Assembly: GCA_965222605.1 (NCBI GenBank)
Contig: OZ244960.1
Location: forward strand, 2,944,001-3,008,000
Reading direction: 5' to 3'
Source: Candidatus Latescibacterota bacterium
Lineage (GTDB): Bacteria > Latescibacterota > UBA2968
Length of the DNA stretch: 64,000 nucleotides
In this document: positions 1 through 64,000 of the stretch, piece by piece
How positions within the stretch are numbered: the first letter of the stretch is position 1
Layout: each line of letters opens with the position of its first letter
Position numbers and translations under genes: made by a program
Notes under the pieces: model-generated
Told to the model about the DNA's origin: nothing
What the model saw: the letters and a program-made list of their open reading frames with translations, nothing else
The model's database searches: none

Positions 1-537
1 GATGGTCAATTTTTACCTGACCAATTCGAGAAGTGGCTTAAGAGAACAAAAGAAGCGTGTAATGAATCCGGACATCTTGAGGTCACTCTTATGCATATAG
101 GCAAAGTTCTCATTCACGCGCCACCTGATCCAGAAGGGTTGTGGATACATCAAACAGTCGCATCTGCGCTCAATGCAACGGATGAAGAGGAAATGAGGAA
201 TAGTTTCCGATCCGGAATGTACAACTCTCGCGGAGTTCACACAGTTGACCCGACGGGAAAACCCGAACGAGAGCTTGCCGAGGAATACAAACAAAAAGCC
301 GAAGAAGTTGAAAATGAGGGCTATCACCGCTTTGCTGTTACACTCCGGAAATTAGCAGAAGGATATGAGCGAGAAGCGGAAACATATATTGCTAAGTATG
401 ACGAGAAAGTGAGAAGGCTTCAGAACCAAAAATTGATTGAACGCGAAAGTGCCCGACGGTTGGCAAATCGCGGAGGGAGCGAGCCACAACTACAAGCTGT
501 CCCGCGCCGTCGGAGTGATCCCACTTACCAAATTTAA
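1..537 (+). CDS. C-terminal part of a large uncharacterised protein (5' end outside window), probable defence-island protein
   Basis: Frame 1 is open from base 1 (DGQFLPDQFEKWL...) to TAA at 535-537. The NSRGVH..DPTGKPERELAEEY..KAE..ENEGYHRFA tail resembles large hypothetical proteins seen in RM/defence loci. Confidence 0.7.
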   Translation, partial: DGQFLPDQFEKWLKRTKEACNESGHLEVTLMHIGKVLIHAPPDPEGLWIHQTVASALNATDEEEMRNSFRSGMYNSRGVHTVDPTGKPERELAEEYKQKAEEVENEGYHRFAVTLRKLAEGYEREAETYIAKYDEKVRRLQNQKLIERESARRLANRGGSEPQLQAVPRRRSDPTYQI

Positions 538-650
538 GGGCAAACTATGGTCCGCACTATCTCTTGCCCTCGCTTGATGAACGCAGCTTTTCGGTCACGC
601 ACTGGTCAGCAGAATTTCCTTTTTTATTCTCTAAAAAATTAGTTCTTTAG

Positions 651-2357
651 CCCGAAAAATTCATAAAAAAGGTAGTTTCCCTATTCAAGTTATTGTATTA
701 TATTAGGTTATACGCATAACCATTGAACAATGAACTTGGGAGAAACTACCGTGAGCACACAAGATAATCATTGCAAGGTTCCTTTGGCAAGCATTTTCGG
801 CAAACGTCTCAACCTCGCCTTTGATGGGGGTATTCTCACCAGCGATAGCGGAGCCTTATTGCTTCGAGAAGTGGAGGCCAAAACGGGTATTTTATCACGT
901 TTGAGTCGCGCGATTAAAGACCATCGGCATCAAAGTTATGTGGCGCATAGCACGGCAGAGTTGATCAAACAGCGCGTGTTTCAAATTGCCTGTGGGTATG
1001 AAGATGCCAATGATTGCAATGCCTTACGCAGCGATCCCGGCTTCAAGGTTGCCTGTGATCGCTTGCCCATAAGTGGTGAGAACTTGGCCAGTCAACCCAC
1101 GATGAGTCGGTTTGAGAATCAGATGAGCAGAAGCGATTTGTATCGCGTTGCTCGTGCCTTTGTCGATTGTTTTATTGCTTCGTATAAAAAGCCGCCTTCG
1201 TCGATCATCTTAGATATTGATGATACGCAGGATAGGGTTTATGGGACGCAGCAGTTGTCCTTATTCAATGGGTATTTGGGTGCCTACTCCTACCAGCCTT
1301 TGCATATTTATGAAGGGCAATCGGGCAAGCTAATCACGACGATTTTACGTCCGGGTGTGCGTCCTGATGGCAAACAGATTGTCACCATTCTCAAGCGGTT
1401 AGTCGCTTATATTCGTCAGGCTTGGCCAAAGGTGGCACTCTTTTTGCGAGGCGATGCCCACTTCTCAAGTCCAGAAGTCCAGGACTTTTGTGCGACAAAG
1501 GACCTCTTTTTTATCCTCGGACAAAGTGCCAATACCCGACTCTTAGCCCTTTCAAAGCCCCTGATGGATCAGACCAAAAGCCTTTATGCACAAACCGGCA
1601 AGCCCGTGCGACTTTTTACCTCATTTTATTACCAAGCCCAGACTTGGGCCTGTGCCAGACGCATCTTATGCAAAGCTGAAATCACCACCCGAGGCCAAAA
1701 CACACGCTTTGTCGTGACCAACCTTGAAAGTTCAAGGGCCTCCTTTATCTACCAAAATATCTATTGTGCGCGCGGACAGATGGAAAACTTCATTAAAAAT
1801 CACAAAACCTTTCTCCACTCAGACCGCACGTCCTGTCACGCTTTTGGAGCCAATCAGTTCCGCCTCTTCCTCCATTCGGCTGCCTATGTCTTGTTGCACA
1901 CCTTAGCGCACATCGGATTACAAGGCACAACGTGGATAAACGCACAGGTCAATACCCTCCAAAATCGTTTCCTTAAAGTCGCCGGACGCGTCTGTGAGTT
2001 GAAAACAAAGATCACCTTCCATCTGCCTATGTCATTTCCATTGCCACACCTTTTTGATAAAATCCTGTGCAATCTGGCAAAGGCGGTGCCATAACCCATC
2101 AACGGGGAAGGAATAGGGGTCTGTCCCATCACTTGCTGACTTTACAAATACACGGACTTATCCACAGACAGGACTGGCAAGGGACCGGTCTGTACTTTTG
2201 ACACTGGCAGAGCCTGTCAGGGGACGATTTGGGCTGCTTGAACTCTATGAAGACGCCTATGACGGCAGACAAGATAGAAAGCACCCTCATTTTGATGCTT
2301 GGAACCGATGCCGCCTGACAAACAACCCCAACCATTACAGTTCATGAATTAGTCGGG
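651..2357 (+). mobile_element. IS1380-family insertion sequence
   Basis: Imperfect terminal IRs CCCGAAAAATTCATAA (651-666) and TCATGAATTAGTCGGG (2342-2357), 13/16 match. Flanked by a TTAG direct repeat (647-650, 2358-2361). Encloses one DDE transposase. Confidence 0.9.
730..2094 (+). CDS. IS1380-family DDE transposase
   Basis: Motifs FDGG.LTSDSG, CGYEDANDC, LASQPTMSRFEN, LDIDDT, LRGDAHF, YCARGQMENFIK, ANQFRL. Confidence 0.95.
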   Translation: MNLGETTVSTQDNHCKVPLASIFGKRLNLAFDGGILTSDSGALLLREVEAKTGILSRLSRAIKDHRHQSYVAHSTAELIKQRVFQIACGYEDANDCNALRSDPGFKVACDRLPISGENLASQPTMSRFENQMSRSDLYRVARAFVDCFIASYKKPPSSIILDIDDTQDRVYGTQQLSLFNGYLGAYSYQPLHIYEGQSGKLITTILRPGVRPDGKQIVTILKRLVAYIRQAWPKVALFLRGDAHFSSPEVQDFCATKDLFFILGQSANTRLLALSKPLMDQTKSLYAQTGKPVRLFTSFYYQAQTWACARRILCKAEITTRGQNTRFVVTNLESSRASFIYQNIYCARGQMENFIKNHKTFLHSDRTSCHAFGANQFRLFLHSAAYVLLHTLAHIGLQGTTWINAQVNTLQNRFLKVAGRVCELKTKITFHLPMSFPLPHLFDKILCNLAKAVP

Positions 2358-2565
2358 TTAGGTTCAGGAGCAATTTTTTGTCGCAATTAGAAAAAGACTT
2401 TCAGGGAGTTGCGCTTTTGCAGGTATATGACAGGATCGCTGATATATTTATGGAGCAGGTCATACCAGTTGATCTTCAAATTGAGAAACTCTATCAGTCA
2501 AATGAACAACTCATCCAGGCCCGTGACCTGCTCCTACCGCGTTTGATAAGTGGAGGGGTGGCGGT

Positions 2566-3327
2566 GTGAGCGTATCCTATCCAACTAAAATCCTCTTGGC
2601 CTACCGAAGTGGCGACAGATGTGCTTTGCCCGATTGTGGACGAAATTTGTCGCCAGAGAGTGAAAGCGGCGATCCTATCAACGTGGGAGAGGCTGCACAT
2701 ATCGCTGGTGAAAATCCTGGATCAGCTCGTTATGATGAAAATATGACCCCTGAAAATAGAAACCATTATAACAACCTCATCTATCTATGCGGAACCTGCC
2801 ACACCATCATTGACGCCATACCGCAAGGCGAGAACGACTACCCCGTAGAACGCCTCCACAAGATCAAGAATGAGCACGAGCAAAAGGTCCGTGATGCAAT
2901 AGCCGATGCATTCGTAGATGTTGGATTCCCAGAATTGGAAGAAGCCACTCTATGGATCATGCAAGTTAATCTACAACAGACTGACCCTGACAATGACTTT
3001 TCGGTAATTGCGCCCGAGGACAAAATAAATAAGAACGCATTAGAAAACAGCTCTCGAATGATCATCACAATGGGCCTCAGTGTTTCGCGTGAGGTTCGAG
3101 TGTTTATTGAAAGCGTGGCGCAGACGGATCAAGATTTTCCAGAACGCCTGAAGTTGGGATTTCTACAAGAGTACTATCGGCTGAGGCAAGATGGGCATTC
3201 GGGAGACGTTCTTTTCGATTTAATGTGTAGATTTGCACAGCGAGGCTTCACGGAGCAAGCTAAGCGGTCCGCCGGATTAGCGGTACTGGTTTACCTGTTT
3301 GAGACCTGCGAGGTATTCGAGAAATGA
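2566..3327 (+). CDS. lmuA: Lamassu/ABC-3C effector: HNH endonuclease with ABC-3C C-terminal domain
   Basis: SGDRCALPDC...GEAAHI...RYD...NNLIYLCGTCHTIID (Zn-HNH). C-terminus LVYLFETCEVFEK is typical of ABC-3C CTDs. Overlaps the next gene (ATGA). Confidence 0.85.
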   Translation: MSVSYPTKILLAYRSGDRCALPDCGRNLSPESESGDPINVGEAAHIAGENPGSARYDENMTPENRNHYNNLIYLCGTCHTIIDAIPQGENDYPVERLHKIKNEHEQKVRDAIADAFVDVGFPELEEATLWIMQVNLQQTDPDNDFSVIAPEDKINKNALENSSRMIITMGLSVSREVRVFIESVAQTDQDFPERLKLGFLQEYYRLRQDGHSGDVLFDLMCRFAQRGFTEQAKRSAGLAVLVYLFETCEVFEK

Positions 3328-3551
3328 TCCTTCCATCAAAGCATATTTCCCAAGACCAAGCTCTAATCGGTATTGGTGCCATCCTGCTCAAAGAGATTGA
3401 CCAGCCACAGACGGTGACCAGCCTGTGGGAGACTGTCCGCGAGGAAGACGCCATAGGCACTTTCGAACGGTTTGTGCTGGCACTTGACATGCTTCACATC
3501 ATCGGTGCTACAAATCTGGAAAACGGTCTGATTGTGAGGATGAAGCAATGA
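3324..3551 (+). CDS. lmuC: Lamassu/ABC-3C middle component
   Basis: 75 aa, MILPSKHI....ALIGIGA.LL...TVTSLW....FERFVLALDML..IG; translationally coupled to both neighbours. Confidence 0.85.
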   Translation: MILPSKHISQDQALIGIGAILLKEIDQPQTVTSLWETVREEDAIGTFERFVLALDMLHIIGATNLENGLIVRMKQ

Positions 3552-5308
3552 TTCATCGAATTACGGCCAACAAATCTTCATTTCATCCAGTGGAATTTAC
3601 ACCGGGACTGAATGTCGTTTTAGCAGACCGCACGGAAACATCCACCCAAAAAGACACGCGAAACGGTCTGGGTAAATCTACTCTAATTGACATCATTGAC
3701 TTTTGTCTGGGTTCCAACGTTAGCACGGGGCAGGGCCTCTCTATAGAGCCATTACAAGATTGGGAATTTACATTGGAAATTACGCTTGCGGGCAACCACG
3801 TGAAAGTAACTCGTGCTATTAAAAGTCCGAACTGGCTGAATATAGAAGGCTCGACGCTTGGCTGGGTTGAACAACCTGATAGTGTCGATCTCTTTGGAGG
3901 AAGTAGATTCAAATTAGACCGCTGGAAGGCACTCTTGGGGCGGGCTTTATTTGGCTTACACCCGAGCGATGACACCAAGCACAAGCCTTCTTTCCGTAGT
4001 CTGGTTGCATATTTCATAAGACGCGGTGCCGACGCTTACCTTGACCCATTCAGTCATACCCGTCATCAACTGACATGGGACAAGCAACTTCACATCGCGT
4101 TTCTACTTGGCATGAATTGGGAGAATGCGTCTAAATGGCAAGCACTGAAAGGCCAGGAAAAAGGTATTAAAACAATTAATGACGCGATTGAGTCCGGTGC
4201 TATGGAAGGCGCAAGGGGTTCAGTTGGCGAGTTAGAGGCGGAATGCGTTCAATTGGAAAGTCAACTACAACGTGAATCAGATGCCTTAGAAGGATTCAAA
4301 GTACACCCGCAGTACGAAACCATTCAGAACGATGCCGATAGGATCACCGAAACCATTCACAATTTGACCAACCAGAACATTGTCGATCAAAGAAGATTGT
4401 CGCGATACAAAGAGTCAGTCGAAGCAGAGACACCGCCTTCTAACACAGCCATTGACAATATCTACGAAGAAACCGGTGTGACTTTTCCCAACTCAGTTCG
4501 TCGTACGCTTACCGAAGCCAAAGAGTTTCATTCGAAAATTATCGAGAACAGACGAGCCTTTCTCGAAACGGAAATCAGACGCATAGAACGTAAAATCAGA
4601 CTTCAAAATGAAGAAATCAGACGACAAACTGATGAGAGGGCTGACTTGCTTAGCATCCTTGAAACACACGGAGCACTGCAAGAACTGGCTAAACTCCAAG
4701 AACGCATCATTGAAATACGCGGCAATCTAAAACAGAAACGTATCCGGCTCGAAGAAATAAAGGATAGAATCTCGAGGAAACGCAACATAAATATAGCGAA
4801 AGTGGAACTGACTAAGATTGCTGAGCAAGATCATGAAGAACGCAGAGATATTTGGAGCGTTCCACTGCGTCTCTTCAACGACAATTCTCAGGCACTTTAC
4901 GAGACGCCTGGACACCTGGTGATTAATATTGATGAAACAGGGTTCAAGTACAATGTCGAGATAAACAAGAGTGGTAGCGAGGGCATAGAGAAGATGAAAA
5001 TTTTCTGCTTCGATTTGATGCTATTACAAATCATGTCAAAGCAGAATAACAGACTCAATTTCTTGATTCATGACAGTATCCTCTATGACGGTGTTGACTC
5101 CAGGCAACGAGCACTTGCGCTTGAGCAGGCGAGCAAGGTATCAAGAGCAAATAATGCACAGTACATTTGCACCCTAAATTCCGATATGGTTCCGCGAGAG
5201 GACTTCAGCGAGGACTTTAACTTCGATGAGCATGTTCGGCTGACTCTCACCGACGAGGCCCCCTCTAAAAGTCTGTTGGGTTTTTATTTTGATCGACCAC
5301 CCAAATGA
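3548..5308 (+). CDS. lmuB: Lamassu SMC-like ABC ATPase (DUF2326 type)
   Basis: Walker A RNGLGKST, long central coiled coil, signature SGSEG, Walker B/D-loop FLIHDS.LYDGVDSRQ, QYICTLN. Confidence 0.9.
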   Translation: MIHRITANKSSFHPVEFTPGLNVVLADRTETSTQKDTRNGLGKSTLIDIIDFCLGSNVSTGQGLSIEPLQDWEFTLEITLAGNHVKVTRAIKSPNWLNIEGSTLGWVEQPDSVDLFGGSRFKLDRWKALLGRALFGLHPSDDTKHKPSFRSLVAYFIRRGADAYLDPFSHTRHQLTWDKQLHIAFLLGMNWENASKWQALKGQEKGIKTINDAIESGAMEGARGSVGELEAECVQLESQLQRESDALEGFKVHPQYETIQNDADRITETIHNLTNQNIVDQRRLSRYKESVEAETPPSNTAIDNIYEETGVTFPNSVRRTLTEAKEFHSKIIENRRAFLETEIRRIERKIRLQNEEIRRQTDERADLLSILETHGALQELAKLQERIIEIRGNLKQKRIRLEEIKDRISRKRNINIAKVELTKIAEQDHEERRDIWSVPLRLFNDNSQALYETPGHLVINIDETGFKYNVEINKSGSEGIEKMKIFCFDLMLLQIMSKQNNRLNFLIHDSILYDGVDSRQRALALEQASKVSRANNAQYICTLNSDMVPREDFSEDFNFDEHVRLTLTDEAPSKSLLGFYFDRPPK

Positions 5309-6087
5309 CACAGAAGATACAAAAGACTTTATTCCTTGCATGGCAGTACAAAACAAGGGAGGACCGACCCTGGTTTCCATTGGGCAGACTGGACATTGAA
5401 CCGTCGCTTTATCGCTTCCGCTATACGGGCGGGGCTGTGCGAGCACAGCAAGAGTTGAATTATCCTCCCATCTTGAGCTTTCCTCAACTGCATAGAGATT
5501 ACCGATCCTCAGTACTATTTTACCTGTTCCAGAATCGGGTTATGAAGCCGAACAGACCGGACTTCGCCGATCATGTTCAGCGACTCGGTCTGCCTGAAAG
5601 TGCCGATGATTTCCATATGCTATCGGTAAGCGGTGGCTATCGAGTAACCGACGATTACGAGGTCTTTCCAAAACTGGTCAAAGCCGACGATGGAAGTTTT
5701 GTCTGTCGGTTTTTCCTGCACGGATGGCGATACACAAGCCTCCCCGCGCAAGAACGGCTGAATGCTCTAAAGCCAAGAGAAGAACTTTATATAGCACTGG
5801 AACTTGCCAATCCAGTGACTGGTCTGGCCGTGCAACTCCAGACAATGGACTACCACATGATTGGCTGGACCCCGCGTTATATCGTTTCCGAGATGGCGAG
5901 GGCAATGGCCGAATCGCCCGGTGGAGAGGTGTACAACTGCGGCAGCAGTTCGTACGCGGCACATGTGGTGCGGGTCAATCCCGTACCGTCTCCGATGACA
6001 CAGCGTGTTTTGATTGAGATGCGCGGTCGCTGGGACGGGTATGAACCGATGGAGAGCGAGGATTTCCAACCTCTAATTGGTGATTGA
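5305..6087 (+). CDS. HipA N-terminal-like plus HIRAN domain protein
   Basis: LFLAWQ...WFPLGRL...YRFRY...LF..FQNRVM...RPDF followed by a HIRAN-like FFLHGWRY...LELANP...AVQL...IGW.PRY. Start overlaps the lmuB stop. Confidence 0.7.
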   Translation: MTQKIQKTLFLAWQYKTREDRPWFPLGRLDIEPSLYRFRYTGGAVRAQQELNYPPILSFPQLHRDYRSSVLFYLFQNRVMKPNRPDFADHVQRLGLPESADDFHMLSVSGGYRVTDDYEVFPKLVKADDGSFVCRFFLHGWRYTSLPAQERLNALKPREELYIALELANPVTGLAVQLQTMDYHMIGWTPRYIVSEMARAMAESPGGEVYNCGSSSYAAHVVRVNPVPSPMTQRVLIEMRGRWDGYEPMESEDFQPLIGD

Positions 6088-6112
6088 CCGTTTATTACAA
6101 GTATTGATTTTA

Positions 6113-6174
6113 CTGGATCGCGGCTAAAACCATGCCGCGATGACACACGGGACGGCACGGGGACCGTCCCCTAC
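6113..6174. repeat. Paired palindromic intergenic repeats (CTGGA..TGAC type plus GTAG-type REP)
   Basis: CTGGATCGCGGC-N9-GCCGCGATGAC at 6113-6144 and the reverse of GTAGGGGACGGTCCCCGTGCCGTCCC at 6149-6174; both recur elsewhere in the window. Confidence 0.8.
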
Positions 6175-6195
6175 AACACCTATAGACTGCGACTG

Positions 6196-6290
6196 ATCGC
6201 ACAAGTTACCGCATAAGTCACCGCACAAGTTGGGGACCAGGTCGGGATCAAAGCCAGAGTCACAGCCAGAGTCACAGCCAGAGTCACAGC
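6196..6290 (+). repeat. 12-bp tandem repeats (xAQV/GDQV and PESQ-coding units)
   Basis: ATCGCACAAGTT ACCGCATAAGTC ACCGCACAAGTT GGGGACCAGGTC, then (AGCCAGAGTCAC)x3. Confidence 0.8.
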
Positions 6291-6312
6291 ACAGATTGGT
6301 AGCGCTACCAGA

Positions 6313-9300
6313 ATGAATTCAACCCCCTACACCGAAGACACCCTCGTTCAACAGACCACAGCCGAGTTCCTCGAACAACAACTCGGCTGGGAATCCGTCT
6401 ATGCCTACAACAGCGAGGACTTCGGACCAGATAGCCTGCTCGGTCGCACCTCTGACCGCGAAGTAGTGCTCACGCGCTATCTACTCACCGCGCTACGAAC
6501 TCTGAACCCCGGCCTGCCCGAAGACGCCTACAACGACGCGATCCGGCAAATTACATCCACCACCGCTTCGCAAAGCATCGTCGCCACCAACCGCGAAAAG
6601 TACGACCTCATCCGCGACGGCGTACCTGTCACATTCCACAACGCCAATGGTAAGCGAGAGAGGAAACACCTCCGAGTCTTTGATTTTAAAACACCTGAAA
6701 ACAACCACTTCCTCTGCGTGCGCGAATTGCGAATAAAGGGCGACCTCTACCGCAAACGGGCAGACATCATCGGCTTCGTCAACGGCCTGCCCCTCCTCTT
6801 CATCGAATGCAAAAACATCCACCGAGACCTCAAAGCCGCCTACAACGACAACTACTCGGACTATCGCTATACCATCCCCCACATCTTCCACCACAACGCC
6901 ATCGTCATGTTTGGCAACGGCGAAAAAGCAAAACTCGGCTCCATCACCAGCGAGTGGGATCACTTCCACGAATGGAAACGCCTATCCGAAGAAGAACCCG
7001 GCGTCGTCGATATGGAAACCCTCCTCAAGGGCGTCTGCAACAAACGCGACTTCATGGACATCATAGAAAACTTCATCCTCTTCGATGACACATCGGGCGA
7101 AACAAAGAAAATCCTCGCACGCAACCACCAGTTCCTCGGCGTAAACCGCGCAATTGAAGCCGTGCGCGACCACAAAGCACGCCAGGGCAAACTGGGCGTC
7201 TTCTGGCACACACAGGGCGCCGGTAAAAGCTACTCAATGGTACTCTTCACCCGCAAAGTACACCGCAAACTCGGCGGCAACTTCACCTTCCTCATCCTGA
7301 CCGACCGCACGGACCTGGACACGCAAATCTACAAAACCTTCGCCGGTTGCGGCGTCGTAGATCACGACCGAGACCCCTGCCGCCCAGCAGACGGGCCACA
7401 CCTGAACCAGCTATTGACCGAACACAAATCGCACATCTTCTCCCTCATCCAGAAATTCAACCAGGACATAGACACCAACAAAGGCTACACCCAGCGCGAC
7501 GACATCATCGTCATCACCGACGAAGCGCACCGCACACAATACGGCGAGTTAGCAGCCAACATGCGCGCCGCCCTGCCCAACGCAGCCTACATGGGCTTCA
7601 CCGGCACACCGCTATTCAAAGACGACGAAATCACGCGCCGCGTCTTCGGCGAATACGTCTCCACCTACGACTTCCAGCGGGCAGTAGAAGACAATGCCAC
7701 GCTACCCCTCTACTACGACGCGCGCGGCGACAAACTCGGCGTAGCTGTCGATAATTTGAACGAACGCATCGCCGAAAAATTGGAAGAATCCGAAATTAGC
7801 GACATCAACGAAGAACAACTCCTCGAGCGAGAACTCAAACGCGCCTACCACATTATCACCGCGGGCAAACGCCTCGACCAACTGGCGCGGGACTTCACGC
7901 GACACTACTCGGCCGCATGGGAAACCGGCAAAGCCATGCTGGTCTGCATTGACAAAATAACCTGCGTGCGAATGCACAGATTGATTGAGTTCTACTGGCA
8001 GGAACACATCGGGAAACTGGAAACCAGGCTATCGCAGACAACGGACGAAGAGGAAAGAACAGACCTGCAGCGGAAGATCAACTGGATGTGCGAGACCCGC
8101 GTAGCAGTGGTAATCAGCGAAGAACAGGGCGAAATCGAAAAATTCAACAAATGGGACCTGGACATCATCCCGCACCGCAAACTCATCAAAGAAGGCATAG
8201 ACTTGCCAGAAACCATGAGAGACAAACCGCAGTACCGCAACATGCAACGCATGGAACTGGACGAAGCCTTCAAAGCCGAGGAACACCCATTCCGCATCGC
8301 CATCGTCTGCGCCATGTGGCTAACGGGTTTCGATGTCCCGTGCCTTTCAACACTCTACCTCGACAAACCACTCAGAGCACACACCCTGATGCAGGCCATT
8401 GCCCGCGCCAACCGCGTGAAAGAAAACAAAAACAACGGCCTGATCGTAGATTACTGCGGCGTCCTCGTACACCTGCGCCAGGCACTCGCGACCTTCGCCG
8501 GCACGCGACCAGACGGAGATAGCGAAAACATCGACCCCGCAAGACCCGACGAAGAACTGCTGGCCGACCTCGCCGAAGCCATCGCCCTGGTGCGGAATTT
8601 CCTCAATAAGCGCAACACACCACTGGACGACATCACCAAAAAAACGAGCTTCCAGCGCAACGCAGCTATCATAGCCTGCAAAGAAGCCGCCAACGAAAAC
8701 GACGAAACCCGCAAACGCTTCGAGGTCATGTGCCGCGAAGTATTCAAAAAATTCAAAGCATGCGTCAACGTGAAAAACATCAACACGTATCGCGAAGACC
8801 GCAACGCCATTGACATCGTGTACAAAAGCCTCCAGCAAGACCGCAACCAGGCCGACATCTCAGAAATCATAAGGGAATTACAGCGGGTAGTAGATGCGGC
8901 CATTGAGCCGACAGCCAGTAATGTGGCTGAAAACCCGCATCCTGATGAAGATCGGCGTCCTTACGACATCAGCCAGATAGACTTCGACCATCTGAAGCGA
9001 GAATTCGCGCGCGTCAAAGAAAAAAACACCACCGTTCAGAACCTCAGACAAGCTGTAGAACAAAAATTGCAACGCCTCCTGAAGCAAAATCCATTACGCA
9101 CGGACTTTCAGCACTACTACGAAGAAATCGTCGCAGCGTACAACCGCGAAAAGGACCAGATAACAATAGAGCGAACCTTTGAGGCATTGCTCAAACTGGT
9201 GCAGGAATTGGATGAAGAAGAAAACCGAGCAATTCGTGAAGGACTTGACGAAGAATCCCTCGCAATCTTCGATCTGTTAAAAAAACCCAACCTGAGCGCG

Positions 9301-9567
9301 AGCGAAATCGCACAAATCAAGAAGATAGCGAAAGATCTGCTAAAAAAACTGAAAGTTAGTAAACTGGGTGTCCACCAATGGCGCGAAAAAGAAGCGACCC
9401 GGGACGCCGTGTGGTCTTCCATTAATGACTTTCTCTACAACGACCAAACCGGCCTGCCTGAAAGATACACACTTGAGGACATAGAAACAAAAACCGAAGC
9501 CGTCTTCCACCACATCTTCCGGGCCTACCCCAAATTGCCATCGCCATATTACGAAAGTGCGGCTTGA
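6313..9567 (+). CDS. hsdR: Type I restriction endonuclease subunit R
   Basis: Nuclease RADIIGFVNGLPLLFIECK, Walker A WHTQGAGKS, DEAHRTQYG, FTGTP, MWLTGFDVP, MQAIARANR; 1084 aa. Confidence 0.97.
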   Translation: MNSTPYTEDTLVQQTTAEFLEQQLGWESVYAYNSEDFGPDSLLGRTSDREVVLTRYLLTALRTLNPGLPEDAYNDAIRQITSTTASQSIVATNREKYDLIRDGVPVTFHNANGKRERKHLRVFDFKTPENNHFLCVRELRIKGDLYRKRADIIGFVNGLPLLFIECKNIHRDLKAAYNDNYSDYRYTIPHIFHHNAIVMFGNGEKAKLGSITSEWDHFHEWKRLSEEEPGVVDMETLLKGVCNKRDFMDIIENFILFDDTSGETKKILARNHQFLGVNRAIEAVRDHKARQGKLGVFWHTQGAGKSYSMVLFTRKVHRKLGGNFTFLILTDRTDLDTQIYKTFAGCGVVDHDRDPCRPADGPHLNQLLTEHKSHIFSLIQKFNQDIDTNKGYTQRDDIIVITDEAHRTQYGELAANMRAALPNAAYMGFTGTPLFKDDEITRRVFGEYVSTYDFQRAVEDNATLPLYYDARGDKLGVAVDNLNERIAEKLEESEISDINEEQLLERELKRAYHIITAGKRLDQLARDFTRHYSAAWETGKAMLVCIDKITCVRMHRLIEFYWQEHIGKLETRLSQTTDEEERTDLQRKINWMCETRVAVVISEEQGEIEKFNKWDLDIIPHRKLIKEGIDLPETMRDKPQYRNMQRMELDEAFKAEEHPFRIAIVCAMWLTGFDVPCLSTLYLDKPLRAHTLMQAIARANRVKENKNNGLIVDYCGVLVHLRQALATFAGTRPDGDSENIDPARPDEELLADLAEAIALVRNFLNKRNTPLDDITKKTSFQRNAAIIACKEAANENDETRKRFEVMCREVFKKFKACVNVKNINTYREDRNAIDIVYKSLQQDRNQADISEIIRELQRVVDAAIEPTASNVAENPHPDEDRRPYDISQIDFDHLKREFARVKEKNTTVQNLRQAVEQKLQRLLKQNPLRTDFQHYYEEIVAAYNREKDQITIERTFEALLKLVQELDEEENRAIREGLDEESLAIFDLLKKPNLSASEIAQIKKIAKDLLKKLKVSKLGVHQWREKEATRDAVWSSINDFLYNDQTGLPERYTLEDIETKTEAVFHHIFRAYPKLPSPYYESAA

Positions 9568-9644
9568 AGTCTGCCCATATAGATATGCAGGGGTAGCGCG
9601 ATTTCGCATGATTCGCTACATTTGTCCATAAAGAGGCAACAACC

Positions 9645-9881
9645 ATGAAATTGATTGAGAAAGAAATCGTCATCGCCGAAGACGGCAAACTTCCTACAGA
9701 CTTTCGCGAAGCATTTGGTCGAAAGGCGCGTGTTGCCGTTTACCTGCAGGAAGAGGAACAAGAAAAAACAAAAGGTGCAGATATTCTGTCAGATCTGGAT
9801 GGTAAGATTCGGGCGTTTCGAGACATTGATGACCCGGTGGCATTTCAACGAAATCTTCGGGCTGAATGGGAACCGAGTTGA
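9645..9881 (+). CDS. Small putative antitoxin (orphan; no toxin follows)
   Basis: 78 aa; EDGKLP..F...ARVAV...DPVAFQRNLRAEW resembles antitoxins that precede PIN toxins; RBS AGAGG. Confidence 0.55.
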   Translation: MKLIEKEIVIAEDGKLPTDFREAFGRKARVAVYLQEEEQEKTKGADILSDLDGKIRAFRDIDDPVAFQRNLRAEWEPS

Positions 9882-9909
9882 GAGAAATGAACACTGAAAA
9901 TTAGAGCTT

Positions 9910-9945
9910 GCCGACCAAGTAACCGACCAAGTAACCGACCAGGTA
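9910..9945 (+). repeat. 3x 12-bp tandem repeat (TDQV-coding)
   Basis: GCCGACCAAGTA ACCGACCAAGTA ACCGACCAGGTA. Confidence 0.85.
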
Positions 9946-9971
9946 GCACCCACCTTTCACACAACTCACCC

Positions 9972-11270
9972 ATGCCCAAAACTTCCAACCGAAAAACCAT
10001 TATCTCGTGGATGATGTATGACTTTGCAAACTCGTCTTTTGCCAACAACGTCACCACATTTATCTACGCGGCGTTTTTCACCAAAGTCATCGCTGAAAAT
10101 GAAATTGTGGGCACGACCTTATGGTCTCGCGGCGTCGGCATCATTATGCTCATCGTCGCACTGTTATCGCCACCCCTCGGCGCGTTGGCGGACCAGGGCG
10201 GATATCGCAAACGCTTTTTAATGTTTGCAACACTCCTCGCGGTCATCTTCACCGCACTGCTCTATTTCCCGCAACAAGGGCAAGTCACCTTTGCAATAGC
10301 CATATACATTATCGCCTGCATCTGCTTTGAAATGGGCACGGTATTTTACAATGCCTTCCTGCCCGACATTGCCCCACCCGAGCGCATCGGTCGCATATCG
10401 GGACAAGCATGGGGCGTGGGTTATTTTGGGGGCCTGCTCTCAATGGCCGTCCTCATGGTCGGTTTTATATCCGCAGAAACCCCGTGGTTTGGCCTATCCA
10501 AAGAAACCCACGAACACATCCGGGCGACAAATATCGGCGTTGCAATCTGGTTTGCGATCTTCAGCCTCCCTGCCTTCTTCTATTTACCCGAACCGCCTGC
10601 GCGACAAACCGGCGGCAAACCAGGCCTAATCGCATCCTACCGACGCATCCTGCAAACCTTCCGCGAACTCCAGCGCTACCGCGAAATCTTCAAACTACTG
10701 CTCGCACGCCTCGTCTATAACGACGGCCTGGTCACGGTCTTTGCTTTTGGCGGTATTTATGCGTCAGGCACATTTGGATTCACATTTGAAGAAGTCCTGT
10801 TCTTTGGCATCATCGTCAACATCGCAGCCGGCATCGGCGCATGGTGTTTTGGCTACCTGGACGACCGCCTGGGCGGCAAACTCACCATCCAAATCACCCT
10901 CATCGGATTCGTCATCGCAGCTACCATTGCCGTCGTACCTCAGGAAAAAATCTGGTTCTGGATCGCGGGCATTCTCGTCGGCCTATTTGCCGGACCGAAC
11001 CAATCGGCCAGCCGCTCACTCATGGGGCGTTTTGTCCCCCAAAACAAAGAAACCGAATTTTACGGCTTCTACGCCTTCTCGGGAAAAGCCACCGCATTTC
11101 TCGGTCCCCTCCTCATGGGCGTCCTCACACAAGCCTTCCAATCTCAGCGCATCGGCATGGCAACCGTGGGCCTGTTCTTCATAGTGGGCGGCCTCCTCTT
11201 GCGCACCGTTGACGAACAAAAGGGCATCCGCATGGGGCGTGAAAAAACGCCATCGGAGACAGACCCCTAA
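9972..11270 (+). CDS. MFS transporter, UMF1/ATG22-like family
   Basis: SWMMYDFANSSF, P.LGALAD, FYNAFLPDI, GPNQSASRSL, EFYGFYAFSGK; about 12 TM segments. Confidence 0.9.
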   Translation: MPKTSNRKTIISWMMYDFANSSFANNVTTFIYAAFFTKVIAENEIVGTTLWSRGVGIIMLIVALLSPPLGALADQGGYRKRFLMFATLLAVIFTALLYFPQQGQVTFAIAIYIIACICFEMGTVFYNAFLPDIAPPERIGRISGQAWGVGYFGGLLSMAVLMVGFISAETPWFGLSKETHEHIRATNIGVAIWFAIFSLPAFFYLPEPPARQTGGKPGLIASYRRILQTFRELQRYREIFKLLLARLVYNDGLVTVFAFGGIYASGTFGFTFEEVLFFGIIVNIAAGIGAWCFGYLDDRLGGKLTIQITLIGFVIAATIAVVPQEKIWFWIAGILVGLFAGPNQSASRSLMGRFVPQNKETEFYGFYAFSGKATAFLGPLLMGVLTQAFQSQRIGMATVGLFFIVGGLLLRTVDEQKGIRMGREKTPSETDP

Positions 11271-11326
11271 CGCAAAATCTCGCCCCAGCACCTCTTCAAA
11301 CCTGAATGCTGAAATAGAGATTGCCC

Positions 11327-11369
11327 TTGACAATTATTTGTCTTATTGTCATATTATACTATGACAATA
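11327..11369 (+). promoter_or_regulatory. Sigma70 promoter overlapped by a palindromic operator, likely bound by the adjacent GntR/YtrA regulator
   Basis: TTGACA at 11327-11332; perfect inverted repeat TATTGTCATA-N6-TATGACAATA at 11344-11369. Confidence 0.75.
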
Positions 11370-11454
11370 GTAAAACATGGATCATATGACTCATTGAAGA
11401 GATCGAAAGACTGATAGCTGGATAAAAACCAATTCCACAGGAGAACAGCTCAAG

Positions 11455-11832
11455 ATGCATTTTGCGTTAGACCCCAAAAGTGGTATCCCTTTCTATCGCC
11501 AGATCATTGACCAGATTCGTTATGGCATTGCTGCTGGCAAATTGAAAGTAGGAGATCAATTGCCCACTGTTCGAGCTTTGGCCGTAGAACTTAAGGTCAA
11601 TCTCAATACCATCAGCAAAGCCTATAGGGAACTGGAAATTAAAAACATTCTGGAAACACAGCAGGGTTCCGGAACATTTATCGCTCCGGTAAAAGTAGAT
11701 ATTTCCGACGATGAAAAGGAAAAAAAGCTAACTGGTATATGCAATGAATTCCAGAGCATTGCCGCGATCTACGGATTCAATCTTGAAGACTTAATCAAAG
11801 AACTACAACAACGACATCGACGTGCTCCCTAG
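11455..11832 (+). CDS. GntR family (YtrA subfamily) transcriptional regulator
   Basis: P.Y.QI..QI...I..G.L..GDQLPTVR.LA.EL.VN.NT..KAY.ELE......QG.GTF; the last few codons come from the IS end. Confidence 0.93.
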   Translation: MHFALDPKSGIPFYRQIIDQIRYGIAAGKLKVGDQLPTVRALAVELKVNLNTISKAYRELEIKNILETQQGSGTFIAPVKVDISDDEKEKKLTGICNEFQSIAAIYGFNLEDLIKELQQRHRRAP

Positions 11833-11990
11833 ACTGAAGTCAAGGGATTCCGGGGGTCACCCTTTATCAGGCGGCCTCCCGAGAACTTGCAGCTTCGTGG
11901 ACCGTATGGTGATCAAACACCAAGACCACGGGGCGCGCCGAACGCCCACTACTGGGAACCCCAGATACCTGCCGATGGATATTAAAAGCA
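11800..11990 (-). ncRNA. Predicted TnpB omegaRNA (reRNA) scaffold plus guide; 5' limit approximate
   Basis: Inferred from family knowledge: the RNA overlaps the tnpB 3' end and right-end hairpin, and the guide runs into flanking DNA. Confidence 0.5.
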
Positions 11991-13105
11991 CCTACCAGGT
12001 CTGCTTGGCCTTCAAAGCCGCAACGACAGGAGTACCAACCCCGATGCTTGCGATTGGATTTCTTTCTTATACCACAGTGCGGGCAAGTCTGCGAGGTATA
12101 TTTTTCCGAGACGACTTTAACCTTTATGCCAAGCAGCGCGGCCTTGTATTCAATCATTGCCCTGAGCCTGTCATATGGCCAGACGTGCAGGCGTTGATTC
12201 ATCCTTTTGCCATAGGCGATGTGCTCTCGGATGCCGGTCAGGTCTCCCAAGATGATGGTGCCTACACCCTTATTGGCACACACATCCACAAACCGTCTGC
12301 TGGCCATATGGAGAGCATGTGTGATTTGTCGGGATTCTTTTCGGGCGATCTGGCGATAGCGTCTCGACATCACAGGATGGTCCTGGCTGGGCGGTTTGAC
12401 CTTTGCTCTGACCTTCTGCCAGTATCGACGTGTGGCCTTGAGCAGGCGTCCACAGACCAGATACCGAGAGCCATCACAGAAATCTGCTGCGATGAGCCAG
12501 TCTTCACCTATATCTACACCAACAGTGGCCTCTCCGGATTTATTAGGAACATCCACTTCGACCACCAGACGGGCTTGGAAATCCCGTGTGTGCGTATCGT
12601 AGATGATCTGGACGTTCTTCAACTGGGAAAGGTCAACATCTGGGCGGGTGTGGAGGCGAAAGACGAGATGGCGTACACTGTCCTGCCGAGTGGTGCCAAG
12701 CGAGATGCGAAGAAAGGTCATCCCACGCTTGTGGATTACCTTGATGGAGCCATTGTTGGGATGGGAATAGCGCAGCGGAGAGAGTCGTGTCTTCTTCCTG
12801 AATCCTGGAGGCCGTGCCTTCTTATCGCGCTTGCGCTTTTGAAAGAACGACCCAAAAGCCCATCCCACCTCTTGGCGCGTGGTATCTACCACATCGGAAT
12901 ACAATTCCTTGTGGCGTGGCAACTGGCGTGCAATGCGGTTGAGATGGCTGACCGAATAACAGGCTTTTCCCTGTTGCTCGTATTCTTGACGCAGATGAAA
13001 GATCAAGCCATTATAGACTTTGGTAGCAGACAGCATTGCGTCACGAAGGATGGCAAAGCGTTCAGGTGCGCCACGAAGATGGGCTTTTATTGTCAGGTAT
13101 GGCAT
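11867..13105 (-). CDS. tnpB: RNA-guided endonuclease TnpB
   Basis: RuvC-I VGVDIG; IILGDL at RuvC-II with alternative E in VSEKYTSQ; Zn finger CPHC..CRC; RuvC-III ADLVGAFNI; 412 aa. Confidence 0.95.
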   Translation of the reverse strand: MPYLTIKAHLRGAPERFAILRDAMLSATKVYNGLIFHLRQEYEQQGKACYSVSHLNRIARQLPRHKELYSDVVDTTRQEVGWAFGSFFQKRKRDKKARPPGFRKKTRLSPLRYSHPNNGSIKVIHKRGMTFLRISLGTTRQDSVRHLVFRLHTRPDVDLSQLKNVQIIYDTHTRDFQARLVVEVDVPNKSGEATVGVDIGEDWLIAADFCDGSRYLVCGRLLKATRRYWQKVRAKVKPPSQDHPVMSRRYRQIARKESRQITHALHMASRRFVDVCANKGVGTIILGDLTGIREHIAYGKRMNQRLHVWPYDRLRAMIEYKAALLGIKVKVVSEKYTSQTCPHCGIRKKSNRKHRGWYSCRCGFEGQADLVGAFNIHRQVSGVPSSGRSARPVVLVFDHHTVHEAASSREAA

Positions 13106-13175
13106 TTAAGACTGACCCTTCTCAATGCGGATTTATAGATACAACCTCTTGTTTTTATTAACTTAATCATACTAT

Positions 13176-13204
13176 AATATACTTGCAAATGGTATGGATG
13201 TCAA
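13176..13204 (-). promoter_or_regulatory. Sigma70 promoter for tnpB
   Basis: Minus strand TTGACA-N17-TATATT. Confidence 0.65.
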
Positions 13205-13313
13205 CATCTACATGCAACATAACATTCACTCACGTCGCATTATTGGCATTGTGCTTCGCGTGCCTCCCCGTCTAAATTCGGGGGTCTCCTGCGACATTTT
13301 TTAGGAGCAGATC

Positions 13314-14225
13314 ATGAACACTAAAATTCCTCCGAACAAGCATGTCAATCTCGTCTCGATCTTCATTTTCGTCGTCCTCACGTTGGCAAACGCGATCCTG
13401 CTCTATTCGGAACTGATTTCTTTAAACATTGCCCTGACCGGACTGGCTGCTGCGCTGTTCATTGCCGCCACATTGAAAATCTCTGATCAGTGGGAAAAAG
13501 CCGTGGTCTTGCGTATGGGAAAATTTATTGGGTTAAAAGGTCCGGGTTGGTTTCTCATTATTCCCGTCATCGACCGAGTCGATAAATATATCGACCAACG
13601 AGTCCGGGTTACTGACTTTAGAGCCGAATCTACACTGACAAAAGACACGGTGCCGGTCAATGTCGATGCCGTCGTCTATTGGACCGTTTGGGATGCTGAA
13701 AAAGCCGCCCTCGAAGTTCAAGAATATGAATACGCCGTTTCACTCGTCGCCCAGACGGGTCTGCGTGACATCATCGGCAAACACGAATTGGCAGATCTCC
13801 TGCAGAATCGAGAAAAAATCGCCGAGGCCCTGCAACAGACCCTCGACGAAACGACCAGTTCCTGGGGCATTACCTGTCAGAGTGTAGGCATCAAAGACAT
13901 TGTTATACCAACCGCCCTTGCAGATGCCATGAGTAAGCAAGCCCAGGCAGAAAGAGAACGTCAGGCCCGGATCATCCTGGGCACAGCCGAAACCGAAATC
14001 TCAGAAAAATTCTCCCAGGCCAGCAAAAACTATCAAAATAACCCCGTTGCCCTTCAACTGCGCGGTATGAACATGCTCTTTGAAGGGCTAAAGGAAAAAG
14101 GTTCTCTGATAATCGTGCCGAGTTCTGCCCTGGAATCGATGAACCTGGGAGCTATTGGTGGACTGACTGCCCTTGCTGAGAACAACACAAACCAAACACC
14201 CAGCCCGACTGAAAAGACGGCGTGA
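13314..14225 (+). CDS. SPFH/band-7 (slipin/stomatin-like) membrane protein
   Basis: N-terminal TMs, WEKAVVLRMGK...GPG, TKDTVPVNVDAVVY, AQTGLRDIIG, QAQAERERQA. Confidence 0.93.
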   Translation: MNTKIPPNKHVNLVSIFIFVVLTLANAILLYSELISLNIALTGLAAALFIAATLKISDQWEKAVVLRMGKFIGLKGPGWFLIIPVIDRVDKYIDQRVRVTDFRAESTLTKDTVPVNVDAVVYWTVWDAEKAALEVQEYEYAVSLVAQTGLRDIIGKHELADLLQNREKIAEALQQTLDETTSSWGITCQSVGIKDIVIPTALADAMSKQAQAERERQARIILGTAETEISEKFSQASKNYQNNPVALQLRGMNMLFEGLKEKGSLIIVPSSALESMNLGAIGGLTALAENNTNQTPSPTEKTA

Positions 14226-14249
14226 GAGTCTCGAATTAATCATAGACAC

Positions 14250-14281
14250 AAAAAAACCGGCTCAAATGAGCGGCTTTTTTT
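14250..14281. terminator. Bidirectional intrinsic terminator
   Basis: A-run, CCGGCTCA-AA-TGAGCGG stem, T-run, between convergent genes. Confidence 0.65.
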
Positions 14282-14381
14282 ACAAAGTCGGATGTGACGC
14301 GGGCATTGCCGTATTTTTTGTTGTTAAAGGGGATGCGGCGGCCCTTAAATTCGCCAGCGATGATGCGCATAAGAGAGTGTT

Positions 14382-16733
14382 TTAATTCCCATATCGGAAG
14401 CGCACTTCGCGTTCGACGCTCTTGCCACTGACCAGGTCGGTTACGATGACTTCGAGTGCGTTGACGCCGGGTCTGACTTTGTTGAGTACGATTTCGACGT
14501 ATTCGCGTTCGTCAGCTTCGCGTCCCGTGAGTTCGTTGGTGATGGCCACCTGGGGTTTGCTGGTTCTAAAGATGGCCCGCAACCCCGTGGCTACAGCGCC
14601 AAATACGCCAACAGCGGGCATGGCGCTGGAGCGAATGCGATATTCGGTTTTGTAACGGGTTTGTCCAAAGGTGTCTTTGGTCAGGTTGTAGATTTCGAAG
14701 TAGGCATAGACATTTTGCGTTGCGGCATAACTGCGCGTGGGAATGGGAATGATCCACACGTCTTCTTTTTGGAATTTTGTCGCGCCTTCTTCCGCAATGC
14801 TCGAAGCCAGTTGAATTTCACTGACCTGTAGCTCTGGGATTTGATAGTCTCTGACTTCGAGTTCTTGCCGATAGAGTCCGGTGCGTCCAGATATGAGGTC
14901 TTTCATTTGTACTTGAAGTTCGTATTTGCCGGGCGGTACCTGTGTTTTGATGATTTCAGGGACAAAAGCACCCTGTTGAGTTGTGCTGGGTACTTGTGGG
15001 CCGCGATACGCGAACTCATCGGTTGTGCGATAGATGGATGTGTGACCTTCATTTGCCAGCGCAACGGCCAATTGTACGTGTATGAAACTCGAATCGGCTT
15101 CTTGCTCAATCTCGACCTGCTCGGGCGGGATGCCGTAATAAATCTCGAGATTGGTTTGTCCATCTGGCCCGCGGAAGTGCGCCAGGTCATAGTAGAAATT
15201 GAGTATATCGCCGGGAAGACCAGGGCGATAAAAATCGGGCGAAGTCGATACGGCTTGCTGATAGATGACTTCGGGCATGTGTTCGGTCATGCGGGCGATA
15301 TAGGCGATGGCTTCGGGATCTCCGGTTGTGGCTTCGGGCAGTGGGGCAAAGTCATAGCGTCCATTGCCCATTTCGTCGGTAAAGGTAATCTCTATGCCCC
15401 CATTGAGTTGAATATAGGTCCAGGTTTCCCAGGGCACGGTATCAATTTCACTGCCAATGGTAACGGGTGAATAGCGGCCAAATTGCAAGCGAGTGTTGAG
15501 TTGCCCGGTTTGCTCATCAAGGACGCTTTCGATGGTGCCATCGCGCTCAAATGGATTGCCCTCAACGAGTTCGAAACTTATGTCGCGGTTGGTGCGAATG
15601 GGGAAGACGGGACCTGTGAAGGTGAAAAGGGCCGCTTCGGGACCGTAGATATCAACGGCCATCTGCGTGCGCACGCGCTCTACTTCGGTGGTTTGGACAA
15701 AGTTGCGATCATTGGAGCGCGAGCGGTAGTCGGGTTCGCCATATCGAATATAAACGGCACCTCGCTCATCCCAGGGATAGACATTGGATGAAAAATAGGT
15801 GCGTGCATACCAGGTGCGGCGGTAGTGTTCGATGACGCGCTCGTTGAGTTTGGTGAGAATGTCGGGGTCGCGCCGTGCCCAGAATTGCTCGCGGTATGCC
15901 TGTTGTTCGGGTCCCGGTGTGGCGGCGCGGTATTCTTCGAGTTCCGTATCTGAGGCAACGTAGGAAATATTGGTGTAGTGTGCGCGTTCACTGCTTTTGA
16001 TGTTGGCGAGATAACGTTCGAAGAGTTCGAGGGCTTTTTGCGCCTCGTCGTTGTAAAAATGACCCTGTGCAACAATAGGCAAGAGTTGAACGACGTCGGG
16101 ATTTGCCGAGAGATAGGGGGCAATATGTTCGAGAATGGTGTCAAACTCTTTGGCCTGTACACAGGCTAAGCCGTAATAATAAAGATTCTCGGGATTATCG
16201 GGTTCGAGTTCGACGTATTTCTGATAGTACTGCATGGCCCTGGTGTGGTCTTCTTCAAATCGCTCATAGACTTCGCCGAGCAAGCGATAGGCCGGGCCGT
16301 AGTTGGGATCGAGTTTGGTGGCGCGCTTGGCTTCGCCAATAGCTTTGTAGAAATTGTAATAAGATTGCAGGCCCCGCGTGGGTGCTTCGGCATACGTAAG
16401 ACCAAGCCCGACATAGGCTTCGACGAGGCTTTTGTCGAATTTTTTGGCTGTTTTGAAGGCGCCTTCGGCTTCTTTGTATTCTTTCCGTTTGAGATAGATA
16501 TAACCCAGTTGAGAATACACATGGGCGTCTTCGGGAAAGTTTTCTAAAATGCGTTGAAGGGTCGCCATGGCCTCGTTGATTTCACCCGCTTGAATCTGAC
16601 GCTGGCCCAGGGCAAACATCGTATTTCGGACAATTTTGTCTTGTTGAGGCGTTTCATCTTCTTCGGCAAAAAGAGGCAGTGCAATGCAAGAGACACAGCA
16701 GACAACCATCCAGAACCGCAATCCAATTTTCAT
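14382..16733 (-). CDS. Secreted TPR plus GWxTD-domain protein
   Basis: Signal peptide from MKIGL (RBS GGGAG), TPR repeats, FWARRDP...NER..EHYRR..YA...WDERG.VYIRYGEPD. Confidence 0.88.
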   Translation of the reverse strand: MKIGLRFWMVVCCVSCIALPLFAEEDETPQQDKIVRNTMFALGQRQIQAGEINEAMATLQRILENFPEDAHVYSQLGYIYLKRKEYKEAEGAFKTAKKFDKSLVEAYVGLGLTYAEAPTRGLQSYYNFYKAIGEAKRATKLDPNYGPAYRLLGEVYERFEEDHTRAMQYYQKYVELEPDNPENLYYYGLACVQAKEFDTILEHIAPYLSANPDVVQLLPIVAQGHFYNDEAQKALELFERYLANIKSSERAHYTNISYVASDTELEEYRAATPGPEQQAYREQFWARRDPDILTKLNERVIEHYRRTWYARTYFSSNVYPWDERGAVYIRYGEPDYRSRSNDRNFVQTTEVERVRTQMAVDIYGPEAALFTFTGPVFPIRTNRDISFELVEGNPFERDGTIESVLDEQTGQLNTRLQFGRYSPVTIGSEIDTVPWETWTYIQLNGGIEITFTDEMGNGRYDFAPLPEATTGDPEAIAYIARMTEHMPEVIYQQAVSTSPDFYRPGLPGDILNFYYDLAHFRGPDGQTNLEIYYGIPPEQVEIEQEADSSFIHVQLAVALANEGHTSIYRTTDEFAYRGPQVPSTTQQGAFVPEIIKTQVPPGKYELQVQMKDLISGRTGLYRQELEVRDYQIPELQVSEIQLASSIAEEGATKFQKEDVWIIPIPTRSYAATQNVYAYFEIYNLTKDTFGQTRYKTEYRIRSSAMPAVGVFGAVATGLRAIFRTSKPQVAITNELTGREADEREYVEIVLNKVRPGVNALEVIVTDLVSGKSVEREVRFRYGN

Positions 16734-16821
16734 GGTGTTCTCCCGATGGAAAAGTCGATTGTAATGTTTGCAGTGATACATAGTTCCTGCTTATCTTAAG
16801 TGTGATGTTGTAAAACTGCTT

Positions 16822-17625
16822 TTACACCGTCGCCTGCAAATCCCTCAAATAGCCCAACGTATCGCGAATACTCGCCTCTGTCGTCTCCGACGCCCCCTTC
16901 TCCACACACAGCGGGCCAGCGTAATCTGCCGCGCTTAAAATTTGCAAACACGTCTTCAAATCATAACCCATAGCTTTGCCATCCCGCTCCCATACCTGCA
17001 CGCCGTCGTCACTGTAATTAAACACCTTGACATGACACGAAAACGCGCGCGGCGCCAGCACGCGCATCCCCGCCTCCCAATCGCCATCGGGAAAATTTGC
17101 CGTATCTGGACAGGTGCCAAACCAATCGGACTCCACACCATCCAAAATCCGCTGCAAATTCTCAGAAGACGACGACACGCCCCCGTGGTTTTCCACCAGC
17201 AGCTTCACCCCCGCCTGCTCGCCCACAGCTACCAACTCCCGATACCCCTCAATCACCCGGCTCATCGCCCCATCGTCATCCGCGTGCCCCGTATTAATCC
17301 GTATCGCCTCAGAACCCACAGCCGACGCCGTATAAAACCACTGCTTCAACGCCTCCAAATCCGTGCGCCGCACACCCTCATCCGCACCTGCAATATTGCC
17401 CATATCCACTGCGATATTGCGTACCGAAAGACCATTGTCCGCCAACCGATTCCGAAGCTCATTCAAATACCTCGCATCCTGAGACTCAAAAAACCGCGAA
17501 CACAACTCCACCGTCTCCACACCATGCGCGGCACACACCTCGGGAAACTCCAGCAAAGTCAAAGACTCCTCCCGCAAAATTTCACCACTAAGCACCCATC
17601 CGGCAATACCGACATCGAGATCCAT
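16822..17625 (-). CDS. Sugar phosphate isomerase/epimerase (xylose-isomerase-like TIM barrel)
   Basis: LLVENHGG, CPDTANF, CHVK, LCVE metal-binding pattern. Confidence 0.85.
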   Translation of the reverse strand: MDLDVGIAGWVLSGEILREESLTLLEFPEVCAAHGVETVELCSRFFESQDARYLNELRNRLADNGLSVRNIAVDMGNIAGADEGVRRTDLEALKQWFYTASAVGSEAIRINTGHADDDGAMSRVIEGYRELVAVGEQAGVKLLVENHGGVSSSSENLQRILDGVESDWFGTCPDTANFPDGDWEAGMRVLAPRAFSCHVKVFNYSDDGVQVWERDGKAMGYDLKTCLQILSAADYAGPLCVEKGASETTEASIRDTLGYLRDLQATV

Positions 17626-17670
17626 AGTCATTTCTCCTTTTGTTAAAATCACAGATTAAGTAAAAACAAA

Positions 17671-17746
17671 CTGGATTGCGGCTCAAAACCATGCCGCAAT
17701 GACGATTAGTGGTCGTCACGCCTGCATGCCTGAAACAGGCGTCCAG
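17671..17746. repeat. Inverted pair of CTGGA..TGAC palindromic repeats
   Basis: CTGGATTGCGGC..GCCGCAATGAC (17671-17703) and GTCACGCCTG..CAGGCGTCCAG (17715-17746). Confidence 0.75.
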
Positions 17747-17866
17747 GATGGGGAATTGCCTTTAACTCTTGTCGCATTAGATCACTGAATATACCAACAG
17801 ATTTGGCACGCGCTCTTATATTTATTATGTTACATCACACTCCCCCACAACACAAGGAGGTTTTGC

Positions 17867-19132
17867 TTGGAATCCGTTATCGGTGTCATCTTAGGCGGCG
17901 GAGCGGGGTCGCGCCTCTATCCCCTGACCAAATACCGCTCCAAACCCGCGGTCCCTATCGGCGGCAAATATCGCCTCATCGACATACCCATCAGCAACTG
18001 TCTGCACTCCGGCCTCGCACGCATCTACGCACTCACCCAATTCAACTCCGCCTCTCTCAACCGCCACATCTCACAAACCTATCGCTTCGACGCCTTTTCA
18101 AACGGCTTTGTTGAAATCCTCGCCGCCGAACAAACACAAGATCGCCTCGACTGGTATCAGGGCACAGCCGACGCTGTTCGCCAGCACCTCCACCACTTCA
18201 TGTCCTACCAGATAGACCAATACCTCATCCTCTCTGGCGACCACCTCTACCGCATGAACTACCGGGACTTTATCTCCGAACACCGCGAAAAAGGCGCAGA
18301 CCTCACCATCGCAGTCAAACCCGTCACCCGAGAAATCGCGCCCGACCTCGGCATCCTCAAAGTAGATGACACCCGGCGCATCACCGACTTCGTAGAAAAA
18401 CCACAAACCAACGCCGCACTGGACGACCTCAAACTCGACCCCGCACCCGGCAGCAATCCCAACGAAGCGTACATGGCCTCAATGGGCATATACGTCTTTG
18501 AAAAAGACAAACTAAGAACTCTCCTCGCGGAAAACACCGGCGACGACTTTGGCAAACACATCATCCCAGCCGCCATTCACACCCACAAAGTCTATGCCCA
18601 CCGATTCGAGGGATACTGGGAAGACATCGGCACCATCCGCGCCTTCTACGAAGCCAACCTCGCACTCACAACCCCATCGCCCCCCTTCACCTTTTATCAG
18701 CCCGGCGCCCCCATCTATACGCACCCGCGCTACCTCGCCGCGGCCAAATTGGATGGATGCCACCTCAAACAGTGCAAAATCGGCGACGGCTCCGACATTC
18801 AAGACGCAGAAATTGAACACGCCGTCATCGGCATACGCAGCATCGTTGGTCCCCGCGCTAAACTCACCAACACCGTCATGATGGGGGCTGACTTTTACGA
18901 AACACCCGAAGACAGAAAACGCAACAAACAAAAAGGCATCCCAAACGTCGGCATCGGTTCGGGATGCGTAATCGACAGCGCAATCATCGACAAAAACGCG
19001 CGCATTGGGGAAAACGTCACCATCCAAAACGCAAAAAATATCCGCGAAGCAGAACACGACGCCTACTCCATCCGCGACGGCATCGTCGTCATCACCAAAG
19101 ACGCCATCATCCCATCGGGGACGGTGATTTAA
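17867..19132 (+). CDS. glgC: Glucose-1-phosphate adenylyltransferase
   Basis: [59 protein letters not shown]; TTG start after AAGGAGG. Confidence 0.97.
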
Positions 19133-19134
19133 GA

Positions 19135-19962
19135 TTATCCGCGCTTTTGTGCAAATAGCCAGTCCCATACATTTTCGGTTTTGTCGCATTGATCGCTGGC
19201 AAAGTGCGTGATAAATCCGCGTTGTGGGTCGTCGCCTGTGTACGCAAATCCGTAAGCGCTGGCATTGTGTCCTACGTCTTTTAATTCGGTGTATTTGGTA
19301 TTGGCATCTATCGCGTTTAGTTGACGGAAGGCGTCCTGGGTTAATTCGACGGGTACGGTTGCATCGGCATCGCCGTGAAATGTCCAGATGGGTATTTTGA
19401 CGATGCGGCTGATATCATTCCAGGGTTCGCATCCGCCAGCAGAGGGAATCGCGGCGGCGAAACGGTCGGGTTGTGCGCAGATGGCGTTCCAGGTGCCAAA
19501 TCCACCCATTGAATGCCCGAGTACGTAGATGCGGTCTCGGTCAATTGGAAATTCATCGCATATTGTGTCGAGCAAGTCAAAGGCTTTGCCCAGGTCGCCG
19601 ACTGAGAGATCGTCGCCTCGATCCAGCAGTCGCTTGACGCGCGTTTGCCAGATGCCGGAGAGCGAGTCGATATATTCCTGTGTGATTTCGGGCAGGGTGT
19701 TGGGCATGAGCCAGCGCAGGGGTGTTTGTGGGGCGAGTACGAAACAGGGATATCTGCGACGGTGTGTTTCTTCGGCCAGTGGTGTTTGGTTCCAGTGGCG
19801 CAGGTTTTTTATGTTGTCTGTGCCTTTGCCTCCCGCGCCGTGCAGGCTGAAGATGAGGGGATACGCGGTGTCGGGGTGGTCTGCGATGTCAATGGGTCTT
19901 AGCAGGCGATAGGGCATACTGCCGTAGTTTCGTTTTTCGTAGATGTCCATCCAGTTGTCCAT
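19135..19962 (-). CDS. Alpha/beta hydrolase (predicted peptidase/phospholipase)
   Basis: YPL..SLHGAG..G.DN, GHSMGG nucleophile elbow, FHGD.D..V, GHN. Confidence 0.85.
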   Translation of the reverse strand: MDNWMDIYEKRNYGSMPYRLLRPIDIADHPDTAYPLIFSLHGAGGKGTDNIKNLRHWNQTPLAEETHRRRYPCFVLAPQTPLRWLMPNTLPEITQEYIDSLSGIWQTRVKRLLDRGDDLSVGDLGKAFDLLDTICDEFPIDRDRIYVLGHSMGGFGTWNAICAQPDRFAAAIPSAGGCEPWNDISRIVKIPIWTFHGDADATVPVELTQDAFRQLNAIDANTKYTELKDVGHNASAYGFAYTGDDPQRGFITHFASDQCDKTENVWDWLFAQKRG

Positions 19963-19984
19963 GGTTGTCTCCTTTGGGAATGGA

Positions 19985-20431
19985 TTAACTTTTACGCAGA
20001 TAAAGATGTAGATCTTTCTCAGCCTCTTCCTCTAAGAGACCGATCTGCACGGGAATATCCGCGTTTTTGAGGATTTGAATGCCGCGTCCGCGATTTTTGG
20101 GATGCGGGTCGATGAGTGCGACAAAGACATCGCGGATTTTTCTCTGCACGAGTGCCTGCGCACACGATGGCGTGCGTCCGTGAAAAGAGCATGGCTCCAG
20201 GGTGACGAATGCGGTGACATCTTTTAGTGATCCCGCTACTTGCGCGAGTGCCATTGCCTCTGCGTGAAATTGGCCCGGTGGATTGGTATGCCCCCGGGCG
20301 ATTATTTTTTCCTCTCGCACGAGCACACAGCCCACTGGTGGATTGGGTAAGCACCCGGGAAGCGCTTTTCTGCCTTCGACGAGCGCGGCGGTCATGAAGT
20401 TTTCCAATTCAATTTGAGAATATTTGGACAT
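19985..20431 (-). CDS. Stand-alone RibD-type Zn deaminase domain
   Basis: PNPPVGCV, HAE, VTLEPC..HGRTP.C, DP.P; no reductase domain. Confidence 0.85.
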   Translation of the reverse strand: MSKYSQIELENFMTAALVEGRKALPGCLPNPPVGCVLVREEKIIARGHTNPPGQFHAEAMALAQVAGSLKDVTAFVTLEPCSFHGRTPSCAQALVQRKIRDVFVALIDPHPKNRGRGIQILKNADIPVQIGLLEEEAEKDLHLYLRKS

Positions 20432-20514
20432 TGGATAAGAGATTGGATTTACCTGGCGCGAAAAACGCCCCGGCACAACGATACTGGGGCGTTCTCTGTT
20501 TGGACAGATTCCGT

Positions 20515-21816
20515 TTACTCCCCACTGAGACCAATACAGTACAAATGTGTCGCCGTCCGAATAAAAAGCTGTGATCCAGATGACACGGGCGATGACAGCG
20601 TGTATGTACCATCCAGTTCATTAGTACCCAAAACCTCAAATTTGGGACCAGCAGCCAAAACAGTCGTCACGGCATTTTCATTCAGCAAAAACAACTTGCC
20701 ATCGGCCAGATGAGGTGACGCACTCACAACACCCTGCGCCGTCCTCTCAGGCCCCCACACCACAGCCCCGGTCTTCGCGTCCAGACACATTGCCCGCCCG
20801 CGATCATCAACCATATAAAAATACTTCCCATCACAGACCGGCGTAGGCACATCCGGCGCAGCAGCACCCTCCCACTTCCACACCACATTGTCGGAAACAT
20901 CGCCCGTGCCACCAGCAGCCAACGCCAGCAAAGGCCGCTGTCGGGTCGGCGCATAAATCATATCGCCGACCACCACAGGAGACGCCACAATCCGATAATT
21001 ACCCCTCCGCTGGGGATTCAACCCATTGGCACGCCAGATTTCACGCCCCGTATCGGGATCGTGCCCCGTTACACAATCCCCACCCGTAATAACAACCTGA
21101 GTCTCGCCATCGCGCTTCAACAGCGCAGGCGTCGTGTACGAATCCGGAGACTCCCGCAAAGCGTCTGTCGCGCGCTCCTCCCGCCAGACCTCCTTCCCAT
21201 TATTGGCCTCTAACGCCACAATATACGAAGGATCATCCGTACGCATCCCGTGAAGCACCTGCATGATGAGCTTGCCTTCATAGAGAATCGGCGAAGACGC
21301 ATACCCCCAGTTCAAACCGAAGTCGCCGTAGTCTTTTTGAAGGTCGCGCGCCCAGACCGCTTTCCCATCCACATCCAAACACGTCACAACGCCATTCCCT
21401 GTGACCACCCACACATGCGCGCCATCCGTAACAGGTGAAGGCGACGTATTGTTCTGCTTGCGCCACAGCACATTGCCTTCATCCAATTTGTAGCGCCAGA
21501 TTTCACTGCCGTCTTTTGTTGCGAAACAGAGGATATAAATTTCCGGCCCACCCGATTCCTGCTCTTCTGATGTTCGCGCAGGCGATGGCGCCGTCAGAAA
21601 AATGCGATCTTCCCAGATAACGGGCGTACTACCGCTCCAAGAAGGCAATTCGGTCTTCCAGATGATATTCTCTTCAAGACTCCAGGACGCGGGCAGATTT
21701 TTGGCCGTACTAACCCCATTTTGCTGCGGACCGCGCCACTGCGGCCAGTTATCTGCATCAACACTTAGTGGAACAAGTGCGACAATACAAACCATACGAA
21801 CTATTCGACCAACCAT
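20515..21816 (-). CDS. PQQ-like beta-propeller protein (BamB-like repeats), secreted
   Basis: NWPQWRGP, W..ELP..SGSTP, repeated SP/TP...G..VW motifs. Confidence 0.9.
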   Translation of the reverse strand: MVGRIVRMVCIVALVPLSVDADNWPQWRGPQQNGVSTAKNLPASWSLEENIIWKTELPSWSGSTPVIWEDRIFLTAPSPARTSEEQESGGPEIYILCFATKDGSEIWRYKLDEGNVLWRKQNNTSPSPVTDGAHVWVVTGNGVVTCLDVDGKAVWARDLQKDYGDFGLNWGYASSPILYEGKLIMQVLHGMRTDDPSYIVALEANNGKEVWREERATDALRESPDSYTTPALLKRDGETQVVITGGDCVTGHDPDTGREIWRANGLNPQRRGNYRIVASPVVVGDMIYAPTRQRPLLALAAGGTGDVSDNVVWKWEGAAAPDVPTPVCDGKYFYMVDDRGRAMCLDAKTGAVVWGPERTAQGVVSASPHLADGKLFLLNENAVTTVLAAGPKFEVLGTNELDGTYTLSSPVSSGSQLFIRTATHLYCIGLSGE

Positions 21817-21926
21817 AGAATCTCCTCCTCAACAGTGTGATTTTCAACTTGTTTTTCACCCAATTTGACAGATATTTCCCCTTGATTGTTCCTGTCTCCC
21901 ATCAAAGTCAAAATAGAGAGGCTCAC

Positions 21927-23348
21927 ATGCAGCGTCAACCCAATATTTTACTATTCATCACCGATCAACAACGCTCCGACACCATGGCGTGTTATGGCAA
22001 CGACTGGATCCAAACGCCGAACATGAACGCCCTTGCCAACGAAAGCTTTGTCTTTGAAAACCCCTATTGCACACAACCCGTCTGCACGCCATCGCGCGCC
22101 ACCCTCCTGACAGGACTGTATCCACATTCTGCCAGAATGATCAAAAACAACATCCTGCTCGATCCGGCAATCAAATCCATCGCCGAAATGACATCAGACG
22201 ACTACCACAAAGCCTACTACGGCAAATGGCACCTGGGCAAAGAAACAACGCGACAACACGGATTTGATGAATGGCTACCCGTCTTTGAACTGCCCTGGGT
22301 CATTGACCACCCGGATACACCGTATCATCAGTTTCTGGTAAAAAATGGAATCGAACCAGACAATACAACCCAGGCCGGACACCGCGTATTCTCTCCACAA
22401 CTGCGCGCAAATTTGCCCGAACACCTGTCCATGGTATCTTTTTTATGCGATGAGGCCGCCCGCTTTTTGATGGCAGAACGCGACAAGCCATTTATGCTAC
22501 AGGTCCATTGCCCCGAACCACACCCGCCTGTTTCGGGACCAATGAAACATATACACGACCCGAACAAAATGCCCGTTGGTCCCGCATTTACGCGCTATCC
22601 CGGTGGCGCATCGCTATTTAACAGACTGAGAGCAGAACGAAATATACAACCCGATGCAACCCCCGAAGAACAACGCGCCGCAGAAGTAAAACTGCATAAA
22701 TTCCGCGCGGAATACTACGGCACAGTCACACTCGTAGATCGCGCGCTGGGCAAATTGATGGACGCCCTTGAAAAATCGGGTCACGCCGACAACACCGCCG
22801 TTGTATTCAGCTCTGACCACGGCGAAATGGCCGGTGACCAGGGCATGCGGGAAAAACGCGCATTTTACGAACCATCCGCCAAAGTACCCCTCCTGATGCG
22901 GATTCCCTATCTCGGGTGCGAACACCGAATGATTCCCGGCAACATCAGCCACATCGATCTCGTACCCACCTTATTAGACCTCATGGGACAACCCGTGCCC
23001 GAACACCTGCAAGGAAATAGTCGCGTACCCGTTCTCGAAGGCAGAGAAACACTTGTCGATAACGACGTCTTCATTCAGTGGAACGGACTGGGAGATCGCA
23101 ACCTCGGCTCGCCGCAAATCAACCTGATCGCCACCCTCCCCTGGCGCTCAATCGTAACAGCCGACCGCTGGAAACTCAACCTGTGTGCAGGCGACCAATG
23201 CGAATTATTCAACCTGAACAGCGACCCCCATGAACTCACAAACCTATTCGATGAACCTGTACACAGAGATCGCATTCGCAAAATGGCGGCAAAAATTCGC
23301 CTCTGGCAACGCGAAACAGGTGATAACGCGCCATTACCCACAGTGTAA
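21927..23348 (+). CDS. Sulfatase (Cys-type)
   Basis: PNILLFITDQQR, CTPSR, GKWH, SDHG. Confidence 0.93.
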   Translation: MQRQPNILLFITDQQRSDTMACYGNDWIQTPNMNALANESFVFENPYCTQPVCTPSRATLLTGLYPHSARMIKNNILLDPAIKSIAEMTSDDYHKAYYGKWHLGKETTRQHGFDEWLPVFELPWVIDHPDTPYHQFLVKNGIEPDNTTQAGHRVFSPQLRANLPEHLSMVSFLCDEAARFLMAERDKPFMLQVHCPEPHPPVSGPMKHIHDPNKMPVGPAFTRYPGGASLFNRLRAERNIQPDATPEEQRAAEVKLHKFRAEYYGTVTLVDRALGKLMDALEKSGHADNTAVVFSSDHGEMAGDQGMREKRAFYEPSAKVPLLMRIPYLGCEHRMIPGNISHIDLVPTLLDLMGQPVPEHLQGNSRVPVLEGRETLVDNDVFIQWNGLGDRNLGSPQINLIATLPWRSIVTADRWKLNLCAGDQCELFNLNSDPHELTNLFDEPVHRDRIRKMAAKIRLWQRETGDNAPLPTV

Positions 23349-23349
23349 C

Positions 23350-23375
23350 GTAGGCGCGGGTTTCCCAACCCGCCC
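23350..23375 (+). repeat. GTAG-type REP
   Basis: GTAGGCGCGGGTT-TCCC-AACCCGCCC immediately after a stop codon. Confidence 0.6.
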
Positions 23376-23393
23376 ACTCAGGAGAAATACCTC

Positions 23394-24416
23394 ATGAACA
23401 CAATCAAAACGCGAACAATCGGGCGAACAGGCTTCGAAGTAACCGAAATGGGCATGGGCGGCGCGCCCCTGGGTGATCTATTCGAACTCGTAAGTGAAAC
23501 ACAGGCGCAAGACACCTTGCAAGCCGCCTGGGATGCGGGTATCCGGTATTTCGACACAGCCCCCTTTTACGGCTATGGCAAAAGCGAGCATCGCCTCGGT
23601 CACTTCTTGCGACAACAGGACAGAGAAGAATTTGCCATCTCCACCAAAGTCGGACGCGTATTAAAAGCCACGCGCGACCTCAAAACATTTGACAAAGACA
23701 TGTGGATTGGTGGCTTGCCCTTTGAATACGCCTTTGACTACAGCTACGACGGCATCATGCGGTCCTATGAAGACAGCCTCCAGCGACTGAGCTTGCACGC
23801 CGTAGATCTGCTCCTCATCCACGACCCCGATTACTTCTTTCACACCTCCGAAGAAATGGTAACCTCCACCCTTGCCCAAATCTACACAAGCGGCTGGCGC
23901 GCCCTTGACGAACTGCGCTCAAGCGGACAAATCAAAGGCATTGGCGTGGGACTCAACATGATGGGACTCATCCCCCGATTCTTAGACATGGTCGATATCG
24001 ACTTCTTCATCGTCGCCATGCCCTATACCCTCCTTGACCAGGACCCACTGGACGAGGAATTTCCAAAATGCGCCGAACACGGCGCCGACATCGTCATCGG
24101 ATCCGTATTTGCCTCGGGCATCCTCGCCACAGGACCAGTACAAGGCGCATTATATGCGTACGACACGGCACCCTCAGAAATACTTAAAAAAACCCGAAAA
24201 ATTGAAACAATATGTCAGGCGCACAACGTACCACTCCCCGCAGCAGCCATCCAATTCCCACTCGCACACCCAAGCGTCGCCGCCATCATCCCCGGTGCCC
24301 TCAAACCCGAATACATCCATGCAAATATCAAAAACTACCAGTACCCCATACCCTCAGACCTCTGGGCAGAATTAAAATCCGAGGGCCTATTGCGAGATGA
24401 CGCGCCGACACCATGA
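23394..24416 (+). CDS. Aldo/keto reductase (D-threo-aldose/L-fucose dehydrogenase-like)
   Basis: G.GGAPLG, FDTAP.YG.G.SE, STKVGR, FDYSYDG, LLIHD. Confidence 0.9.
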   Translation: MNTIKTRTIGRTGFEVTEMGMGGAPLGDLFELVSETQAQDTLQAAWDAGIRYFDTAPFYGYGKSEHRLGHFLRQQDREEFAISTKVGRVLKATRDLKTFDKDMWIGGLPFEYAFDYSYDGIMRSYEDSLQRLSLHAVDLLLIHDPDYFFHTSEEMVTSTLAQIYTSGWRALDELRSSGQIKGIGVGLNMMGLIPRFLDMVDIDFFIVAMPYTLLDQDPLDEEFPKCAEHGADIVIGSVFASGILATGPVQGALYAYDTAPSEILKKTRKIETICQAHNVPLPAAAIQFPLAHPSVAAIIPGALKPEYIHANIKNYQYPIPSDLWAELKSEGLLRDDAPTP

Positions 24417-24419
24417 ATT

Positions 24420-24445
24420 GTAGGGGACGGTCCCCGTGACGTCCC
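24420..24445 (+). repeat. GTAG-type REP
   Basis: GTAGGGGACGGTCCCCGTGACGTCCC, nearly identical to the copies at 6149 and 34358. Confidence 0.8.
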
Positions 24446-24475
24446 GCATGAAACCACAGATCGGAAACAATATCC

Positions 24476-25029
24476 ATGATCCATTCACACGCGCTCATTA
24501 AAGTCGCCTGCAAAATTCTCGGATTATTTTTTTTAATACATGTGGTGACTATACTTGGATTTATACCCCAGGGTATTATAATGATCCAACAAGATGATAC
24601 GTGGGCAAGGGAGATTTATGGATATTTCGCTCTGCCGCTTCTCTATTTGATCTTCGCTTATGTATTTATAAAATATGCCGACGCAATCGCGCGAAAATTG
24701 GACCCTGTTGAACGGGAAATTGAAATTTCTCCCGACAATAACTGGTCCCAGGTACTTTACAAAACGGGCGTTCACTGGCATACCCAAAGTGATCAATGAG
24801 GGAATCACGCCTCATCGGGGTCTATATGGTGTTCAATGAGGGAATTAAAATTGTTGCAAGATATCACCAAATAAACATACTGCTACCCCCGCATAGACTT
24901 GGTACCTTGTTAGATATCTGGTCAGAGGGAATCGCCGCTGTGATTTATCTCGGCCTGGGAATCTATCTGCTCGCAGGTGGATCCTTGCCGTCAATGTTAC
25001 AGAATCTTGTGAATCGAGATAATGGCTAA
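24476..25029 (+). pseudogene. Membrane protein gene split into two ORFs (24476-24799, 24796-25029) by a local rearrangement
   Basis: Both halves are hydrophobic; TCAATGAGGGAAT is duplicated at the junction; a continuous frame can be rebuilt. Confidence 0.55.
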
Positions 25030-25089
25030 ACTTGATTGAAAGAAGATCCTGATGCCCTTGAGGATTTTATGTCAGATAGAGAAAAGACA

Positions 25090-25120
25090 GAACCCGCAAT
25101 CATTCTGGAATTGCGGGTTC
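25090..25120. terminator. Hairpin/terminator between convergent genes
   Basis: GAACCCGCAAT-N9-ATTGCGGGTTC. Confidence 0.6.
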
Positions 25121-25148
25121 ATAGTTTAATCCATATTTTCACAATGAT

Positions 25149-25535
25149 CTACTTCTTCTGATAAGGTGTAATGATCTCCTTTAACATGGGGAAGTGTCTT
25201 CGGTTCAACGTGACCAGTTTTGCCTGGCGGACATCCGCCGTAGCCGCAATCAGAGCATCTGCCAGACCTGTGTTATGGCTCTTCACATAATCCCGACGAT
25301 ATGTACCGCCTTTAATTGCTATCTCCCGATCAACAGGTACGATCTCAAAGGCTTTCAAGAAAGTTTCTAATGCTTCACGCTCTGATTCGTCACGAACGCC
25401 AGAATAGAGTTCGGCTACCGCAATAGAAGAAATCAACAATTCTTCTGGACGATTTTCGAGATATTGTACTGCATCTGCTTGATCACGCAAGTAATCAATC
25501 ACAACATCTGTATCCAATAAAAGTCGGATAGCCAT
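25149..25535 (-). CDS. vapC: Type II TA PIN-domain toxin
   Basis: LLDTDVVID, ISSI..AEL..G, LADALIAATA, LVT.N.RHF. Confidence 0.93.
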   Translation of the reverse strand: MAIRLLLDTDVVIDYLRDQADAVQYLENRPEELLISSIAVAELYSGVRDESEREALETFLKAFEIVPVDREIAIKGGTYRRDYVKSHNTGLADALIAATADVRQAKLVTLNRRHFPMLKEIITPYQKK

Positions 25536-25538
25536 ATC

Positions 25539-25772
25539 TTATAATCTGTCCCATTCGCGCCGAAGCTCCTCAGCAGAAGGTAGATCTGTACGATCTTTCC
25601 ACATTCCGCGAGCACTCTGAAGCAAGGCGCGTCGGTCTGACTGCTGAAATTGCGAAATCATAAGATTAATAGCATCGCGCAGTAATTCATCCTGGCTCTT
25701 GCCAGTCTCGCGTGCAATTGTCATAAGACAATCATTTTCGCGATCTGTCAGATCAATGTGAACTATAGCCAT
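25539..25772 (-). CDS. CopG/ribbon-helix-helix antitoxin (VapB-like)
   Basis: I.LT..E...L..IA.ETGKSQ.EL.R.A...GMWKDR.D....LR.EW; directly upstream of vapC. Confidence 0.85.
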   Translation of the reverse strand: MAIVHIDLTDRENDCLMTIARETGKSQDELLRDAINLMISQFQQSDRRALLQSARGMWKDRTDLPSAEELRREWDRL

Positions 25773-25960
25773 AACGTTCCTTTTTAATTATTGTGAGGCA
25801 ACGTGACGCTCATAATAGCTGTCCATAAAATGAATAGTTAAGAAAATCATCCCTTGCCTGTCAAGCCAATTCTGTCAGAGCACGTGATGCTTGTCTCCGC
25901 GTGAACTTCTGAGCTTGCGAGAGGAAGCAAGGGGCTGAACTTTATCGAAAGGACTTTCCC

Positions 25961-26932
25961 ATGCAAACAGTAAAATGGGGCATCATCGGTTGTGGTAACG
26001 TATGCGAAGTAAAAAGTGGCCCGGGATTTTACAAAGCGGACCACTCAGAACTCGTCATCGTCATGCGTCGAGACGGTGAAAAAGCCGCGGACTTCGCCAA
26101 ACGCCACGGCGTATCGCAATCCACCAACAACGCCGACGAAGTCATCCATCATCCCGACGTCAACGCCGTGTACATCGCCACCCCGCCCTCCTCACACTGC
26201 GAATACGCCCTGCGAGTTGCCGAAGCGGGCAAACCCTGTTATGTCGAAAAACCCATGGCCATGAACCACCGCGAATGCGTACAAATGGTCGAAGCCTTCA
26301 AAGCCAAAAACCTTCCCCTCTACGTCGCCTATTACCGCCGCAGACTCCCGCGCTTCACAAAAGTCCGCCAACTCCTCCGCGAAGGCGCCATAGGAACCCT
26401 CACATCTGTACACATCGTCCAATACGGCAAACTCGACACAAACCCCAACAACTGGCGATTCGACCCATCCATCGCCGGCGCGGGCAAATTCCTCGACCTC
26501 GCATCACACGGCATCGACATCCTCGACTTCCTCGTCAGCCCCATCACCCGCGCCAGCGGCTTCGCACTCAACACCGGCGGAACGTACGAAGCCGAAGACG
26601 TAACAACCGCTGCGTTTGAATTTGAAAGCGGCGTCCTGGGCACAGGCACCTGGAACTTCCACGCCGACCACGCCGACAACCGCATCACATTCACAGGCTC
26701 CGAAGGCGAAATCCAAACACCCGTCTTCGCAGACACCGACATCATCCTCAAACGCAATAGCACAGAAGAAAGCATATCCGCACCCAATCCACCACACGTC
26801 CAACAACCCCTGATACAAACCATCGTCAACGAACTGCGCGGCAAAGGCCAATGCGTATCCACCGGCGAAAGCGGTGCCCGTGCATCATGGGTCATGGACC
26901 AGTGTCTGATCACCTACTACGGCGAGCGATAG
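25961..26932 (+). CDS. Gfo/Idh/MocA family oxidoreductase
   Basis: WGIIGCG, VYIATPP..H, VEKPMA, VAYYRR, DLASH. Confidence 0.93.
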   Translation: MQTVKWGIIGCGNVCEVKSGPGFYKADHSELVIVMRRDGEKAADFAKRHGVSQSTNNADEVIHHPDVNAVYIATPPSSHCEYALRVAEAGKPCYVEKPMAMNHRECVQMVEAFKAKNLPLYVAYYRRRLPRFTKVRQLLREGAIGTLTSVHIVQYGKLDTNPNNWRFDPSIAGAGKFLDLASHGIDILDFLVSPITRASGFALNTGGTYEAEDVTTAAFEFESGVLGTGTWNFHADHADNRITFTGSEGEIQTPVFADTDIILKRNSTEESISAPNPPHVQQPLIQTIVNELRGKGQCVSTGESGARASWVMDQCLITYYGER

Positions 26933-26957
26933 TCGTTCAAAAAAAAAGGAGAACACC

Positions 26958-27905
26958 GTGAAATCCGTAAGACTCCTCAGCGTCTCATTTCCCAGAGGTG
27001 GGTACAAAAACGTAGAACAAAATGTAGAACACATGGTACGCCACCTCGAAGAAACAGCCCCGTACCGCCCCGACTTTGTGTGCTTCACCGAAGTCGCGCG
27101 AGAACTCGGCTGTCCGCAAGACAGCGATGCCTGGATGGGCGAACCCATACCCGGTCCCGCAACAGAAGCTATTGGCAAAGTAGCCGCGGAAATTGGCACC
27201 CATGTCATCGTCGGCATGCAAGAGCGGTGGGAAGACCAGACCTTCAACGCGGCCGTCCTGATCGGTCGAGACGGAAACGTCATGGGTCGCTACCACAAAG
27301 TACAACCCACCGTCAACGAAATGGCGCGCGGCACCCTGCCCGGCACACAGGCCAACACGTATGCCACAGACTGTGGTCGCGTGGGCATGTGTATCTGCTT
27401 TGACCTCAAATTCCCCGAAGTCGCCATGATGCTCGCCCGCTCGGGTGCGCGCATGGTCTTCTTCCCCAGCATGTTCAACGGCGGCATGCGACACGCCGCC
27501 TGGGCACGCGATTACGGCGTCTTCCTCGTCGTTAGCCAATCCCAGGAAAGCTCCATCACCGACATGTGCGGCCACCGCCTCGCCTGGCAAGGATATAGTG
27601 AACCCCTCGTGGAACAAGGCAAACTCCCGCCCTTTGCATTTGCCGAAATCAACGCAGACACCAAAGCGTATCACCTCGACTTCAACCAGAACAAACTCGG
27701 CGACATACACAGCACCTATCGCGCAGGCGTCCGCATCCACATCATGCGCCCCGAAGCCACATTCGTACTCGAATCCCTCATGGATGATATATCCGTAGAA
27801 GATATCGAAGCAGAATTTGAACTCGAAGACCTGTGGACCTATTACGACCGCTCGCGCACCATGCGCGACGAATGTCTCACAGAACCCGTCGCAATCACCA
27901 ACTAA
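26958..27905 (+). CDS. Carbon-nitrogen hydrolase (nitrilase superfamily)
   Basis: E-K-C triad: CFTE, YHK, ICFD..FPE. Confidence 0.88.
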   Translation: MKSVRLLSVSFPRGGYKNVEQNVEHMVRHLEETAPYRPDFVCFTEVARELGCPQDSDAWMGEPIPGPATEAIGKVAAEIGTHVIVGMQERWEDQTFNAAVLIGRDGNVMGRYHKVQPTVNEMARGTLPGTQANTYATDCGRVGMCICFDLKFPEVAMMLARSGARMVFFPSMFNGGMRHAAWARDYGVFLVVSQSQESSITDMCGHRLAWQGYSEPLVEQGKLPPFAFAEINADTKAYHLDFNQNKLGDIHSTYRAGVRIHIMRPEATFVLESLMDDISVEDIEAEFELEDLWTYYDRSRTMRDECLTEPVAITN

Positions 27906-27917
27906 CAAGGAGGCTAC

Positions 27918-28496
27918 ATGCAACTTTTTGACGGCAAAACCCTCAACGGCTGGGCAGCCACCGGCAATCCCGACGGTTGGGTTGTGGATCACGGCTGTAT
28001 CTTCTGCACCGCAGAACAAGGGAAATACCTGTACTACATAGAAGATCAATTCAAAAACTTTGAACTCTCGCTCGAGTTCAAACACCCGCCTAAAACCAAC
28101 AGCGGCGTCTTCTTCCGCTGGACCGATCTGGACAACCCCGTGCAAACGGGTATTGAAATCCAAATTCTGGACACGTATGGTCATGACCCCGCAACCGTCA
28201 AATGCTGCGGCTCAGTCTATGATTTACAAGCCCCCACGCACAACACCTGCAAACCCGCGGGCGAATGGAATCACATGATCCTCTACGCCATGGACAACAT
28301 CATCCGCGTCACCTTAAACGGCGAGCAAATCACCGACATGGACCTCAATCGCTGGACCACGCCGAACCAGAACCCCGACGGCACGCGCAACAAATTCAAC
28401 CGCGCATTCCGCGAAATGACCGACCCCGGCTACATCGGCCTACAAGACCACGGCAACCAGATCTGGTTCCGCAACATAGACATTGAAAAACTCTAA
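27918..28496 (+). CDS. DUF1080 (3-keto-disaccharide hydrolase-like) protein
   Basis: LFDGKTLNGW, NSGVF, EIQILD, GEWN, GYIGLQDHG. Confidence 0.92.
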   Translation: MQLFDGKTLNGWAATGNPDGWVVDHGCIFCTAEQGKYLYYIEDQFKNFELSLEFKHPPKTNSGVFFRWTDLDNPVQTGIEIQILDTYGHDPATVKCCGSVYDLQAPTHNTCKPAGEWNHMILYAMDNIIRVTLNGEQITDMDLNRWTTPNQNPDGTRNKFNRAFREMTDPGYIGLQDHGNQIWFRNIDIEKL

Positions 28497-28513
28497 CACA
28501 TAGCACAACAACA

Positions 28514-28544
28514 AGCAGGCGCGACCAGCCCGGTCGCGCCTGCT
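28514..28544. repeat. Perfect 13-bp GC-rich hairpin (REP-like or terminator)
   Basis: AGCAGGCGCGACC-N5-GGTCGCGCCTGCT. Confidence 0.65.
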
Positions 28545-28563
28545 GTTACCGCGAATATTCGAT

Positions 28564-30081
28564 ATGAAGCACTACGCGCACATCATTATTCTCGCATGCC
28601 TCTTGCCGTGTACCTGCACGGCCTACGAGCTTATCGGCACAGCGACATTATCTGAAACACTCGTCGCACAGCACTACACCATCAACCCGAAGCTCGACGC
28701 CGTCATCGTCGTCGATCGCACCATCCCGACCTTTGAATACCAGACCTTCTACTGCGCGGGTTCCGCAGATGAAGCCGAAGGCAAACAAGGATGGCTCCAC
28801 TTTTTAGAGCATATTATGATTGGTACGGGAAGCTATGAACCGGGCAAACTCAACCAGATTATCGCCGACAATGGCGGACAAAGACACGCCGCGACGTATT
28901 ATCACTTCACGCGCTTTACACTCAGATTTCCAAAAGACAAATTTGACCTCGCCGTTGAGATAGACCGCAACATATATTACGATACAGTAATCGATGAAGA
29001 AGTCGTGGAAAAAGAAAAAAAGAGCGTACTGACAGAAAGAAGTCAAAGACTGACACAATCAACACGCCAATCTGCGAATTATTTTTATGGTTTGATCTAT
29101 GGAAAGAAAAATTTTAATAGCCTTGGCTCGGAGACATTTATTCGACAACTCGAACCCGTTGGCTTGAAAGATTACTACGAAAATTTCCTGCGCGAGCAAA
29201 AAAGACTCATCGTTGTCATCGGCGATGTGGATATTGACCACGTCCTCACCAAACTCGATGAAGCTTATGGCAATGAACTGACACCGATCAAATTGTACGC
29301 GCGGCCATCCCCTGACCATGATGTGCTTGGAAAAAGATTAAAAAACTCATCGAACACTCTCAGCCTTACCATATTCAGAAAGGCCTGGTACACCCCCAAT
29401 TTAGGCCATCGCGACTATGCGGGTCTGCTCATTGTGGAACGTCTGCTGGAAAAGCCCTCAAATTCCCTGGGTGCTTCTCTGGTCGATTCTCGGCTCGCAA
29501 AATCTTTCAGCATATCAATAGGCAGCTATAAGGGATTCGGCTTGATGACTTGCTATGCAGAACTGCCCCATAATACATCCCGAAATACGATCCAGGACAT
29601 GATCCATGTGGCATTGGTGAATCTGAAAACCATTTCTGATGCAGAACTCAATGCCGCCCGAAACCAGCAGTTGACCACAATGTATTCCACATTTTACAAC
29701 CGATCGAGCATGGCGACTTCATTTGGCAGAGCATTTGCCCACGCCAACGATCCCTTGCTATATCCCAAATTGATACAAGACCTTAAATCCATCCGCGCAG
29801 AAGATATTCCGCGCATCATCGATCAATATCTAAAAGATGACAATTCAATCACCCACTCCCTCACAGAAATAGAAAAAAAAGAACCGCCTCCGCGAAAGCC
29901 CCGAACCCTTGGAGACTATGTACGTATAGTATTGGTATTGGTCGGTTTTCTAACGCTATTAGGCGGTCTTGTCGCGCTATTTGTATGGGGAATAAAAAAA
30001 TGGCGGAGAAAGGCCAAGACGACTTTCTCCACCTCTCAAAAGGTGATATTTAATGACAAGATTTTTAACCCCGATATTTAG
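28564..30081 (+). CDS. M16 (insulinase) metallopeptidase, active subunit, with C-terminal TM anchor
   Basis: Signal peptide, G..HFLEH (HxxEH), EK..V..ER, C-terminal hydrophobic helix followed by KKWRRK. Confidence 0.82.
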   Translation: MKHYAHIIILACLLPCTCTAYELIGTATLSETLVAQHYTINPKLDAVIVVDRTIPTFEYQTFYCAGSADEAEGKQGWLHFLEHIMIGTGSYEPGKLNQIIADNGGQRHAATYYHFTRFTLRFPKDKFDLAVEIDRNIYYDTVIDEEVVEKEKKSVLTERSQRLTQSTRQSANYFYGLIYGKKNFNSLGSETFIRQLEPVGLKDYYENFLREQKRLIVVIGDVDIDHVLTKLDEAYGNELTPIKLYARPSPDHDVLGKRLKNSSNTLSLTIFRKAWYTPNLGHRDYAGLLIVERLLEKPSNSLGASLVDSRLAKSFSISIGSYKGFGLMTCYAELPHNTSRNTIQDMIHVALVNLKTISDAELNAARNQQLTTMYSTFYNRSSMATSFGRAFAHANDPLLYPKLIQDLKSIRAEDIPRIIDQYLKDDNSITHSLTEIEKKEPPPRKPRTLGDYVRIVLVLVGFLTLLGGLVALFVWGIKKWRRKAKTTFSTSQKVIFNDKIFNPDI

Positions 30082-31390
30082 CTTTATTCTGTTTGGTACC
30101 CTATCTGCGTTTGCCGAAATTCCCAACCACCACATCTTTTATCGCATCGACAAACGCGCCCCCCTCACCAGAATTGAAATTGTCTTTCTCGGCGCGGGAA
30201 GTGGTGCGGAACACCCTTCGCAGATTGGCCTTGCAGAAACAGTCTTTGATTTGATTTGGGAGGCGGCCAAAAAACAGGGACACATGGATCAACTTGAAGC
30301 ATTGGGCACCCATCTGACTATCACGACCAACAACGCATACCAGACCATCTCCATTCATGGCTTATCCGAGAACAGTGGCAAAGCAATAGAAATAGTCCGC
30401 GACCTGATATATAATCTCGCGTTTTCCGAGTATGATCTGAAATACGTAAAAGCACAACTAAGTGCTGATTACAAAAATGAGATCAAAAGAGCAACCTACA
30501 GGCTAATGAAAAACCTGGCACTGTCACAAACTCTTGGCATCATGAAAATGCGCTCATTAAAAACACTGAATGATCTCTCATTAGATGACGTCAGACAATA
30601 CGCGGATCGGCTCCTGAAAACAGACGTGATATTCTTCAAGGTCATCTCAGACCGCGATTCCACTGAAATTGCGAACGCACTTCGTCCTCTAACAAAAGAA
30701 AGGAAGATGCGCGGGCAGGCGGGTGGATTTGTACATTCATTGAATATTCCATCAACAAAGGATAAAGTTGGTCCTACTGCTTTTATTTTTGAAGGTTATT
30801 CACACGTAAAAAATGTATTCTGCCATTGGATGATCCCCTGCGGCCGCACGGGTGAAGAAAATTATATTCCAAACATGATATCGGACACGCTTGGCCGATC
30901 TCCTGAGTCCAGGTTGCTCTATAAATATTTCAGAGAAGAATTGAAATTGATCTATACGACTTATTCCAGATATCTATCCGAACAAAATGCCCGATATCTC
31001 GAAATTTATGCCGATCCCCAGCTCGATAATAGCGAAGAATTGATCACAAAAATGGCCGACTTCATCCAAAACCTGCCCGACAACCCTCGCTTTTGGGAAA
31101 CACTCAAAGAACACCGCGAAACTGACGATATATCTTTTGTCCACGACGAAACACCGCAGCAAAGCCTCAACCACGAGGTAAGCAGAGCCATTTACAATCC
31201 ACCGAGCCGCAAAGGCGGCTTTGATGCTGTCACCGATGATGAAGTGCGTGCCTTTCTCGAAAAATTCTTTGTGTCTCAGAATATGATCATGATCTTCCTC
31301 GGCCCGAAGGATCACATTACCGAAATCCTGAATACTCATTGGCCCGAAGTCGATATTCGCGTTCGCAATGCCAAAGAATTGATTGAATGA
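30053..31390 (+). CDS. M16 peptidase-like partner subunit (no HxxEH)
   Basis: Signal peptide, GAGS..E....GLA, SRLL...REEL.LIY (R/Y pair); overlaps the preceding gene. Confidence 0.7.
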   Translation: MTRFLTPIFSFILFGTLSAFAEIPNHHIFYRIDKRAPLTRIEIVFLGAGSGAEHPSQIGLAETVFDLIWEAAKKQGHMDQLEALGTHLTITTNNAYQTISIHGLSENSGKAIEIVRDLIYNLAFSEYDLKYVKAQLSADYKNEIKRATYRLMKNLALSQTLGIMKMRSLKTLNDLSLDDVRQYADRLLKTDVIFFKVISDRDSTEIANALRPLTKERKMRGQAGGFVHSLNIPSTKDKVGPTAFIFEGYSHVKNVFCHWMIPCGRTGEENYIPNMISDTLGRSPESRLLYKYFREELKLIYTTYSRYLSEQNARYLEIYADPQLDNSEELITKMADFIQNLPDNPRFWETLKEHRETDDISFVHDETPQQSLNHEVSRAIYNPPSRKGGFDAVTDDEVRAFLEKFFVSQNMIMIFLGPKDHITEILNTHWPEVDIRVRNAKELIE

Positions 31391-31418
31391 AAGTTACTTC
31401 ACAGTGAACTGGTCTGGA

Positions 31419-32525
31419 CTACGACCAGTTGTACACCGTCCCTCCCGTCTCCAAAAACGCATGCAATGTGTCCAAATCCATCCCCTCAATCCCCAACTCG
31501 CGCACGCTGCGCCCTGTCGTCCACCCATCAAAACCCATCACCACAGACGCGATATCCACCAGCCCCCGCATCAAAGGCGCACCCACTCCGTATTGCGCGC
31601 CCACATCGTGCCAGGCTGAAAGACCGTATGGAATATCCTCCGTGAGCCATCGGCTCTCAAGCGACCCCGGCGCCTTGAGTTGCGTCAGCATCCGGCTGCC
31701 ATTAATCGTCGCCCACAAATCGCCCTTCGGACCAAAACCCGCCCGATAAAACGCCTCATCAGCCGCCACCAGATCGTACCCCAAAGCCTTTGCGATAGCT
31801 CTGCGCTCCGCATCCACAGCCATAATCGTCTTCGCCACAGACGGGGAAACTCCCTCCTCGTAAAAATAGAACTCCCCGTGTGAATACTCAATCCGCCCCG
31901 CATTCATCAACACACCCGCGGGATGCACAACCGGATTCATAGCAGACAAACCACACGCCATCACCGTTGGATACGCCTGAATACCCGGGAAAAAAGGCGA
32001 CAGACGATCGCGCACCCGCTCTGTATCCGTCGCCGGCAAAACCCCCAAACCCAACCCGGTCACAGTGCCCCAAATTGTCGCCGTATCCGGCGCAGTTTTC
32101 CGACACACATAAGGCGCGGTATCCACCTCCGCAAGCGTGACACCCCCCACACCCCGTTCGCGCAACAGGGTCGCCCATTCCAACGCGCCCAACGTACCCG
32201 GCATCAACACAACCGTATGCTCCGGTCTCAGATAGGGAGCACACGCCAGCGCAAAAGGCTTATGTGCATACGCCGGCACAATCACCAGAATCAGATCCGA
32301 GGCATTCAAAGCCACTTCCATATCCGTCGTCAAACTGTGAACCTGTGCCGCCCCCGTCTCCTCAACACCCAACAGATGAATCACGCCACTGTCGCGCACC
32401 GGATCGAGCATCTCCCCAAACTCCGGCAATTCGCAAAGCGTAACACCAAACCCCTTCAAAGTCAGATTTGCAGCCGCTGCAAACGCCGTATTACCCCCAC
32501 CCAAAATTGTAATATGTTCAGACAT
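31419..32525 (-). CDS. NAD/NADP octopine/nopaline (opine) dehydrogenase family protein
   Basis: ILGGGN, VPAYAH, N...HP, RWLTEDIPYGL. Confidence 0.9.
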   Translation of the reverse strand: MSEHITILGGGNTAFAAAANLTLKGFGVTLCELPEFGEMLDPVRDSGVIHLLGVEETGAAQVHSLTTDMEVALNASDLILVIVPAYAHKPFALACAPYLRPEHTVVLMPGTLGALEWATLLRERGVGGVTLAEVDTAPYVCRKTAPDTATIWGTVTGLGLGVLPATDTERVRDRLSPFFPGIQAYPTVMACGLSAMNPVVHPAGVLMNAGRIEYSHGEFYFYEEGVSPSVAKTIMAVDAERRAIAKALGYDLVAADEAFYRAGFGPKGDLWATINGSRMLTQLKAPGSLESRWLTEDIPYGLSAWHDVGAQYGVGAPLMRGLVDIASVVMGFDGWTTGRSVRELGIEGMDLDTLHAFLETGGTVYNWS

Positions 32526-32534
32526 GAAAGACCC

Positions 32535-33110
32535 CTACCAAGACAAATCAGCAATCCGAAGCTCAAACTCCGGCAATTGATCAGACGTATAAACATCGTC
32601 CTCTCCCAATTCCCGAGCCAAATAATCGTGCTCCCCACGCGAAAGAACCGTAACGACTTGTCGAAAAGGATCGACAATCACGTATTCTGCCACACCCAGA
32701 TCGAAATATTCTCCACGCTTCAAAATATAATCTCGTTCTTCGCTCCCCCTGCTCACAACCTCGAAAACAATGCGGGGAATCCTTTCGTACTGTTGATCGG
32801 ACTGCGGTTCATCTTCCGTGAGATAAACGCCGATATCCGCCATGCGATCCTGTCCTGTCCCCGTGCGAATCCACGCCTCTGTCGCTGCCATTTCAATCAT
32901 CTCCGGATGGGTCGCATCGTAAAGGGAGAGATCTTTCACAATAGCCCATACCAACCCCAAATGCGTCTTACCACTTGGCGACATAACCACAAGCCTCCCT
33001 TCCACGCGCTCATATCGATAGGGCGTATCGCACTCCGCTCCGGCAAACTCCTCGTCCGTCAGCAACCGCCCCTGATCTTTCAAGCCCAATTTCAATTTTG
33101 TCTCCAGCAT
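32535..33110 (-). CDS. Uma2 family endonuclease
   Basis: YERVEG.L..M.P...H, ADI, VFEVVS....RDY..K..EY...GV.EY.IVDP. Confidence 0.9.
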   Translation of the reverse strand: MLETKLKLGLKDQGRLLTDEEFAGAECDTPYRYERVEGRLVVMSPSGKTHLGLVWAIVKDLSLYDATHPEMIEMAATEAWIRTGTGQDRMADIGVYLTEDEPQSDQQYERIPRIVFEVVSRGSEERDYILKRGEYFDLGVAEYVIVDPFRQVVTVLSRGEHDYLARELGEDDVYTSDQLPEFELRIADLSW

Positions 33111-33124
33111 AGCCTGACCTCCGT

Positions 33125-34285
33125 TCACGACTCACTTTTCATCGCCCACTGCCGCTTCTTCTCTCTCATCTCCGCATTCAATTCCACCTCGCGCTGCGGC
33201 GTTTGATTCGCGCTATCCTGTAACCACTCACCTTCGCGCGACTTCTCTACCGGTTGTCGCTGTGCCACATCGAGAATCCCAAATTTGCGATGCGGCTCTT
33301 TTTGATACCAGTAAGCCACAGACGCCATCTCATTCGCCAGATGATTGCCGTGCCCGTGCTCAATCGTCACCTTAATCTCCTCTTCAAACCGCACGGGATT
33401 GGTCAAATGAAACACATAAGACGTCTGATATCCGCCCGTATTCCGCTCGTAAATCGACGACCCATTCATCAAAAACGCATTATCCTGCATCCCCCACGCC
33501 TGATTGAGATAATCTTCGCTACCTGTACCGTGCAACTCCGGCGGCCACTTGTACCCATCCACCCAGATCATATCATCGCCCTCGCCCCACCATGTCCCCT
33601 GAAAATTCGTCACCGACAAATTGCACCCAATATAGTGTCCGACCCCTGTCGCCTCCAGAATCACGTAATTTTCATCCCACGCCTGCCGCTCAACATTGAC
33701 AATATTCGCCTCTGGCGTATTGACGCGAATTTCGTGCCCCCAGCCATCGCACGGATTTTCTCTGTGAAATTGCGCGTGAAAATACGCCGTATCTTCGCCC
33801 CAGGGCGCGTCATATAACTCGTAATCCACATAAAAATATTGCCGATAAGACTCATCGCCCTCATTCGTCACTTCAACGCGTGCAGAGCGATTAAACGGCA
33901 TAAGCAAATAGCAATTCAGCGCGGCATTGGGCACAAACTGATTCTCGCGCTGTGCATTGGCAGACGCGGAAAAAGGCAGCGATTGAAAAGACTTTGAAAT
34001 CCCGTGTCCCAAACAAAAGAAATCTCCCAACGGCACCTCGACACTCGGATCGTCTTCACCATCCCAAAACATCTTCAGGACCACATTGCGAAAAGCACCC
34101 TCCCCGCTTTGCGTCATCCAGATATGCGTAATACAACCCGGCCCATTGAGATCGGCCAACACGCGCGTCTCGCCGCCCTCAATAACCCATGCATCGCCAT
34201 TGCGTCCACTAATATCCCATGACGACGCTCGCAGCGTCCTGGCCTTTTTGGTCTGCGTAAGTGAAGCGAGCATATTGGCGTCCAT
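33125..34285 (-). CDS. DUF2961 / glycoside hydrolase family 172 protein
   Basis: SSWD..G.N.D, GPG.I.HIW.T, PSVEVPLGDFF, WWGEGD, GTGSEDY, IEHGH.N. Confidence 0.9.
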   Translation of the reverse strand: MDANMLASLTQTKKARTLRASSWDISGRNGDAWVIEGGETRVLADLNGPGCITHIWMTQSGEGAFRNVVLKMFWDGEDDPSVEVPLGDFFCLGHGISKSFQSLPFSASANAQRENQFVPNAALNCYLLMPFNRSARVEVTNEGDESYRQYFYVDYELYDAPWGEDTAYFHAQFHRENPCDGWGHEIRVNTPEANIVNVERQAWDENYVILEATGVGHYIGCNLSVTNFQGTWWGEGDDMIWVDGYKWPPELHGTGSEDYLNQAWGMQDNAFLMNGSSIYERNTGGYQTSYVFHLTNPVRFEEEIKVTIEHGHGNHLANEMASVAYWYQKEPHRKFGILDVAQRQPVEKSREGEWLQDSANQTPQREVELNAEMREKKRQWAMKSES

Positions 34286-34308
34286 CTCTCCGATCCTTTC
34301 TTTTTAGC

Positions 34309-34383
34309 GGGCGACCACAGGGGGTCGCCCCTACAAAACCAGATTAACAATATCATCGTAGGGGACGGTCCCTGTGCCGTCCC
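34309..34383. repeat. Inverted pair of GTAG-type REPs
   Basis: GGGCGACCACAGGGGGTCGCCCCTAC (34309-34334) and GTAGGGGACGGTCCCTGTGCCGTCCC (34358-34383). Confidence 0.8.
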
Positions 34384-34609
34384 GTTCCCCGTGCCCACCC
34401 TATCCACCCCTCTCAACGTCAGAATATTCGGAATTTTATCTATCGCGTCAAAGGTTTTTTTCACGAAAAAAATAATACATCAAAAGATCGTAAAATTTTC
34501 CCTTGCACACATGCGAAACCCGTTTCCCTCAGCCCCGCTTTTTGCCCTAAATCTCGCATATACAGACAATTGGACGCACCCAAAACACAACACCAGTAAA
34601 ATTGCGATT

Positions 34610-34657
34610 TACATATATTTGGTATTGACTTTTTTTTTAGACCACCATATATTGTGC
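34610..34657 (+). promoter_or_regulatory. nrdAB promoter with tandem NrdR boxes
   Basis: CCACCATATATTGTGC (34642-34657) fits the NrdR consensus acaCwAtATaTwGtgt, with a weaker box 32 bp upstream (34610-34625). TTGACT-N17-TATATT overlaps them. Confidence 0.75.
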
Positions 34658-34959
34658 TTGCAGTTGTTAATGAACATTTCTACTCTCCCCTCTCTACAGA
34701 GCCAAAAATCATTACAACTGCGTAAGTTGTTATTTTTTTCGGGAAAACAAATCCATTGTTCGCAGTCTCTCCCCTCCTCTGCGATTGGGATTTCCAACCT
34801 TATGTTTTCCCGATTTGTTGTCTAAAAACAAATCCCCTGGCTCACCTTTTCGACCCTCCCCGTTGTGGCTTTTGTGCAGCGGTTACGGGTTTATTTTTTC
34901 TGCCAGAACGCGCGGGAGCAGGCTTCTATTGGTTCTTGGCTGGCATTTGGGAGGCATGC

Positions 34960-37848
34960 ATGGCCGAAATTGCTGACACTTTACTGGAAGCGGTTGATTT
35001 TGCGGTACGCAAACGCGATGGTCGGGTGGTCGATTTTGACCGCTCGCGCATTGAACGCGCGATTGAGGCAGCATTCAGAGCCGAGTTGGGGCTGTCCAAC
35101 GAACATTCATTGCCGCCCAAAATTGAAACCGATGTGTCGGGACTCACCGACGCTGTTATCGATGAAATTGAAGATGAACTGCACGAGCCGGATGACAGCG
35201 TGGATGTCGAACGCATTCAGGACAAAGTCGAAATCCAATTAATGCGTGCAGGCCATTTTGCGGTCGCGCGACGCTACATCGTCTATCGAGAAGATCACAA
35301 AAAAGCCCGCGTGCTCAGCGGCCAAGAAGAACCCCAGGACCCCAACGCACCCAAACTGCGCGTGCAAACAGCCGACGGCAAGCGCGAACCCCTGGATGCC
35401 AACCGCATTCGCACCGAGGTATTTGCCGTTTGCGATGAAGAAGTAGATCCCCAGGCTCTGCTCAATGAGATATATCGCTCCCTCTACGACGACATCAAAC
35501 CCGACGATATTGAACGCGCCATGGTCCTATCAGCGCGCAGTCGCGTAGAAAAAGAACCCGCCTATAGCAAAGTTGCAATGCGATTGCTGCTCAACGTGAT
35601 CTATCGCCACGCCCTGGGATTCAAGCCCGCGCTTGAAGACAGGGACAACGCCTGTCGGCAGGGATTTGCAAAATTTATTGAAACGGGCATTGAAAACGAC
35701 CGTTTAGATCCCAAACTGCGCGATTATGATCTGGAGCGTCTATCTGCGGCCTTAAAACCCGAACGCGATGAAGACTTTGAGTACCTGGGCGTGCAAACGA
35801 TCTTTGATCGCTACTTGCTCCACGTCAACGAGCGCCGCATTGAGACCCCGCAGTTCTTCTGGATGCGCGTGGCCATGGGCCTGTCCTGGGATGAATATGA
35901 CAAAGAGGCACGCGCCATTCAATTTTACGAAGTGCTCTCTTCCTTCCGATTTGTCTCTGCCACACCCACCCTGTTCAATGCCGGCACCCTGCATCCGCAG
36001 TTGTCCTCGTGTTATCTATCAACCGCGCAAGATGACCTGGAACACATTTTCAAAATGGTATCCGACAATGCCAAATTGTCCAAATGGGCGGGTGGTCTGG
36101 GCAATGACTGGACAAATGTGCGCGCGACAAATTCTTATATCCGCGGCACAAATGGCAAAAGCCAGGGCGTAATTCCATTTTTGAAAGTGGTGAACGATAC
36201 CGCAGTTGCCGTCAACCAGGGCGGAAAACGCAAAGGGGCGGTATGCTCCTATTTGGAAACGTGGCACCTGGACATCGAAGATTTTATGGAGTTGCGCAAA
36301 AACACGGGTGATGACCGCCGCCGCACGCACGATATGAACACGGCCAACTGGATCCCCGATCTGTTTATGAAGCGCGTCATGGAAAAGGGAACCTGGACCC
36401 TGTTCAGCCCGGATGAAGTCTCCGACTTGCACGATTTGTACGGCAAAGCATTTGAAGAAAAATACATCGCGTATGAACAAAAAGCCGAAGCCGGAGAATT
36501 GCAACAACATCGCCAGATCGATGCCGTGCAACTGTGGCGAAAAATGTTGTCCATGCTCTTTGAAACCGGGCACCCGTGGATCACATTTAAAGACCCGTCC
36601 AATATCCGCTCGCCCCAGGATCACACAGGCGTTGTCCACAGCTCGAATTTGTGTACTGAAATATTGTTGAACACGAGCCGCGAAGAAACCGCGGTGTGCA
36701 ACCTCGGCTCTGTGAATCTCGTGGCGCATATCACACCCACCGGCCTCAACCGCGAATTGCTGGAAGATACGATATCTACGGCACTTCGGATGCTGGACAA
36801 TGTAATCGACATCAATTTTTATCCCACAGACGAAGCCGCCACATCCAACAAACGCCACCGGCCAGTGGGCCTGGGCATCATGGGATTTCAGGACGCGCTC
36901 TATCTGTTGAATTTGCCATACGATTCGCAAGGCGCGGTTGACTTTGCCGACGTGAGCATGGAAATGATCTCGTATTACGCGATCCTGGCCTCAACGCGCC
37001 TGGCCGAAGAACGCGGCCCATATCACTCCTACATCGGTTCAAAATGGGACCGCGGCATTTTGCCCATCGACACCTTGATGATATTGGAACAGGAACGGGG
37101 GTCGTACTGTGAAGTGGATATGTCCGCGCGTCTCGACTGGAATGTCGTGCGCGAAGCAGTCGCCCAACACGGCATGCGAAACAGCAATGTGATGGCCATT
37201 GCCCCAACCGCCACCATTTCGAATATCTCGGGCGTGACGCAGTCCATCGAGCCGATGTATCGCAACCTGTATGTGAAAGCAAATCTGTCAGGTGATTTTA
37301 CAGTATTAAATCCCTACATGGTTGATGCCTTAAAAGCGCGCGATCTGTGGGATGACCAGATGGTAGATGATCTGAAGTATTTCGACGGATCAGTCCAGGA
37401 AATCGATCGCGTCCCACAAGACATCAAAGACCTCTACAAAACCGCATTTGAAGTGGCACCCGAGTGGCTCATCGAATGCGCCAGCCGCCGGCAAAAATGG
37501 ATCGATATGGGACAATCGCTGAATCTGTACATCGCAGCACCCAGCGGCAAGGCATTGGACGACATGTATAAACTCGCCTGGGTGCGCGGGCTGAAAACCA
37601 CGTACTACTTGCGCTCGCTCGCCGCGACGCAGATCGAAAAATCCACCATGGACATCAACAAACGCGGCGTCCAGCCCCGGTGGATGCAGTCCAAATCCGC
37701 TTCCAGCGATGTGCAAGTGCAACGCGAAGAAGCACCTGTGGACTCGCCTCCGTCCAATGGACAGGCACACCCCCAGGCCCCTGCCACCCCAGGCCCAACG
37801 GCTGCATCCTGCGATATTACAGACGGGACATGTGAGGCGTGTCAGTAG
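34960..37848 (+). CDS. nrdA: Class I ribonucleotide reductase alpha subunit with N-terminal ATP cones
   Basis: VRKRDGR...FD..RI ATP cone plus a second cone-like unit, [37 protein letters not shown]-terminal CEAC; ATG 34960 after GGAGG. Confidence 0.97.
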
Positions 37849-37878
37849 AGCAGTCAGCTAACATAGAGGAGTTGTCGT

Positions 37879-39075
37879 ATGTCTAAGCTCGTATTTGAAG
37901 ACGAAGACGTTGAAAATCACGCAAATATGGAATACAACAAAGCCAACCACGGCACTTACGCACAGCCCAACGGTATTACCCATTCTTCTATGGAAGAATC
38001 GGAAAACACGACATCCGCGCTGTGTTGTGGCGCCACTGGAGAGGCGTATAACTTGAGCAAGCGCATCAACCCGGAAGACAAGCGAATGCTCAACTGCCGG
38101 CAGGTGGATGTAAACCAGTTGATGCCCCTCAAATACGAATGGGCATGGGAGCACTATCTCAATGGGTGTGCCAATCACTGGATGCCGACAGAAGTCCCGA
38201 TGCAACGCGATATTGAACTCTGGCGTTCAAATGCACTAAACGACGCCGAGCGAAAAGTCATCTTGCGAAACCTCGGATTCTTCAGCACGGGTGAAAGCCT
38301 CGTCGGCAACAACATCGTACTCGCAATCTTCAAACACATCACAAACTCCGAAGCGCGACAATACCTCTTGCGCCAGGCATTTGAAGAAGCCATACACACC
38401 CACACATTCCACTACATCGTCGAATCCCTGGGCCTGAACGCACGCGAAGTATTTAACATGTATCACGAAGTCGCCTCCATCGAAGGCAAAGACAAATTTG
38501 TAATGGAACTAACCGAAGATGTGTTAGATCCCAACTTCTCAACACAAAGCATTGAAGGCATTCAGAAATTCGTGAAAAACCTCATCGGCTTCTATGTCAT
38601 CATGGAAGGCATATTCTTTTACAGCGGCTTTGTCATGATCCTATCCTTCCATCGGCAAAACCGCATGACCGGCATTGGCGAACAATTCCAGTATATCTTG
38701 CGCGACGAGACCATTCATCTGAACTTTGGCATCGACTTAATCAACACCATCAAATTGGAAAACCCGAAAATATGGACACCGGAATTGCAACGCGACATCT
38801 ACGACCTCATTCACGAAGCCGTGGAATACGAAGTGATCTATGCGCGAGACTGCGTGCCCGACGGCGTCCTGGGCCTCAATGAAGAATTATTCCGAGAATA
38901 CGTACAATTTATTGCCGACCGCCGGCTAGAACGAATCGGCCTACAAAGCGTATATGGATCGAAAAATCCATTTCCGTGGATGGGCGAAACCATTGACATC
39001 GCAAAAGAAAAGAACTTCTTTGAAACGCGCGTGACAGATTATCAAAGTGCGGGAGCCTTGAAGTGGGATGATTAA
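37879..39075 (+). CDS. nrdB: Class I ribonucleotide reductase beta subunit with class Ic (Mn/Fe) signature
   Basis: [48 protein letters not shown]. Confidence 0.95.
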
Positions 39076-39135
39076 ACCTGAAACTTTGACCGGAATTTAT
39101 TCAGGCTGACGGGGGAAGGAAAATCAGAGCCTGGT

Positions 39136-39173
39136 ACAGGGTGGGAGACAAACGTCTTCCACCCTGTTTTTTT
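39136..39173. terminator. Intrinsic terminator after nrdB
   Basis: ACAGGGTGGGAGAC-AAAC-GTCTTCCACCCTGT followed by a T run. Confidence 0.8.
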
Positions 39174-40425
39174 AAAGATCGGACACCGGAAAAGCCATAA
39201 CCTCGCCTATAGAAGAGGCACCTGTAAGAAGCATAATAAGACGATCCACCCCAAGCGCAATACCCCCCGAAGGTGGCATCCCATATTCGAGAGCCGAAAG
39301 AAAACACTCGTCAATGGGATAAACGGGATTCCCCTCACGCACGCGCTGGGCGGCTTCCTCTTCCAAACGCTGGCGTTGTTCATCCGGATCATTCAACTCT
39401 GTAAACGCATTGCACAACTCCACCCCCGCAATATAAACCTCAAAACGCTCGGCCAGATCTGGCGCGCTGGACTTGCGCCTGGCAAGAGCCGCCATCGGCG
39501 CGGGATAGTCGTATAGAATCGTCGGCTTTTGCGTACCCAGGTGTGGCTCAACCCTATCGAGAAACACCTTAAAAAACGCGACCTCCGGCGAATCATTCTT
39601 ATCAACCGTCAAATGTCCCGCCTGTCTGATAAAAGCAGCAGTATCCGAATACGGATCAGCAGCAATACCCGCATAGCGCAACATCGCATCCCGCACAGTA
39701 AGACGCTCCCACGGCGGCGTCAGATCAACCGCGCACTGATCCGTCCGCACAACAGGCTCTCCGTGTAAATTCGTTGCGAGTCCGGCAATCAGATATTCTG
39801 TATCCACCATAATATGGGTATAATCCGCGTACGCCCGATACCACTCCAGCATGGTAAACTCCGGCGTATGCATCCTGCCAACAGACTCGTGCCGAAACAC
39901 CTTGCAAATCTGGTATATCCGTTCAAACCCAGCCGCGAGCAGGCGTTTCATCGCATATTCAGGCGAAGTATGCAGATAAAACTGGCGCATCTCATACGTC
40001 GTCTGAAACGCCTCAAGATGCGGCTCCATACCCGGTTGCGGCACCATCAGAGGGGTATCAACCTCCACAAAACCCTTCTCATCAAAAAATCGGCGAATAC
40101 CCGCAATAATCCTGGCGCGCTTGCGCAAATTAGCCTGCACGCTCTGGAATAAAGACGCATCAGCATCACGAGAAGGCACCAGCACCCGCAGCCCTGTAGC
40201 ACAAAAAACATCGTCTTCAAAACAGCCCTCAACCTCCACAATATCCCCAACCCGTGCCTCGGCCGCAGTATTAAAACACAGGCACACCGTTCCCGTCTCA
40301 TCGGAAAGCACATCTCGACCTGCAAGCCGCCCGGCCACAACCGCAAACTCACCCGCCTGCAGTTCACAAATGCGATGCGTACGCTTACATCGTGCGGGAT
40401 AGTGAGAAGATGGATAATCGCGCAT
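39172..40425 (-). CDS. epmA: EF-P lysine aminoacylase (EpmA/GenX) with N-terminal extension
   Basis: EPHL..F, YLHTSPEYAMKRLLAAG, FR.E..GR.H.PEFTMLEWYR, A.RFE.Y..GVEL.N.F.EL, G.P...G.ALG.DRL. Confidence 0.85.
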   Translation of the reverse strand: MRDYPSSHYPARCKRTHRICELQAGEFAVVAGRLAGRDVLSDETGTVCLCFNTAAEARVGDIVEVEGCFEDDVFCATGLRVLVPSRDADASLFQSVQANLRKRARIIAGIRRFFDEKGFVEVDTPLMVPQPGMEPHLEAFQTTYEMRQFYLHTSPEYAMKRLLAAGFERIYQICKVFRHESVGRMHTPEFTMLEWYRAYADYTHIMVDTEYLIAGLATNLHGEPVVRTDQCAVDLTPPWERLTVRDAMLRYAGIAADPYSDTAAFIRQAGHLTVDKNDSPEVAFFKVFLDRVEPHLGTQKPTILYDYPAPMAALARRKSSAPDLAERFEVYIAGVELCNAFTELNDPDEQRQRLEEEAAQRVREGNPVYPIDECFLSALEYGMPPSGGIALGVDRLIMLLTGASSIGEVMAFPVSDL

Positions 40426-40533
40426 ATTGTCCTTAACTCATCAATTGACGGTGAAATACGATCTTATATATTACGTGTTATTGCCTCTTTAACACAAAAA
40501 ATTTAACTCTCCCTACAAACAAAAGGAAATCCC

Positions 40534-41379
40534 ATGCGCCCCTACATCTGTTGTCACAACCACATCGGACGAACCATTAACCGCGTACCCACCGTAGGAC
40601 AAAACACCCAAATGTGTTTATCCCGATTTGCCGAAACCGATATTCACGCAACCATATCAATGCCAACAGCCGTGGGAAGCCCAATCACGCGGGGAATTCG
40701 AGACATACGGGAACAAAACGAAGCGGTTGCCCGCGCGTGCAAAAAATTTCCAGACGTATTTCCCATTGGCATGGCACTCATCGAGCCGCGATTCGGAGAA
40801 CTCGGCATCGATGAAGCCGAAAAAGCCATGGACGACCTGGGCCTCGTCGGAATAGCCGGGCATCCCCCGATGAAAGAAGAAATCCTCCCCATGGTAGAAG
40901 TCGCAGCCGCGCGAAACGGACTGTGCAACCTGCACTGGCACGACAAATTAATGGACCACACCGCCCGAACCTTTTCGAATGCACAATTTATCGTACACGC
41001 CAGTACATGGGCCGCAGAAAACCTGTCACAACACGACAACATCTGGTTCGAAGTCGTGCAATATCCCGATGGACGGAATTCCACATGGGACTTCAAATGG
41101 TTTGCCGATAAAGTCGGGCGCGAGCGACTCATCTTTGGCGCAGACCTGCCGTATTACGACTACCGCTTTCTCCAGCGCGTAATTGAAGAAGCCGACTGCG
41201 ATGACGACTTGAAAGATCGAATCGCCTATCGAAATGTCATGACCCTGATCGAACACTACAAACCGGGCTGGACATTGCCGACGCACCCGCCTCAAGCACC
41301 CCGAATGTACGACCCGGAGCTACTCTGGGCGTGCAAACCAGATCAACCAGATCGGTTGATCGTGGATATCTTGCCCTAA
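40534..41379 (+). CDS. Amidohydrolase family protein (TIM barrel)
   Basis: CHNH, GHP, LHW, IVH, LIFGADLP. Confidence 0.75.
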   Translation: MRPYICCHNHIGRTINRVPTVGQNTQMCLSRFAETDIHATISMPTAVGSPITRGIRDIREQNEAVARACKKFPDVFPIGMALIEPRFGELGIDEAEKAMDDLGLVGIAGHPPMKEEILPMVEVAAARNGLCNLHWHDKLMDHTARTFSNAQFIVHASTWAAENLSQHDNIWFEVVQYPDGRNSTWDFKWFADKVGRERLIFGADLPYYDYRFLQRVIEEADCDDDLKDRIAYRNVMTLIEHYKPGWTLPTHPPQAPRMYDPELLWACKPDQPDRLIVDILP

Positions 41380-41388
41380 GGCACAAAA

Positions 41389-42768
41389 ATGACCGACAAA
41401 CGACCAAATATAATCGTATTTTTAACCGACGACCAGGGCTATGGCGACCTGGGAATCTACGGAAACCCGGACCTGGACACGCCCCACATCGACCGCATCG
41501 GGCGGGAAGGGCTATGCCTGAATCAGCACTACACCGCATCGCCAATATGCGCGCCTGCCCGGGCATCCTTTTTAACCGGCCGCTACAATCACCGCGTAGG
41601 CGCATTGAGCGTAGAGTCAAACCGCGGCCTGGACAGAATTGCACTGGAGGAATCCACAATCGCGGATTTATTCAAAGCAAACGGCTATGCAACGGGAATG
41701 GTGGGAAAATGGCACAACGGACTACACGACATGCGGTATCATCCGAATAACCGGGGATTCGATGAATTCGCGGGATTCTTGAACGGCGGAATGAATTACT
41801 GGAACTGGATCATCGAATACAACGGACAGCCGAAGTGGTCAGACGGCCGGTATCTGACAGACGTATTCACACAGGACGCCATCGAATTTATCAATCGGCA
41901 CAAAACACAGCCGTTTTTTCTCTACGTAGCCTACAACGCGCCACACGGACCACTCGAAGCGCCGGAAGAAGACGTCCAGCCCTTTGAAGAAATGGAAAAA
42001 TTCACCCGGGCCGTATGTCTCACCTACGGAATGATCCGGCGGATGGATACCGGAATCGGACAAATCCTGGATACACTCGAACAACACGACCTGGCGGAAA
42101 ATACAATAGTACTTTACACCAGCGACAACGGACCTACTTACCTCGGCAAAGGAGAAAACGACCAGACGCGCTACAACGGACCGTTTCGGGGAATGAAATA
42201 CGATGTGCTCGAAGGGGGAATCCGCGTACCGGGCCTGATCCGCTGGCCCGCGGGCTTGCCGCAGGGCAAGACCTATGACGGAATGCTGCACTTTACAGAC
42301 TGGATGCCCACGCTATTGCACGCCTGCGGAATTGATACGCAGCCGCCCTCAGACGGAATGGATGTCATGTCCGCATTACAGGGAGAACCCGAGAAACTCC
42401 CGACCAAACGTTTCTGGCAATTCAACCGCTATGACCCCGTCGGCACATGCAATGCAGCGATGCGAGACGGGGAATGGAAGCTCTACTGGCCCCGCATTGA
42501 AGAAGCCATGCAAAAAATGAAATCGGACAATCCGCCATACCAGAAAAATCACGAAGTCCCGCATTTTCTGATGAACGTGGAAAATCCACCCGTGGAACGA
42601 ACACTATCACCGCCCGGTGACCCGGAACTTTACAATATTGAAAACGACCCGCACGAAAACATCAACCTCGCGCGACAACAGACAGACCGCGTACATCGCA
42701 TGAAACGCGAACTGGAAACGTGGTTTGAAGCCATAGAAGCAGATCGGCGAAGCATCGCACCTTTATGA
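41389..42768 (+). CDS. Arylsulfatase (Cys-type)
   Basis: PNII..LTDDQGYGD, CAPAR, GKWH, SDNG, EGGIRVP. Confidence 0.94.
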   Translation: MTDKRPNIIVFLTDDQGYGDLGIYGNPDLDTPHIDRIGREGLCLNQHYTASPICAPARASFLTGRYNHRVGALSVESNRGLDRIALEESTIADLFKANGYATGMVGKWHNGLHDMRYHPNNRGFDEFAGFLNGGMNYWNWIIEYNGQPKWSDGRYLTDVFTQDAIEFINRHKTQPFFLYVAYNAPHGPLEAPEEDVQPFEEMEKFTRAVCLTYGMIRRMDTGIGQILDTLEQHDLAENTIVLYTSDNGPTYLGKGENDQTRYNGPFRGMKYDVLEGGIRVPGLIRWPAGLPQGKTYDGMLHFTDWMPTLLHACGIDTQPPSDGMDVMSALQGEPEKLPTKRFWQFNRYDPVGTCNAAMRDGEWKLYWPRIEEAMQKMKSDNPPYQKNHEVPHFLMNVENPPVERTLSPPGDPELYNIENDPHENINLARQQTDRVHRMKRELETWFEAIEADRRSIAPL

Positions 42769-42797
42769 TGTCACAGATAACACGCCAATGAGCCGCC

Positions 42798-43535
42798 CTA
42801 TTCAACCGCAAACAACCGGTTGCGCGCTGGCAGACTGACGATCTTCGAGAAGTGGTAGATCTGCAAATCGGGGTGGTCGGGATCGACCGTGGTGGGCACT
42901 TCGATCACGAAATCGGCGAAGTCAGGCGCATTAAAGGCCACGAAGGCCAGCGCCAGGCAGTCGATGAGTCGCTCGGGACGCACCGAAAGGTCCGGAAAAG
43001 CGATCGGACCGGTATCGACTTGGTAGCGGTCGTCGTCACGGCGGGTGTTCATCGTCTTAACCGGGCATTCAATCAGTGCCCGAAGGCCGGTATCGTCGTT
43101 GCGGATCTCGGTCTGCGAGACCAGCGGCGCGAACCGGTACGTCTCCTCGCGGATCGCCGCGTTCGTCGGCAACTCGCGAATCGTCGAGCCTTCGACAAGG
43201 TGCAGGTCATAACCGCCGAACATCTCCGTGTACGGTCGCGTTTCCCGGTAGCGGTCGCTGAGATAGGCATGACGCCTGAAGATGAGACAGTACTCGGCAC
43301 TAAAGATCGGCAGGAAATCGTAATTGTCCCGCTGAAACAGATCCTTCTCGTGAAAGGTATTCTCGCTCTTGCATGAGCCTGTCTGGTAGAAATCTTCACA
43401 GATCCCCCGCCTGTCGTCAATGACGCGGGTGCGCGATTCAATCCAGAAGCGTGCCTCATTGGCGTGCCCCTTCCCGATCAGGAACGAGCGCCCGTAATCC
43501 AGCGGGGTCATGGCGGTTTGTGTATAGTCACTCAT
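42798..43535 (-). CDS. Hypothetical protein
   Basis: Long ORF with RBS GAGG; no motif recognised. Confidence 0.7.
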   Translation of the reverse strand: MSDYTQTAMTPLDYGRSFLIGKGHANEARFWIESRTRVIDDRRGICEDFYQTGSCKSENTFHEKDLFQRDNYDFLPIFSAEYCLIFRRHAYLSDRYRETRPYTEMFGGYDLHLVEGSTIRELPTNAAIREETYRFAPLVSQTEIRNDDTGLRALIECPVKTMNTRRDDDRYQVDTGPIAFPDLSVRPERLIDCLALAFVAFNAPDFADFVIEVPTTVDPDHPDLQIYHFSKIVSLPARNRLFAVE

Positions 43536-43772
43536 AACGAATCTTCCCTCCTCTCGGTACAAACCTCAAGTTAAACTTGAAATCTGTACCGATTTTCTTA
43601 TTTTACCCTTGAGTTGCATCAACGCGGGAAATCTCACACCCGAACTGTCCCATGCCAGCGTACTGCATTTTACCGATGTGGATAACGTCTTCAGGTAAAC
43701 AGATGTGACCTGCTGAACCTGTTATTTCTTCCAAACAAGCGGCTTATATTCACAAACAAGGAGCAATGGAAA

Positions 43773-45701
43773 ATGAAAAAAGACCCTTATGCCGATCTGA
43801 CCTGGGAAGACCTTGAAGACTGGGCGGGTACTACAATCGTCAGCAGGGGACGCACCTACCAGCGCAACAATAGCGTTTCTGATTTGGGATTCACACCCGA
43901 AGGCGCACTCATCGCCTATGTGCTGGGCAGCGCGCGCTATGTTACGCAAGTGGCAATCCAGGAAGGGGACTTGACATCCGAGTGTACCTGTCCTTACTGG
44001 ACAAATTGCAAACACGCGGTTGCCGTGGTATTGGAATACCTGATGTGCTTAAAGAACGATGTTGCAGTACCAGAAATCCTGCAAACAGACGCCCGCCTGG
44101 ACACGCTGCAAGAAACAGAGACAACCGCAGAAGAATATTGGAATCCCGAATTGGGTATGTCGGCAGATGTAGAAGAACAATTAGAGGTCGAACAACAGCA
44201 GAATACCGGATCCCTTTTGGCCTACCTGAAAAAACAGACCAACGCACAACTCATAGAACTGCTCAACGAACTCACCAAAGCCTTTCCCGATGTGAGAGAA
44301 TTTCTGGAGGATCGCCGAAAGGTTCGCAGTGGCAATGCCAGCACGCTACTCAAAGCGATCAGAAAGGAAATAGCGGACATAAGAGAAGAACCCGACTGGG
44401 ATGAATATGAGCGGGAATATCAGCCTGTAAGTTTCAACCGTTTAAAAACATATCTTCAGGCACTTCTTCTGGCGGGCCAGGCCGACGAGGCCATTCCCCT
44501 GGGCAAAGAATTGATCAACGCCGTCAATTTCGCGCTTGAAACCTACGATATCGAAGGAGACATAATTGATGAAGTCCCAGCCTGCATGGAATTTGTGATT
44601 CAGGCTCTACCAGCGTCCTCGCTGTCTTCGTACGAAAAATTGGCATGGGCGGTGGACATGGACCTGGGCGACAGCTACGAACTGTGTTATGACGTGCTGG
44701 AAAATATTTGGAATAATGCAAATAAGAAATCCGACTGGCATGCATTGGCCGACGAATTGCAAAAACGCCTGAATGCCATTCGGTCAGATAATGACCTCCG
44801 ACGCCAAGTGACCGGATGGCTCATCGCTGCACTCGAGCAAACCGGGCGCGAAGATGAAATCATCCCTCTGCGCGAGCGCGAGGCCGAAATCACTGGCGAA
44901 TATACACAGCTGATAGACCTCCTGATTGGTGAAAAACACTATGAAGAAGCCAAAAACTGGTGCCAGAAAGCCATTACAAACACAGACCCCAATCATTTGG
45001 GTAATATCTCAGATATTGAGGACCGGTTGCGTACCATTCAAGAAAAAACTGGTGACTATCTCAGTGCTGCGGCCTTTTATGCGGATGACTTTTTCTCTAA
45101 TCCTTCGCTGCATACTTTTCAAGAATTGTGCAAATCTGCACAAAAGGCCAAAGTGGGACCAGCCGTCGAAGCATGGGCGCGCTATTTTCTGGAAACTGGA
45201 CACTTACCTCGAACAAAGGGCAGAAAGCGAAAAGGGGAACCCAATGACAAATGGCCTTTACCAAAGACGGAATTTGAAAAAGACATTCACCCTTCAGAAG
45301 TTCCCATGATCCATCTCCTGATCGAACTTGCCATCGCAGAGAAAAAGCCAACAGAGGTTTTGAAGTGGTACGATATAAAACCATCCACAATAGGCTACTC
45401 ATGGGGCTATATGTACACATCATCGCTCGACGTAGCCCAGGCCATTAAAGAAAAATATCCAGACCGCGCCATAGCGATCTGGAAAGAACTGGCCGAGTCT
45501 GAGATCAGCCGCGTTGAAGTTTCCGGTTATCAGAAAGCCGGTACCTATCTCCGCGAGGTGCGAGACACATTAAAGCGTCTCAACAGGGAAAAAGAATGGG
45601 AAGCGTATTTGAGCGAACTGAGAAACGAAAACAAAAGAAGACCGCGCTGTCTGGAAGTCCTGGATGGTTTGGCAGGCAAGCGCATCATCGATAGGGAATA
45701 G
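43773..45701 (+). CDS. SWIM zinc-finger protein with helical repeats
   Basis: RGR.Y, V.GS..Y, CTCPY...CKHAVAV. Confidence 0.85.
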   Translation: MKKDPYADLTWEDLEDWAGTTIVSRGRTYQRNNSVSDLGFTPEGALIAYVLGSARYVTQVAIQEGDLTSECTCPYWTNCKHAVAVVLEYLMCLKNDVAVPEILQTDARLDTLQETETTAEEYWNPELGMSADVEEQLEVEQQQNTGSLLAYLKKQTNAQLIELLNELTKAFPDVREFLEDRRKVRSGNASTLLKAIRKEIADIREEPDWDEYEREYQPVSFNRLKTYLQALLLAGQADEAIPLGKELINAVNFALETYDIEGDIIDEVPACMEFVIQALPASSLSSYEKLAWAVDMDLGDSYELCYDVLENIWNNANKKSDWHALADELQKRLNAIRSDNDLRRQVTGWLIAALEQTGREDEIIPLREREAEITGEYTQLIDLLIGEKHYEEAKNWCQKAITNTDPNHLGNISDIEDRLRTIQEKTGDYLSAAAFYADDFFSNPSLHTFQELCKSAQKAKVGPAVEAWARYFLETGHLPRTKGRKRKGEPNDKWPLPKTEFEKDIHPSEVPMIHLLIELAIAEKKPTEVLKWYDIKPSTIGYSWGYMYTSSLDVAQAIKEKYPDRAIAIWKELAESEISRVEVSGYQKAGTYLREVRDTLKRLNREKEWEAYLSELRNENKRRPRCLEVLDGLAGKRIIDRE

Positions 45702-45810
45702 GTTATGTTTGAATCGCAGTTATTCGCGTGTGGGGGCTTTCTTTTTTTACTACTGCACTTAAAATCATTGTCAACAGATTTGTTGAAGCAGCTAAAAACA
45801 ACCAAACCTT

Positions 45811-45881
45811 CTGGATCGCGGCTTAAAGCATGCCGCGATGACGAGTGCCTTTAACGTCTCACATTTTACGTCTTACGTCTC
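45811..45881. repeat. CTGGA..TGAC palindromic repeat followed by 7-bp tandem units
   Basis: CTGGATCGCGGC-N9-GCCGCGATGAC (45811-45842); ACGTCTC ACATTTT ACGTCTT ACGTCTC (45854-45881). Confidence 0.75.
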
Positions 45882-45890
45882 ACCTGCTCC

Positions 45891-46880
45891 TCACTTCAAA
45901 AACCCCTGAACCCGCGGGTGATCGAGCACATCGATATTCAGCACATCCCTGGGCGGGCGACCTTCGAGCGCGTCGATAATTTGCTCGACACAACATTCGT
46001 CAAGTCGAATCGCGGATTCAACGGAAATGCCCGCGTTGTGATTGGTACAAATGATGCGGGGGTGGTCTTTGTGAATCGCGCGGGTCTGATTGACGGGATC
46101 ATCGACGAGATAATAATAGAGCCGCTCTTCTTTAATCGCACGGTTCACCGCTTCGTCATCCACCAGATTGCCGCGCGAGGGATTAATCAACGAAGCGTGT
46201 GGTTTCATCGCACAAAGCAAATCGTAGGTCACAACGGTATCATCGCCTGAAAGATGGAGAGAAATCGCATCGCACGTCTCGAAAAGAGCGCGGGGATCAT
46301 CCACCACCTCGGCATTGTATTGCGCGGCGACCTCGACAATATCGGGACGGATATCATAGACGAGCAAGCGTCCTGAATCGCCCAGAAGCGGACGCGCGCG
46401 TTCGGCCATCGCCTGACCGATCCGCCCAAGCCCCCAAATGCCCAGAGTAGAGCCTTCCGTGTCATAAGTCTTGATAATCTCAAAATTCCCCGCATGGCTA
46501 TTTCGGTTCAAAGTATAAACGCGTTTCAGCGCAGCCATCCACTGCGCGATTGCAAATTCGGCGACTGTGGCCATATGCACAGGGGCAACCGTGACGATAA
46601 CACCGCAATCGGTTGCGCGCGGCACATCGACCTTTTCAAAACCCACACCCCAGCGAGCAACAATGCGCAAATCGCGCGCAGTGGCGTAAAACTCGGGCGA
46701 GAACACAACCGAATCCGCCAAAACACCCACCACACCCTCGGCGTGTTCGGCACCAAATTCGGACGCAGCGTAAAATTCCACCTCGGCGTATTCGCGCAAC
46801 CTGTCAATCGCCTTTGTCCGCTCCTCAGATTCAAACTCGGGACCCTGCAATTTATCTGTAATGAGAATTTTTTGAGCCAT
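45891..46880 (-). CDS. D-isomer-specific 2-hydroxyacid dehydrogenase
   Basis: ARWGVG.E.VD, TVAE, GIWGLGRIG, LINPSRG.LVD, H.AG. Confidence 0.88.
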   Translation of the reverse strand: MAQKILITDKLQGPEFESEERTKAIDRLREYAEVEFYAASEFGAEHAEGVVGVLADSVVFSPEFYATARDLRIVARWGVGFEKVDVPRATDCGVIVTVAPVHMATVAEFAIAQWMAALKRVYTLNRNSHAGNFEIIKTYDTEGSTLGIWGLGRIGQAMAERARPLLGDSGRLLVYDIRPDIVEVAAQYNAEVVDDPRALFETCDAISLHLSGDDTVVTYDLLCAMKPHASLINPSRGNLVDDEAVNRAIKEERLYYYLVDDPVNQTRAIHKDHPRIICTNHNAGISVESAIRLDECCVEQIIDALEGRPPRDVLNIDVLDHPRVQGFLK

Positions 46881-46994
46881 ATCTCCCTCTGAAATTCGTT
46901 AATGAACTGCTGTCTTCTTCTCGCCTTTCATCTGCGTAAAACGCTCAGATTATTCGCGTTTTTTCTGCGCCATCTGCGGATACTTTTGATTTCC

Positions 46995-47885
46995 TTATTC
47001 AATCAGCGGCAACAACGTCTCAGCGGTTTTCTTCACGAGAAAAGTGTAAAATTCTTCACTCAACAGACTGCTCCCGTGATCCTGAATAAACTTGAGTTCC
47101 TCGGGTGTAATATCAACGGGATTGGTCTCAACCGCATTGGGATATTCATTGGTAGGAGTTCGATCAATCGGCGCGACAAATTCCACCGTGAGCGCATCGT
47201 CATAACCCACATCTTTGAGCGTCGCGATCAATTTTGCCCAATCCCAGTTCCCCAGACCACATGCCATGCGATTGTTATCCGCCACATGAAAATCCACGAG
47301 CCTGTCCCCAGCATCTCGGATAGCTTGATACGGGTCTGCTTCTTCGATATTGATATGAAAAGCATCTAAACACACGCCGCAATTCGCACCGGTCGCCTCT
47401 GCCAGAGCAAGTGCCTGAGCACCTCGGGTAATAAAATAAGTCTCAAACCGATTGATGGGTTCAATAGCGAGGCGAACCCCCTCTCTCTCGGAATGATCGT
47501 AAACCTCCTGCATGCCGGCCACAGCCCATTGCCATTCTTCATCTGGCGTGGCATCCGGTCCAATTTTTCCCACAGTAGCTGGCACCACCGTCAGCTCACA
47601 CCCATTGAGTTCTTTAACCATCGTAACACAGTCCTTGACGTACTGCACGGATTGTGCCCGAATCCCCGCATCTTTTGCGAGCATATTGCGGTCACCCATC
47701 ATCAACGTCACCGCCCCCCAGCAACGGATATTGTACTCATTGAGCAAAGCGCGCACTTCTCTGGTGTCATACCGCTCGGGTTCACCGCTAAGCTCGATAC
47801 TTTCGTAGCCAAATTTTGCCAACCTCTCAAGCGTGGCTTCAAGAGACTCCGAGCGCATCCAATTGTGCATAGATAAGTGCATCAA
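46995..47885 (-). CDS. Sugar phosphate isomerase/epimerase (ketose 3-epimerase-like)
   Basis: IEPINRFETY, LD.FH.NIEE, H.ADNNR..G.G, TVE. Confidence 0.88.
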   Translation of the reverse strand: MMHLSMHNWMRSESLEATLERLAKFGYESIELSGEPERYDTREVRALLNEYNIRCWGAVTLMMGDRNMLAKDAGIRAQSVQYVKDCVTMVKELNGCELTVVPATVGKIGPDATPDEEWQWAVAGMQEVYDHSEREGVRLAIEPINRFETYFITRGAQALALAEATGANCGVCLDAFHINIEEADPYQAIRDAGDRLVDFHVADNNRMACGLGNWDWAKLIATLKDVGYDDALTVEFVAPIDRTPTNEYPNAVETNPVDITPEELKFIQDHGSSLLSEEFYTFLVKKTAETLLPLIE

Positions 47886-48703
47886 TAACCTCCCGGAACA
47901 ATAAGATCCGGCGTATTTTCAACGCGCCCCCACCAGAGAGAGATATCAAAAGTAGGATCTCCAGTGAGAAAACGCCAGAACTTAATGCGATTCATAAGTT
48001 CAATACGGTGGCGTTGCCCGTGCCAGGGAATCTTCTGGTTGAGTGCTTGTTTAACCTCAGGGCTATCGAGATCATCGGTATTCCACAGGCGCTGTTGGCG
48101 AACCGTGGGATTGAGGCGGAGCTTAAACATATACCGATCTCTATCGGTAAAATTGCTCCGCGCCGAATGCCATATATTGGTATGCCAGAAAAACATCGTC
48201 CCCGCTTCGCAGACCGCCTGCACCTGCCCTATGATATTTTGATAGCGTTTGATTTCGGCTTCGTGAACCCGACGAAATTGCGTACCCGGCACAAAAAGCG
48301 TACCGCCGCTTTCGAGCGGTGTGTCTTCTGGGAAAAAGGAAATCTGAATATCGAAATGCAAATCGCGAACATCGTATTCCGCATCCTGATGCAAATTGGC
48401 ACCCTTGCGCGTATTTGCCGGCGTGAGATGCGCCGCGTGATGATCGTATCGCGGATTGGGGCCCACCAGACTGTGAATAATCGCTGCCACTTTGGGCAGG
48501 CGAAAAACCTTGCCAATGGCTTCATCGGGCCAAACCTCGTTAAAAGACGCGCCCATCGGAGCGCGGCGTCTAATCTTGCCGGTGCTCATCTCATCATGTG
48601 TAGCTTCGCAAAGTTCCCGCGGCACCAGATTGTCAAAACGCAGAAAACCCGTGCTTGCGAACTGGGCCATTTCTACGGACGTGAGCAAAAGATTCTTATT
48701 CAT
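47882..48703 (-). CDS. Phytanoyl-CoA dioxygenase (PhyH) family Fe/2OG oxygenase
   Basis: LHQD, GGT..VPG, AG....H..IWH, R.M. Confidence 0.85.
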   Translation of the reverse strand: MNKNLLLTSVEMAQFASTGFLRFDNLVPRELCEATHDEMSTGKIRRRAPMGASFNEVWPDEAIGKVFRLPKVAAIIHSLVGPNPRYDHHAAHLTPANTRKGANLHQDAEYDVRDLHFDIQISFFPEDTPLESGGTLFVPGTQFRRVHEAEIKRYQNIIGQVQAVCEAGTMFFWHTNIWHSARSNFTDRDRYMFKLRLNPTVRQQRLWNTDDLDSPEVKQALNQKIPWHGQRHRIELMNRIKFWRFLTGDPTFDISLWWGRVENTPDLIVPGGY

Positions 48704-48986
48704 TTATCGCCTCCATTTTTTCCAGGACAAATTCAAAATCGAGATAGTCGTTTTCGTATTCGCGCCCAACTTCCGGTGTTTTCAGAAAAGGCACTTGAAT
48801 AACGCGCCAGCCATCGCGCATGGCATCCAGCACAGAGTTATAAGGCGGCTCGGCATCTTCACCCGCGGCTTCAAACATCTCATCAGTAGTCCCATCGTAA
48901 TACGACCAACCAACAACTTCGCTCTCCAAACTGGAATTGCCGAGATAGAGAAAGAGTAACTTTTGTCTCAGTTGTGTTTCAGGCAT
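48696..48986 (-). CDS. Small hypothetical protein coupled to the PhyH gene
   Basis: PY.SVL.AM.DGWRVIQ...EFVLEK; overlaps the PhyH start. Confidence 0.7.
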   Translation of the reverse strand: MPETQLRQKLLFLYLGNSSLESEVVGWSYYDGTTDEMFEAAGEDAEPPYNSVLDAMRDGWRVIQVPFLKTPEVGREYENDYLDFEFVLEKMEAINE

Positions 48987-49023
48987 TCGCGGATTCCTTA
49001 TAAGAATTATGCACACCCCTCAT

Positions 49024-49830
49024 TTATACGAGATCACCCAAATCTAGCATATCGCGTGTAATAAGCGGATTTCCCAGGGGACGGTCGATAAAGGGACCGT
49101 GATAGTCTGAGCCACCGGAGATGAGCAGATTGTTCTGTTTGCAGAAATCAATATAGTAGTTGGCTTCAGAGAGATCGTTTAGCGAGGGCGAATAGCATTC
49201 GATACCAGCGATGCCAAAGTCGCGCCATTGCATGAGTTGATCTCTGGACATCAGTTCGCCGCCCTGATACACATTGGGATGCGCGAGAAAAGGGATACCA
49301 CCTGCGTCTTTGACAGTCTGGATAACAGTTTCAGGAGGTGGGCATTCAGCACGTATGGTCAGGTGTTGAGAGCGCGCAAAGTAGCCGGGAATATCCTGGA
49401 TGACGCCCTGGTCAATGAGAAAATTCAAGGACTTCCAGCCGCCGCGTATCGGATCATAAGTATAGGATTCGTATTGTTCAAAATCGATGCGAGCGTCTTG
49501 TTCAGACAACAGGCGAACCGTTTCTCGATTGAGAGTAATGCGCTCCTCGCGGTTGTGTGAGAGAATAGATTGAAGACCCGAGTGCTCAATGTCAATACCA
49601 TAGCTGGTGATGTGATATTCGCGATCGTACAGCGTTGAAATTTCAACGCCGGGGATACAGTGCATACCACGCGCTTTGCCTTCGGACACCATAGGTTGAC
49701 TATTTTGGGTCGTATCGTGGTCGGTAACCGCAAAAGTCGTGATATCGTATTTCGCGAGCAAATCGAGAAGTTCAGACCGCGTCCATGCACCATCAGAAGC
49801 GGTCGTGTGCATGTGAAGATCAATGTACAT
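49024..49830 (-). CDS. PHP-domain phosphoesterase (TrpH/YciV-like)
   Basis: DLHMHT.ASDG, VTDHD, PGVEIS, LAHP, GGSDYHG. Confidence 0.92.
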   Translation of the reverse strand: MYIDLHMHTTASDGAWTRSELLDLLAKYDITTFAVTDHDTTQNSQPMVSEGKARGMHCIPGVEISTLYDREYHITSYGIDIEHSGLQSILSHNREERITLNRETVRLLSEQDARIDFEQYESYTYDPIRGGWKSLNFLIDQGVIQDIPGYFARSQHLTIRAECPPPETVIQTVKDAGGIPFLAHPNVYQGGELMSRDQLMQWRDFGIAGIECYSPSLNDLSEANYYIDFCKQNNLLISGGSDYHGPFIDRPLGNPLITRDMLDLGDLV

Positions 49831-49866
49831 GCAGGTTATTCCTACCAGTACCAATTAAGGGAGTTA

Positions 49867-50094
49867 TCAAACGAGGTTTTCAGTTGGGATCGTTCTTAAA
49901 AGATTCCCCATCACTTTTTTTGCATTAAAAATATCGATCAGATAAACCTGACCATCTTTAAATTCAACTGTAAAACCATCACCTTCGATCACCCGGTCAG
50001 GTATGCCTCGCATATCTCGCCGAAAAAAGAGAATATTTCCGGTTTGAGGATCGATCTTTTTGTCAAAAAGTTCAGGCTTAAAGTTTAAATCCAT
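49867..50094 (-). CDS. DUF2283-like putative antitoxin
   Basis: Small beta-rich protein ending IDIFNA.K, directly downstream of a DUF4258-like gene. Confidence 0.6.
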   Translation of the reverse strand: MDLNFKPELFDKKIDPQTGNILFFRRDMRGIPDRVIEGDGFTVEFKDGQVYLIDIFNAKKVMGNLLRTIPTENLV

Positions 50095-50330
50095 CGTTTT
50101 GCCTTTCGTCAATTATCAATGGTTCTTTGATCCGTTCGATAAATTGTGATAAAGTTTTTGGTGTCAGGATCAATGACAAGAACGAATAGTATGCCTGTGA
50201 TGCGAACAATTTTGATATCAGTGTTTTGCCTCTTGTCGTAGAACGTATGTATCGCGCTACTTTTTTCTACAACATCTGGATCAATTTCATAAAGTCCAAG
50301 TTTATCAAGGGCATGTTGAGTAAAGTTCAT
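50085..50330 (-). CDS. DUF4258-like putative toxin; TGA at 50109-50111 clips the last 8 codons
   Basis: FTQHA..K start, ITIY, then DN*RKAKRWI*. Confidence 0.55.
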
Positions 50331-50372
50331 ACCAGAATGTAGTAAAATTAGAGGCTAAAAACAGCGACTTTT

Positions 50373-50684
50373 TTATCTATCTGTTTCGTAATCAAACACG
50401 AGCACATCATCGACAATTGGACGTATAAAAGTCTGGCTAAGTGCTCTGTGATCCGGATGCGGCAAATAGAAATCTCGCGCGGCCTCATCCGTAAACCGAA
50501 TAATAAACCCCCAGTCATAGCCGTAATTTTTACCCTCCGGGCTATTATTATACCCACCCGTAATCTCCACCATACCCGGAATACTACCCTTTTCTTTTAG
50601 CGCAAACAGACCATCGTGGAGCGCCCGGGTCTGTTCCCGCGTAACCCCATCTTTGAGCTTGAGAAGAACAATATGATCTATCAT
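50373..50684 (-). CDS. Dabb (stress-responsive A/B barrel) protein
   Basis: I.HIVLLK, IPG, G.N.SPE, F.D...RD.YL.HP.H, V.D. Confidence 0.9.
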   Translation of the reverse strand: MIDHIVLLKLKDGVTREQTRALHDGLFALKEKGSIPGMVEITGGYNNSPEGKNYGYDWGFIIRFTDEAARDFYLPHPDHRALSQTFIRPIVDDVLVFDYETDR

Positions 50685-50695
50685 AGAAAATCCTT

Positions 50696-53104
50696 TCACG
50701 TTATCGCGCGTTCCCGATACAAATTATAAACACACCACAGAACAAGCGCGTAAGCCACAGCGGCAATATAAAAATTGGTAGATATCCCAAATATAATAGA
50801 AACAAACACAGCCAGCGCAGAACACAGCACACCCATAATCCCATTCAGTGCCCAGAACCACGGGGTTTCATCTTCATAAGAAGTCTGAACCAGACGCATA
50901 CCCGTCGGAAAAAACAGCCCCATGAGCATCCCCACAGGAAAAATGACCAGAACAGACATCAGAATTTTTGTCGCTGTATCCTCAGCCATCATGTGAGACA
51001 GCAAATAGTGGAGAATGGTATTGAGAGCAACAACACTCATCGCCGTTATAATCGGAAAAACATAACCCCATGGTTTTCGAGTAAGCGGAAGATGATCGCT
51101 TACAAAACTGCCCATACCCGTACTCACAATAAGTGTAAACAGCAATATACCCAGCGAATAGATGGGATGTCCAGTAAATACGTTGAGCCGTTGAATCAGG
51201 GCAATCTCCACAAACATAAAAGCTGAGCCAATCAAAGAAAAATACAAAGCACCAAACCAGAAACCGCGTGTTTGCATCAACGTTGTGGGCCTGTGCGCGA
51301 GCCACAAAGGCACGCCAATCGTTGCAACAGTGAGTACTCCGAGCACGAGCAAAAGCACGAGCAACGTGGCGAGTGCTCTTAAATTTCCGCTGAGAACCCC
51401 CTCTTGACCTCGCAGTGCGGTATCCAGATGATTCAGCTTCAACATATTAAAAAAATAAGGATTGTCATCTGTCGGCGGGCTGTAATCGAGTTCGGCCTGA
51501 GCCACAGCCTCTGCGAGTTGATCTGTGGATTGAGCAGATAAAATCTGTCTCAAAACAGGTTCGGTGGGCAAATTGTTGGGCACATGCACAATTTGATATT
51601 GCAACTCCTCGCACACCTGTCTTAACCGGTTAATATCCGCCTCACTCAGCGGCTGCCGGCAAATCAGCAAAGTCGAGACATTGCCAATAGTGATGAGTGC
51701 CATGTGGTCCGCCGGTTTTTTTACACTCAGCCGCAAGAGCGATTCAACGCCCAGGCTCAACACGCGACCGGTTTCCCCAATATGTTCAGCGCTATACCAC
51801 CGCGACACCGTGAAAATACCATCTTCTGACAGACGGTTGAGAAATGTCTGCCAGGCTTCAACCGTATAGAGCGCGTTTTCAGACAGAGAAAAAGCACCCG
51901 CGCCCGTTGCTGCCCAGGTATCGATCAACGCCATCTGAATAACGGAAAACTGCTCGCGGCTTTGCGACAAAAAACTGCGCGCATCATCCACCACAAAGGT
52001 CACGTCATCCCGATTGGCGAGACCGGCAAATTCGCGAAACTCATTTTGGAGCAAATCGACAAATATCGGATTGACCTCAATACCCAAAACAGCGTCGTGA
52101 CCAAAAAATAGCGCACTCTGGATATCTTTCCCCCCGCCCACACCAATAATACACGCTTTGCCCCGTCTATTGAGATAATACCCGACATTTGTGATATCAT
52201 AACGCAGATGTTCAATATCTTTGGGCGAAGCAAAAGATCTGATAGCCGTGCCCGCTGCACCATCAATCGTCATTCCGTAAAAAAAGATATTCTCTCTCTG
52301 TGCTACAGGACTACCACCCCAGAGTTGCGGGGGCAAATATTGTTGGCGATAAACAACAACGCGCGAAAAGGAATTCCACCGCTCTAAAATCTGTTCGCTG
52401 AGTCTTTGAAATTTCTCTTTCACAAACATCGGGCGAACACCATGTGGGGTTTGGGCATTGACAACTCCCAGAAAAAAAAACACCAGAGCGAGCGCGATAT
52501 AACGACGGACAGAGCGGGATCGCGCAAGACGGGCAAAACACGCACCTGCCAGCGCACCAATACCGCTACACCACAACATAAGACTCGGCGCATCAATTAG
52601 CTCGAGACCGCCCAGAACAATCAGACATCCAGCAGAAGCACCTGCCAAATCACTGGCATAAAGCCTGCCAATCGGTGCATTGAATCGCGTCAACACAGTG
52701 GTAATAACAAGCCCCGCATAATAAAACGGCCAGGCACAGATCAGCGTTGCTACAAAAAGCACGATCAGACTCAGAATACTTTTGTAGAATCCTATTGGCA
52801 AAACGCACAAAAGGATCAAACTAACGGGTATAGACAGCGCAAACCCGACACAGGCTCGGATGAGCGCTTCGATCTTATTCTCATCGTCAAAGCGCTCTTT
52901 TTGTACATAGACCTGGATAGCCCCCGCCGTCATACCCAGCATAGCAATAGAAATCGAAAAAAATGCCAGATGGTACCACGTAATAACACTCAGCAACCGC
53001 ACCAGAATAATCTGGATCGCCAGCGACGCCAAAGCGATCAAAAAAAGACCGGAATAAGCTGCGATTGATCGTTCATTTTTCATAGGCAATAGAAATTCAT
53101 CCAT
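50696..53104 (-). CDS. Membrane-bound spermidine-synthase-like SAM-dependent transferase (start possibly 53083)
   Basis: N- and C-terminal TM bundles, LYA.DL.GA, WNSFSRV, IIGVGGG.D, EVNP, DARS, ENALYT.EA, DDNPYF. Confidence 0.85.
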   Translation of the reverse strand: MDEFLLPMKNERSIAAYSGLFLIALASLAIQIILVRLLSVITWYHLAFFSISIAMLGMTAGAIQVYVQKERFDDENKIEALIRACVGFALSIPVSLILLCVLPIGFYKSILSLIVLFVATLICAWPFYYAGLVITTVLTRFNAPIGRLYASDLAGASAGCLIVLGGLELIDAPSLMLWCSGIGALAGACFARLARSRSVRRYIALALVFFFLGVVNAQTPHGVRPMFVKEKFQRLSEQILERWNSFSRVVVYRQQYLPPQLWGGSPVAQRENIFFYGMTIDGAAGTAIRSFASPKDIEHLRYDITNVGYYLNRRGKACIIGVGGGKDIQSALFFGHDAVLGIEVNPIFVDLLQNEFREFAGLANRDDVTFVVDDARSFLSQSREQFSVIQMALIDTWAATGAGAFSLSENALYTVEAWQTFLNRLSEDGIFTVSRWYSAEHIGETGRVLSLGVESLLRLSVKKPADHMALITIGNVSTLLICRQPLSEADINRLRQVCEELQYQIVHVPNNLPTEPVLRQILSAQSTDQLAEAVAQAELDYSPPTDDNPYFFNMLKLNHLDTALRGQEGVLSGNLRALATLLVLLLVLGVLTVATIGVPLWLAHRPTTLMQTRGFWFGALYFSLIGSAFMFVEIALIQRLNVFTGHPIYSLGILLFTLIVSTGMGSFVSDHLPLTRKPWGYVFPIITAMSVVALNTILHYLLSHMMAEDTATKILMSVLVIFPVGMLMGLFFPTGMRLVQTSYEDETPWFWALNGIMGVLCSALAVFVSIIFGISTNFYIAAVAYALVLWCVYNLYRERAIT
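53015..53092. repeat. 78-bp direct repeat, copy 1
   Basis: GATCGCCAGCGACGCCAAAGCGAT...CATAGGCAATAG; recurs at 55737-55814 with a few substitutions. Confidence 0.9.
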
Positions 53105-53109
53105 ACAAT

Positions 53110-53136
53110 GTAGGGGCGGTGCCCCCGTGCCCGCCC
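53110..53136 (+). repeat. GTAG-type REP
   Basis: GTAGGGGCGGTGCCCCCGTGCCCGCCC. Confidence 0.75.
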
Positions 53137-53450
53137 GTAGTTCCGTCTATCCATCCCGAAGGTACACCGAATCGGCGAAATCATCAAGCCTAATGCATGC
53201 TAAGCCATATAGCCAATAGTAACAGGGGGTTGTCCCGACTACTGAATTACTATTTTGACAAATGTTTTTAGTTTTCTATATTGGCTGGCATTCACAGGGT
53301 ATTTTTTTACGTGAGAATCTGCTTTGGTGATTTTAGACTTATCATGCCTGTCTATCTATCGGTGATGGGACGCTGATGCCGGGCGTCATATCATGTATCG
53401 AGATATAAGACAATTTCTTGGATCGAAAACTTATCTCACAAGAGGTAGAG

Positions 53451-54581
53451 ATGATGGAAGCAATAAGCACAATCCTCGCGCTGCTATTGGTCATGGCTTT
53501 CATGGCAATGCTTATTGGCCTGATTCGACCAACACTTGTAATCCGCTGGGGAGAGAAGCGTACTCGTGGCCGTGTACTCCTTTACTATGGTCTGGGATTA
53601 ATTGTACTGAGCATTTTGGGACCAGCGATGGAGCCAGAGGAGGTAAAGGTAGAGCGAGCAGAAAAAAACCTCGAAAGAGGAACGCGGCTACTCTCAGTCG
53701 CACGTTCGGCGTACGACACTCAGAATTACCAGACTGCCGTAGATTCTGCCGACGTAGCGACCAGCACCCTTAAGAGCGCGAAACTGTACATTAGTGAGGC
53801 CGCTGTTCTCGAAGGTCAAGCAAAGGCCTTTCTCGACTCCGCCGAGACAGCATTGAAAGAACAAATATCAGCGAGTAAAAAGAAAAAAGAGCAAAAAAAT
53901 GTTATGCTGGATAACCCTTTGGCTACTGGGCAACCCGGCAAGTATGGGTATATAAATAAACGTGGGGAGATGGTTATCAACCCTCAATTTGACGATGCAG
54001 GACGTTTCTCTGAAGGATTGGCGTGTGTAAAAGTGGGTGCCAAGTGGGGGTATATCAACAAAAGCGGCGATTATGTTGTTACTCCCCGATTTAATAATCT
54101 TTTCGGTAACGCTTTCTCCGAGGGACTGGCAAGTGGGGAAGTGGACGGCAAGTGGGAATATATCAACAAAAGCGGGGAGTATGTTGCTTCTCCCCAATTT
54201 GACTGGGTTTATCCTTTCTATGAGGGACTGGCAATTGTAAAGGTGGGTGACAAGAGGGGATATATCAACACAAGTATGGAGTATGTTATCAACCCCCAAT
54301 TTGACGATGCAAGCTCTTTCTCCGAGGGGCTGGCAAGGGTGAAAGTGGGCCGCAGGTGGGGATATATCAACAAAAGCGGAATATATGTTATCGCTCCCCA
54401 ACTTGACGGGACAAGGCCTTTTTCTGAGGGGCTGGCAGTTGTCTGGATCGGCGGCGATGGGCTTGGAAGAGGCGGCAAGTGGGGATATATCGACACGCAG
54501 GGAGCAGTGGTTATTCCGCTTCAATTTGACCAGGTAAGTCCTGTCACTGAAGGGTTGGCGGCTGTGAAAGTGTATAAATAA
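53451..54581 (+). CDS. Membrane-anchored WG (KWG)-repeat protein
   Basis: Two N-terminal TMs, a helical linker, six K.GYI...G..V..PQF....F.EGLA.V repeats. Confidence 0.9.
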   Translation: MMEAISTILALLLVMAFMAMLIGLIRPTLVIRWGEKRTRGRVLLYYGLGLIVLSILGPAMEPEEVKVERAEKNLERGTRLLSVARSAYDTQNYQTAVDSADVATSTLKSAKLYISEAAVLEGQAKAFLDSAETALKEQISASKKKKEQKNVMLDNPLATGQPGKYGYINKRGEMVINPQFDDAGRFSEGLACVKVGAKWGYINKSGDYVVTPRFNNLFGNAFSEGLASGEVDGKWEYINKSGEYVASPQFDWVYPFYEGLAIVKVGDKRGYINTSMEYVINPQFDDASSFSEGLARVKVGRRWGYINKSGIYVIAPQLDGTRPFSEGLAVVWIGGDGLGRGGKWGYIDTQGAVVIPLQFDQVSPVTEGLAAVKVYK

Positions 54582-54769
54582 CTTGGTGGTTTGGGACAGA
54601 AACTGGCTTATGAAATCAATCGTTTCACTTCATCCTACTCATCCAGTTCACAATAATCTAAAACATTCCTGAGTCTGCGGTTTCAAATTGCTTTAGTGCA
54701 TCTAAAACAAGAAAGAGCGGACAATCTACTCTGGATTTGTCCGCTCTTGCCTTCCTATTTTTAAAACTG

Positions 54770-54985
54770 TTATTTCGCTCCCGACACGCGCAGTCGGCAT
54801 AACGCCCGTGCCAGTGCTGTTTATGCGCGTTCTACATCTAAGTCTGGCGTGCGATTGTCCAATCCCTCTTGTGTTCGCGCAACGCATTCTATACCGATTT
54901 CATCGCTAAACTCGGCTACCTCTGCCAGGATTGTTGCACCATCATCCGATACATTGGCGAATCCATCGCTGATGGCAAGTGTACG
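54770..54985 (-). pseudogene. atpC: ATP synthase epsilon subunit 3' fragment
   Basis: LAISDGFANV..D.ATILAE.AE..DEI...DLDVERA*TALARAL.RL.V; internal TAA; no 5' half; terminator hairpin at about 54715-54748. Confidence 0.75.
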
Positions 54986-55023
54986 ATTGGTGAGAGCGCA
55001 GAATATGGCTTGTCCCATCCGAT

Positions 55024-55259
55024 TTAGTATTTAAAAATCTCATTACTGTCCGAGAAGCTGTTAAGAGTAACCCCTTTCACTGGGTTATTAATACCCTCAA
55101 CTCGCCATCGATCTAACGCAAAATTCACATATTTTTCCTCGTGTAGATCGAGAAATCTTGTATAGACTTCGTACCAATAGTTCTTATTCTTATTCTTTCG
55201 TCTGTGTTCTATCTCTTCCTGCGCTTTATCGGACGATGTGCCTATCTTAGTTGAAATAG
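55024..55259 (-). pseudogene. AT-rich gene 3' fragment truncated by the adjacent IS end
   Basis: Open frame with no plausible start that runs into the IS-like end at about 55260. Confidence 0.35.
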
Positions 55260-55452
55260 TAGAGGCTCCGATGTAAATTGGATACAGCAGATTCAACCGT
55301 GAAAACGCTGTGTCCTCACCCAAAGGAGCCCGTGATGAAAAAAGTATCGCACAAAGCCCCCAAAGTCAAGGCCATCCACAAAGACGATGCAACGCTAGAG
55401 ACACCCCTTGAAGAAGAAGTGGGCGCACTGGATACACGCATCGCGTTGATAG
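55260..55452 (+). mobile_element. Probable IS256-family left end with truncated transposase start
   Basis: GAGGCTCCGATGTAAATT terminus, RBS AAGGAG, MKKVSH...LDTRIALI resembling IS256 transposase N-termini, then an abrupt end. Confidence 0.45.
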
Positions 55453-55572
55453 GCTGGGATACTGAATGATCTTTTTCCCTTAGCGAAAACTTGCTTCAAT
55501 GTGAGTAATTCAAGACTTTGTTCAGTGGTGGACATGTAAAGCCTCCCGTGTAAACGAAATTTATAGGATCAG

Positions 55573-55779
55573 ATGATGACAAGGACCAAAACGACGCGCT
55601 ACGATGTCGCCGAGCACCTGCGAACGCCCGAGGAGATGGCGGCATACTTAGAAGCCTGCATTGAGAAAGCGGATGGTGATGCTGCTTTCATCGCCAAAGC
55701 ACTGGGCGATATTGCCTGCGCCAAGGATCTGTCTCAGATCGCCAGCAACGCCAAAGCGATTAAAAAAAGACCGGAATAA
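55573..55779 (+). pseudogene. Truncated addiction-module antidote protein (HI1420-like HTH)
   Basis: YDVAEHLRTPEEMAAYLEAC...GDAAFIAKALGDIA.AK..SQIA; the HTH half is replaced by the 78-bp repeat. Confidence 0.8.
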
Positions 55780-55814
55780 GCTGCGATTGAACGTTCGTCT
55801 TTCATAGGCAATAG
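55737..55814. repeat. 78-bp direct repeat, copy 2
   Basis: Matches 53015-53092. Confidence 0.9.
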
Positions 55815-56005
55815 GATGCAATGCGAATGAAGAGAGGAATTATATACTTCATATACTTGAAAAGGTCAATCAAATAGGGAGTGGATTAGAGCAATGCCCT
55901 ATTTTTTAGCTGCCTGTTTTTTTGTCAAGTTCTTAATTGTGTTAGAAATCTATTTTCTCTATATTTATGAAGGGAAGATATACCTGAGCAAAAAGGCGTA
56001 ACAGA

Positions 56006-56425
56006 ATGGCAGATAAAACAGACGAAGAAAGAGTAGTTATTTGGAGCACCGGAGACAAGCAGAGAACATGGCTGATATTATTAGCCTCGACATTCTTTTA
56101 TTCTTCACTGATACTGGTCCTTCGGCACAATTGGAACAAAATTGTCGAAACTGATTACAACACAATTGTTGAGGCAATAAGTACCATGGGGTCCGCAGGA
56201 GTACTTGCTATTACGTTAGCTTTTTTAATTATAGAGGGGGTAAATCTCATGCTTATTTCAGTCGAAAAATACCGCAAAGCTCAGCGAGAAGAAGGCCGCC
56301 AAGAACGAGACAAACAATGGCTTGAATGGCTTGAGAGAGTCAGTGCTGAAAATCCTAATCTCCCATTGCCGCCTTTTATCGAGAATGGTACAGATCAAAA
56401 TGGGAATGCGGCAAACAATACATGA
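56006..56425 (+). CDS. Hypothetical 2-TM membrane protein
   Basis: Two hydrophobic segments and a REEGRQE...W.EW.ER tail. Confidence 0.65.
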   Translation: MADKTDEERVVIWSTGDKQRTWLILLASTFFYSSLILVLRHNWNKIVETDYNTIVEAISTMGSAGVLAITLAFLIIEGVNLMLISVEKYRKAQREEGRQERDKQWLEWLERVSAENPNLPLPPFIENGTDQNGNAANNT

Positions 56426-56505
56426 GCATACAACTTTTAATGGAAGTATAGCTGTGGATTTTGGCTGGCGATAGTCGGATTTGAGAATATCAGGTACTGG
56501 ATTTT

Positions 56506-56537
56506 AAAAAGCACGCTCCGTTTAGAGCGTGCTTTTT
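56506..56537. terminator. Bidirectional intrinsic terminator
   Basis: AAAAAGCACGCTC-N6-GAGCGTGCTTTTT. Confidence 0.8.
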
Positions 56538-56546
56538 CATTCTCCC

Positions 56547-56575
56547 TTGACAGCCTCAATCCACCGCCCTATATA
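56547..56575 (+). promoter_or_regulatory. Sigma70 promoter positioned for a leaderless mRNA
   Basis: TTGACA-N17-TATATA ending 5 nt before ATG 56581; no Shine-Dalgarno. Confidence 0.7.
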
Positions 56576-56580
56576 AAGTT

Positions 56581-58527
56581 ATGGCTGAAGTCGCTCGAGA
56601 ATACGAACAAAAAGACCCCACCGCACGCGCATTGACCTATAAGTCGATCATCCTGGGGCTGGCACTTGTACTCGTAGCCGCGCTCGGTGGATTTTATGCA
56701 CGGCACATCTTGCACACAACGCGGCTGGCGCAAAATCACTTATCCCTCGCCGTGGTTTTTCCCTTTGCAATAACAGTCGTATTCTTGCGGCATTATCTCA
56801 AGCTCAATCGGGGCGAACTCCTGGTCATCTTTTCAATGGGCCTGATCGCCTCAACCCTGCCAACGTATTTCTTAAGCCGATTAATTGCCAGTTTTTGCGT
56901 ACCGTATTATCTCGCCGACCCGACAAATCGATGGGGTGAGTTTACACACGATTATCTGCCATCCTGGGCCGTAATTGAACCCGGCCCGGCATTGACGTGG
57001 TTTTTTGAGGGCTTGCCGCGCGGCGCGCCTGTTCCCTATGAAGTGTGGATCGGGCCTTTGTTCTGGTGGTTGAGCCTGCTCGCGGCACTCTGCGCAGTCT
57101 TGCTGTGTACAGCAGTAATCTTGCGCAAGCAATGGATCGAATACGAGCGATTGGACTACGCCCTCATGGAATTGCCCCTCGCAATGGTCGAGGGAGGCGA
57201 TACACCATCCCGCTTGCCCCCGTTTATGCGCTCGCCGCTCTTTTGGTTGGGTTTTTCATTTTCGATCTTCGGCATTTTGTGGAATATTATTTCCTATTTT
57301 AATCCCACATTTCCCGTATTTCCATGGCGATTTGAATCCGTTTCATTTGGACGAGATTTTCAGGCAATTCGCATGAACCTCTACTGGCCAATCGTGGGAT
57401 TTGCCTACTTTATCAACTTAGACGTCTCGTTTAGCATCTGCTTTTTCTACCTCCTCGCGGTCATCGAAGAGGGATTATTCAACCGATTCGGCGTCACAAT
57501 TTCAGAAGCGAATTTTGCTGGCACCTCCTTTGTACCCGTGGGCTGGCAAATGATTGGCGTGTGGTTTGCCGTGGTCGGCTGGGGGCTTTGGATTGCGCGA
57601 GCGCACTTGCGCGATGTATTTCGCAAAGCATTCAAAGGCGATGCTAAAATCGATGACTCAGACGAGTTGCTCTCTTATCGGAGTGCTGTCTTCGGCTTGT
57701 TGGGCGGGCTGCTTTACATGGCCTGCTGGTTTTACGCTTCGGGCATGGGCCTGTGGGTAATCGCGGTATTTCTCGTCGTCATGATGGTGGTCTATATCGG
57801 TATTTCGCGCATCATCGCCGAAACGGGCGTCATCACCATCCGCGCCGTCATGGTACCGCAAACATTTATCATGTTCACATTTGGCACCACGCGATTATCT
57901 GCACAAACCATGGTCGCACTCGGCATGTCTTATGGTTGGTGCGGCGACATGAAAACAACGCTCATGCCCGCCTTGACCCACTCCGTCCGTTTATTTGATA
58001 CTATTCAACATCACAAACGGCAACTCGCGTGGGCCATGTGTCTGGCAATGGGCGTGGGCATTGTCGCATCCTGTCTGTATATCATATCCATGGGGTATGA
58101 AGGTGGCGCGGGCAATTACGGATCGCAAATCTCCGGAGACTTAGCGCGTCGCCCCTGGGATTTCGTGGTTAAATACTCAAAAGACCCCGTCGATCCCGAC
58201 TGGCGCAAAATGGCTTTTTTCACCAGCGGCATCGCCTTCGCTGCCTTCTTGTACTTTTTGCGTTACCGCTACACCTGGTGGCCTCTGCATCCACTGGGTC
58301 TGGCAACCGGGCCTGCGTATCCCGTAACCCATGTAATCTTCCCAATATTTCTCGGCTGGTTGGGCAAATTCGCGATCCTGCGTTTTGGCGGTAGCAGAAC
58401 CTATCGCAGTGCCCGTCCCTTCTTTCTGGGATTGATAATGGGATACTATGTGGGCGCAGGTATTTCGTTTTTCGTCGATATGACCTGGTTTTACGGGCAA
58501 GGTCACGGCGTCCCGTTTTCCGATTGA
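56581..58527 (+). CDS. DUF6785/DUF6784-type polytopic membrane protein (putative transporter)
   Basis: GELLVIF, W..PL..W, LRKQWI..ERL.Y.L..LP, W.AR.HL, SRI.AE.G, WWPLHP.G, K..ILRFGG...Y....PFF.GL. Confidence 0.8.
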   Translation: MAEVAREYEQKDPTARALTYKSIILGLALVLVAALGGFYARHILHTTRLAQNHLSLAVVFPFAITVVFLRHYLKLNRGELLVIFSMGLIASTLPTYFLSRLIASFCVPYYLADPTNRWGEFTHDYLPSWAVIEPGPALTWFFEGLPRGAPVPYEVWIGPLFWWLSLLAALCAVLLCTAVILRKQWIEYERLDYALMELPLAMVEGGDTPSRLPPFMRSPLFWLGFSFSIFGILWNIISYFNPTFPVFPWRFESVSFGRDFQAIRMNLYWPIVGFAYFINLDVSFSICFFYLLAVIEEGLFNRFGVTISEANFAGTSFVPVGWQMIGVWFAVVGWGLWIARAHLRDVFRKAFKGDAKIDDSDELLSYRSAVFGLLGGLLYMACWFYASGMGLWVIAVFLVVMMVVYIGISRIIAETGVITIRAVMVPQTFIMFTFGTTRLSAQTMVALGMSYGWCGDMKTTLMPALTHSVRLFDTIQHHKRQLAWAMCLAMGVGIVASCLYIISMGYEGGAGNYGSQISGDLARRPWDFVVKYSKDPVDPDWRKMAFFTSGIAFAAFLYFLRYRYTWWPLHPLGLATGPAYPVTHVIFPIFLGWLGKFAILRFGGSRTYRSARPFFLGLIMGYYVGAGISFFVDMTWFYGQGHGVPFSD

Positions 58528-58535
58528 TTTGACCT

Positions 58536-60362
58536 ATGAAAAAAAACAATGAGATGGATCGGATCTCACGCTGGTTTCCCTATATTGTGGGCGGGGCTGT
58601 GGTCGTGATCCGGTTTTTTTATCTCTGGTCATTCTGGGCAGACCATCCGTTTTCGCGGAAACTGATCTCAGATGCGCGGATATTTGACGACTGGGCACTG
58701 CGTATCGCCTCTGGAGATTGGCTCGGTGCCCCTGAAGTCTTCATTCTACCCCCCCTGTACCCATACCTCATGGGAATCGCTTATGCGGTCTTTGGACATA
58801 CGCCCAAACTGATTATAGGCTTACAGGCTGTCGCCGGATGTGCCAGTGCTATTCTGGTCTATCGATTGGGAGCACGGCATTTTGGCGCATGGGCGGGATT
58901 ATTTGCGGGGTTGTTATTTGCGACCTATGGACCGCAACTATTTTACGAAGGCATGCTGCTGGGCACATCGGGCGCCGTATTCCTCAGCCTGCTGGGATTG
59001 ACGCTAATCTCGGGGAATAATAAAACCCACTGGCACTGGGGACTGGCCGGACTGGTTTTTGGACTATCGGCACTCATGCGCCCCAATATCTTATCGGCAA
59101 TCCCATTTTTGCTATTTGGCGCGTGGTGGGCCTACCACAAAGCAAAACCAGTAAGACTCTCCATGCGACTGGCCGGTTACTTTGCCGGGGGACTCATGCT
59201 CCCACTCCTCCTGTGTGGTCTGCACAATGGGCTGGTTGCAGACGACTGGGTATTGATGACCGCGCACGGTGGCATCAATTTTTACATGGGCAATCACGCA
59301 GATGCTCCCGGCTGGTTTTCCGCACCCGCTGGCATGGATGCACAGATCACGCCAGATGGGGCACAGGGCAATTTGGAAGGACCGCGCCGCATAGCCGAAG
59401 ATGCGATAGGGCGGCCTTTGAAAGCGTCTGAAGTTTCTTCCTTCTGGTTTAATAAGGGTCTCGCTTTCTGGATAAATGATCCAATAGGTGCGCTAACCGT
59501 AACCTTGCGAAAGGTGCGCCTTTTTGCATCGGGATACGAAACCCCGCTCAATTATAATTTTTATTATCAAAGAAAATTCTCTGCCCTCTTGCGCTTTCCA
59601 ATCACAGAATTGTGGCTATTATTTCCCCTATCCATTGTGGGAATCATTGTCGCTGCTCGGCAATTTGATCGCCATGCCATCCTGTATCTGTGGCTCATTG
59701 GATACGCGGCAGGCGTGTTGGCATTTCACGTATCCTCGCGCTATCGCATGCCCGCAATTCCCATCCTCATGATATTTGCGGGAATGGGAATATGGGCACT
59801 GATATCCTGGGTACAGTCGCAAAAGTGGAAAAACCTCTGCATCGGTGCAGCAGTGCTCATCATCCTGTGGACCGGCTATCGCATTGAACTAAACGGACAA
59901 CTCGCCCAAAACAATTGGGCGATGGACCCCTTCAATTTGGGCACCGCTTATTTGTGGGCCAACGAGAATGAACCGGCGCGATCATTTCTCGAAGAAGCAG
60001 AAAAATACGGACAGGGCGATGCGGTATTGTATTACAATTTGGGATTGGCATATGCACGCACCGAAAAAATGGAAGCCGCCAAAAATGCGTATCGCCGGGC
60101 ACTATCCCAGGACCCCGACCTCGTACGTGCCTATGTCAACCTGGGCAATATCTTATTTTTTAAAGAAAAATTTCACGAAGCGATAAATAACTATCGGGAA
60201 GCATTGAAACGAGATCCCAACACCCACAATGCGCGTGCGAACATGGGCTGGGCGTATTGGTCTTTAGGACGGGTAAATGAGGCACGCAGCGCCTGGGAAA
60301 GGGTCTTGCAAACAGCACCCGATCATCCCTCTGCAAAAGCGGGAATGGCGCGTATTCAGTAG
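58536..60362 (+). CDS. GT-C fold (ArnT/PMT, GT39-like) glycosyltransferase with C-terminal TPRs
   Basis: D...FD.WA..I, PPLYPY, RPN, NF..GN, RYR.P, about 12 TMs, then TPR repeats. Confidence 0.85.
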   Translation: MKKNNEMDRISRWFPYIVGGAVVVIRFFYLWSFWADHPFSRKLISDARIFDDWALRIASGDWLGAPEVFILPPLYPYLMGIAYAVFGHTPKLIIGLQAVAGCASAILVYRLGARHFGAWAGLFAGLLFATYGPQLFYEGMLLGTSGAVFLSLLGLTLISGNNKTHWHWGLAGLVFGLSALMRPNILSAIPFLLFGAWWAYHKAKPVRLSMRLAGYFAGGLMLPLLLCGLHNGLVADDWVLMTAHGGINFYMGNHADAPGWFSAPAGMDAQITPDGAQGNLEGPRRIAEDAIGRPLKASEVSSFWFNKGLAFWINDPIGALTVTLRKVRLFASGYETPLNYNFYYQRKFSALLRFPITELWLLFPLSIVGIIVAARQFDRHAILYLWLIGYAAGVLAFHVSSRYRMPAIPILMIFAGMGIWALISWVQSQKWKNLCIGAAVLIILWTGYRIELNGQLAQNNWAMDPFNLGTAYLWANENEPARSFLEEAEKYGQGDAVLYYNLGLAYARTEKMEAAKNAYRRALSQDPDLVRAYVNLGNILFFKEKFHEAINNYREALKRDPNTHNARANMGWAYWSLGRVNEARSAWERVLQTAPDHPSAKAGMARIQ

Positions 60363-60456
60363 GAATTATGCACACCCCTCAATTAGATAGACACCAGATA
60401 TTGTCGTACTTATATTGGCCTGACTATCCGCATCATCCGCGACCTGGAGCCCCTCA

Positions 60457-62409
60457 ATGGCCATTCGCGAACAACAAACACAGACAGCACCTGCTCGGCG
60501 AGCCGTAACCGCGCGATCAATTGTGATAGGTGCCATGTGCGCGGGCTTTTTGGGGTGGGGTGGACATTTTACGCGACACATTGCACACACCACAAAAATG
60601 GCGCAGGATCATCTGCCCTGGGGCGCAGTCGTGCCATTTTTGTTGATCGCAGTCGTATTGAATAAAGTCCTGGGAAAAGTGCGCCCGCAATGGGTCTTGC
60701 GCCCTTCGGAATTGCTGGTCATCTTCAGCATGGGACTGGTGGCATCTGCATTGCCCAGCTATTTTATGGGGCATTTGATCGCCAACGTCTCAGCGCCATT
60801 TTATTTTGCTAACACAGAGAACCGATGGGCAGAAGACATACATCCGTATTTGCCCGACTGGGCGGTCGTAACCGATGTGACGGCTGCGCGGTGGTTTTTT
60901 GAGGGACTGCCAGCCGGCGCAGCGATCCCCTGGGGCATCTGGGTAACGCCGATGATCTGGCGCCTGAGCCTGGTATTTATGATCGGCGTATTTGGGTTTT
61001 GTGCGGTTTCAATCATGCGTAAGCAATGGGTGGAACACGAACGCCTGACCTTTCCATTGATGACATTGCCACTGGAACTGGTCAACAGAGAACCGCGTGG
61101 ATTCTGGCCCGTGGGCATAATGAATCGCCCCGTGTTCTGGTGGGGATTCGCGCTCGCCTCATTTCCCATTTACTGGAATATGATTGGATATTTCCAGCCG
61201 CTTTTTCCAACCATTCCTCAATATCTGGGGTTGATGGAATTTGGTCGGTATTTCCCGCCGATTCACATGCGGTTTTATCCAGTGATCATTGGCGTCTCGT
61301 ACTTTATGGACCTGGATGTATCATTCAGCATCATTGTCTTTCACCTGTTACTAACGCTTGAAATGGGACTGTTCAATCGCCTGGGGGTCGAGATAGGCCC
61401 AACCCATGTGTGGCCGGCATCAGAATTTGAAAACTGGCAGGGTTTTGGCGCCCTGTGTGTGCTCGTACCGTGGAGTTTGTGGATGGCGCGAGAACATCTA
61501 AAAAACGTATTTTGCAAAGCCCTGCTCAAGGCGCGGGATGTCGAAGACTCGGACGAATTATTGTCCTACCGCGCAGCACTTGGCGGATTGCTGGCGAGCG
61601 GACTATTTATTTTGGGCTGGTGCGTGACGTCCGGTATGTCGGTCCTTGTTGCCCTGACTTTTTTGAGTCTCGTGGGCGTGATCTGGTTGGGGATCACGCG
61701 CGTCTGCGTGGAGGGCGGCCTGATCAGCAGCCGCATGATACAGGGACAATTTGTCGCATATCACCTGCTGGGTCCCGTGAATATCTCGCCGTCGGGAATG
61801 GCGGCATTTGCGCTTACTGAAACATGGCATCACGATATCAAAACCATATTGATGGCCAACCTCGCCAATGCCACGCGGCTTTACGACAGCATCCGACACG
61901 AAAGAACGCGCCTGGTCATCGCTCTGGGATTGGCTATGCTGGTGGTAATAACCACAAGTGCGTATTATCAAATTTCATCGAGTTATGTAACCGGCGCATT
62001 TAATTATGGCGGCATTTACGGTCCTTATGTACAGAACACTTATGATACCATAGCCGCTCATATCCGGGATCCCTTTGCCCTGAAGCGCGAGCGCATGCTG
62101 ATCGCGCTGATTGGAATGGCAACCACGGCATTGATGCTCGCGTTGCGCTATGTATGGCCCTGGTGGCCCTTGCATCCGATCGGGTTTGCTGCCGTGACAG
62201 CGTATCCGGTCAATCGCATTGTATCTTCGATCTTCTTTGCCTGGTTTTCCAAATTTATCATCTTGCGGGCGGGCGGCATTGATCTGTACCGCAAAGCATC
62301 GCCGTTTTTTCTGGGGCTTATGGTGGGGTATTTCACGGGTGTACTTGTATCGTTCTTAGTGGATTGTATCTGGTTTCCAGAACAAGGACATTCGCTGGCG
62401 TTGTATTAG
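60457..62409 (+). CDS. Second DUF6785/DUF6784-type membrane protein (paralogue of 56581-58527)
   Basis: Same motifs: RHI.HTT..AQ.HL, ELLVIFSMGL, RKQW..HERL, WWPLHP.G. Confidence 0.8.
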   Translation: MAIREQQTQTAPARRAVTARSIVIGAMCAGFLGWGGHFTRHIAHTTKMAQDHLPWGAVVPFLLIAVVLNKVLGKVRPQWVLRPSELLVIFSMGLVASALPSYFMGHLIANVSAPFYFANTENRWAEDIHPYLPDWAVVTDVTAARWFFEGLPAGAAIPWGIWVTPMIWRLSLVFMIGVFGFCAVSIMRKQWVEHERLTFPLMTLPLELVNREPRGFWPVGIMNRPVFWWGFALASFPIYWNMIGYFQPLFPTIPQYLGLMEFGRYFPPIHMRFYPVIIGVSYFMDLDVSFSIIVFHLLLTLEMGLFNRLGVEIGPTHVWPASEFENWQGFGALCVLVPWSLWMAREHLKNVFCKALLKARDVEDSDELLSYRAALGGLLASGLFILGWCVTSGMSVLVALTFLSLVGVIWLGITRVCVEGGLISSRMIQGQFVAYHLLGPVNISPSGMAAFALTETWHHDIKTILMANLANATRLYDSIRHERTRLVIALGLAMLVVITTSAYYQISSSYVTGAFNYGGIYGPYVQNTYDTIAAHIRDPFALKRERMLIALIGMATTALMLALRYVWPWWPLHPIGFAAVTAYPVNRIVSSIFFAWFSKFIILRAGGIDLYRKASPFFLGLMVGYFTGVLVSFLVDCIWFPEQGHSLALY

Positions 62410-62419
62410 AGGCTATATC

Positions 62420-64000
62420 ATGTGTGACAGCAAAAGAAAACAGCGCGTGAACGGTGTACAACTGCGACAGCAGTTCATTCGTTCCATTCGCGCCCCCATG
62501 GTTATCGCCTGTCTATATGCCATAATGTGCATGCCAGCAGGGGCAGATCGCCTGCAGGAAAGCTTCGGTGGGGAGGAAGATTCGCTCGCTGCGGTTCTGA
62601 TCGCAGAACGCGCCGGGCCAGATAGCGCAGACGTCTATCGGGCATTGCCTCGGGATGAGAAAGCGCAATTCTTAATAGACTTTTGGCAACGGCACAATCC
62701 CGTGGTACTGCAATTTTATTACGATTATCATATCGGGCGTCGCTACCTGACGGTATCAGACGCTTTTTTTGAACGCGGTCGATTGATACCCCGGCGCTAT
62801 AAAACGCGCGCCGTACCACCAGATACCGCCCTGCTCGACGATGCTGTTGCACTATTTGAACAGATGCTACAGGACGATGCCGACAACCGCGTTGCCCTGT
62901 GCGCGCTGGGATATTGCTTGTTAGAACAGCACAAAGGTCTGGAAGCAGAACGCATTTTTGTGCGCGTTTTGGAAAAAGACCGGCGGTTTCTCATCGCGCG
63001 ACACGGCCGGGCACTGGCGTGTTTAATCCAAAAAAAACAGGTGCGCCGCGCACTGAATTTTTTTCAGGACACCGTATCTCTCGACGCGAAATACGAGGCG
63101 GCGTATTACAATTTGGCGATGTGCCACCTGGCGATGCGCAGCGTGGATATGGACCATCATTTTGGCAATGTGGTCAAGCGCTTCCCGCAACACCGCGATG
63201 CGTATTTTAAGCTGGGGATATTTTATGAATCGCTCTATTATTATGAAAAAGCCGTCAAGGCATTGTCAAAGCAGGTCGCTGTAAATCCAGCGCACAGCAT
63301 AGCAAGGGGTAGATTGGCGCGCGTGGCTATGGAATTGAAATATTTGAAACAAGAATTGCACACCACCACAGAACTGCGCGATCTCGCCCAGAAAGATCCC
63401 GAGCGTTATCTGCCACTCCTGGGCGCACAATATCTGGAATCGGGTGCGTACGAGCAGGCAGAAGCATCCTTTTCGCAATTTTTATCCCTCTTGCCGCAAA
63501 ATGAACGCGCCCTGTACGAAGATGTCACCTTGCTCCTATCGGCACAAGAATTTGAGACCTTTCGCATGATGGGAAAAGATGAGAAACGCGCATTGACCGG
63601 TTTGTTCTGGCGCAAAATAGACCCAACACCCACCACACCTGTTAATGAGCGCAGGTTGGAACACTACCGGCGCGTGAATTACGCGATACAAAACTTTTTC
63701 GAAGGCCGAATACCCTGGGATGCGCGCGGCGATGTATATATCCGTTTTGGTCATCCCGATCACAGAAGCTGGTCCGATCACCTCGTATTCGAAACCAATG
63801 CAAAAGTGATTCGGGTAAAAAATCGACTTATGGACCTCGCGGGAAATGCACTGCATGAAATCGTCCCTACAACATCGCTGCAGATAGAATCGTCTTTGGG
63901 CGCAAGCACCGTAATGAAGGTAACACCCGAGGTTCGGGGGCTGCCGATATTTCCCCTGCCGCACCAGGGAGCGTTATTTCGAGATGGCGCGTCTTTGAAC
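62420..64000 (+). CDS. TPR plus GWxTD-domain protein (runs off the window; absent from the ORF track)
   Basis: Translated by eye from ATG 62420 (alternative start 62498): signal-like segment, TPRs, FWRKIDPTPTTPVNERRLEHYRRVNYA...WDARGDVYIRFGHPD. Confidence 0.85.
   Translation, partial: MCDSKRKQRVNGVQLRQQFIRSIRAPMVIACLYAIMCMPAGADRLQESFGGEEDSLAAVLIAERAGPDSADVYRALPRDEKAQFLIDFWQRHNPVVLQFYYDYHIGRRYLTVSDAFFERGRLIPRRYKTRAVPPDTALLDDAVALFEQMLQDDADNRVALCALGYCLLEQHKGLEAERIFVRVLEKDRRFLIARHGRALACLIQKKQVRRALNFFQDTVSLDAKYEAAYYNLAMCHLAMRSVDMDHHFGNVVKRFPQHRDAYFKLGIFYESLYYYEKAVKALSKQVAVNPAHSIARGRLARVAMELKYLKQELHTTTELRDLAQKDPERYLPLLGAQYLESGAYEQAEASFSQFLSLLPQNERALYEDVTLLLSAQEFETFRMMGKDEKRALTGLFWRKIDPTPTTPVNERRLEHYRRVNYAIQNFFEGRIPWDARGDVYIRFGHPDHRSWSDHLVFETNAKVIRVKNRLMDLAGNALHEIVPTTSLQIESSLGASTVMKVTPEVRGLPIFPLPHQGALFRDGASLN

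Follow-up and report, generated by a model that had tools for sequence, protein, structure and literature searches.

A short HNH-effector Lamassu cassette joined to a probably stranded hipN antitoxin gene in the cargo slot of a type I restriction-modification locus

The window analysed here, i.e. the whole stretch of 64,000 nucleotides (positions 2,944,001 to 3,008,000 of contig OZ244960.1, Candidatus Latescibacterota bacterium), begins inside a type I restriction-modification (RM) locus: an intact hsdR and a remnant of hsdS are present, and neither hsdM nor a full hsdS was found in it. The features considered are listed below, with the evidence for each in brackets.

1..537, + strand, 3' part of a gene for a ~1080-aa protein with a Schlafen/AlbA_2 domain (homology to ORFs of relatives)
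651..2357, + strand, IS1380-family insertion sequence (transposase, inverted repeats, flanking TTAG)
2378..2569, + strand, type I hsdS 3' remnant of 63 codons (end of the PADLOC Specificity_I profile)
2566..3327, + strand, lmuA-like effector with an N-terminal HNH nuclease and a C-terminal CTD10 docking domain (PADLOC PDC-M68A)
3324..3551, + strand, lmuC-like small protein, middle component 6 of ABC-3C systems (Pfam MC6)
3548..5308, + strand, lmuB-like SMC/ABC ATPase, short form of ~600 aa (PADLOC PDC-M68B, DUF2326)
5305..6087, + strand, hipN, HipS-like N-terminal and HIRAN C-terminal domain, putative hipIN antitoxin (PADLOC PDC-M03B)
6198..6295, no strand, two short runs of tandem 12-nt repeats between hipN and hsdR (TRF)
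6313..9567, + strand, intact hsdR, type I restriction subunit (TIGR00348, 5.1e-145)

The four ORFs 2566-3327 (GTG start), 3324-3551, 3548-5308 and 5305-6087 lie on the same (+) strand, and a 4-bp start/stop overlap was verified at every junction (GTGA at 2566-2569, ATGA at 3324-3327, 3548-3551 and 5305-5308), confirming the chain described in an earlier, sequence-only reading of this DNA. Since each ORF has a family match (PDC-M68A, MC6, PDC-M68B and PDC-M03B, respectively), all four were considered as real genes, and the identities first proposed for them, HNH-type Lamassu for genes 1 to 3 and a HipA-N/HIRAN protein for gene 4, agree with the PADLOC, Pfam and fold matches. The same reading placed the unit between hsdS and hsdR, with lmuA overlapping the hsdS stop. 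The overlap exists and hsdR is intact on the 3' side, but the upstream hsdS is just a 3' remnant; its TGA stop and the GTG start codon of gene 1 overlap. A promoter and terminator scan of positions 500-6400 gave counts of 7 for 6.8 expected and 6 for 6.5 expected; operon limits were not drawn from these chance-level counts. Megablast of window positions 1-6400 against E. coli genomes returned no match.

Gene 1 matches PDC-M68A over residues 1-252 (2.8e-91). Its N-terminal part is recognised by PADLOC HNH effector models (residues 3-111, up to 5e-23) and by Pfam HNH_2 slightly under the cut-off (6.1e-4, 20 bits for a cut-off of 21), and its C-terminal part by Pfam CTD10 (residues 137-252, 1.5e-6, 29.3 bits for a cut-off of 28.1). 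Gene 2 encodes a 75-aa protein covered by Pfam MC6 over residues 3-73 (2.1e-15), of which the copy in locus L001 is 91% identical. The 586-aa product of gene 3 matches PDC-M68B (1.2e-211), Pfam DUF2326 (3.2e-39) and PADLOC LmuB (3.4e-16), and its P-loop GLGKST and Walker B motif FLIHDS were read by eye; an origin of its last codons from the kinase gene hipI, described below, was ruled out as the C-terminus fits the LmuB family consensus. The locus thereby has what characterises a short Lamassu / ABC-3C system, namely a ~600-aa ATPase with Walker A and B motifs, a middle component and an effector with a docking domain. By sequence, genes 1-3 are a short HNH-effector Lamassu / ABC-3C cassette, PADLOC PDC-M68, a name under which the literature search found no paper. 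The passages on short Lamassu in Haudiquet et al. (2025, PNAS, PMC12663957) describe a mechanism of DNA-end sensing and a criterion for LmuB, a Walker B of the hhhhD[QSTE] type in a protein of ~600 aa. The window cassette resembles these systems in its order (effector, small middle component, ~600-aa SMC-like ATPase), in the HNH N-terminus and docking C-terminal domain of its effector and in its Walker B. It differs in that the PADLOC LmuB models match weakly and the cassette is filed as a PADLOC candidate, and in its position behind an hsdS remnant and joined by an overlap to hipN. Related ABC-3C/MC6 cassettes occur on plasmids (67 matching records); the four inspected are all three-gene units with differing neighbours and lack a HIRAN gene, which argues that the cassette is autonomous. 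By analogy with the short Lamassu described, it would act alone: a dimer of LmuB together with LmuC would keep LmuA inactive, and once DNA ends or replication intermediates are sensed, the HNH nuclease would be released and activated and would abort the infection.

Gene 4 matches PADLOC PDC-M03B at 4.2e-68 and Pfam HIRAN over residues 133-203 at 1.4e-3, below the cut-off. PF08797 (HIRAN) is precomputed in many homologues and a profile search of the PDB matched 3k2y, also at 1.4e-3, while the same search with a shallow alignment gave no match. The AF2 model obtained from a shallow alignment was unusable (pLDDT 50.9), and a model from another alignment was used (pLDDT 94, pTM 0.91). With this model, Foldseek retrieved the HIRAN folds of 3k2y and HLTF and the HipS chains 7ab3_E, 8ezr_A and 7vkb_B with a probability of 1.00 and target TM of about 0.6-0.76 (0.70-0.71 for the HipS chains). 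From the position of the Pfam HIRAN match and the description of HipN by Gerdes et al., we infer that the HipS-like domain is the N-terminal part of the protein. In the passages on hipIN modules of Gerdes, Baerentsen and Brodersen (2021, mBio, PMC8262856), HipN is already defined as their putative antitoxin, and kinase neutralisation and DNA-end binding by HipN are put forward as proposals; our literature search found no experimental study of HipN or hipIN. Gene 4 shares the HipN architecture of these modules and its relatives show their order, kinase then HipN. The window differs from hipIN in having no kinase gene, a chimeric HipN N-terminus and a probable translational coupling to lmuB: of the two genes of PDC-M03 (A and B) it has B alone, no ORF in it matches PDC-M03A, and tblastn found no HipI kinase in the 64 kb (best E 3.8). 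One domain of HipN has the fold of HipS from HipBST (PDB 7ab3 and 8ezr, target TM about 0.70), but in HipBST this is a stand-alone protein of ~100 aa, encoded upstream of its kinase and accompanied by HipB, whereas the HipS-like domain of the window is fused to HIRAN and has neither kinase nor HipB. The start of hipN is slightly chimeric at the lmuB stop (MTQKIQK versus about MSTK). A Shine-Dalgarno sequence is absent in front of hipN in the window and in L001, while GGAG(G) is found at canonical loci, so hipN is probably translated via its coupling to lmuB. An origin of its first 7 nt (ATGACAC) from a donor hsdR start resembling the remnant in L005 is a lead only, the match being too short.

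In order to place gene 4 among its relatives, we surveyed the best 80 of 249. A HipA-like kinase lies directly upstream of hipN in 66 of these 80 loci, overlapping it by exactly 4 bp in 34 of the 66; another 12 have no kinase upstream, and a contig end cuts the remaining 2. The typical kinase is a ~296-aa HipA_C protein, and the nine kinase ORFs profiled from the 66 loci (7 of typical length and 2 long) all match PDC-M03A and HipA_C. LmuA, MC6 and LmuB precede hipN in L001 only (1/80), and the Lamassu-hipN order was seen on at least one more metagenomic contig, through consecutive NCBI accessions for LmuB and HipN, and probably on another. L001 is also the closest relative of the window among the best 80. 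The question raised by the sequence-only reading, whether such homologues neighbour Lamassu or a HipA kinase, is thus answered in favour of the kinase. Among the conditions under which that reading would have given up its proposal were homologues sitting nearly always beside a kinase and never beside Lamassu: the former is what we found, but the latter is false for L001 and one or two contigs. A recurrent linkage of HipS-HIRAN to lmuACB in independent lineages was not observed among the best 80 relatives or in the four plasmid cassettes inspected, as the window and L001 are sisters and represent one event in the tree. Thirteen kinase-less rows require 12 changes on this tree and are mostly single short tips, i.e. 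the kinase was lost with hipN retained in about 12 events among 81 sequences. This repeated independent loss raises the question of the role of an orphan HipS-HIRAN protein. Within a single genome, hipN stands alone as an orphan in L029 and is part of a complete hipIN in L053. Toxin-like genes stand tightly upstream of hipN in two kinase-less loci, Fic in L052 (4-bp overlap) and NYN in L064; such neighbours could mean partner swapping, besides loss.

The closest relatives have the order hsdS, variable cargo, hipI (the HipA-like kinase), hipN and hsdR. In the window and L001, the hsdS 3' remnant and the three-gene Lamassu block stand exactly where hipI was. DNA comparison showed that window positions 518-582 resemble the stretch directly 5' of hipI in L026, and that 583-649 and 2359-6090 correspond to L001. 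The sibling locus L005 shares 583-649, 2359-2547 and 5322-9626 (91%) with the window, including the same hsdS remnant and hipN-hsdR, and carries the Hachiman-like PDC-M23 cassette (PDC-M23A/B) between them; a ~95-nt hsdR 5' fragment follows this cassette within a 181-bp gap before hipN. The GC content steps from 45.1% in lmuB to 51.7% in hipN and 53.4% in hsdR. Among relatives, the cargo of the slot comprises an AlbA_2 protein, an OLD/AriA-like pair, PDC-M23, PDC-M68 and hipIN. These results suggest that two separate known modules were probably joined by cassette replacement in an RM cargo slot, hipN being the antitoxin stranded by the loss of its kinase. As the cassette replaced the kinase gene, the fourth gene would be a left-over of hipIN and no new part of Lamassu, and the main value of the analysis is this correction. 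The dull alternative considered earlier, unrelated cargo, comes closer, but the gene would be the stranded partner of a hipIN module and not random cargo.

What was found combines two things of known kind, a PDC-M68-type Lamassu and HipN, at a locus that holds two candidate systems, PDC-M68 and hipIN. The preprint of Payne et al. (2024, 10.1101/2024.01.29.577857) lists candidates from 'guilt by embedding', i.e. defence genes situated within type I RM, BREX or DISARM loci. Here too, hsdS and hsdR sequences enclose both cassettes and the slot cargo varies between relatives; replacement of the toxin of an embedded module by another cassette is not described in the passages on embedding in that work. 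The locus offers a clean natural example of exchange of embedded defence cargo, bounded on the left by the hsdS 3' remnant and on the right by hipN-hsdR, with hipI, Lamassu-type and Hachiman-like occupants among close relatives.

Further to the left, ORF 1-537 is neither a restriction gene nor any RM subunit but the C-terminus of a Schlafen/AlbA_2-domain protein: L001, L003, L008, L009 and L026 have ORFs of 1062-1107 aa whose ends show 68-81% identity with it, and its relative L008:3377-6628 matches Pfam SLFN_AlbA_2 (3.7e-15) and no PADLOC model. Relatives have a complete hsdS 5' of their AlbA_2 gene; the latter is a recurrent cargo of the RM locus, outside the Lamassu cassette. The IS1380 element has a transposase ORF at 730-2094 (NCBIfam NF033539, 1.2e-112; Pfam DDE_Tnp_1_4, 4.3e-150), imperfect terminal inverted repeats of about 17 nt and, on its two sides, a duplicated TTAG (647-650 and 2358-2361). 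It lies directly 5' of the hsdS remnant, which aligns with the last ~58 positions only of the PADLOC Specificity_I profile (e.g. 378-435 of 446, E 5e-8). The element was ruled out as the cause of the truncation since L001 and L005, which have the identically truncated remnant (86% and 72% aa identity, respectively), lack the element at this site. Its later insertion upstream may now provide or block transcription of the operon.

HipN has most likely been retained as an orphan antitoxin that also binds DNA ends and could neutralise HipI-type kinases, whether encoded elsewhere in the genome or arriving on mobile DNA. HipN matches occur on plasmids in 7 records. The hipN ORF of the window is intact and retains the 3/3 invariant and 24 nearly invariant positions of the family. 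Between the window and L001, its dN/dS is 0.18 (0.22 in the HipS-like domain and 0.15 in HIRAN) at a dS of about 0.25-0.3, a clear divergence. The persistence of the four genes across this divergence, their coupling and the retention of hipN are also compatible with a co-opted function. Recombination has made the gene a mosaic (close to L001/L005 over nt 1-90, to L001-L004 over nt 136-300 and to L006 over nt 586-675), which weakens the dN/dS argument, and part of its conservation may have been acquired in kinase-linked loci. One could even consider hipN as a functionless, decaying remnant that only seems conserved through recombination with kinase-linked alleles. This mosaicism, the short single tips of the kinase-less rows, the fragmentary kinase ORFs in 17 of the 66 kinase-linked loci among the best 80, indicating frequent erosion of the module, and the scrambled internal stretch of a close homologue (P0015) are in line with decay. 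It is nevertheless unlikely, given the intact hipN of the window, of L001 and of the homologues P0005, P0006 and P0011 with the MTQK N-terminus, the conserved positions and the low dN/dS in both domains.

The sequence-only reading had proposed that gene 4 is an undescribed accessory of Lamassu or links it to HsdR-made breaks, a claim at odds with the usual kinase linkage of hipN and with the plasmid cassettes. HipN is most likely not a Lamassu subunit. Co-option would make HipN a fourth component whose HIRAN domain senses 3'-OH ends and tunes sensing by LmuB or release of LmuA. The overlap with lmuB, the missing ribosome-binding site, the order kept between the window and L001, its presence on one or two more contigs, and the DNA-end sensing by Lamassu itself in the passages of Haudiquet et al. 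all fit such a role. We nevertheless find it improbable: besides the single tree event, the 1/80 count and the plasmid cassettes, none of three longer fused HipN forms carries a Lamassu part (one carries a HipA kinase), the same hipN 5' variant lies behind the Hachiman-like cassette of L005 across its 181-bp gap, and the GC step at the lmuB-hipN junction points to separate origins. We give as little credence to a broader version, in which HipS-HIRAN would be a portable DNA-end-sensing regulator, re-pairable with lmuB, Fic (L052) or NYN (L064) as functional partners; if it held, the firing or toxicity of Lamassu in the window would be gated by a former antitoxin.

On the right, the cargo slot is bordered by the conserved hsdR, which has five Pfam HsdR domains and a PADLOC REase_I match of 1.1e-158 and is 87-93% identical in L001-L010. 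A role of HipN in the service of the type I enzyme, e.g. binding HsdR-made ends or regulating hsdR, would explain the adjacency of the two genes, seen with an hsdR of the window's type starting <600 bp downstream of hipN in 19 of the best 80 relatives and further downstream in 3 and kept in the window, L001 and L005 despite differing upstream cassettes, but is very improbable, as 56 of the 80 have no hsdR of the window family within 8 kb of hipN, the kinase is also present in most RM-embedded loci, so that the embedded unit is hipIN, and an IS110 element parts hipN from hsdR in L001. The spacer between the two genes in the window holds 12-nt repeats at 6198-6231 (2.8 copies) and 6248-6295 (3.9 copies, 94% matches).

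The ORF map of the window placed all sizeable ORFs across 2378-9567 on the + strand. The four coupled ORFs of the sequence-only reading are real: neighbouring ORFs share 4 bp at each start/stop junction and all four have strong family matches; the short ORF at 2378-2569 likewise ends with a stop that overlaps the first. The features of the locus are as follows.

651-2357, same orientation as the cassette: IS1380-family element, transposase at 730-2094 (NF033539, 1.2e-112)
2566-3327, + strand: gene 1 (lmuA), PADLOC PDC-M68A (2.8e-91); residues 3-111, HNH nuclease models (to 5e-23); residues 137-252, Pfam CTD10 (ABC-3C C-terminal domain 10)
3324-3551, + strand: gene 2 (lmuC), Pfam MC6, ABC-3C middle component 6 (2.1e-15)
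3548-5308, + strand: gene 3 (lmuB), PDC-M68B (1.2e-211), DUF2326 (3.2e-39), PADLOC LmuB (3.4e-16)
5305-6087, + strand: gene 4 (hipN), PDC-M03B (4.2e-68); weak Pfam HIRAN match below cut-off, residues 133-203 (1.4e-3)
6313-9567, + strand: hsdR, intact (TIGR00348, 5.1e-145)

The cassette had been described as nested between hsdS and hsdR. The right flank stood, but the 'hsdS' on the left is a 63-codon ORF whose match to specificity-subunit profiles is confined to the final ~58 positions of those profiles; it is an hsdS 3' remnant. The IS1380 element, whose terminal inverted repeats are imperfect and ~17 nt long and which is flanked by a TTAG target duplication (647-650 and 2358-2361), was inserted ~20 bp upstream of this remnant ORF. 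We rejected it as the truncator of hsdS: its site is empty in L001 and L005, the window's closest relative and a sibling locus, and both nonetheless carry the same truncated remnant. The element is thus a later arrival, and transcription of the lmuACB-hipN operon may be driven from it or cut off by it. ORF 1-537 was ruled out as an RM gene, being the terminal part of a ~1080-aa Schlafen/AlbA_2-domain protein. Housekeeping genes (MFS transporter, sulfatases, ribonucleotide reductase, class II tRNA synthetase) lie 3' of hsdR. Megablast of window 1-6400 gave no match in E. coli genomes, and the closest relatives of the hipN locus are all Latescibacterota MAGs, which makes that phylum the probable origin of the window. 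The hipN-hsdR spacer carries two arrays of 12-nt tandem repeats (6198-6231 and 6248-6295; units CGCACAAGTTAC and TCACAGCCAGAG), and repeats resembling them were found 3' of hsdR in L005.

Genes 1-3 were confirmed as an HNH-effector Lamassu type by the PDC-M68A, HNH, MC6, PDC-M68B and LmuB matches. ABC-3C systems are placed within the Lamassu superfamily in a passage of a 2023 review (PMC10586767). In their description of short Lamassu, Haudiquet et al. 2025 (PMC12663957) give an LmuB of ~600 aa, HNH effectors specific to this type and a Walker B motif hhhhD[Q/S/T/E]; the window's LmuB agrees, with 586 aa and FLIHDS. The mechanism they outline, in which dsDNA ends are sensed, LmuA tetramers form and the nuclease becomes active, is one that we infer would extend to the window's cassette. 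LmuB homologues are numerous (951 clusters at E<=1e-20 among 7999 candidates scored), and tblastn located LmuB in 67 plasmid records, each with an MC6 gene annotated alongside. The four of these records that were inspected all hold effector-MC6-ATPase triplets in unrelated contexts, and a HIRAN gene was present in none of the four.

We then modelled gene 4 with AlphaFold2 from a 103-sequence alignment. The model was confident (pLDDT 94.0, pTM 0.91) and comprised two domains. Foldseek against the PDB returned two kinds of ~100-residue targets, with probability 1.00 throughout: HIRAN domains (3k2y, E 5e-4, target TM 0.72-0.76; the HLTF HIRAN entries 4s0n, 4xzg, 6kcs and 5bnh) and HipS antitoxins from kinase complexes (7vkb_B, 8ezr_A, 7ab3_E; target TM ~0.70). 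Searching PDB sequences with a profile also recovered 3k2y (1.4e-3) and HLTF HIRAN (0.07). The modelled architecture is that of the protein named HipN by Gerdes et al. 2021 (PMC8262856): in bicistronic hipIN modules its gene follows that of the HipI kinase, and it is their putative antitoxin. Among the papers listed, no other uses both HipN and HipI in this sense. The family is large, with 1188 clusters at 90% identity (E<=1e-3, among 1610 candidates) and 1643 at 50% identity (E<=1e-3), 351 of the latter at E<=1e-30. Rare longer forms exist (P0411, P0412 and P0413, each a single-member cluster): one is fused behind a HipA_C kinase (HipL-like), one has a C-terminal NucS_C endonuclease domain and one has TPR repeats; none of the three contains a Lamassu part.

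A scan of one genome per species yielded 249 hipN relatives, and the best 80 were taken with 8-kb flanks. A HipA-like kinase ORF lies directly 5' of hipN in 66 of these 80 loci, overlapping it by exactly 4 bp in 34 of the 66; 12 loci have no kinase and two are cut by a contig end. All nine kinase ORFs sent to family libraries matched PADLOC PDC-M03A (to 3.9e-89) and Pfam HipA_C. In 49 of the 66 loci one ORF of >=270 aa encodes the whole kinase. In the other 17, a shorter or split hipI stands beside a whole hipN (for instance L017, L019, L022, L037, L041, L063 and L072), reflecting either frequent erosion of the toxin gene or frameshift errors in long-read MAGs. The window's LmuA, MC6 and LmuB were matched in only one of the best 80 loci, L001. 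The upstream neighbours of hipN in the 12 kinase-less loci are unrelated:

L001: Lamassu-like cassette
L005: Hachiman-like PDC-M23A/B
L029: AAA ATPase after an hsdR
L036: opposite-strand genes
L045: PIN
L052: SoFic-like Fic, 4-bp overlap (L052:7231-7995)
L056: MgsA
L064: NYN, 1-bp gap (L064:7364-7990)
L065: type III restriction enzyme
L074: Fic-like C-terminal / HATPase_c_4 protein, very short distance (L074:7182-7964)
L078: NYN / HEC-09, other strand
L079: small ORF

The close junctions in L052, L064 and L074 hint at a possible re-partnering of HipS-HIRAN genes with other toxins. On the HipN tree 12 changes are required to account for the 13 kinase-less rows (these loci and the window), and well-supported branches force 11 of the changes, a count that is approximate because hipN is a mosaic; the window and L001 are sisters (SH-aLRT 93). 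The proposal that gene 4 is a new Lamassu component is not borne out by this kinase linkage, by the single Lamassu neighbour or by the plasmid cassettes: the observation is real but mis-framed.

How the junction arose was examined by blastn of window 1-10000 against the relatives. In L003, L008, L009 and L026 the gene order is hsdS, AlbA_2 gene, hipI, hipN, hsdR. Window 1-522 corresponds to the last part of the AlbA_2 gene and 518-582 to the stretch directly 5' of hipI in L026; past 582 homology to kinase-linked loci ends, to resume at ~5317-5405, within the start of hipN. The intervening block (583-649 and, after the IS, 2359-5308, holding the hsdS remnant, lmuA, lmuC and lmuB) is common to L001 only (88%). 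L005 has the remnant (583-649, 2359-2547) and all of 5322-9626 (91%) in common with the window; between them lie PDC-M23A/B, then a ~95-nt hsdR 5'-end fragment, which marks transfer from another type I locus. This Hachiman-like insert, with a HamB-like helicase (L005:3505-7992), occupies the same slot behind the same left hsdS remnant. The map therefore defines the place of hipI as a slot between an hsdS 3' remnant and hipN-hsdR, whose cassettes differ and apparently each came from another type I locus. GC content is consistent with this, at 45.1% for lmuB (GC3 45.8), 51.7% for hipN (54.0) and 53.4% for hsdR (67.3). The start of hipN is chimeric, with MTQKIQKTLF for about MSTKTLF in the window, L001 and the homologues P0005, P0006, P0011 and P0015. 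The GGAG(G) that precedes hipN in canonical loci is missing in the window, where hipN translation probably depends on coupling to lmuB. The junction was met again on a 5284-bp contig encoding a partial LmuB (P0291) and a HipN (P0006) under consecutive NCBI accessions, and probably on a 15624-bp contig encoding P0275 and P0394.

We think it probable that a short HNH-Lamassu cassette, itself autonomous, replaced the hipI kinase in the type I RM cargo slot, which would have left the HipN antitoxin stranded and translationally hitched to lmuB, yet still functional and not a Lamassu part. That hipN is instead a functionless remnant is unlikely: its ORF is intact, none of the family alignment's 3 invariant and 24 nearly invariant positions (103 sequences) has been lost, and between the window and L001 its dN/dS is 0.18 at dS 0.295 (HipS-like domain 0.22, HIRAN 0.15), similar to lmuB (0.26), hsdR (0.21) and most kinase-linked hipN pairs (0.12-0.28). 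The remnant reading draws on the mosaic nature of hipN, since kinase-linked alleles may have been the source of some of this constraint. Compared with L001-L009, the gene (5305-6087) combines at least three allele lineages, with nt 1-90 like L001 and L005, nt 136-300 like L001-L004 and nt 586-675, including an 11-codon insert, like L006; identity switches sharply near nt 90-135, nt 300 and nt 585-675. Lying at the border of the cargo slot, hipN seems to act as a handle for recombination. Co-option of hipN into Lamassu would fit the coupled ORFs; given the usual kinase partner and the plasmid triplets, we hold it quite unlikely. A role with HsdR, its intact neighbour, is highly improbable. For a stranded but functional HipN, tblastn found no HipI kinase in the 64-kb window; one genome does combine a complete hipIN (L053) with an orphan hipN (L029), so neutralisation in trans is conceivable.

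Other genes occupy the cargo position upstream of hipIN in relatives. L002 has a 1488-aa gene without PADLOC match (2618-7084) and L010 a 1484-aa ORF (2632-7086); L004 carries an OLD/AriA/GajA-like ATPase with a 415-aa partner (3612-6762) and L006 equivalent ORFs, a putative OLD/AriA-like pair (3681-6801). The ~1080-aa protein with N-terminal Schlafen/AlbA_2 domain recurs in this RM locus, where it lies between hsdS and hipIN (window 1-537; L008:3377-6628, L003:3577-6810, L009:3606-6812, L026:3298-6621, L001:1-3189). It has no PADLOC match and may therefore be an undescribed RM-embedded defence candidate. In L001 a 129-aa ORF and a RES-domain gene (L001:3186-4974) separate it from the hsdS remnant; L008 and L026 likewise have an ORF of 129 aa at the equivalent position. 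L001 also carries an IS110-family transposase between hipN and hsdR (L001:8890-10158).
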